20,000 bases of DNA from IMG/VR virus record IMGVR_UViG_3300011114_001057, one strand, 5' to 3'. Positions 1 through 20,000 of this stretch are shown one piece after another. Source of the DNA: an uncultured virus (IMG/VR IMGVR_UViG_3300011114_001057) (taxonomy: Duplodnaviria > Heunggongvirae > Uroviricota > Caudoviricetes). The notes under the pieces were generated by a model. The model searched no databases and had not been told where the DNA came from. It saw only the letters and a program-made list of their open reading frames with translations. Position numbers and translations under genes: made by a program. Numbering within the stretch: the stretch's first letter is position 1; every line of letters begins with the position of its first letter.

Positions 1-486
1 GTTGTTATTTCATATGATATAAATGCAGTTAGGGGAGGAGACGGTATAGGTGTAGACAGAAGAATCATGAATAGACTTACTATAAACAATGTAAACCAAT
101 CATATAACTTAACCGCTGATTCTATTCGTAATTTATTTAACTCAAATGTAATTAAATTAACAAAGTTTACAAACTATATTTCGCACTCAAATAATGCAAT
201 TCCAATAACATTAATTAAAGACCTTTCAATTTATATAGATGATTCTTCCGTTAATTGGTTAAACGGTCAAGTACTAAGATTAGTTTTCGAAGATCAGCTA
301 ATACCAACAGTATTTGACGTTAAGTTATACACAGATAAATTAAATTTACTAGGCTTTGGAGAATACGGAGTACAGATCGCAATTTTTAATGACCTTGATT
401 TTACACCTTCAGGAAACACACCAATTTTTGATATCATGTGCTTAGACCTAAACACATTAAGTTTTAAAGTAGATAAAATAAGATAA
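1..486 (+). CDS. Hypothetical phage protein, probably structural; C-terminal part only (5'-truncated by the window)
   Basis: The frame of the listed ORF 67..486 is open from base 1 (VVISYDINAVRGGDGIGVDRRI-MNRL...), so the ATG at 67 is probably internal. It ends in TAA 6 nt before the next ORF. The sequence looks beta-rich, with no recognised motif. Confidence 0.7.
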   Translation, partial: VVISYDINAVRGGDGIGVDRRIMNRLTINNVNQSYNLTADSIRNLFNSNVIKLTKFTNYISHSNNAIPITLIKDLSIYIDDSSVNWLNGQVLRLVFEDQLIPTVFDVKLYTDKLNLLGFGEYGVQIAIFNDLDFTPSGNTPIFDIMCLDLNTLSFKVDKIR

Positions 487-492
487 AAACAG

Positions 493-3400
493 ATGGCTGA
501 AAATAAACACACAATATCCGACGTATTAAAAAGGTTAGTTGTTGATATTGGAAACATGAACTCCTTTCTTTTTAGTTTGAGAGACGTACTCGAATCACAA
601 TCAGAAAACGTTTCAATCGATCAAAAAAAAGAAGACGGTACTACTGTTAACATAAGCGTGCCTTCTTTTGGCTATTTAAAGGGTAAAGTTGATGAAATAA
701 ACACAAACTTAAACACCTTACTCTCTGTAAATAACAATGTTATTGGTTTAAAATCAGCAAATGGTGATGTTAGAAAGTTTGAACTAAAGAGGACTTCTCA
801 ATTAATTAATGAACTTGAATCCTTTAGTAATACAAATATCACAATACCTACTAGCTTCAAAGTAAAAAATAACTGGTTTTTTGAATCTTTCCTGAATCCA
901 TTACTCTACGTAAGCTTAGATGTATCTGCTCTATTAACAAATGATATCGACCGTTTTTCAGTAAAGAGAATTATACTTAATTCAGCTGATGACTCAGCAA
1001 ACGACTATTTTGATGCAAACTACAAAGGTCAAAGCGATATCGACTTAACAACCTTAAAAAAAGAATTAAATGATAATTCTTTTGATTATTTCGAAGACGA
1101 TAATGTAGTTGAACTAGAAATACCTGTAAATCGTTATCGTGGATCGTTCGATGTTTTAAACATTATTGAAGAGACAATAAACCAAACTCTTACTAGCGGT
1201 ACCACTGTTACAGTAAATCGATTAAGATATAAACTAAACTCTTTAACTTTTACTGATGTTTTATCTGATATTTCCAATAGTAAAACAATTGCGGTTGGTG
1301 ATACTTTAATAACTATGAATGATTCTGAGTACAAAGTAACTTCAATAAACACAACAGAGTCAGAAGTAGTTTTAGAGAGAACTTTTGGACTTGAAGCTAT
1401 TTCAATTGGTGCAAACGCGCTTAAAATTAAACCTAATCCATACCGTGTTCCAGAACTTGCAGTAAATGTTGGATTTAATGAAAGAGAAATAATCTTCATT
1501 AGACCTATTAGTAAAGCACAAAATTTAACAGTTGACAATTTCTCAAATGGTGTTGCTGTCTTTACTAATGAATTAACTATTCCACTACAAGATGAAAGCA
1601 CAACAACATTAGCTAGCTATTATAACAATTTTGTTTCAGATTTTGGTTTAATACTTTTAAATTTAGCTAAAGAAAAAACAATTCCTTCTATTCTTGGTGC
1701 AATACCTGACGCGCCAATATTAGACAGTAAGAACTTTACTGTATTTCAAATAGATCAACATATTCAAGACGATAAAGGTGTAGCTGACTTGACTAATAAC
1801 ATAAAAGAAAAGGCGGGTATACAGAATGAAGTAGATGAAATTAATAAAAAAATAGACATAATCAAATCAAAGATAGTTAGTGTCGCTAAAACCCCTAAAG
1901 AATCTATTGCATTAAAGAAACAATTAACAGATGTTCAAAAAGAAAGAGATGATAAATCTGCCGCTCTTTCAACCCTAGTTAATAACATAAGTTTACAGCT
2001 TTCCACTAACCCACAATTTACTACACCCAAGACTTATAGAATCAGAGGATTTTGGCAAATACCTCTACCTAAATCTAGCCAATATGGTGAGCAACAAGTA
2101 GTTCAGTTTAAATATCGATATAGATATTTAAGTGCTTCTGGAAATCAACCTAATGCTCAACAGCAATCTTTTTTAGACGTTGACGGTTCTACTAAGCAGG
2201 CAACTTTTTCTTCATGGACAGAAGTTTTAACTACTCCTAGAAAAAGAGAGTTAAATGAAAGTACTGGACTTTATAAATGGGCTGATGAGATTGTAACTGA
2301 TGCAAACACTGTAAATTCAAATCAATTAGACATCCCAATTAGAAAAGGAGAAATAGTTGAAGTTCAAATTAAGTCTATCTCTGAGGCAGGTTGGCCAACT
2401 AACCCAACTGAGTCAGAATGGTCAGAAATAATACAAATACCTTTTCCAGAAAACATACAGTCTCAAGAAGATGCTACCGTTACTTCACAAAAAGCTTTTG
2501 CTGAAAAAGCAAAGATCGATTTTCAAAAATCACTTTCTTCAGTAGGCCTAGACACTCATTTAGCTAGTCAATTTAACCAAAATAATAGGTTCTTTTCTCA
2601 CACAGCTGAGGATATTGCTAGTGGCTTCTATACTGCTGAAGGTAATGTAGTAGATCTATACGAAAAGCTTAAAGCAGTACAGGTTTCTTTAGACTCTATT
2701 CAAAAATCAATTGCTACTGATTTAGGTGCAATTAAAGTATTAGTATTAGATTCAGATGGAAATAAATTAGAAGTAGCAAACGGTGACAGTATAAACCTTT
2801 TTGCTGGTTATTATAAAGATCTAATTAAAGATACTACAAGTGGAACCGTAATCTATAACGAAGGAGAAATAGTAACAAAACAATATGCTATCTCAATTCA
2901 AAATACTTCTGCTACTAGTTTAGAATTAATTTCATTATTATTTGGAGGCTTAGATCAAACTGCTAACTCTTCTGATCCTATAGCAAACCCCGACCAAGAC
3001 TATCATGTAAATCGTAGATTTGATATAGTTCCAATTGGGGTAAACTCAAATCCTACACCAATAATTGGAAACAGTAAACAGCTTGCAAGTAAACAGTCTG
3101 CTCAAGTTAGAAGTCAATTTGCTTATGCTAGAGTAAGAAATTACGGTCTTTCTGAGGAAATATACGCACCAACTAACCCAAGTACAAGTTATTTATTAGC
3201 CAGCAGCTATGCAACAGCTAGTGCGACTTCTTATAGAGGTCAGACGATTGGAACTACTCTAGTTCCATATAATTGGGGACATTATCTTCCGTTTAATCCT
3301 AACTTTGCTGCACCAGGTACAGCAACTAATGTTAATGTTTGGAATGGAACTACTAACGCGGCTGGTATACCTTCTGCTAATGGTTATCTTACTGAATTTT

Positions 3401-4086
3401 GTATATCTAAGTTCCATCCAGAACTAACAACCTATGGAATTAACTTTAACTCAGTATATTCAACCACAAACATTACAAATAAATTTAGACCTAGTTTTGC
3501 AGCAACTGTTCCACCTACCGTTAATGTTGACGCACCACAAACATATCTACCATTTTCTCATGCTCTACATATGGAAACCTCTAATTCTGAAATAACTAAT
3601 GCATTTGGTGTAGAGTATTACAAACAGGCTGCTAGAATCGATCCAGCAGTACCTACAAGTAATACTACTCGCGACGATTCACACTATCCAATTAAGTTAG
3701 GATTTATTCCAAACGATAAATATTTAATCGGTAAATACACATGTGGCTCTTATCTTTACCTTTTTCCAACAACTTACGAGTCAATTTCAGTAGAAGGAAA
3801 CTTTCCAGCTAGATCAACTAAATCAGTTAAGAGCGGAGCTGAAAATGCTTTAAATATTCCAGTAATATTCCAATTTAGATGTTCAGACACGCTAGGCTTC
3901 GTCGGTGGGTACAGAACATCTGGGAATTTAACAAATATTCAATACACTAAGAAAATAGGAATAGACATCATCTTAAAAGATGGTCAACCTTTTTCTTTTG
4001 ATTTACAGGCAAGTGCCCAATATACCAAAGAAACATCTATTGATTCACCGATCGTTCAAGGAAACGGTATCACAGTCGGTTTCTAA
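493..4086 (+). CDS. Large putative virion structural protein (1197 aa) with a central coiled coil and an FN3/Ig-like segment
   Basis: Long uninterrupted ORF. A heptad-like K/E/I/L-rich helix lies at ~1770-2000 (DLTNNIKEKAGIQNEVDEINKKIDIIKSKI...) and a second short one at ~2650-2710. An FN3-like pattern lies at ~2035-2430 (YRIRGFW...YRYRY...EVQIKSISEAGW..SEWSE). The C-terminal part is T/S/N/P-rich. The structural role is inferred from context. Confidence 0.6.
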   Translation: MAENKHTISDVLKRLVVDIGNMNSFLFSLRDVLESQSENVSIDQKKEDGTTVNISVPSFGYLKGKVDEINTNLNTLLSVNNNVIGLKSANGDVRKFELKRTSQLINELESFSNTNITIPTSFKVKNNWFFESFLNPLLYVSLDVSALLTNDIDRFSVKRIILNSADDSANDYFDANYKGQSDIDLTTLKKELNDNSFDYFEDDNVVELEIPVNRYRGSFDVLNIIEETINQTLTSGTTVTVNRLRYKLNSLTFTDVLSDISNSKTIAVGDTLITMNDSEYKVTSINTTESEVVLERTFGLEAISIGANALKIKPNPYRVPELAVNVGFNEREIIFIRPISKAQNLTVDNFSNGVAVFTNELTIPLQDESTTTLASYYNNFVSDFGLILLNLAKEKTIPSILGAIPDAPILDSKNFTVFQIDQHIQDDKGVADLTNNIKEKAGIQNEVDEINKKIDIIKSKIVSVAKTPKESIALKKQLTDVQKERDDKSAALSTLVNNISLQLSTNPQFTTPKTYRIRGFWQIPLPKSSQYGEQQVVQFKYRYRYLSASGNQPNAQQQSFLDVDGSTKQATFSSWTEVLTTPRKRELNESTGLYKWADEIVTDANTVNSNQLDIPIRKGEIVEVQIKSISEAGWPTNPTESEWSEIIQIPFPENIQSQEDATVTSQKAFAEKAKIDFQKSLSSVGLDTHLASQFNQNNRFFSHTAEDIASGFYTAEGNVVDLYEKLKAVQVSLDSIQKSIATDLGAIKVLVLDSDGNKLEVANGDSINLFAGYYKDLIKDTTSGTVIYNEGEIVTKQYAISIQNTSATSLELISLLFGGLDQTANSSDPIANPDQDYHVNRRFDIVPIGVNSNPTPIIGNSKQLASKQSAQVRSQFAYARVRNYGLSEEIYAPTNPSTSYLLASSYATASATSYRGQTIGTTLVPYNWGHYLPFNPNFAAPGTATNVNVWNGTTNAAGIPSANGYLTEFCISKFHPELTTYGINFNSVYSTTNITNKFRPSFAATVPPTVNVDAPQTYLPFSHALHMETSNSEITNAFGVEYYKQAARIDPAVPTSNTTRDDSHYPIKLGFIPNDKYLIGKYTCGSYLYLFPTTYESISVEGNFPARSTKSVKSGAENALNIPVIFQFRCSDTLGFVGGYRTSGNLTNIQYTKKIGIDIILKDGQPFSFDLQASAQYTKETSIDSPIVQGNGITVGF

Positions 4087-4105
4087 AATACTTTTATAGA
4101 ATAAT

Positions 4106-7100
4106 ATGCAAGAATTACAGTATACTAAGGTTTTAAAGAATGACTCTAGTTTTCAACTAGTTAGGACCAATCCCAAGCTTACTGGTAATGTTAAGATTTC
4201 TATAAATGAGAGCGGCGACATGTATCTTAATGCTATTAAAGCAAACCCAGAGCTTTCAAATGACGACTATTCAAAGTTCCCAATCGATCCAACTAGAACT
4301 CACCCAGCTAACTTATTTCATTTCTTTAAGGCTGGCAAAACACCTGAGGAAATAATTTTTGACCTTAAAGAAAAAACAGATCCATATAAGACCTCTAAAA
4401 ACTTTAAGGATCAATATGATTTTTCTAATTATTTTAGTGGAGCCAAATATCTTGTTTCAAATAAGTATGATGAAAAGCTTAGTTATTTTGCTCCAATCTA
4501 CTTAAAAAATGAGATTCCTAACTATTTTGTTATTTTTAAAATAGAGGACCCATTAAACAAACCAGCCAACGAGATTAAAGCAGCATATGAAGCTGGCGAT
4601 GATCGTGGTGAATACCTAGTTGATTTCTTTAAAAAGTCAACCATAATTAAGACATTTGATCTTAGACCAGAAACAACAGTCGGCAAATACATTAGAGATT
4701 ACGTAAAAGACATAAACTTTCCAATGAGCCCATTAACCGTTTCTTTTGAAGAGGATGAGTTTACTAGTTGGAATGGAATACTCATAAATAATGGAGTCTT
4801 TGGAAGTAAGAGCGAATACTTATATGAATTTTATAAAAACTCATATCCTTTAAAGTTTTTTGAAGAAAACATAACAAACGGTTATTCAAGAAACGGTGTA
4901 ATTTTTCCAAATATTTTAAATTTAGAGTTTATATTTAATGATGACTCTTCAAACAAGTATGATTTTAATAGATACTTAGGGATGTATGTAAATACGTTAG
5001 AGCTAACTTCTATTGAACTTGATTTGGCTCGCACATATGCTGAGAGAGCAATTTGGGAAAACACGCCAGTACCCAAGAAGAAATATTTAGAGACTGATGA
5101 AGTTGTCCTATTACAAGAAAATCAAGACGGCGTACAGTTTACATATAAAGAAGCAGCCTTAAACTTATCTGAGTTTAATGAAAGTCTTGTAAGTCAATAT
5201 GATATTTATTTTAATTATTTACAAGATAAAGATGGTGGTATACACCTAGTTAAGAGTGATAATCAATACCTAGTCGATTATTCTGAAGAGAGATTAGCAA
5301 ATTTAAGTTTTTCTAGTATTACAGGTAAAACTACAGTTACTCTTGAATCTCATGAGTATGCTACTGGTAATTTAGTAAAAGTCAACTGCTCTGCTGACTC
5401 TGCATACACTGGAGAATATTTAGTAACTGTGATTGATCCTGATACTTTTACTTATAGTATGGCTGGTCCGGTTGCAATTAATCCAGTAAACGGGCTAGTC
5501 AAAATAGAAAAAGGTACAGGCAAACTTCGTCTCTCCGATAAAAAGATAGACATGGGCCTCTTCTTCGGTCAAAGTAGAAACCTTTTTTTACAAGATGAAG
5601 GCTTTGCTACTAGTGTTGCTGGACACTCATATCTTACTATACAGATATTAAATAACTTTTCTAATCTTGATGAGTTTAGGATATATCACCCTACTGGTAC
5701 TCACCAAGATGTGTATGGTAACTATGAACTAGTAACTGCAACATCTAATTATTCACTTGTCCCAGATTCAGGCGACTATTATGCATATAATGACTATGAT
5801 GGAATCGCTGGAAATGATGTTTTTTACTTTAACTCTACTGGTTACTTATCTGAAGTTAATCAAGCATTAGCTGGTTGTATAAACAATATTAGAAATGCAC
5901 CATTCAGAGCATACGTATATGAGGACTACCTTTTTATAAAACTTAACATACCTGGAGATTTTGATTCTACTCACAAGGTTAAATTTAACTCTCCATCTAA
6001 TAACTATTCCTCATTATTAATAAATGAGTCAACTGACCTAAACAACCAAATCATCTATTTTAGAGGAGGTTCACCTGAAACAGGCAATAGATTGATTATA
6101 GACGCAGGTCACCTGCAAAAAATTGAAAATAACATAGATTCTATATTAGTTAAGAGCTCAGACAGCTGGTCAAAAGTAAGAAAGGTTTCAAACTACATAG
6201 ATTTAATAAACGAAAATAATTTAGCCTCACCTGCACTAACCAGTAAATCAATTGATGAATACTCAAAAAAGATTGCACTAGTTTTAGAAGAGAATGAAAT
6301 ACCAACAGTTCGCTACACTCAATTTACTATGCGACCTAAGTTTAAACCCAAGTTTGGACTAATTTCAATGTTCCCAATCAAAGATCTTGACTTTGACTTC
6401 TATGCAAGTGACTATGCTAACTTTCCTGAAATAGACTTATACAATTATTATTTTATACCGGAAGGGCGTGAACTAATGACTTCTACTAATAAATATGAAG
6501 TAGTTGGAGCTGGTGTTATTGAGGTTGAAGGTAATCAATATTCTGCAGGAACAGCAATAACTGTCGCTGGAGCAACAGCTGCATATTCAATAATTTCAGG
6601 AAATCCGCTAGTCACTTATTATTCTGATTACACAACAGTCGGTGAGAGCAAATCAACTCCAATAAATGATGAAAACTCCGAATTAAAAGATTTTCAAGGG
6701 TTCTCAATACTAAAGGATCCAAACACTATTTTTCAACAGAGTTTAACTCCAGAATATCAACTGAGGGATAAATTCATAAATGGTATTACCCAGACCGAAT
6801 ACGATTACTATAAAGAAAACGATTCACTTGACTTTGCAGTAAAGTCAAAGATTTTACCCTATATAACCAAGTGGGGAATGCGTGAAGGTACTGACTCTAG
6901 AGATAACAAATACCGGTTAAACACAGAATTAATATTTGGAAGAAATAACTTTTCACCGGACCATCAAGACAAGACTCAAAATCCACTTAATTTTACCCAT
7001 GAATGGTTCTATATAGAATCAATGTTTAACTATATAAGCGATCCTGAAACAATAAAGAAGAACTATTCTTATTTTGATAGTCCGTTAGATGAGGCTGCTC

Positions 7101-9337
7101 TTTTATCTGATCCTGACTATTTTATTAACTATTTTACATATACACCTACTTATGGAAACATTGAATATGGACAATCACAAATTCGTTATTCTAATGTAAT
7201 TAAAAACAAGGCAGGTGGGTATGAGACCTTCTTTAAAGGTTTTAAACTAGACTTTAAAAACTACTCTGACCCTAATTTTTTAGGAGAAGATGGAAAACCT
7301 AAACCTTCAGCTTCTACTAAGTTTGAAGGTTATCGTTTTTCATGTATACTAAAAGCAGTAGAGGAAGACATTCATGATAAGTCTCAACCGCCAGTCAAAT
7401 ACCGAGTGATTGAACATAGCGATTACAAATTTATTATAGTTATAATTGAACTTGCAATCGGCTCTATTAATCAAATAGACGATTATTGGAAAACAGTGTT
7501 AGTATCAGAGCCGATTACTCAAATTGACACCACTAACTTTATTGACCCAGTTTATTCTACTCTATTTAGTGGACTTGACCTACCTTTTGAAACAGTCGAC
7601 GGAGACTATCGTGTTAGTTTTAATAATGAATCAGTTTCTAATATAAACTACGCTTTTCTGTATTCTATAAAAAATAAGAAATTCAATAATTTATTAGATA
7701 GGTTTTCAACAGTTAAATTTAATAAGAATTTATCTTTTCAATTAAGCGGCCCTTCTGGAATTAACGCAAGCGCTGGTACAATATTAGGTTTTGCTAATTC
7801 AAGTACCCCTAATTATTCTGAGGGACTTAACACCGATTATACTACACCAAGGGAAGAGACCTTTATTACAATAAAGGATCTTAATACTGGACTTAATTAT
7901 TTTTTGACTACTATGTCGGGCTTTACTCCAGTCATTCAAAACCCAATAACTGGTGCATTTACTGATTTTTTAACATATGATAATACGAATAACATAGGAC
8001 TAGTCGTAAATATAACAACTGCTCCATACTATTCTTTCTATACTATGTTACCATCTGGTAGTAATCTAATAGTCGACCAGAATTATGCATTCAAAGTCTT
8101 AGCTGGTGGTAATAAATATTTTGAAAAAATATTTCAAAAGATATCCTTTGCTAGCTTTAAAGAATACTTGAATTCTTTTAACCCAATGATCGAGTACTCT
8201 TCTTATTCATTAGACTCAAGTGGATCCTCAATATTAGCAAGTGACCCTGGTTTTTATCTTGAAGTAGTAGATAGGGATTCAATAACTAAGATAAATCAGC
8301 TAATCTATAAACCGACTAGCTCGATACCTACGCAGTTTTCAAGCCAACCTGTAATAGGTTATGAATATGAACAAGCTAAACTACCTGTTGGTTATTCTGT
8401 AAACCGATATAGAGGAGAATACGAACCAGTGTTTAATGAAATACTTTCATGTAATTCCAAGTTTAGCTTTAAGAAAAACGATATATCTGAAATAAAATTA
8501 GCTAATATTAATATTAATTCAAAAGTAGATAGTAATTTAACTATCAAAAACTTTAATCACATAAAAATATCAGACATAAACATATTAGAATTAGAATCAG
8601 ATTCAAGCTATGTGGCTAAATATGCTCTAATTAATGAAATCGCCGTTAACCACGCCGAGTATTTTTTACTTAGGGGCAATTGGGACTGGGGCTTCCATTA
8701 CAGATACTCTAATAAATCTACGTTCTTACCTGTGTCTGGGGCTCTTAGGGTTGAAGAAGATAATTCATTTATTTCAAAGCTGATAACTTTACCTGAGATG
8801 ATTGAACTTGAAGATTTTGTAGTTACAACTCTAACTGGCGCACAAGATCTCGATAATGTTAATCTAGACAACATAGAAATAGTAATAAAAGAGAGTGAGC
8901 GATTCTCTGAGGGTTACATAAACGTGAATAATGTTTTACTTAGATACTTAATCGAAGACGGTATTACCCAAAAGTTTTCTGACTTCTTAATAAGCTCTAA
9001 CACATATATCGGTAATTATTTAACCATTCAACTGTATGCACGAGATTATATCAAACAGAACATACTTAAACTTTATAAACTATCCGATAATGAAATTTAC
9101 AGCAGACTTTTTGCTGGAGTAGACGCCACGCTATTTAATATACCAGCCGGTGCAACCAGCGTAAACACAATAGCCTTTGAATTTCTAAACGACGTAGATC
9201 GCTTTAAAAAAGGCTATGCATTAAATCGCGGATTACAAATAAATAACACTAGAAAACTGATTCTAAGATTTAGGTTTAATAAGTCTCCAGGAGCAAGTTT
9301 GATAATCAGTCCTAAAATAATAGTTAAACTTATTTAA
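4106..9337 (+). CDS. Very large putative virion structural protein, possibly baseplate (1743 aa)
   Basis: 5.2 kb ORF, Y/F/N-rich and acidic, directly upstream of the tail-fibre-like gene (1-nt gap). It contains an FCCH-like small beta module (VTLESHEYATGNLVKV...GEYLVTVIDPDTFTY, ~5330-5460) of a kind seen in phage virion proteins. The ORF is certain; the function is inferred. Confidence 0.55.
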   Translation: MQELQYTKVLKNDSSFQLVRTNPKLTGNVKISINESGDMYLNAIKANPELSNDDYSKFPIDPTRTHPANLFHFFKAGKTPEEIIFDLKEKTDPYKTSKNFKDQYDFSNYFSGAKYLVSNKYDEKLSYFAPIYLKNEIPNYFVIFKIEDPLNKPANEIKAAYEAGDDRGEYLVDFFKKSTIIKTFDLRPETTVGKYIRDYVKDINFPMSPLTVSFEEDEFTSWNGILINNGVFGSKSEYLYEFYKNSYPLKFFEENITNGYSRNGVIFPNILNLEFIFNDDSSNKYDFNRYLGMYVNTLELTSIELDLARTYAERAIWENTPVPKKKYLETDEVVLLQENQDGVQFTYKEAALNLSEFNESLVSQYDIYFNYLQDKDGGIHLVKSDNQYLVDYSEERLANLSFSSITGKTTVTLESHEYATGNLVKVNCSADSAYTGEYLVTVIDPDTFTYSMAGPVAINPVNGLVKIEKGTGKLRLSDKKIDMGLFFGQSRNLFLQDEGFATSVAGHSYLTIQILNNFSNLDEFRIYHPTGTHQDVYGNYELVTATSNYSLVPDSGDYYAYNDYDGIAGNDVFYFNSTGYLSEVNQALAGCINNIRNAPFRAYVYEDYLFIKLNIPGDFDSTHKVKFNSPSNNYSSLLINESTDLNNQIIYFRGGSPETGNRLIIDAGHLQKIENNIDSILVKSSDSWSKVRKVSNYIDLINENNLASPALTSKSIDEYSKKIALVLEENEIPTVRYTQFTMRPKFKPKFGLISMFPIKDLDFDFYASDYANFPEIDLYNYYFIPEGRELMTSTNKYEVVGAGVIEVEGNQYSAGTAITVAGATAAYSIISGNPLVTYYSDYTTVGESKSTPINDENSELKDFQGFSILKDPNTIFQQSLTPEYQLRDKFINGITQTEYDYYKENDSLDFAVKSKILPYITKWGMREGTDSRDNKYRLNTELIFGRNNFSPDHQDKTQNPLNFTHEWFYIESMFNYISDPETIKKNYSYFDSPLDEAALLSDPDYFINYFTYTPTYGNIEYGQSQIRYSNVIKNKAGGYETFFKGFKLDFKNYSDPNFLGEDGKPKPSASTKFEGYRFSCILKAVEEDIHDKSQPPVKYRVIEHSDYKFIIVIIELAIGSINQIDDYWKTVLVSEPITQIDTTNFIDPVYSTLFSGLDLPFETVDGDYRVSFNNESVSNINYAFLYSIKNKKFNNLLDRFSTVKFNKNLSFQLSGPSGINASAGTILGFANSSTPNYSEGLNTDYTTPREETFITIKDLNTGLNYFLTTMSGFTPVIQNPITGAFTDFLTYDNTNNIGLVVNITTAPYYSFYTMLPSGSNLIVDQNYAFKVLAGGNKYFEKIFQKISFASFKEYLNSFNPMIEYSSYSLDSSGSSILASDPGFYLEVVDRDSITKINQLIYKPTSSIPTQFSSQPVIGYEYEQAKLPVGYSVNRYRGEYEPVFNEILSCNSKFSFKKNDISEIKLANININSKVDSNLTIKNFNHIKISDINILELESDSSYVAKYALINEIAVNHAEYFLLRGNWDWGFHYRYSNKSTFLPVSGALRVEEDNSFISKLITLPEMIELEDFVVTTLTGAQDLDNVNLDNIEIVIKESERFSEGYINVNNVLLRYLIEDGITQKFSDFLISSNTYIGNYLTIQLYARDYIKQNILKLYKLSDNEIYSRLFAGVDATLFNIPAGATSVNTIAFEFLNDVDRFKKGYALNRGLQINNTRKLILRFRFNKSPGASLIISPKIIVKLI

Positions 9338-9338
9338 G

Positions 9339-12300
9339 ATGCCAATTAGAATAAACCTAAAGGAAGTATTTCCATCCGACTCACAGGACATAACTGTTGA
9401 TAAAGTAAACTTTAATTTTAATAAATTGCTAGCGCTTGGAGTTGGCGACCAGGGAGACCAGGGTATAGCTGGTCCACAGGGAGCGGCTGGTCCAATCGGT
9501 CTTACTGGAATACAGGGTCTAAGAGGCAGTACGTGGTTTATCGATAATGGCGATCCAAATACGCTAACTTTTGTAGACCTAATAGATCAAGATCTCTATC
9601 TAGATACTATTACTTTTTCAGTTTGGCAATACGACGAATTAACTACCCTATGGACACAAGTCTTAAATTTCAGTACAATTGTTAATTATTACATATCACT
9701 AACGCCTTCCCCTTTTAATAGAGGCTTTGGTATCTTACCCACACAAGACGACAGGTTTATTACATTTAATCGTAGGGGAAATAACTATAGCAATTCAACA
9801 GGAGACATAACTAGAAGTAGCTTCAATACAGCAGACAGCGATATACTCCTATTAACCAACTTCAATGAAAGCACAATAGATACTGCGTTAGGCTTTAATA
9901 ACTTTCCAGCTTCATCTGGTGAAATGTTTGACGCTCTGTTAAAAGTATATGTAAACCACAGTGAAGGTACATCTGAGGTGACGGGTAGATACCATTTAGA
10001 ACTAGGCTCACTGTATTTAGATAATAGCATACCTAATGAATCCACCCTTTCTTTATTAAAACACAACTTAAAGGTTAAGTTTAAGAAGAATGAAGTCACT
10101 ACTACTGCAATACCTACAACCAATACTTGGATAAACATAGCGCAGTTTTCATTATCTGTGCCTGAACCTGACCCACTTTCTGGAATCGATGAAAATGGCA
10201 TATTTGAATTTGTGTCACCTAAATGGAACAACGAGAGCTCCCCTATTCAAGAAGAAGTACGTGTTTGGTTTGGAGCAGCTGAAGGACTTAGTGAGTATTT
10301 AGGTTTGCCCTACACTGAAATGGGCGACGGTATTGCAATAGGCGATTCAACAGGTACGAGTTTTGCCTCTATTGGAATCATGAAAGGCCTTAATTCTAAC
10401 TTTCAAACTCCATATACCAATGATGATTTTTTACTCATAAACTCTAGCGGTTTAGATGGAGTCTTTATCAATGATAAACTAGTACAAACAAATGGAACGC
10501 TTGACGTGATTCATACGACTGGGGCTAGGTTCGTAAGTAAGATAACTGCTGGTACAAACGATGCGAATGTCAACAAAGATCTATGTTCTATTTTTTCAAA
10601 TGCAAACCTACTTATCTGCACTTGGGCAGGCACACTAGCTGCAACCAATATTAGCCAAAACATGACTAAGTCTGGACGAATTAAGATACATCGACTAGAC
10701 TCTGACTTGTCTGTGCTTGTCAACTCAGCCAACACTTCTAATCATATTGACCCATTCCCTACAGATGATCATGGGCATACTGTCAAGCCTTTCCCTACGA
10801 CTAATTTAACCCATGTAGACGTAGTAGGAAAATACCTTTTTGCAACTAGGATTCGACCGCAAAATTACGTAGCTCAACTCGGTACCGATAATATTCAAGA
10901 TACCTTAATTATTGCTGAGCTTGATTCGTCAGCTGGCGCTTTGAAAACAGTTGGCGGTTGGGGTAATAATTATGATGTTGATGAATATTATGCTAAAAAA
11001 GTACAGGTAGTAGGCAACATTGCATACGTTCTTACTAGCAAAGCAATAACTACTGACTGGACTTCAACTGATTCTTATCTACATGCAGTGGATATCACTG
11101 ACCCGACTAACCCTGTGACACTAAGCCGGGTCACAACAATGAATGACCATAAATATTTAGACTTTACTATAGTTAATGAAAGAGCATTTATCTCTGCCTG
11201 GGATCAGTCAGCGCAGACTATTGATATTATCACGGTTGATATACATGACCCAACTAACTTAACTACTCCTGCTTCGTATACTGGTACGGGTATTACAGCA
11301 ACTGTTGAAACTCCAGCTCCAATAAAAGTAGATGGATATACCCTATATTTAGGGGCAGACAATTATCTTAAGATTTATCGGATAGATTATTCAGCGAGTT
11401 TAGATCTTACCGCAGTAGTTAGCACAACCGCTGTCTTTAGTCCTATTACTTATAGAATCAGTGATATTGTAATAAACGGAGATTACGTGTATATAGCTGG
11501 CGAATACCTTGACAGTCACAGGCTGCTTACTTTTGATGTAACTGACCTAGCTGCTCCAGTATTTGTCGGAGAAGAGACATCAAATACTGGAGCGTCTGGG
11601 AAGATGACACTTGTTGGAAACAAACTATATCTTGCTAGTTCTCAAGGCACAGGCGCATATTCAGCAGTAGACGGTGGTCTTTCTGAATATGAGATAGACG
11701 GTATAACTTCACCTAGTGCAAATATCTCAACACTAAAATCAAATGAAATAAAAGTTTCAAACAGCCTTTATGTTGGAAAAAAACTAGATGTTGGTAATTC
11801 CATAAATGTAGGTAGTGGTGGACTCTATATTGACGAGGGTGTAGGGCTTGCAGTCGATGGACCAGTTAAGATCTTAGGTAATCTAGAAATGAATGGAGAA
11901 ATAACAAAAATAGCAAATGCAATTGCGTTTGGTAAAACACAAATTTATATCAATGCATTTCAAGACGATAACTTATTTTCAGGCTCACCGTTTAGTCCCG
12001 TTCTTTACCCTTATTATGAATTACCGGGTTTTAATTCATCATATTTAGAAATTTATATAGGTTGGAGTGGAGACACAAATACATCAAGTATTAATGCTAA
12101 TAAAATACCTGACAACATCTCAATAATATTACCTAAGATCTCTACAGAATTTTACGAAGGACAGAGACTTACAGTTCGTATAATTGCTCTACCGTGTAGA
12201 GCATATCAATCATCAACACAATGGAATTGGCCAACAACCGCTGGCGCAACTGCCGGTACAATACAATTATGTTCAGCAATAGAAGGTGATGCTGGTGGTG

Positions 12301-12524
12301 CTGCTCCTTACCAAAAGGAAATCATTAATTTCACAATCTCTAATCCAACTCTTAATGCAAGTGAAGTTTACGGAAAAGAAGCACTAATAGAATTAGTTTA
12401 TACGAAAGCAGTAATAGTTGCAAGACAACAGACTGGCACAAGTACGTACGTTGATTACACATATAGCGATTATTGGAGAGTAATAAGTTCAAGTGTCTTA
12501 CCTTTGACTGTTGATAATACTTAA
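9339..12524 (+). CDS. Tail fibre / receptor-binding-like protein with collagen repeat and LVIVD-type beta-propeller repeats (1061 aa)
   Basis: A short N-terminal anchor-like segment (LKEVFPSDS...DKVNFNFNKL) precedes 9 Gly-X-Y triplets. LVIVD-like repeats follow (VDVVGKYLF, VQVVGNIAYV, VDITDPTNP, VDIHDPTNL, VDGYTLYL, VINGDYVYIA, FDVTDLAAPVFVG, LVGNKLYLA). Next comes a beta-shaft-like repeat (SLYVGKKLDVGNSINVGSGGLYID) and a distinct C-terminal domain. Confidence 0.75.
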   Translation: MPIRINLKEVFPSDSQDITVDKVNFNFNKLLALGVGDQGDQGIAGPQGAAGPIGLTGIQGLRGSTWFIDNGDPNTLTFVDLIDQDLYLDTITFSVWQYDELTTLWTQVLNFSTIVNYYISLTPSPFNRGFGILPTQDDRFITFNRRGNNYSNSTGDITRSSFNTADSDILLLTNFNESTIDTALGFNNFPASSGEMFDALLKVYVNHSEGTSEVTGRYHLELGSLYLDNSIPNESTLSLLKHNLKVKFKKNEVTTTAIPTTNTWINIAQFSLSVPEPDPLSGIDENGIFEFVSPKWNNESSPIQEEVRVWFGAAEGLSEYLGLPYTEMGDGIAIGDSTGTSFASIGIMKGLNSNFQTPYTNDDFLLINSSGLDGVFINDKLVQTNGTLDVIHTTGARFVSKITAGTNDANVNKDLCSIFSNANLLICTWAGTLAATNISQNMTKSGRIKIHRLDSDLSVLVNSANTSNHIDPFPTDDHGHTVKPFPTTNLTHVDVVGKYLFATRIRPQNYVAQLGTDNIQDTLIIAELDSSAGALKTVGGWGNNYDVDEYYAKKVQVVGNIAYVLTSKAITTDWTSTDSYLHAVDITDPTNPVTLSRVTTMNDHKYLDFTIVNERAFISAWDQSAQTIDIITVDIHDPTNLTTPASYTGTGITATVETPAPIKVDGYTLYLGADNYLKIYRIDYSASLDLTAVVSTTAVFSPITYRISDIVINGDYVYIAGEYLDSHRLLTFDVTDLAAPVFVGEETSNTGASGKMTLVGNKLYLASSQGTGAYSAVDGGLSEYEIDGITSPSANISTLKSNEIKVSNSLYVGKKLDVGNSINVGSGGLYIDEGVGLAVDGPVKILGNLEMNGEITKIANAIAFGKTQIYINAFQDDNLFSGSPFSPVLYPYYELPGFNSSYLEIYIGWSGDTNTSSINANKIPDNISIILPKISTEFYEGQRLTVRIIALPCRAYQSSTQWNWPTTAGATAGTIQLCSAIEGDAGGAAPYQKEIINFTISNPTLNASEVYGKEALIELVYTKAVIVARQQTGTSTYVDYTYSDYWRVISSSVLPLTVDNT
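9444..9527 (+). repeat. Collagen-like (Gly-X-Y)9 repeat within the tail-fibre-like gene
   Basis: Translates as GDQ GDQ GIA GPQ GAA GPI GLT GIQ GLR G. Confidence 0.9.
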
Positions 12525-13324
12525 ATCCATTGATTTAAGTTAAATGGCATGACTCGGTCAGCCACCAACAATTCCTGCAACTCAGATATCAAATTAGGAT
12601 CAAGATTAGAGTCTTTAGAGATAGCTGCATTTAGCACAAGTAAATCTTTTATAACAGTTGCTGTTGCAGTCTCCTCCCTATTATGAAGTATTGCAAAAAG
12701 TACGTTCTCCTTCTCTCGCATTCCGCTAAGTGAACTTATGTTTTGCTTAATTATCTCTTCCCTTAGTGTAGCATTATCTGCGAATACTAATCTCAATGAT
12801 TTTAATCTTCTAAAAGAAAAACCAAAATCCTTCTTCTTATCGAACGTTAGTTTCCAAATCACATATCGGTTAGTATTTATGCAATTCGTTATTATGAATA
12901 TCTCTTTCTGTTGATGCAGCTTAGGATTAACAAAGAAGATCTCTGAGTTATCTAGAAAGTAGTTTTGAGCTTCCATATAGTCGATCAGCAAGCTTAAAAA
13001 AACAAAATTAGCATTCCTAAATATCTCTATAGTTTCTGAGGAATTATCTTCATATATCTTCTTTAGGTCTTCTCTTATCTTCTTAATTCTATCCTCCTTC
13101 CAGACCGGATTCATCTTAAAGTCAAAAAGATTTCCTTCAACTGCTAGTGTGTTTAGGTTTAAGCTGTGAAATAGGACCTCATAGAAATAGGAAAGATCCC
13201 CTTCTTCAAGGTCTTTTTTGTATTTTTGAGCAGCTGCAAGAAGTACATAACTAAAGTATTCAGAGTCCATAAATCTTGCTTTAATTAACCACAGTGAATC
13301 CAATATTTCCTTTCTTCTAGTCAT
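12521..13324 (-). CDS. Hypothetical protein (267 aa)
   Basis: The ORF exactly fills the gap between two + strand genes. It has an ATG start with an AT-rich upstream region, and its stop overlaps the tail-fibre stop in TTAA. No recognisable motif; the N-terminal half looks helical. Confidence 0.75.
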   Translation of the reverse strand: MTRRKEILDSLWLIKARFMDSEYFSYVLLAAAQKYKKDLEEGDLSYFYEVLFHSLNLNTLAVEGNLFDFKMNPVWKEDRIKKIREDLKKIYEDNSSETIEIFRNANFVFLSLLIDYMEAQNYFLDNSEIFFVNPKLHQQKEIFIITNCINTNRYVIWKLTFDKKKDFGFSFRRLKSLRLVFADNATLREEIIKQNISSLSGMREKENVLFAILHNREETATATVIKDLLVLNAAISKDSNLDPNLISELQELLVADRVMPFNLNQWI

Positions 13325-13333
13325 AATATATTG

Positions 13334-13343
13334 TTATTTATTT
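13334..13343 (-). promoter_or_regulatory. Candidate late-promoter-like element AAATAAATAA upstream of the antisense gene
   Basis: The + strand reads TTATTTATTT, which is AAATAAATAA on the - strand, ending 9 nt before the ATG at 13324. The core AATAAATA is one mismatch from the T4 late promoter TATAAATA. Confidence 0.35.
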
Positions 13344-13381
13344 GTACTAATAATAAGTTATCAGTTTACCCCATCTTTCTA

Positions 13382-13391
13382 AAATAAATAA
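13382..13391 (+). promoter_or_regulatory. Candidate late-promoter-like element AAATAAATAA upstream of the neck gene
   Basis: The same 10-mer as on the opposite strand at 13334-13343, located 15 nt before the GTG start at 13407 in the only divergent intergenic region. Confidence 0.4.
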
Positions 13392-13406
13392 AATAAAGCA
13401 AATCTG

Positions 13407-15548
13407 GTGCAGACTACTGTAAAACTATTAATCGATTCTCAGAATAACTCTTTGACCTTTAGTAAGAACTTTAGGATCTTCTCTACTGATGAGCCTATCA
13501 CAGGAATCATTGAATTTACTGAGTTTATCGAGGACCTGATATATGGTTCACCTAACATAATTGACCTAGCTAATCTAATTAGAAAAATACGATATTCTAG
13601 GAATAAGCTTGACTGGTCACTCTGGTATACTGTTGCTCCTGGAAATATTGGAGACTCAGCTAATATGATATTAGATTCAGCTGATCCTTTCTATTTTCAA
13701 GTAAGATACGAATACGATGATGGCACCACCGATCAATTACCTGATCTTATTCAAGTAAACGAAATAAAACTTAGGTTTAAATCTTCTCCTGGAACACTAG
13801 ATGTTTTTGCGCCTAAAGTAAAGTGCTCAAACGAGACCTATTCTTCAATAATTGCCAATCGTGATCCTAGTTTTAGACCATATGAGGTAGACAGTGCAAT
13901 TACCATGTTTAAAGACCTATCTTTCTTTACTAATCAGATATATGGTCACCAAGTAGTCTATTTTAGAACACTACCTGAATCAGATAGCGGCGATTATGTA
14001 TTTAAAGAGTGGACTCTATATAAAAACGTAGATCGTAAGTGTATTAAAGTAATGGTGCCCGGTAATACTTTTCCAGAAAACACTCCAAAATATACTGAGT
14101 TTGGCCTAGACTTTCAGGTGCCGTTTGAGATACACCTAGACCATAAGTATTTTCAATCTATTTTTGGATCCTGTTCAGAACCTAGGAAAAGAGACTTTTT
14201 GTATTTTCCACTACTCAATAGAATGTATGAAATCCAAGGATCATACTTAAGTCGTGGGTTTATGATGGAACCAGTCTTTTGGAAAGTTCAACTTAAGAAG
14301 TTCAGTCAAAATATTGATATGCTTCTTACTGACACAAGTAGAAGCTTCCTAGATAACGTAATCGTAAATGCTGACCAACTATTTAGTGATGAAGTAGAAA
14401 AAGATATTAAAGACAGCACAATGCCTGCACAATATCAAAAAATAACAACAACTTTTGATTCTTCAAGAAAAGCAATACATCCAGACGTGATACAGAGACC
14501 TTTGAAATATACCTTTAATTTTGCACCACTCATTGAAAATTATTATGACTTAGGCGGGGTTCCAGCAAACGAGATAACTGCTGAATTGTTAGCAACATCA
14601 CCTTTACTTTCTACTACTCAATCGCTAGAACAACTGCCTAATTTAGACAGCTCTTCTCTTCCTTCAACCGCCGTTATCATTGCCTATGAAGGCAGCCCTA
14701 TCTACACTACTTGGAGAAACAATGGATTACTAACAAACGACAAAAACGTTAAGGCTTCTAGTTTTAGATACTGTCGAGTTAGGGGACCGTTTGATAGTAT
14801 TTCAAACCACCAAGGAGAATCTGAAACTGGTAGATTTATCAGGATTGAGGCTTATCGAGACCTTAGTTTTAAAGATCCTAAAGATATTCTAACCGATATT
14901 GTATCTGGCAAGACCATTGTAAAATTTAAAGTAAGGGAGCCAGCTATCGTCTATTCTGCTACTCCTAAGTTTAACAACACAACTGATAGAAACTTAAGTT
15001 TTACCTGCCTATTCAATGTGCCATCAAGCGGTGGACCTATTAATTTTATCGATGGCTTCGATAGCGACAGTCAGTCTGGGATACAGATCACTGGTAACTT
15101 TACTAGATATATTAGCGCTGAGCCTGAAGGAGTATTGACCCTTAGTATAAAAGCCAATGCACAAGTAAAAAACTATTCTATTGCTAATTTTACAAGCGGT
15201 CAATGGCATGCACTAGTAGTCTCTATCTCTAATGAGTTTCTACAATGCGGAACCTATGTCTATAAAATAGTAGAGGATCCTAGCGACATCATAAATCATA
15301 GCGAGTTTGTGCCCATATTACAAAGTACCTCTTCTTTTTCTTTAACCCAGTTTGAAATAGACCAAAACTATATTTTACCTAACTCTAACTTGCTAATAAC
15401 TAATATAAGAGTCTTCAACACAATGTTAAAAGAAGAAGAGCACGATTTTATATTAAGCCAACAGTTCCTTAGAGATGAATCTATGCTTGTTTTAATCGAC
15501 AACTGTCGAGTACAGACTAATTTACCATATATCGTTAAAAATAGATAA
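13407..15548 (+). CDS. Neck/head-closure protein with a T4 gp14-like central domain, plus an N-terminal extension and a C-terminal LamG/ConA-like domain (713 aa)
   Basis: GTG start. The central region has the gp14-family pattern YGHQVVYF...FKE...FGLD...IHL..YF...EPRKRDFLYFPLLNRMYEI....F.....WKVQLKKF. The C-terminus has LamG-like GQWHALVVSIS and ITNIRVFNTML. It lies immediately upstream of a gp15-like gene, as in T4. Confidence 0.7.
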   Translation: MQTTVKLLIDSQNNSLTFSKNFRIFSTDEPITGIIEFTEFIEDLIYGSPNIIDLANLIRKIRYSRNKLDWSLWYTVAPGNIGDSANMILDSADPFYFQVRYEYDDGTTDQLPDLIQVNEIKLRFKSSPGTLDVFAPKVKCSNETYSSIIANRDPSFRPYEVDSAITMFKDLSFFTNQIYGHQVVYFRTLPESDSGDYVFKEWTLYKNVDRKCIKVMVPGNTFPENTPKYTEFGLDFQVPFEIHLDHKYFQSIFGSCSEPRKRDFLYFPLLNRMYEIQGSYLSRGFMMEPVFWKVQLKKFSQNIDMLLTDTSRSFLDNVIVNADQLFSDEVEKDIKDSTMPAQYQKITTTFDSSRKAIHPDVIQRPLKYTFNFAPLIENYYDLGGVPANEITAELLATSPLLSTTQSLEQLPNLDSSSLPSTAVIIAYEGSPIYTTWRNNGLLTNDKNVKASSFRYCRVRGPFDSISNHQGESETGRFIRIEAYRDLSFKDPKDILTDIVSGKTIVKFKVREPAIVYSATPKFNNTTDRNLSFTCLFNVPSSGGPINFIDGFDSDSQSGIQITGNFTRYISAEPEGVLTLSIKANAQVKNYSIANFTSGQWHALVVSISNEFLQCGTYVYKIVEDPSDIINHSEFVPILQSTSSFSLTQFEIDQNYILPNSNLLITNIRVFNTMLKEEEHDFILSQQFLRDESMLVLIDNCRVQTNLPYIVKNR

Positions 15549-15557
15549 CTAAGAATA

Positions 15558-16343
15558 ATGAAAAGATCAAACAACGAAAACATACGAAACAACAACTCAC
15601 AAGACGTCTTTTTAAGAAACGCTACTCTATCTCTATTGGATCTACTCAATAAGGAAATCATAATATATTTAAAAAGAGGAGATGAAGTTGAAGAACACGC
15701 TATTCCAATTTTTTACAACTTTGGAGGAGATGAAGGATTTATGAAAGACTTCTTCTTAGAGTTGCCGACTGACTGCTCTTATCCAAACTTTGCAGAGGGC
15801 AACTACGAACAGATGCCACGTGGAATAATAACACTAGATTCTTTTCAAATAAAAACAGCCGATCTTACTAACAAGTTTGTTAGGGGTAGCTTTAATCAGG
15901 AAACTCGCAATGAAAACAATCAAAAGGAGACCAAGGCTTACTCCTCAAGGTTATTTGTTCTTCCAATGAGTTTAACTTACTCAATGAAGATAGAGAGTGA
16001 TAATATCAATAAAACATTTAAGATAATTGAAAGGATTTTTGATTTTTACTATAAGAATCAGGTAAGATATTTTCAGTTTAGAGGGACCCGAATACCTATG
16101 CAGATAACCTTTCCAGAGACTGCACAGTTTCAAAAGAGTTACAGTTTTAGTTATAGTGATCAAAATACCGTAACTACTTCTCTTTCACTAGCCGTTGAGA
16201 CCTATTTTCCAAGCTTTGATGATCATTCTACCTTCTATAAAGGTAACAAAATAGACCAGTTTAACTTGCGACAGGGTCAAGCACAATCGGGTTCAACACT
16301 AGCTGATTCGTGGATAGACTCGGATTTTCCACCAAGCGAATAA
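15558..16343 (+). CDS. Tail sheath stabiliser / tail terminator, T4 gp15-like (261 aa)
   Basis: Size and motif order fit gp15: FLRNATLSLLDLLN, IPIFY, MPRGII, LPMSLTYSMKI, FKIIERIFDFY, LSLAVETY. It follows the gp14-like gene. Confidence 0.7.
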   Translation: MKRSNNENIRNNNSQDVFLRNATLSLLDLLNKEIIIYLKRGDEVEEHAIPIFYNFGGDEGFMKDFFLELPTDCSYPNFAEGNYEQMPRGIITLDSFQIKTADLTNKFVRGSFNQETRNENNQKETKAYSSRLFVLPMSLTYSMKIESDNINKTFKIIERIFDFYYKNQVRYFQFRGTRIPMQITFPETAQFQKSYSFSYSDQNTVTTSLSLAVETYFPSFDDHSTFYKGNKIDQFNLRQGQAQSGSTLADSWIDSDFPPSE

Positions 16344-16347
16344 ATAA
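16339..16347 (+). promoter_or_regulatory. Candidate late-promoter-like element AATAAATAA heading the small-gene cassette
   Basis: Overlaps the gp15-like stop codon and ends 5 nt before the ATG at 16353. Same core as the 13334 and 13382 elements. Confidence 0.3.
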
Positions 16348-16352
16348 AGTAT

Positions 16353-16928
16353 ATGGAGACAAGACTCAAGACCTTTAATCAATATCTAGTAGAGAATCAA
16401 ATCTTTTCTGATGCCTTAAGATATCACATGGTAAACGGTTTCTCAGTGTTAGAATCAATCTATAGGCCAGGTAGTCAAGCCCATCTGGATCTTCTATGTG
16501 AGGCTAGGTGTGCGTTTAATCTAGGTAAAATAAAGTTTAATGGAATCGATCATACGCTTTTAGCTGAGACCGATATTGGCAATACTGGCACTTATCAAAA
16601 TAAGACAGTTGTTTTAGACATGCCGCTTGAGGTTTTAGAATTGAATGAGGCAAAGTCTCCTAAACTAAACTATCCTATGCGAGGAGGAGCCAAAAAGTAC
16701 CATGTGTATGTTAAGAATCCTCAAACTGGAAATATTAAAAAGATTTCTTTTGGAGATGTACACGGCGGATTAACTGCAAAAGTTAGTAATCCTAAAGCCA
16801 GAAAATCATTTGCAGCTCGACATAATTGTGCTGAAAAGAAGGACAGAACTAAAGCAGGCTACTGGGCTTGCCGAATTAATCGATATGCTCACTTATGGGG
16901 CGGTAAAACTTATCCTGGATTCTGGTAA
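16353..16928 (+). CDS. Two-domain putative internal head protein with a basic C-terminal domain (SFxARHNC...YWxC)
   Basis: The N-terminus METRLKTFNQYLVE resembles a capsid targeting sequence. An LNE at aa 97-99 precedes a K/R-rich domain (KKYHVYVKNP..GNIKKISFGD...RKSFAARHNC...AGYWAC), which I recognise as a recurrent viral domain of unknown function. Confidence 0.65.
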   Translation: METRLKTFNQYLVENQIFSDALRYHMVNGFSVLESIYRPGSQAHLDLLCEARCAFNLGKIKFNGIDHTLLAETDIGNTGTYQNKTVVLDMPLEVLELNEAKSPKLNYPMRGGAKKYHVYVKNPQTGNIKKISFGDVHGGLTAKVSNPKARKSFAARHNCAEKKDRTKAGYWACRINRYAHLWGGKTYPGFW

Positions 16929-16946
16929 TACTTAAAAAATAATAAT

Positions 16947-17564
16947 ATGAAACATATATTAACATATCATAAGCTATTTGAGAATGAGAATATGGAACAA
17001 TATACTCCATCTACTAAAACTATCATCACTGGCGGAGAAATTATACTCGCTAAAGATAAAAATGCTCCATTACTTATAGTGTATGGTGGCATACCAGTTA
17101 AAGGTGTAACTAGCGGTGTCTATATGTGGAATTATGTAGATAAATTAAAGGAAAAATACCACATATTTGTTGCATCAAGTCATAAAGTAAACGGGCCTGA
17201 TACTTATGAGACTGTGCTCACTTACCTAAAAAAATATGGAATAACACCTTCAAAAAAAGTGCTTTATCTTTTTTCAGGCGGGTATTCTCCAGGAATGAAA
17301 TTATTAGACACAAAAGCGGCTGATTTTTCAAAAGTATTATTAGTAGATATTTGGATGAAGGGTAAAACTATCTCTGATTTCTACATTAAATTTACTAATA
17401 ATAATAAATCAAAAGTTGAATACTATTATACTAGTTTTGGTGCAAACAACGACTCAGCTCGTGATGCTATTGCTAAGAGCGCAAGCGTTGTAAACACAAA
17501 AAGTAATCATATGGACACTAACTTATTAGCAGTCGACTCACTAATTAAAATGTATAACATATGA
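16947..17564 (+). CDS. Putative minimal alpha/beta-hydrolase-fold protein with a capsid-targeting-like N-terminus (205 aa)
   Basis: PLLIVYGG (oxyanion-strand-like), LYLFSGGY (nucleophile-elbow-like Ser), VLLVDIW (acid) and SNHM (His near the C-terminus) occur in canonical order. The N-terminus is MKHILTYHKLFE. Confidence 0.55.
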   Translation: MKHILTYHKLFENENMEQYTPSTKTIITGGEIILAKDKNAPLLIVYGGIPVKGVTSGVYMWNYVDKLKEKYHIFVASSHKVNGPDTYETVLTYLKKYGITPSKKVLYLFSGGYSPGMKLLDTKAADFSKVLLVDIWMKGKTISDFYIKFTNNNKSKVEYYYTSFGANNDSARDAIAKSASVVNTKSNHMDTNLLAVDSLIKMYNI

Positions 17565-17827
17565 ATGATTTACCTTTTACTGAGATCCAATTATCAAACG
17601 ACACATATATTCGTGAGTTTGTACAGTCTTCTGAAGCTGATGAGTTTAGGTGGCATCGAGACTATGAAGATCGCTTAATCGTTTCAATAAATAAAACTGA
17701 TTGGTTAATTCAACTTGAAAATAAGCTACCGCAAGAATTAAATTCAAAGGTATTAATAGAAAAAGGAGAATGGCACAGGTTGATAAAAGGAACCGGTAAA
17801 TTAAAATTAAAAATAGTTAAGTACTAA
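17561..17827 (+). CDS. Small cupin-fold protein (88 aa)
   Basis: Two His motifs, WHRDYEDR and IEKGEWHRLIKG, with cupin-like spacing. ATGA overlap with the upstream gene and TAATG overlap with the downstream gene. Confidence 0.65.
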   Translation: MNDLPFTEIQLSNDTYIREFVQSSEADEFRWHRDYEDRLIVSINKTDWLIQLENKLPQELNSKVLIEKGEWHRLIKGTGKLKLKIVKY

Positions 17828-18522
17828 TGAAGAATTTATTAAATTACAAACAGTACCTAATACTTGAAAAGGGTTCAGAGTCATGTCCAGTAGCAACTCA
17901 AAATCTAGAGGTAAACACTAGAAACCGCAACAAAGCAATAGAGGCAGACTACATTAAATATGGGCCACTAAACCTTACTGACGAGAAATATTGGGAAGAG
18001 TATGCTAAAAAATGGAATACTGAGCCAGAAGTTGCAAAGCAATCTAATTGTGGAAATTGTGTAGCATTTGATATTTCTCCAAGAATGCAAGAGTGTATGC
18101 CTGGAGAAGTTAGCGATCCTGATGGAAGACTTGGTTACTGTTGGATGCATCACTTTAAATGTCACTCTGCTCGTACTTGTTATACTTGGGCGGCAGGCGG
18201 ACCTATTGAAGAAGATTCAGTTTCAGCCGATTGGCAAAGTAAAAATGGTGGAGAAGTTAATGAAAAAAGAAAAACTAAAAACTCTCCAAGCTGGAAAGAT
18301 TCAGATGCACCAGATGCTAATGGAAAATTTAAAGAACTTGGAATAAAAGCACTTGCCGCTTGGCTGATCCGAACTAGAGGCGGAGACATGCGTAAGATTA
18401 CTGGAAGCCTAAACCAGCAAATAGTATTTAATCGAAACGATAATCCGGCATACGCTAAGAAGATGGAAAGTGTTAGAGCAGAAGTAAAAAGACAGCTTGG
18501 TAAAAAAAATAAAAAACAATGA
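17827..18522 (+). CDS. Two-domain putative internal head protein: Cys-rich HiPIP-like metal-binding domain plus a basic helical domain (231 aa)
   Basis: The N-terminus is MKNLLNYKQYLILE, followed by CGNC...C...GYCWMHHFKCHSARTCYTW. An internal VNE precedes a K/R-rich C-terminal domain. Confidence 0.6.
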   Translation: MKNLLNYKQYLILEKGSESCPVATQNLEVNTRNRNKAIEADYIKYGPLNLTDEKYWEEYAKKWNTEPEVAKQSNCGNCVAFDISPRMQECMPGEVSDPDGRLGYCWMHHFKCHSARTCYTWAAGGPIEEDSVSADWQSKNGGEVNEKRKTKNSPSWKDSDAPDANGKFKELGIKALAAWLIRTRGGDMRKITGSLNQQIVFNRNDNPAYAKKMESVRAEVKRQLGKKNKKQ

Positions 18523-18980
18523 TGCTTACCTTTAATCAATACTGCCTGCTTGAGAGCAAGAAACAAAAGGCTAATCCCAAAAACTATAAAGCTCCTGAAG
18601 GAAGTGCTAGAGATAAGAAACTAGATAAGGCAAAAGAACTAATTAAATCTGGCAATAAAGACGAGGCATATCGACTTAGGGATGAGATGGAGAAGGCTGA
18701 ACGTGAAAAAGCTGACTTTAAAAATACTCCACGTAAGGACTCTAAAGTCAATGAAGCTAAATCTCGCACGTTAAGTAAAGAGACGCTGGCTAAGATTAGA
18801 AAGGTTGCAACTAAGAAAGGATATTCGTTTGCTGACCTAAAGCGTGAATATATCAAAGGCTTAGGTGCATTCTATTCTTCAGGCTCCAGACCAGGAATGA
18901 CTTCTCATCAGTGGGCAATGGCTAGAGTAAACTCAGCAGGTCCAAGTAAATCTTGGGCAAATGTTAAAAAAGTAAAATAA
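18519..18980 (+). CDS. Two-domain basic putative internal head protein with a DUF5824-like C-terminal domain (153 aa)
   Basis: The N-terminus is MMLTFNQYCLLE, with an internal VNE at aa 77-79. The C-terminal LKREYIKGLGAFYSSGSRPGMTSHQWAMARVNS matches the G..A....G.RPG....QW..ARV.S viral motif that I recall as DUF5824. ATGA overlap with the upstream gene. Confidence 0.6.
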   Translation: MMLTFNQYCLLESKKQKANPKNYKAPEGSARDKKLDKAKELIKSGNKDEAYRLRDEMEKAEREKADFKNTPRKDSKVNEAKSRTLSKETLAKIRKVATKKGYSFADLKREYIKGLGAFYSSGSRPGMTSHQWAMARVNSAGPSKSWANVKKVK

Positions 18981-18983
18981 AAT

Positions 18984-19532
18984 ATGCTACTTAACGTAAG
19001 ACAAAATGGATTTCTATTTTCGTTTCCGCCAGATTTTTTTGCACCTGAAATAAAAGAAAAATATAAACCTTATTTTCAAAGTCTAATCTTACCGTATGAT
19101 ACAATTGAAGACTTTATGTCCTCAACCATACAATCAATCAATTGGCCAGGCTGGACTATGCAGACCGTTCCTCAGACTCGTATATTAGGTAAGCAGCAAG
19201 AATACAAAAGCTCAAAACAGGTAATAGACCAGTTTGTTAGAGAATTTACAATAACCTTTAAGATGACTGACGCTTATCTAAACTATTTTATCTTTTTAGA
19301 AAACGGTTTAAAATACCTTGATTTTCAGAATAAAGCTAGAACGTTTTCACCGATGCGACTTTCTTTACTAGATAATGAAGGCTATTTAGTATCTTCAATA
19401 ATCTACAAGGAACCTATCCTAGTCTCACAAGACGGTTTTAATCTTTCGTACAGCTCGTCTACTCCTGATTTTAAGACCTTTACTGCAAAGTTTTCATACT
19501 TTACTTTTGATATTGAATTAGATTTTAATTAG
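18984..19532 (+). CDS. Tail-tube-fold protein, T4 gp3-like tail completion/tube terminator (182 aa)
   Basis: The pattern IQSINWPG...FTITFKMTDAYLNY...LSLLDNEG...IIYKEP..S...LSY....FTAKFSYFTFDI and the size are typical of the gp3/gp19 tube fold. Confidence 0.6.
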   Translation: MLLNVRQNGFLFSFPPDFFAPEIKEKYKPYFQSLILPYDTIEDFMSSTIQSINWPGWTMQTVPQTRILGKQQEYKSSKQVIDQFVREFTITFKMTDAYLNYFIFLENGLKYLDFQNKARTFSPMRLSLLDNEGYLVSSIIYKEPILVSQDGFNLSYSSSTPDFKTFTAKFSYFTFDIELDFN

Positions 19533-19545
19533 TAGATATAATAAC

Positions 19546-20000
19546 TTATATAGATCTAAAGTAATTTATGAATTTAGTTATATCGTCTGACCACATCAAC
19601 ATAGCATTATCCCTTATCTTCTGTTCATCCCAATCCCACCAAGCAATACTTTGTAGACTTTCTATCTGATCATCAGTAAATCTTTGCTTAACTTGTTTAG
19701 CGGGGTTTCCAGCAACTATTGTAAAAGGCAACACATCTTTTGTCACTACTGAACCTGCAGCAACAATAGACCCGTTACATATTCTAACGCCAGACATTAT
19801 AGTTGAATTAGCACCAATCCAAACATCATTCTCAATTACGATATCCCCTTTACATGTAGGGTGACCCATTGCCATATGCATATCAGCAATCTCACCAGTA
19901 ACCGGCCCTAAGAGCTGAGAAGAAGTTGTTATCCAATCTGGTCGATGGTTAGCATGTAGGAAGAAATTACAATCTCTACCTATTGAATTATATTTACCTA
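19546..20000 (-). CDS. CatB/Vat-related hexapeptide-repeat O-acetyltransferase (5'-truncated by the window)
   Basis: The frame stays open to the window end: GKYNSIGRDCNFFLHANHRPDWITTSSQL...KGDIVIENDVWIGANSTIMSGVRICNGSIVAAGSVVTKDVLPFTIVAGNPAKQVKQRF...WWDW. This has the left-handed beta-helix repeats, the NH catalytic His and the C-terminal WWDW of xenobiotic acyltransferases. The ATG at 19881 is therefore internal. Confidence 0.9.
   Translation of the reverse strand, partial: GKYNSIGRDCNFFLHANHRPDWITTSSQLLGPVTGEIADMHMAMGHPTCKGDIVIENDVWIGANSTIMSGVRICNGSIVAAGSVVTKDVLPFTIVAGNPAKQVKQRFTDDQIESLQSIAWWDWDEQKIRDNAMLMWSDDITKFINYFRSI

Follow-up and report, generated by a model that had tools for sequence, protein, structure and literature searches.

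A cassette of dissimilar small phage proteins sharing a leader that resembles the T4 capsid-targeting sequence: candidate head cargo

Introduction

In phage T4, the capsid-targeting sequence (CTS) comprises the first 10 residues of the internal protein IPIII, of which residues 4 and 7 serve targeting and residues 8 and 10 processing, and the protease gp21 cleaves after an L/I-X-E motif (PMC9026906). The T4 propeptides are 10-20 residues long (PMC5694885). The internal proteins found in T-even phages are highly diverse, the CTS alone being conserved among them (PMC3012670). Head and ejection proteins cut by gp21-related proteases have also been described for the giant phages phiKZ, 201phi2-1 and SPN3US (PMC9026906, PMC5694885).

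A further candidate comes from the cyanophages, where a cytidylyltransferase (cluster T4-GC190; Sullivan et al. 2010) was detected in purified S-SM1 virions, the supplement listing it under 'proteomic data YES' (PMC3037559). Its orthologue in Syn9 begins with MKKFSAFLSE (supplement of PMC3037559) and that in S-RIM8 with MKKFSAFLTE. A term search of the main text of PMC3037559 found no mention of internal proteins, gp21, or N-terminal processing or a leader. In the publications covered on cyanophages, marine phages, HTVC008M and Flavobacterium phages, such leaders were not found beyond T4 and the giant phiKZ-type phages. Here, we describe a locus of a large, uncultured phage related to T4 in which dissimilar small proteins share a leader of this kind.

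Results

A five-gene cassette among tail genes

The window, a stretch of 20,000 nucleotides from an uncultured member of the Caudoviricetes (IMG/VR record IMGVR_UViG_3300011114_001057), contains five consecutive plus-strand genes, P1 to P5, at positions 16353-18980. Four of the five open with a leader of 12-14 residues that ends in [L/I]-x-Glu. Translation placed these leaders exactly where a first-pass annotation of the window had put them: METRLKTFNQYLVE in P1 (16353-16394, ending L-V-E), MKHILTYHKLFE in P2 (16947-16982, ending L-F-E), MKNLLNYKQYLILE in P4 (17827-17868, ending I-L-E) and MMLTFNQYCLLE in P5 (18519-18554, ending L-L-E), all on the plus strand.

The gene order on this strand is neck-like, gp15-like, cassette, tube-like, with intergenic gaps of 0-18 bases. 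The upstream structural neighbour (13407..15548, +, 713 aa) resembles neck or head-completion proteins through two weak matches, to Pfam T4_neck-protein (E=0.0077; 16 bits, where the cut-off is 25) and to PHROG 679 'head closure Hc2' (E=7e-5). The left border is formed by a gp15-like tail sheath stabiliser or tail completion gene (15558..16343, +; Pfam PF16724 T4-gp15_tss, E=2.2e-6, 27.5 bits vs a cut-off of 25), and the right border by a 182-aa protein of the tail-tube fold (gp19/gp3-like; 18984..19532, +). The latter had no Pfam match, and its sole match, PHROG 45 'tail tube' (E=3.3e-4), does not tell gp3 from gp19; of the earlier placement of the cassette between gp15- and gp3-like genes, the gp15 side thus stands, while the gp3 label is narrowed to a tail-tube assignment. 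None of the three flanking proteins begins with a leader, as had been noted.

Using the gp15-like gene, we retrieved 73 related IMG/VR loci. In 45 of them the tail-tube-fold gene lies directly 3' of the cassette, and across the 45 closed loci the cassette is hypervariable, with 0-6 genes and with fusions, deletions and domain swaps. In three loci (L053, L054 and L075) the gp15-like and tube-like genes enclose no cassette gene; the cassette proteins are therefore dispensable for tail assembly.

The leaders resemble the T4 capsid-targeting sequence

Apart from their leaders, P1-P5 are dissimilar. In an all-vs-all BLASTP comparison no pair reached E<0.4, and the leaders were the best local matches (P1 residues 7-16 vs P5 4-14, 64% identity; P4 4-14 vs P5 2-12, 45%). 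MAFFT needed no gaps to align the four leader families on a [ST/NK]-[FY]-x-Q-[FYW] core, the P2 leader being the most divergent, and the terminal [L/I]-x-E is present in 4/4.

The likeness to the T4 CTS that had been noticed earlier was borne out, since the leaders resemble it and end in the gp21 motif. In P1, the segment KTFNQYLVE has a spacing of aromatic-x2-aromatic-[LI]-x-E identical to that of the published T4 CTS string MKTYQEFIAE. The counterparts of CTS residues 4 and 7 are exactly spaced in P1; in P4 and P5 one residue must be inserted to reach this spacing, and P2 lacks the second aromatic. Variants of the P5 leader among relatives include MILTFEQYCILE, FNQWLNE and FNQWLNxINE. Among P1 orthologues, [LIVM]-x-E occurs within residues 6-26 in 31/31 distinct N-termini. 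Counting against a reading as head cargo, not every leader has its Glu at the aligned end: an x-x-E ends at residues 11-16 in 23 of these 31, and the others depend on a later [IL]-S-E. At the nucleotide level, the P1 and P5 leaders contain an identical stretch of 14 bases.

Leader-like N-termini recur across a related genome

We searched the window and a 176-kb relative, G002, with a loose pattern that we derived from mutational data on the T4 CTS and applied to the first 20 residues (aromatic-x2-aromatic/Leu-(x)-[LIVM]-x-E), gene starts in relatives being first-ATG ORF calls. In the window, 3/14 ORF N-termini matched, all three of them cassette genes; P2 fails the pattern. In G002, matches were found for 15/212 N-termini, compared with 23/2328 internal 20-residue windows. 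A leader profile trained solely on cassette leaders from other loci (threshold >=8 bits) identified 8/206 non-cassette N-termini in G002, against 4/2073 internal tiles, 4/761 internal-Met windows and 1/4120 shuffles. The recurrence of the leader therefore exceeds chance. By eye, about 25-30 of the 212 N-termini were judged leader-bearing, and the leader-type genes are scattered over the genome, some of them far from tail genes. The eight profile matches include no replication enzyme, in numbers too small to tell this from chance. The loose pattern also matches a thymidylate synthase and a NUDIX protein, which speaks against head cargo.

The leader is conserved as a protein module

The leaders are kept across the 73 related loci. 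Synonymous and nonsynonymous differences stood at 149:88 in the P4 leader vs 113:295 in the next 14 codons, at 1439:1923 in the P1 leader vs 739:4619 in the following segment, and at 183:209 in the P5 leader vs 124:219 in the following segment. The share of synonymous change is higher in the leader than downstream, and selection on the leader acts at the level of the protein; this conservation, accompanied by many synonymous changes, argues against a signal in the mRNA.

The same payloads bear other leader 'dialects' in other T4-like lineages; a homologue from the Kyanoviridae, for example, begins with MKKFKQYIDE. Neighbouring genes carry the dialect of their own locus, which held at p<=0.05 in 8/26 non-redundant loci, compared with about 1.3 expected. 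The podo- and siphovirus homologues of the P1 payload, on the other hand, had no leader in 4/4 examined. The leader thus acts like a module in its own right, persisting through deletion or exchange of the payload, in line with the locus of modular address labels and payloads that had been suggested.

P1, P3 and P5

P1 (16353..16928, +, 191 aa) consists of the leader, an acidic N-domain (pI 5.2 for aa 15-96) and a basic C-domain (pI 10.3 for aa 97-191) of the phrog_7595 type (PHROG 7595, E=3.6e-11, aa 97-174). With the C-terminal module of Melnitz gp18 it shares 45% identity (E=3e-36). P5 (18519..18980, +, 153 aa) joins its leader to a very basic DUF5824 protein (pI 10.2 downstream of the leader; Pfam PF19141, E=5.1e-9, 36.8 bits vs a cut-off of 25, aa 55-139). 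In Melnitz and HTVC008M, the leader-bearing cytidylyltransferase likewise contains a fused DUF5824, and the Melnitz version has a P1-like module in addition. The basic payloads that had been predicted were recovered, with pI values of 9.0-10.2 for P1, P2, P4 and P5, and the C-domains of P1 and P4 as well as P5 are likely to be DNA-associated.

P3 (17561..17827, +, 88 aa, pI 6.1) is the one cassette protein without a leader. It is a conserved small protein with a WHRD..DR motif, for which neither Pfam nor PHROG gave a match. Most related cassettes contain it (45 matching ORFs); in immuto and Melnitz it adjoins the homologue of P1, and it also occurs in other putative cargo clusters.

P2 has an alpha/beta-hydrolase fold

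P2 (16947..17564, +, 205 aa) comprises the leader, a short linker and an alpha/beta-hydrolase domain. No Pfam family matched. The AlphaFold2 model of the protein has a mean pLDDT of 89.3, with low values over the first 20 residues, and Foldseek matched it to alpha/beta-hydrolases and esterases (E down to 9e-7, probability 1.0, TMq 0.50-0.57). A Ser-Asp-His triad (S110, D134, H188), in the order nucleophile-acid-His, is invariant across 36 aligned homologues. Model, fold matches and triad agree with the hydrolase payload that had been proposed, and P2 is likely a serine hydrolase. Some of its homologues are fused to the peptidoglycan-binding domain PG_binding_1, which hints at a role at the cell wall, so that P2 perhaps acts there; nothing points to the anti-defence role that had been considered earlier. 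Four further payload clusters, missed by a P2 profile, also begin with the P2-type leader.

P4 combines the leader with a seven-cysteine domain

P4 (17827..18522, +, 231 aa) consists of the leader, a seven-cysteine domain (aa ~20-127) and a basic helical C-domain (aa ~142-231). It has 2129 homologous proteins at E<=1e-3, and in 39 aligned sequences the cysteines C20, C75, C78, C90, C105, C112 and C118 are invariant. No relative was found among Pfam models or in a profile search of PDB sequences. Six phage records label P4 homologues as HiPIP (high-potential iron-sulfur protein); the HiPIP Pfam models matched 0/39 aligned members at E<=1, and no HiPIP appeared in the profile search of PDB sequences. 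Fold searches with a model of pLDDT 69.7 returned no match for the Cys domain. In the P4 model, leader residues 7-19 are folded as a helix. The first-pass label of a metal-binding domain is plausible, though the searches gave it no Pfam or PDB relative; the domain is Cys-rich and possibly binds metal.

The two domains of P4 occur as separate leader-bearing genes in L142 and in reversed order in P0030. In deletion forms of 98-120 aa the leader remains intact up to its Glu, and the Cys domain is lost wholly or partly, with varying end points. The nearest of the relatives compared, a near-identical fragment of 36 kb (G001), lacks the stretch at 17864..18249 (+), an in-frame deletion that removes the Cys domain from just past the leader. 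When bases 15500-19600 of the window were used as the query, its bases 2365-2750 were unmatched, and the flanks were 96-98% identical. The resulting P4 of 101 aa runs from the leader directly into GEVNEKRK. Of 18 full-length Cys-domain homologues sampled, 14 have, by eye, a hydrophobic-x-E leader right before the domain; the 4 that have none weigh against head cargo.

Relatives encode a T4-type head and prohead protease

A gp21-like prohead protease, which the first-pass annotation had named as something to be located, was found in close relatives as Peptidase_S77. G002 encodes the T4-type head set of Portal_T4, Gp23 and Peptidase_S77. The protease is present in 3/5 long related contigs (G002, G003 and G005), the remaining two being 41-51% complete, and in 3/3 cultured relatives; the 36-kb fragment G001 contains no S77 and no gp23-type capsid. 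The G002 protease ORF, 612 aa in length, contains 20 [LI]xE sites (Poisson p=5e-4). In the G002 capsid protein, three such sites fall within the first 54 residues, and residues 55-369 are free of them.

An 88-kb contig (G007, 96% complete) without S77 and Gp23 has a common N-terminal tag on at least eight small genes, a Cys-domain gene among them. This tag is of the MSWEDVLK type and does not end in Glu. Shared tags are therefore not restricted to T4-type heads, which also weighs against head cargo.

Discussion

The four leader-bearing proteins are probably head cargo, because their tag looks like the tag by which T4 loads proteins into the head and which is then cut off. We put the probability that the leaders are T4-style capsid-targeting propeptides cleaved by the head protease, and the cassette a set of head cargo, at roughly 60%. 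The short amphipathic leader would bind the prohead scaffold or core, so that the protein becomes enclosed; the Peptidase_S77 (gp21-type) prohead protease would then cleave after the Glu that closes the leader's [L/I]-x-E; the protein so matured, basic in most cases, would remain with the packaged DNA and would probably exit with it at infection. Packaging, cleavage and injection of the cassette proteins are all parts of this proposal. The virion-proteomic evidence for T4-GC190, whose leader is CTS-like, backs the head-cargo reading indirectly. The position of the cassette among tail genes rather than head genes counts against it.

The leader might instead be an amphipathic N-terminal helix of a general kind that serves a different purpose, for instance self-association, attachment to some other phage or host structure, regulated turnover or an efficient start of translation. 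The tagging of at least eight small genes in G007 without S77 and Gp23, the leader-like N-termini of the NUDIX protein and, by the loose pattern, of the thymidylate synthase, and the helical leader in the P4 model would all fit such a helix. Against it stand an [LI]-x-E kept in all four leaders (and, as [LIVM]-x-E, in all 31 P1 orthologue N-termini), a spacing that fits the T4 CTS, podo- and siphovirus homologues that manage without a leader, the conservation at the protein level, and the virion proteomic evidence on a leader-bearing cytidylyltransferase family, and we regard it as unlikely.

We give still less credence to shared N-termini that are a residue of recombination at common 5' gene ends, reflecting descent of a linker and not the function of a peptide. 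Short conserved elements do shuffle modules in the hyperplastic regions of T4-like phages (PMC4122927), and both the hypervariability of the cassette and the 14-base identity inside the P1 and P5 leaders agree with such an origin. The leaders, however, diverge at many synonymous sites while their amino acids are kept, the same leader type is found on genes dispersed over the 176 kb of G002, and lineages put different hydrophobic-x-E leaders on one payload, which is unexpected of a passive linker. Least probable is that the cassette proteins are neck or tail components of the virion, for instance in the tail lumen or head-tail connector, with a leader serving tail or neck assembly: the gene order and a leader-like N-terminus on a relative's Phage_lysozyme2 ('phage tail lysozyme') protein are in its favour, and it is opposed by the same leaders on G002 genes far from tail genes, a motif that fits the head protease site, and the loci that have no cassette gene.

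If the leaders are true capsid addresses, the proteins carried in the head and delivered by uncultured T4-related phages could be listed from their sequences, and several very common phage domains to which no function is assigned would gain a first functional context, as virion cargo. More tentatively, and at somewhat less than even odds, the leaders may amount to a capsid address code that differs by lineage and is in use over much of the range of T4-related phages, among them large phages with Bacteroidota as their probable hosts. A lineage's dialect would be matched to its scaffold, and any gene gaining that dialect would become injected cargo. In such a phage, about one gene in ten would then code for a protein delivered along with the DNA, and the injected proteome of uncultured phages would become readable from sequence. 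Abundant marine phage domains would belong to this cargo: the seven-cysteine domain (>2000 proteins), DUF5824, phrog_7595 and an alpha/beta-hydrolase that has peptidoglycan-binding enzymes among its relatives.

Among the described systems, the phiKZ-type giant phages likewise have many head proteins with N-terminal propeptides that are cut after Glu and thought to target the prohead, in large virions with many packaged proteins. They differ in their motif, which is S/A-X-E and not L/I-X-E, in propeptides mostly longer than 100 residues, in a capsid of another lineage and in their virion RNA polymerases. The T4-GC190 proteins share with the cassette a CTS-like leader and, in the Melnitz and HTVC008M homologues, DUF5824. 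T4-GC190 is a single multi-domain enzyme rather than a cassette of small genes, and the window contains no cytidylyltransferase domain.

In T4, the internal proteins IPI, IPII and IPIII and Alt, with the CTS and gp21, likewise have a short N-terminal propeptide common to unrelated proteins. The T4 internal proteins also share with the cassette a pair of hydrophobic or aromatic positions at a distance of three residues (exactly so in P1) ahead of [L/I]-x-Glu, basic payloads, a Peptidase_S77 protease with a gp23-type capsid (here in the phage's relatives) and a hypervariable locus. Unlike those of T4, the leaders described here are 12-14 residues long with a consensus of their own, [ST][FY]xQ[FYW]..[LI]xE, and the tag is carried by many more genes in the relative G002 (8 by profile). 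The payloads are dissimilar to the T4 internal proteins and include an enzyme fold and domains widespread in marine phages, and their locus lies between tail genes and is known from sequence alone. The principle of capsid targeting has been known from T4 for decades, and what the present locus adds to it is breadth and annotation rather than a new mechanism.

Genomic setting of the cassette

The window covers part of a T4-related myophage's structural module. Very large structural ORFs come first on the + strand, followed by a neck-like gene (13407-15548, +) and a gp15-like gene (15558-16343, +; PF16724, 27.5 bits against a cut-off of 25). The five small cassette genes, also on the + strand, lie between the gp15-like gene and a gene with a tail-tube fold (18984-19532, +; PHROG 45, E=3.3e-4). 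They overlap or stand 0-18 bases apart, a spacing which suggests that all five are probably co-transcribed with their structural neighbours.

Downstream of the cassette, a hexapeptide-repeat transferase (Pfam Hexapep, E=1.1e-10) is encoded on the - strand at 19546-19998. The nearest available relative, G001, a 36-kb fragment with 96-98% identity across the cassette region, continues beyond the window end (L005 9978-15051) with ORFs of 190 and 1309 aa, by eye methyltransferase-like and multi-domain glycosyltransferase-like, respectively. This opposite-strand block looks like a set of sugar- or surface-modification genes.

Using the gp15-like protein, we retrieved 73 related IMG/VR loci (identity 56-100%). 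One of them is carried by G002, a contig of 176 kb (~70% complete, 74% gp15 identity), which was examined whole. The sole nucleotide match in the phage collection was Flavobacterium phage immuto (190 bases at 69%), and the G002 capsid protein is closest to those of Lak megaphages, a 462-kb uncultured phage, and Flavobacterium, Chryseobacterium and Sphingomonas (PAU) phages. Several G002 ORFs have lipoprotein-like signal peptides, of a kind associated with Bacteroidota; a host in this phylum would be a guess.

A shared leader on dissimilar proteins

Translation confirmed the four leaders that the first-pass annotation had recognized at the starts of P1 (16353-16394), P2 (16947-16982), P4 (17827-17868) and P5 (18519-18554), each of which ends in [L/I]-x-Glu. 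Its claim that the flanking genes lack the leader also held, and the fifth cassette protein, P3, is likewise without one. In an all-versus-all BLASTP comparison of the five proteins no pair reached E<0.4, the top local matches being the leaders themselves. MAFFT placed 56 distinct leaders of the four families, taken from the related loci, in a gapless alignment on a [ST/NK]-[FY]-x-Q-[FYW] core.

Mutational data on the T4 capsid targeting sequence (CTS), as given in PMC9026906, assign residues 4 and 7 to targeting and residues 8 and 10 to processing, and we built a pattern for scanning N-termini from these data. Three ORFs of the window match it, every one in the cassette; P2 does not fit. Among 31 distinct P1 N-termini, all contain [LIVM]-x-E within residues 6-26, while x-x-E ending at residues 11-16 occurs in only 23.

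Pairwise counts of synonymous to nonsynonymous differences, which are mutually non-independent, were 149:88 in the P4 leader versus 113:295 in the next equal stretch, 1439:1923 versus 739:4619 in P1, and 183:209 versus 124:219 in P5. These counts indicate that conservation of the leader acts at the protein level. In the structural model of P2 the domain is confident and the first 20 residues are of low confidence, which places the leader outside the predicted fold.

Payloads

With the leader excluded, the pI of the four tagged proteins is 9.0-10.2. In P1 (16353-16928), an acidic N-domain precedes a basic C-domain of the phrog_7595 type, and P5 (18519-18980) is a DUF5824 protein. P2 (16947-17564) adopts an alpha/beta-hydrolase fold in which Ser110, Asp134 and His188 are invariant; some of its homologues are fused to PG_binding_1, and JGI names these peptidoglycan hydrolase-like.

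P4 (17827-18522) combines a domain with seven invariant cysteines and a basic helical domain; in one locus (L142) each of the two domains has a gene and a leader to itself. The Cys domain has 2129 homologues. Among 18 full-length homologues sampled, 14 carry a hydrophobic-x-E leader a few residues before the domain, these leaders being very different in sequence; one further homologue is an N-terminal fragment. Searches of the Cys domain gave nothing against Pfam (39 members), nothing significant against PDB sequences and no Foldseek matches at E<=0.001, and its ESM Atlas scores (0.77-0.82) fell under the Atlas's own lead threshold. For P4, a wide VIA-align search matched the C-terminal helical part only (Z<=6.5, within the range of unrelated helical proteins). 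On these results, the HiPIP label of six phage records was not adopted.

The leaderless P3 (17561-17827) has a near-neutral charge and accompanies these clusters in several lineages. Proteins of this type (83-92 aa; also at L006 5527-5784, L007 5471-5740 and L120 10964-11242) share the motif ..IR.F....D..EL.WHRD..DR.., and our searches with them found no family or fold. Such proteins may assist the cargo as a partner or chaperone.

Variable content behind persistent leaders

The 45 loci with both borders contain 0-6 cassette genes each (144 ORFs in total), so that the cassette is hypervariable while the leaders persist. In G001 and two further loci, P4 is reduced to 101 aa by joining the leader straight to the C-terminal domain; other short forms have a different junction (L026, 98 aa) or a length of 120 aa (L045). 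Four payload clusters invisible to the P2 profile also begin with the P2-type leader. The count of payload families is not clean, since single-linkage clustering fused P3, P4 and P5 via fusion ORFs.

In-frame fusion ORFs with a complete internal leader were found at L035 8624-9244, L046 8620-9243, L047 8624-9241, L051 4693-5328 and G002 20746-21516. In one example an MDSINETIEK.. module is followed by P5 plus its leader from residue 54; the G002 ORF has an internal ..MSFNQFVNE.. at residue 194. These ORFs have the appearance of polyproteins linked at protease-type sites.

Leader-like stretches were also seen at C-termini. In distant relatives (L070, 2289-3449, and L071-L082), a cassette protein of 386-450 aa with, by eye, the look of a CCA-adding/poly(A) polymerase-type nucleotidyltransferase (GGAVRD) has no N-terminal leader and carries ..FKYIKEFVNYE at its extreme C-terminus, and the ORF at G002 153031-153498 ends in ..LSFSQFINS. 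One payload under a P2-type leader (L029 8375-8905, L062 6058-6603, G002 25682-26191) includes a segment resembling the N-terminal domain of Cyanophycin_syn, WLGHI.EHIALELQTLAG; a G002 paralogue matches Pfam PF18921 (E=4.6e-18), the cassette copies having been compared by eye only.

Leaders beyond the cassette

The whole-genome N-terminus test was performed on G002, with gene starts taken from first-ATG ORF calling. The T4-derived pattern was present near the N-terminus (residues 1-20) in 15 of 212 ORFs versus 23 of 2328 internal windows. A profile trained exclusively on cassette leaders of other loci reached the threshold of >=8 bits at 8 of 206 non-cassette N-termini, compared with 4/2073 internal tiles, 4/761 internal-Met windows and 1/4120 shuffles. 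None of these eight matches has a replication or metabolic Pfam domain, which is not significant given ~40 such proteins among the 206. As a point against, the looser pattern also matches a thymidylate synthase as well as a NUDIX protein. By eye, ~25-30 of the 212 ORFs begin in leader style, including Phage_lysozyme2, PG_binding_1 and NUDIX proteins. We abandoned a first loose regular expression, since it flagged a DNA ligase that has an N-terminal helix of low profile score, and used the T4-derived pattern and the profile instead.

Among 80 loci retrieved by means of the Cys domain, adjacent genes often have a local leader in common; in one (L127), about ten consecutive genes begin MKLL.ENW..Y.NE. 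In eight of 26 non-redundant loci, similarity to a same-locus neighbour exceeded that of 95% of other-locus draws, in a crude and conservative test with ungapped BLOSUM scores. One of the eight positives (L172) was matched by payload rather than leader, and for several others the p-values are inflated by related dialects among the null sequences. Five lines of evidence speak for the leader as a functional unit: its finds beyond the cassette, its persistence, the kept possible cut site, conservation at the protein level and its position outside the fold.

Association with T4-type heads and virions

G002 encodes Portal_T4, a Gp23 capsid protein and Peptidase_S77, the last within an ORF of 612-663 aa (55503-57485) whose start codon is probably other than ATG. 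This protease ORF contains 20 [LI]xE sites in 612 aa (p=5e-4), and its long [LI]xE-rich C-terminal extension may represent a fused scaffold. Three such sites lie in residues 1-54 of the capsid protein and none in the following 315. The densest [LI]xE protein of the contig (159628-161220; 26 sites in 530 aa, p=7e-8) is another scaffold candidate. Peptidase_S77 is also encoded by immuto, Melnitz and HTVC008M, and these phages have leader-like starts on neighbouring genes.

The payload domains of P1 and P5 are present too in podoviruses and one siphovirus of SAR11 and roseobacters, and the four homologues read from such phages (Kolga gp56, HTVC106P gp30, CRP-6 gp55 and HTVC111P gp59) lack the leader. 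The payload homologue in Kyanoviridae phage C48C1 begins MKKFKQYIDE. An 87.6-kb contig, G007 (L160; CheckV 96% complete), has its own shared tag of MSWEDVLK type, with no terminal Glu, on at least eight small genes including a Cys-domain homologue, and gave no match to Peptidase_S77 or a Gp23-type capsid protein. Tag sharing at N-termini is therefore a more general habit, and any reader of the G007 tag must be other machinery.

The putative cytidylyltransferase T4-GC190 is among the proteins detected in purified S-SM1 virions, its row in a supplementary table of that study reading 'proteomic data YES', and a second supplementary file gives the start of the Syn9 orthologue as MKKFSAFLSE (Sullivan et al. 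2010, PMC3037559). The S-RIM8 orthologue starts MKKFSAFLTE. In the Melnitz homologue, a leader is followed by the cytidylyltransferase, DUF5824 and a P1-like module (E=3e-36 to P1) that starts directly after S-L-I-E; the HTVC008M homologue comprises cytidylyltransferase and DUF5824. Proteins with the same modules and the same kind of leader thus occur in the virions of at least one cultured phage.

Comparison with known systems

The CTS of T4, carried by internal proteins and Alt, is the closest known system. The cassette leaders agree with it at the level of sequence, and the corresponding protease was seen in the genomes of relatives. By analogy, we infer packaging, cutting and injection in this lineage; an anti-defence role for the payloads, which the first-pass annotation had raised, would be pure analogy with T4 IPI* as presented in PMC3012670. 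That paper already describes the T-even internal proteins as diverse cargo with the CTS alone in common. A literature search, with subscription journals outside its coverage, returned no paper that describes leaders of this kind in T4 relatives of marine or Bacteroidota type. Older work on polymorphic internal-protein loci is reportedly due to Repoila, Comeau and Krisch. The principle of CTS-tagged head cargo is decades old.

Follow-up and report, generated by a model that had tools for sequence, protein, structure and literature searches.

Conserved protease-type joints between exchangeable modules in leader-bearing phage proteins, candidate precursors of head cargo

The window, which is the whole 20,000-nucleotide stretch analyzed here, comes from an uncultured T4-like virus of the Caudoviricetes (IMG/VR record IMGVR_UViG_3300011114_001057). 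A nucleotide search of the window against the phage collection gave only a 190-base match of 69% to Flavobacterium phage immuto. Surrounded by neck and tail genes (Pfam, PHROG) is a cassette of four leader-bearing genes, termed A, X, B and C, all on the + strand. Gene A (16353..16928, 191 aa), defined by its open reading frame and an alignment of 46 sequences (alignment A2), encodes a leader (METRLKTFNQYLVE, 16353..16394) which ends with LVE at residues 12-14, an acidic N-module (A-N; 16395..16649, residues 15-99, pI 5.0) ending in ..VVLDMPLEVLELNE, and a basic Cys/His C-module (A-C, phrog_7595; 16650..16925, residues 100-191, pI 10.4) in which H157, C159, C173 and H180 are invariant across the 46 sequences. 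The two modules meet at an LNE joint (TTGAATGAG, 16641..16649, residues 97-99), a predicted protease site. Gene X (16947..17564, 205 aa) has a similar leader (MKHILTYHKLFE) without an internal NE joint, and searches of Pfam, PHROG and NCBIfam gave no match for it.

Gene B (17827..18522, 231 aa; alignment A1) follows the same plan as gene A, with a leader (MKNLLNYKQYLILE, 17827..17868), an acidic Cys-rich N-module (B-N; 17869..18264, residues 15-146, 7 Cys, pI 5.0), a VNE joint predicted to be a protease site (GTTAATGAA, 18256..18264, residues 144-146) and a basic helical C-module (B-C; 18265..18519, residues 147-231, pI 10.6). Gene C (18519..18980, 153 aa) comprises a leader (MMLTFNQYCLLE, 18519..18554), a Lys/Glu-rich N-module (C-N), a third predicted site at a VNE joint (GTCAATGAA, 18747..18755, residues 77-79) and a C-module of the DUF5824 type (C-C; 18756..18977, residues 80-153, pI 10.7). 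The match to DUF5824 (PF19141) covers residues 55-139 with 36.8 bits against a gathering cut-off of 25 (E value of 5.1e-09). The LNE, VNE and VNE triplets were confirmed at their coordinates, one each in A, B and C, and the shift in pI between the halves (5.0/10.4 in A, 5.0/10.6 in B and 9.7/10.7 in C) agrees with the claim of the earlier note that a single [LV]NE lies where the composition switches. AKS directly follows the joint in A and C, as had been noticed. The expectation of six small, mostly basic products held for four of the six predicted pieces, but A-N and B-N are acidic (pI 5.0 each).

The four leaders are alike, ending in ..KTFNQYLVE14 (A), ..NYKQYLILE14 (B), ..TFNQYCLLE12 (C) and ..TYHKLFE12 (X). 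The N terminus of T4 IPII/IPIII in NC_000866 is MKTYQEFIAE|A, and KTFNQYLVE of gene A aligns with KTYQEFIAE of T4, the aromatic-x-x-aromatic-hydrophobic-x-Glu spacing being shared. Passages of PMC9026906 assign residues 4 and 7 of the T4 capsid-targeting leader (CTS) to targeting and residues 8 and 10 to processing, which in T4 is blocked by Asp at position 10. The leaders of A, X, B and C follow the resulting rule (10-19 residues; targeting 4/7; hydrophobic plus Glu 8/10). The association of joints with leaders, which was true of A, B and C, did not extend to one A-type lineage of relatives (L142, L150, L159, L241 and L244), in which a stop lies just upstream and the joint is still kept. In the cultured cyanophage S-SCSM1, the N terminus of the NMNAT protein (ORF91) is MKSFLQFLKE|A, and this protein was detected in virions by mass spectrometry according to passages of PMC9602691 and the record note. 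Gene 18 of Melnitz encodes a 650-aa chain in which a leader and an NMNAT-like module are joined to DUF5824 and to an A-type unit. Cultured phages with related genes are Flavobacterium phage vB_FspM_immuto (gene 171), Methylophilales phage Melnitz (gene 18) and Pelagibacter phage HTVC008M (AGE60465).

The joints were then compared with those of relatives. In alignment A2, E99 was invariant and [LIVMF]xE was present in 46 of 46 sequences. The B joint read [VIL]xE in all 16 two-module relatives (VNE 6, VDE 2, VEE 2, VSE 2, IEE 2, INE 1 and LNE 1), and the C joint read [LIV]xE before the LSKETLAKIR anchor in 38 of 38 distinct relatives (VNE 23, VTE 5, INE 4, VDE 3, LNE 2 and VYE 1). Around the joints of A-, B- and C-type relatives P2 changes and indels occur on both sides while Glu is constant. 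The Glu expected at the junction was retained in every relative counted, whereas [LV]NE proved too narrow as the motif: what is conserved is [LIVMF]-x-E, its P2 being variable with Asn merely favored. Such a site lay within 5 residues of the predicted C-module start in 101/107 internal copies of A-C (null 0.256), in 54/60 copies of B-C (null 0.169), where five of the six misses were untagged M-starts, and in 39/42 copies of C-C (null 0.066). No canonical site was present in a divergent A-like lineage (L069, L077 and L078) or in L297. These counts overstate the number of independent events, since the relatives are phylogenetically non-independent, and in linkers rich in Glu [LIVMF]xE is more likely to arise by chance.

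When the halves were searched separately, as the earlier note had proposed, other partners were found for all five module families tested by their neighbors, with the junction at [LIVMF]-x-E each time, and three of the five families also stand alone, untagged, beginning directly after the site position. For A-N, a single-sequence locus scan, which gave only 6 close relatives, was replaced by a profile search, which gave 1036 clusters at an E value of ≤0.001. Among the best 150 of these 1036 clusters, A-N was followed by A-C in 87, by more than 60 residues without an A-C match in 35, and by fewer than 60 residues in 28; of the 134 matches in this set that bear the VPLD.P anchor, 131 have [LIVMF]xE within 12 residues after it. 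Internal copies of A-C in the loci were preceded by [LIVMF]xE in 49 of 49 cases. Untagged stand-alone copies of A-C occur in a podovirus and in a spindle-shaped archaeal virus, ORF21 of the latter beginning M-AIYRGRKVTLNKP, where the myovirus equivalents read ..LEE|AEYQGRKVTLNKP.

B-N exists as a single module, either leader-bearing or leaderless, and in fusions with other modules; it is untagged in three protease-bearing contigs (G026-G028), and in a single case (L072) an untagged B-N is fused via an LEE linker. B-C follows a bare leader in some relatives and one of at least six unrelated N-modules in others, and it also exists untagged as a protein of its own that starts M-AKEKRPEWKDSDAPDA. 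In alignment A1, the leader of the bare-leader copies ended in [LIVMF]xE in 17 of 17 cases, and the untagged copies start M-AKEKRPEW.., to be compared with ..VNE|KRKTKNSPSW.. at the B joint of the window. C-C stands alone behind a leader in L011, L017 and L019, behind other N-modules in L020 and L281, and chained with B-C in L273 and L277; the partners of C-N were of the DUF5824 type only. In three very close relatives (L300, L304 and L305) the N-module of B has been lost precisely at the joint, which supports the suggested shuffling of domains at the linkers. L201, in which C-N and C-C occupy separate overlapping frames, was considered as a natural split and rejected as clean evidence, since the switch of frame lies within a run rich in Lys, where a sequencing slip may be the cause. 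Comparison of the relatives at the sequence level shows the joints to be conserved sites at true module boundaries, where modules have been gained, lost and recombined.

Predicted structures were examined for the placement of the site in a disordered linker, which was clear in the model of A and weaker in that of B. The AF2 model of A has two confident blocks, and its pLDDT falls under 50 nowhere but at residues 1-6 and 94-99. In the AF2 model of B, the stretch 141-163 lacks secondary structure and stays under a pLDDT of 50, and residues 167-230 have pLDDT of 70-90, in a model that is poor as a whole (mean pLDDT of 58.5) and of low confidence in its B-N part. Comparison of the A model with the PDB gave no Foldseek match at an E value of ≤0.001 and a best Z of only 3.4 in a wide VIA-align search, and PDB sequence-profile searches with alignments A1 and A2 gave nothing useful. 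In the ESM Atlas, B-N matched unnamed viral clusters only, at 0.89. Relatives of B-N are labeled "high potential iron-sulfur protein" in some GenBank phage records, a label that comes from annotation only and was not confirmed here: no Pfam family was found at an E value of ≤0.01 and no HiPIP chain in the PDB profile search with A1 at an E value of ≤1.

The distribution of the S77 prohead protease (PF03420) was compared with that of the tagged proteins. It was found in 8/8 contigs in which B-C is tagged or jointed and in 0/10 contigs in which B-C is untagged; four of the latter contigs have a completeness of at least 96%. No S77 protease gene lies within the window, and the nearest record to its phage, a 36-kb fragment, gave no protease match. 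The protease is encoded by relatives G002 and G004, and the nearest protease-bearing relative is 86% identical in B and 66% identical in A. In the relatives S77 was the first match of the protease, and their genomes are T4-like in the major capsid protein (MCP; PF07068) and neck genes. In G002, Asn occupies P2 in 10 of 18 leader ends, compared with 8.7% of all [LIVMF]xE, and the protease-scaffold ORF contains 37 [LIVMF]xE in 612 aa, including 7 [LIVMF]NE, or 1.14 per 100 aa compared with 0.205 genome-wide.

Since the joint motif fits the cutting rule of the head protease, packaging of A, B and C in the capsid, with separation of their modules there, is probable. We propose, with a probability of about 0.7, that A, B and C, together with the single-module gene X, encode precursors that are packaged in the phage head and cut by the prohead protease at the leader and, in A, B and C, at the joint. 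The T4-type capsid-targeting leader of 12-14 residues would direct the precursor to the prohead's scaffold core, where the S77 (gp21-type) protease would cut after Glu in [LIVMF]-x-E, removing the leader, and would also cut the single internal [LV]NE joint in its flexible linker. The latter cut would free the basic C-module of approximately 8-10 kDa from its N-terminal partner. The basic C-modules would remain with the DNA and probably be delivered with it, and in A and B the acidic N-half may serve as a carrier or charge-masking pro-domain.

The closest known counterparts are IPI, IPII, IPIII and Alt of T4, which share the short N-terminal leader of the same pattern, the S77 protease (here in relatives) and a small, mostly basic, fast-changing cargo. 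Alt is cut at ITE-6 and LTE-619 and gp21 at LIE-9 (passages of PMC9026906), the second cut in Alt lying near the C terminus (LTE-619; passages of PMC5694885). The proteins described here differ in having at least two unrelated folded modules per precursor, internal sites, recombination among genes and phages, and Asn favored at P2. The mature parts of A, X, B and C gave no match to the T4 internal-protein families in Pfam, PHROG and NCBIfam; by analogy, they would work like the T4 internal proteins yet be non-homologous to them. Several [LI]-x-E cuts per head protein are also described for T4 gp22, gp67 and gp68 in passages of PMC5694885 and PMC9026906, and the protease-scaffold ORF of G002 is also rich in [LIVMF]xE, but most of the T4 fragments leave the head as peptides, whereas here the pieces would be folded domains with stand-alone homologues. 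In S-SCSM1 the NMNAT/cytidylyltransferase with its CTS-like leader is virion associated (passages of PMC9602691), and in Melnitz gene 18 an NMNAT-like module shares its chain with DUF5824 and an A-type unit; the NMNAT module is absent from the window, however, and those passages mention neither leaders nor cleavage.

Passages of PMC5694885 describe many packaged proteins in the giant phages phiKZ and SPN3US, among them ejection and inner-body proteins whose N-terminal propeptides are as large as a domain, exceeding 100 residues, and are cut after Glu; by analogy A-N could be a pro-domain of this sort. The S80 protease of those phages recognizes Ala/Ser/Gly-x-Glu, whereas P3 is hydrophobic here as in T4; the S80 motif failed when tested on the joints, P3 being L, I, V, M or F in every counted case. 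The interpretation in the earlier note is supported in part. Its proposed computational checks all had favorable outcomes, and the joint is a true module boundary; loading into the head and cutting by the prohead protease are the inferred part, and A-N resembles a widely reused carrier or pro-domain more than cargo. As a tentative extension, which we regard as possible but doubtful, A-N (ending ..VPLDLP-x-[LV]NE) may be an acidic, domain-sized loading or pro-domain that aquatic T4-like phages set before many cargos, masking or escorting basic DNA-binding modules until the head protease removes it. With the short leaders, it might then form a general grammar of carrier, cut site and cargo for assembling and exchanging dozens of injected proteins.

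Other explanations of the joints were weighed. That three [LV]NE triplets should separate regions of unlike composition merely by chance has some basis in the shortness of the motif and in the post hoc nature of the count in the window, where A, B and C (575 aa) hold three of the six [LV]NE in the 14 long ORFs (6603 aa) against approximately 0.3 expected by composition, a modest excess when taken alone. It is the comparative data, rather than this count, that carry the weight of the evidence, and with conservation over hundreds of relatives and module boundaries coinciding with the site, the role left for chance is negligible. The joints might alternatively be scars, remnants of leader ends left where leader-bearing genes fused, with only the N-terminal leader being removed and the two-module proteins staying whole in the head. 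Fusion of tagged genes does occur, as indicated by whole leader-like stretches inside fused chains in L303 (..SKILNYDDFLTE|NKKSP), L312 (..SIVLTFSQFVNE|RKK) and L124 (..WRFGEWVEINE|SSS). A decaying scar should not, however, hold Glu in 46/46, 16/16 and 38/38 relatives while P2 and its neighbors vary and indels build up; the B joint retains xxE alone and no other leader residue; and if the protease accepts [LIVMF]xE in the leader, the identical motif, exposed in a linker modeled as disordered, would be hard to spare. We therefore consider scars an unlikely account.

Still less probable in our judgment is that the proteins are not head cargo at all, acting unpackaged in the infected cell with leader and joint serving as sites for a different protease, as a regulatory tag in the cytoplasm or as a motif for interactions. 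A Cys-rich, possibly metal-binding B-N would be odd capsid cargo, and it occurs untagged in other T4-like contigs; moreover, the T4-type late promoter TATAAATA was found 0 times in the window compared with 4.2 expected by chance, although this consensus is uninformative for a divergent phage. Against this, the leader matches the T4 CTS in spacing and residue classes, the tag and joints go with the S77 protease (8/8 versus 0/10 contigs), the protease-scaffold ORF is enriched in the same motif, the cassette lies among neck and tail genes, and the leader-bearing NMNAT of a cultured cyanophage is a virion protein by mass spectrometry. We accordingly favor cutting of packaged precursors at leader and joint.

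Capsid targeting and processing in T4 is the textbook route by which phage proteins enter the host with the DNA, and it is used as a tool for protein delivery. The principle is already known from T4; the bead-on-a-string build would be a fresh variation on it. Among the papers listed in full-text searches outside subscription journals, none described modular cargo precursors of such build, as judged by titles and abstract openings. Should the joints be cut, the T4 route would be used by abundant uncultured aquatic myoviruses at a larger scale and with more modularity, small folded modules being strung on common precursors, swapped at protease sites, and found also untagged in protease-less phages. 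The proposal, if true, would allow virion cargo to be predicted by a sequence rule with nothing but genomes as input and would provide natural sets of linkers and leaders for packaging foreign proteins, and hundreds of uncharacterized small basic proteins would become candidate injected factors.

The window carries a block of structural genes from a divergent T4-like myovirus. Between the gp15 tail-sheath stabiliser (15558-16343; PF16724), which follows a neck-protein-like ORF (13407-15548; weak PF11649 and phrog_679 matches), and an ORF with a weak tail-tube match (18984-19532) lie five small plus-strand genes, A (16353-16928), X (16947-17564), Y (17561-17827), B (17827-18522) and C (18519-18980). 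The N termini of A, X, B and C are alike, with leaders of 12 to 14 residues ending in LVE, LFE, ILE and LLE, respectively. Behind its leader X has a single module, and A, B and C have two (-N and -C), separated by an internal [LIVMF]-x-E triplet (P3-P2-P1), here called the joint, which is a predicted prohead-protease site. Y encodes 88 aa with no leader and no family match; in both Methylophilales phage Melnitz and Flavobacterium phage immuto the A-type gene is followed directly by a clear look-alike (genes 19 and 172, respectively), and in the window X intervenes between A and Y. A 1,061-aa protein (9339-12524, plus strand), probably a fibre, has an LVIVD repeat match and, close to its N terminus, a short collagen-like run of Gly-X-Y. 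On the minus strand lie a 267-aa ORF with no family match (12521-13324), inside the otherwise plus-strand block, and a hexapeptide-repeat transferase (19546-19998; PF00132, E value of 1.1e-10) directly beyond the tail-tube-like gene and running past the window end.

The earlier note had proposed that [LV]NE triplets mark changes of composition within A, B and C. The triplets were found at residues 97-99 of A (LNE), 144-146 of B (VNE) and 77-79 of C (VNE), and the pI changes at each, from 5.0 to 10.4 in A, 5.0 to 10.6 in B and 9.7 to 10.7 in C. Of the six [LV]NE in the 14 long window ORFs (6,603 aa), three fall in A, B and C (0.3 expected there), a post hoc and modest count. Among 46 A-type relatives (46-99% identity), E99 is invariant and [LIVMF]-x-E is present in 46/46 (LNE, INE, MNE, IFE, IEE, VLE, IQE, LFE or LLE), flanked on both sides by indels. 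The motif likewise aligned in 16/16 two-module B-type relatives (VNE 6, VDE 2, VEE 2, VSE 2, IEE 2, INE 1, LNE 1) and in 38/38 distinct C-type relatives (VNE 23, VTE 5, INE 4, VDE 3, LNE 2, VYE 1). The Glu at P1 and the hydrophobic P3 are thus conserved while P2 drifts, a pattern that follows the T4 gp21 rule and not a strict NE.

When the halves were searched separately, A-C, B-N, B-C and C-C were each found alone or with other partners, with the boundary at the xxE. The Cys-rich B-N can make up a leader-bearing protein by itself (about 136-150 aa, stopping a few residues past ..WQxKN), can stand alone with no leader, and can be joined via ..LEE/, ..IEE/ or ..LAE/ (the slash marks the end of the triplet) to further small modules that are Cys-rich or basic (L031, L035, L039, L042, L065, L071). 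B-C was found directly behind a leader, with 17/17 such leaders ending in [LIVMF]xE (e.g., ..FITE/ARKTK; alignment A1 of B-type relatives), behind at least six unrelated N-modules (junctions such as ..LISE/SKKPK, ..TMVE/GKRP, ..QVDE/GKKP and ..AVSE/KKR), and as an untagged stand-alone protein (82-85 aa) that begins M-AKEKRPEWKDSDAPDA. In close relatives of the window B-N is missing, the loss falling exactly at the joint: L300, whose B-C is 96% identical to that of the window, reads MKNLLNYRQYLIHEGEVNE/KRKTK, L304 reads ..FLILEE/KRKTK, and L305 has a deletion between two NLE[VL]N stretches. C-C (DUF5824) is the only module after the leader in L011, L017 and L019, follows another N-module in L020 (..EALNE/AKK) and shares one chain with B-C in L273 and L277; L020 and L281 have an insertion of a third module between C-N and C-C, with a site at either end.

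In a start-motif search, [LIVMF]xE preceded 49/49 internal copies of A-C (one requiring a one-residue register shift), with E, T, P, Y, L, M, S, D, N, F or Q at P2. Stand-alone copies of A-C are gp30 of podovirus HTVC106P and ORF21 of a Nitrosopumilaceae spindle-shaped virus; ORF21 starts M-AIYRGRKVTLNKP at the exact point where myoviral copies have ..LEE/AEYQGRKVTLNKP. The module was seen in podoviruses, siphoviruses and one archaeal spindle-shaped virus. In this very basic module (window 16650-16925, plus strand), H157, C159, C173 and H180 are invariant in 46 sequences, suggesting a small zinc site. The A-N plus A-C pairing is also kept in immuto and Melnitz, and a first impression was that A-N is tied to A-C only; this was overturned by a profile search of 1.84 billion representatives (1,036 clusters at E<=0.001). 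In the best 150 of these 1,036 clusters, A-C came next in 87, more than 60 residues without an A-C match in 35, 15-60 residues in 16 and fewer than 15 in 12. Of the 134 among these best 150 with the VPLD.P anchor, 131 had [LIVMF]xE within 12 residues, with Asn at P2 in 43/131 against a background of 15.5%. The proposal that domains are shuffled at the linkers is supported by module exchange and loss at the joints. C-N was seen with DUF5824-type partners only.

Module starts were also taken from BLAST coordinates, asking whether a site ended within 5 residues. A site was found for 101/107 internal copies of A-C (114 distinct ORFs, 7 N-terminal; null, 0.256), 54/60 of B-C (71 ORFs, 11 N-terminal; null, 0.169) and 39/42 of C-C (47 ORFs, 5 N-terminal; null, 0.066), fractions that are not probabilities because the relatives are not independent. 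The A-C misses comprised two sites displaced by inserts, three members of one siteless divergent lineage (L069, L077, L078) and one doubtful frame; those of B-C, five untagged M-starts and one true exception (L297); and those of C-C, two sites displaced by Lys runs and one split (L201).

For A, the AF2 model (from an alignment of 46 sequences; mean pLDDT 77.6, pTM 0.44) showed confident blocks at about residues 11-90 and 100-185, and pLDDT fell below 50 only at residues 1-6 and 94-99 (VLELNE). The model of B (72 sequences) was poor overall (mean pLDDT 58.5), with a helical C-module (167-230, pLDDT 70-90) and no secondary structure at residues 141-163 (pLDDT <50). The joint of A is accordingly placed in a predicted flexible linker, and that of B more weakly so. 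No fold was identified for the A and B modules by Foldseek against PDB and VIA-align with the A model or by PDB profile searches with A1 and the A-type alignment A2, and the label "high potential iron-sulfur protein" on B-N relatives found no support in Pfam or PDB profile searches.

The T4 internal proteins IPII and IPIII begin MKTYQEFIAE/A (read from NC_000866), a pattern shared with the A leader, KTFNQYLVE; the C, B and X leaders are off by one residue of spacing. Passages of PMC9026906 give the T4 capsid targeting sequence (CTS) as 10-19 residues, with residues 4 and 7 serving targeting and 8 and 10 processing, which Asp at position 10 blocks. Alt, a further gp21 substrate, has cuts at ITE-6 and at LTE-619, and LIE-9 lies in gp21 itself (parts of PMC5694885 and PMC9026906). 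L312, L317, L330, L332 and L252 have an in-frame fusion in which a small module without a leader (..GKRKLLGTHPT.EKAV.QL.AIE.SK..) precedes an entire leader-like stretch (..LTFSQFVNE/), so such stretches can sit within a chain. An indirect link to the virion comes from cyanophage S-SCSM1, for which the portion of PMC9602691 consulted reports 45 virion proteins by mass spectrometry, including NMNAT (ORF91), and NMNAT-like proteins in two further cyanophage virion proteomes. ORF91, flagged as a virion protein in its GenBank record, begins MKSFLQFLKE/AAE. In Melnitz gene 18 (L217:1525-3477), which encodes 650 aa, one chain holds in turn a leader, an NMNAT-like nucleotidyltransferase, DUF5824 and an A-type unit; this "hypothetical protein" of a cultured phage has [LIVMF]xE between the parts. 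These data support a role of the leader in tagging virion proteins of T4-like aquatic phages, and bear on the leader, not on internal cuts.

Tagged forms go with the S77 (PF03420, gp21-type) prohead protease. It was present in 8/8 contigs with tagged or jointed B-C versus 0/10 with untagged stand-alone B-C (four at least 96% complete). Among contigs with leader-bearing B-N, five had the protease and two, both fragments (26% and 52% complete), had none; untagged B-N occurred with it in three (G026-G028) and without a match in two fragments (G029 and G030, 48% and 33% complete). PF03420 was found in G004 and in the 176-kb contig G002, where B shares 86% identity with that of the window. In G002 the protease makes up the N-terminal portion of a 658-aa ORF followed by a Gp23-family capsid gene, and we take the repetitive remainder, from this position, to be a putative scaffold. 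Asn occupies P2 in 10 of 18 leader-like N termini predicted in G002 (one probably a false match), compared with 8.7% of all [LIVMF]xE, and the protease-scaffold ORF has seven [LIVMF]NE in 612 aa (1.14 per 100 aa versus 0.205 genome-wide); from this enrichment, [LV]NE looks like a preferred site of this lineage's protease. In 10 contigs of the lineage the S77 protease was seen at the N terminus of a longer frame (577-718 aa; L206:15509-17485 in G002) that ends in a repetitive tail; the protease of Kyanoviridae-like contigs has 205-230 aa. The 658-aa ORF also had a sub-threshold match to the giant-phage S80 family.

The sites are real, are conserved and fall at genuine boundaries between modules, in linkers predicted to be flexible, and modules are exchanged there. 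We consider it probable (about 0.7) that leader-tagged precursors enter the prohead by means of the CTS-like leader and are cut at the joints by the S77 protease. Several observations count against this. One A-type lineage keeps the joint and lacks the leader, implying that A-N itself targets or that the joint has another role. The canonical site is absent in two lineages, untagged B-N is fused through an LEE linker in L072 (within G030), and acidic linkers inflate chance matches to the motif. The T4-type late promoter TATAAATA has no occurrence in the window, against 4.2 expected by chance, a result that is uninformative in a divergent phage, and no S77 gene of the window's own phage was seen in the window or the nearest 36-kb record.

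No description of such an arrangement appeared among the papers listed by full-text literature searches, as judged from titles and the starts of abstracts. The principle of leader-directed loading and cutting would be the same as in T4, and the stringing and shuffling of folded modules at protease sites is a new variant.
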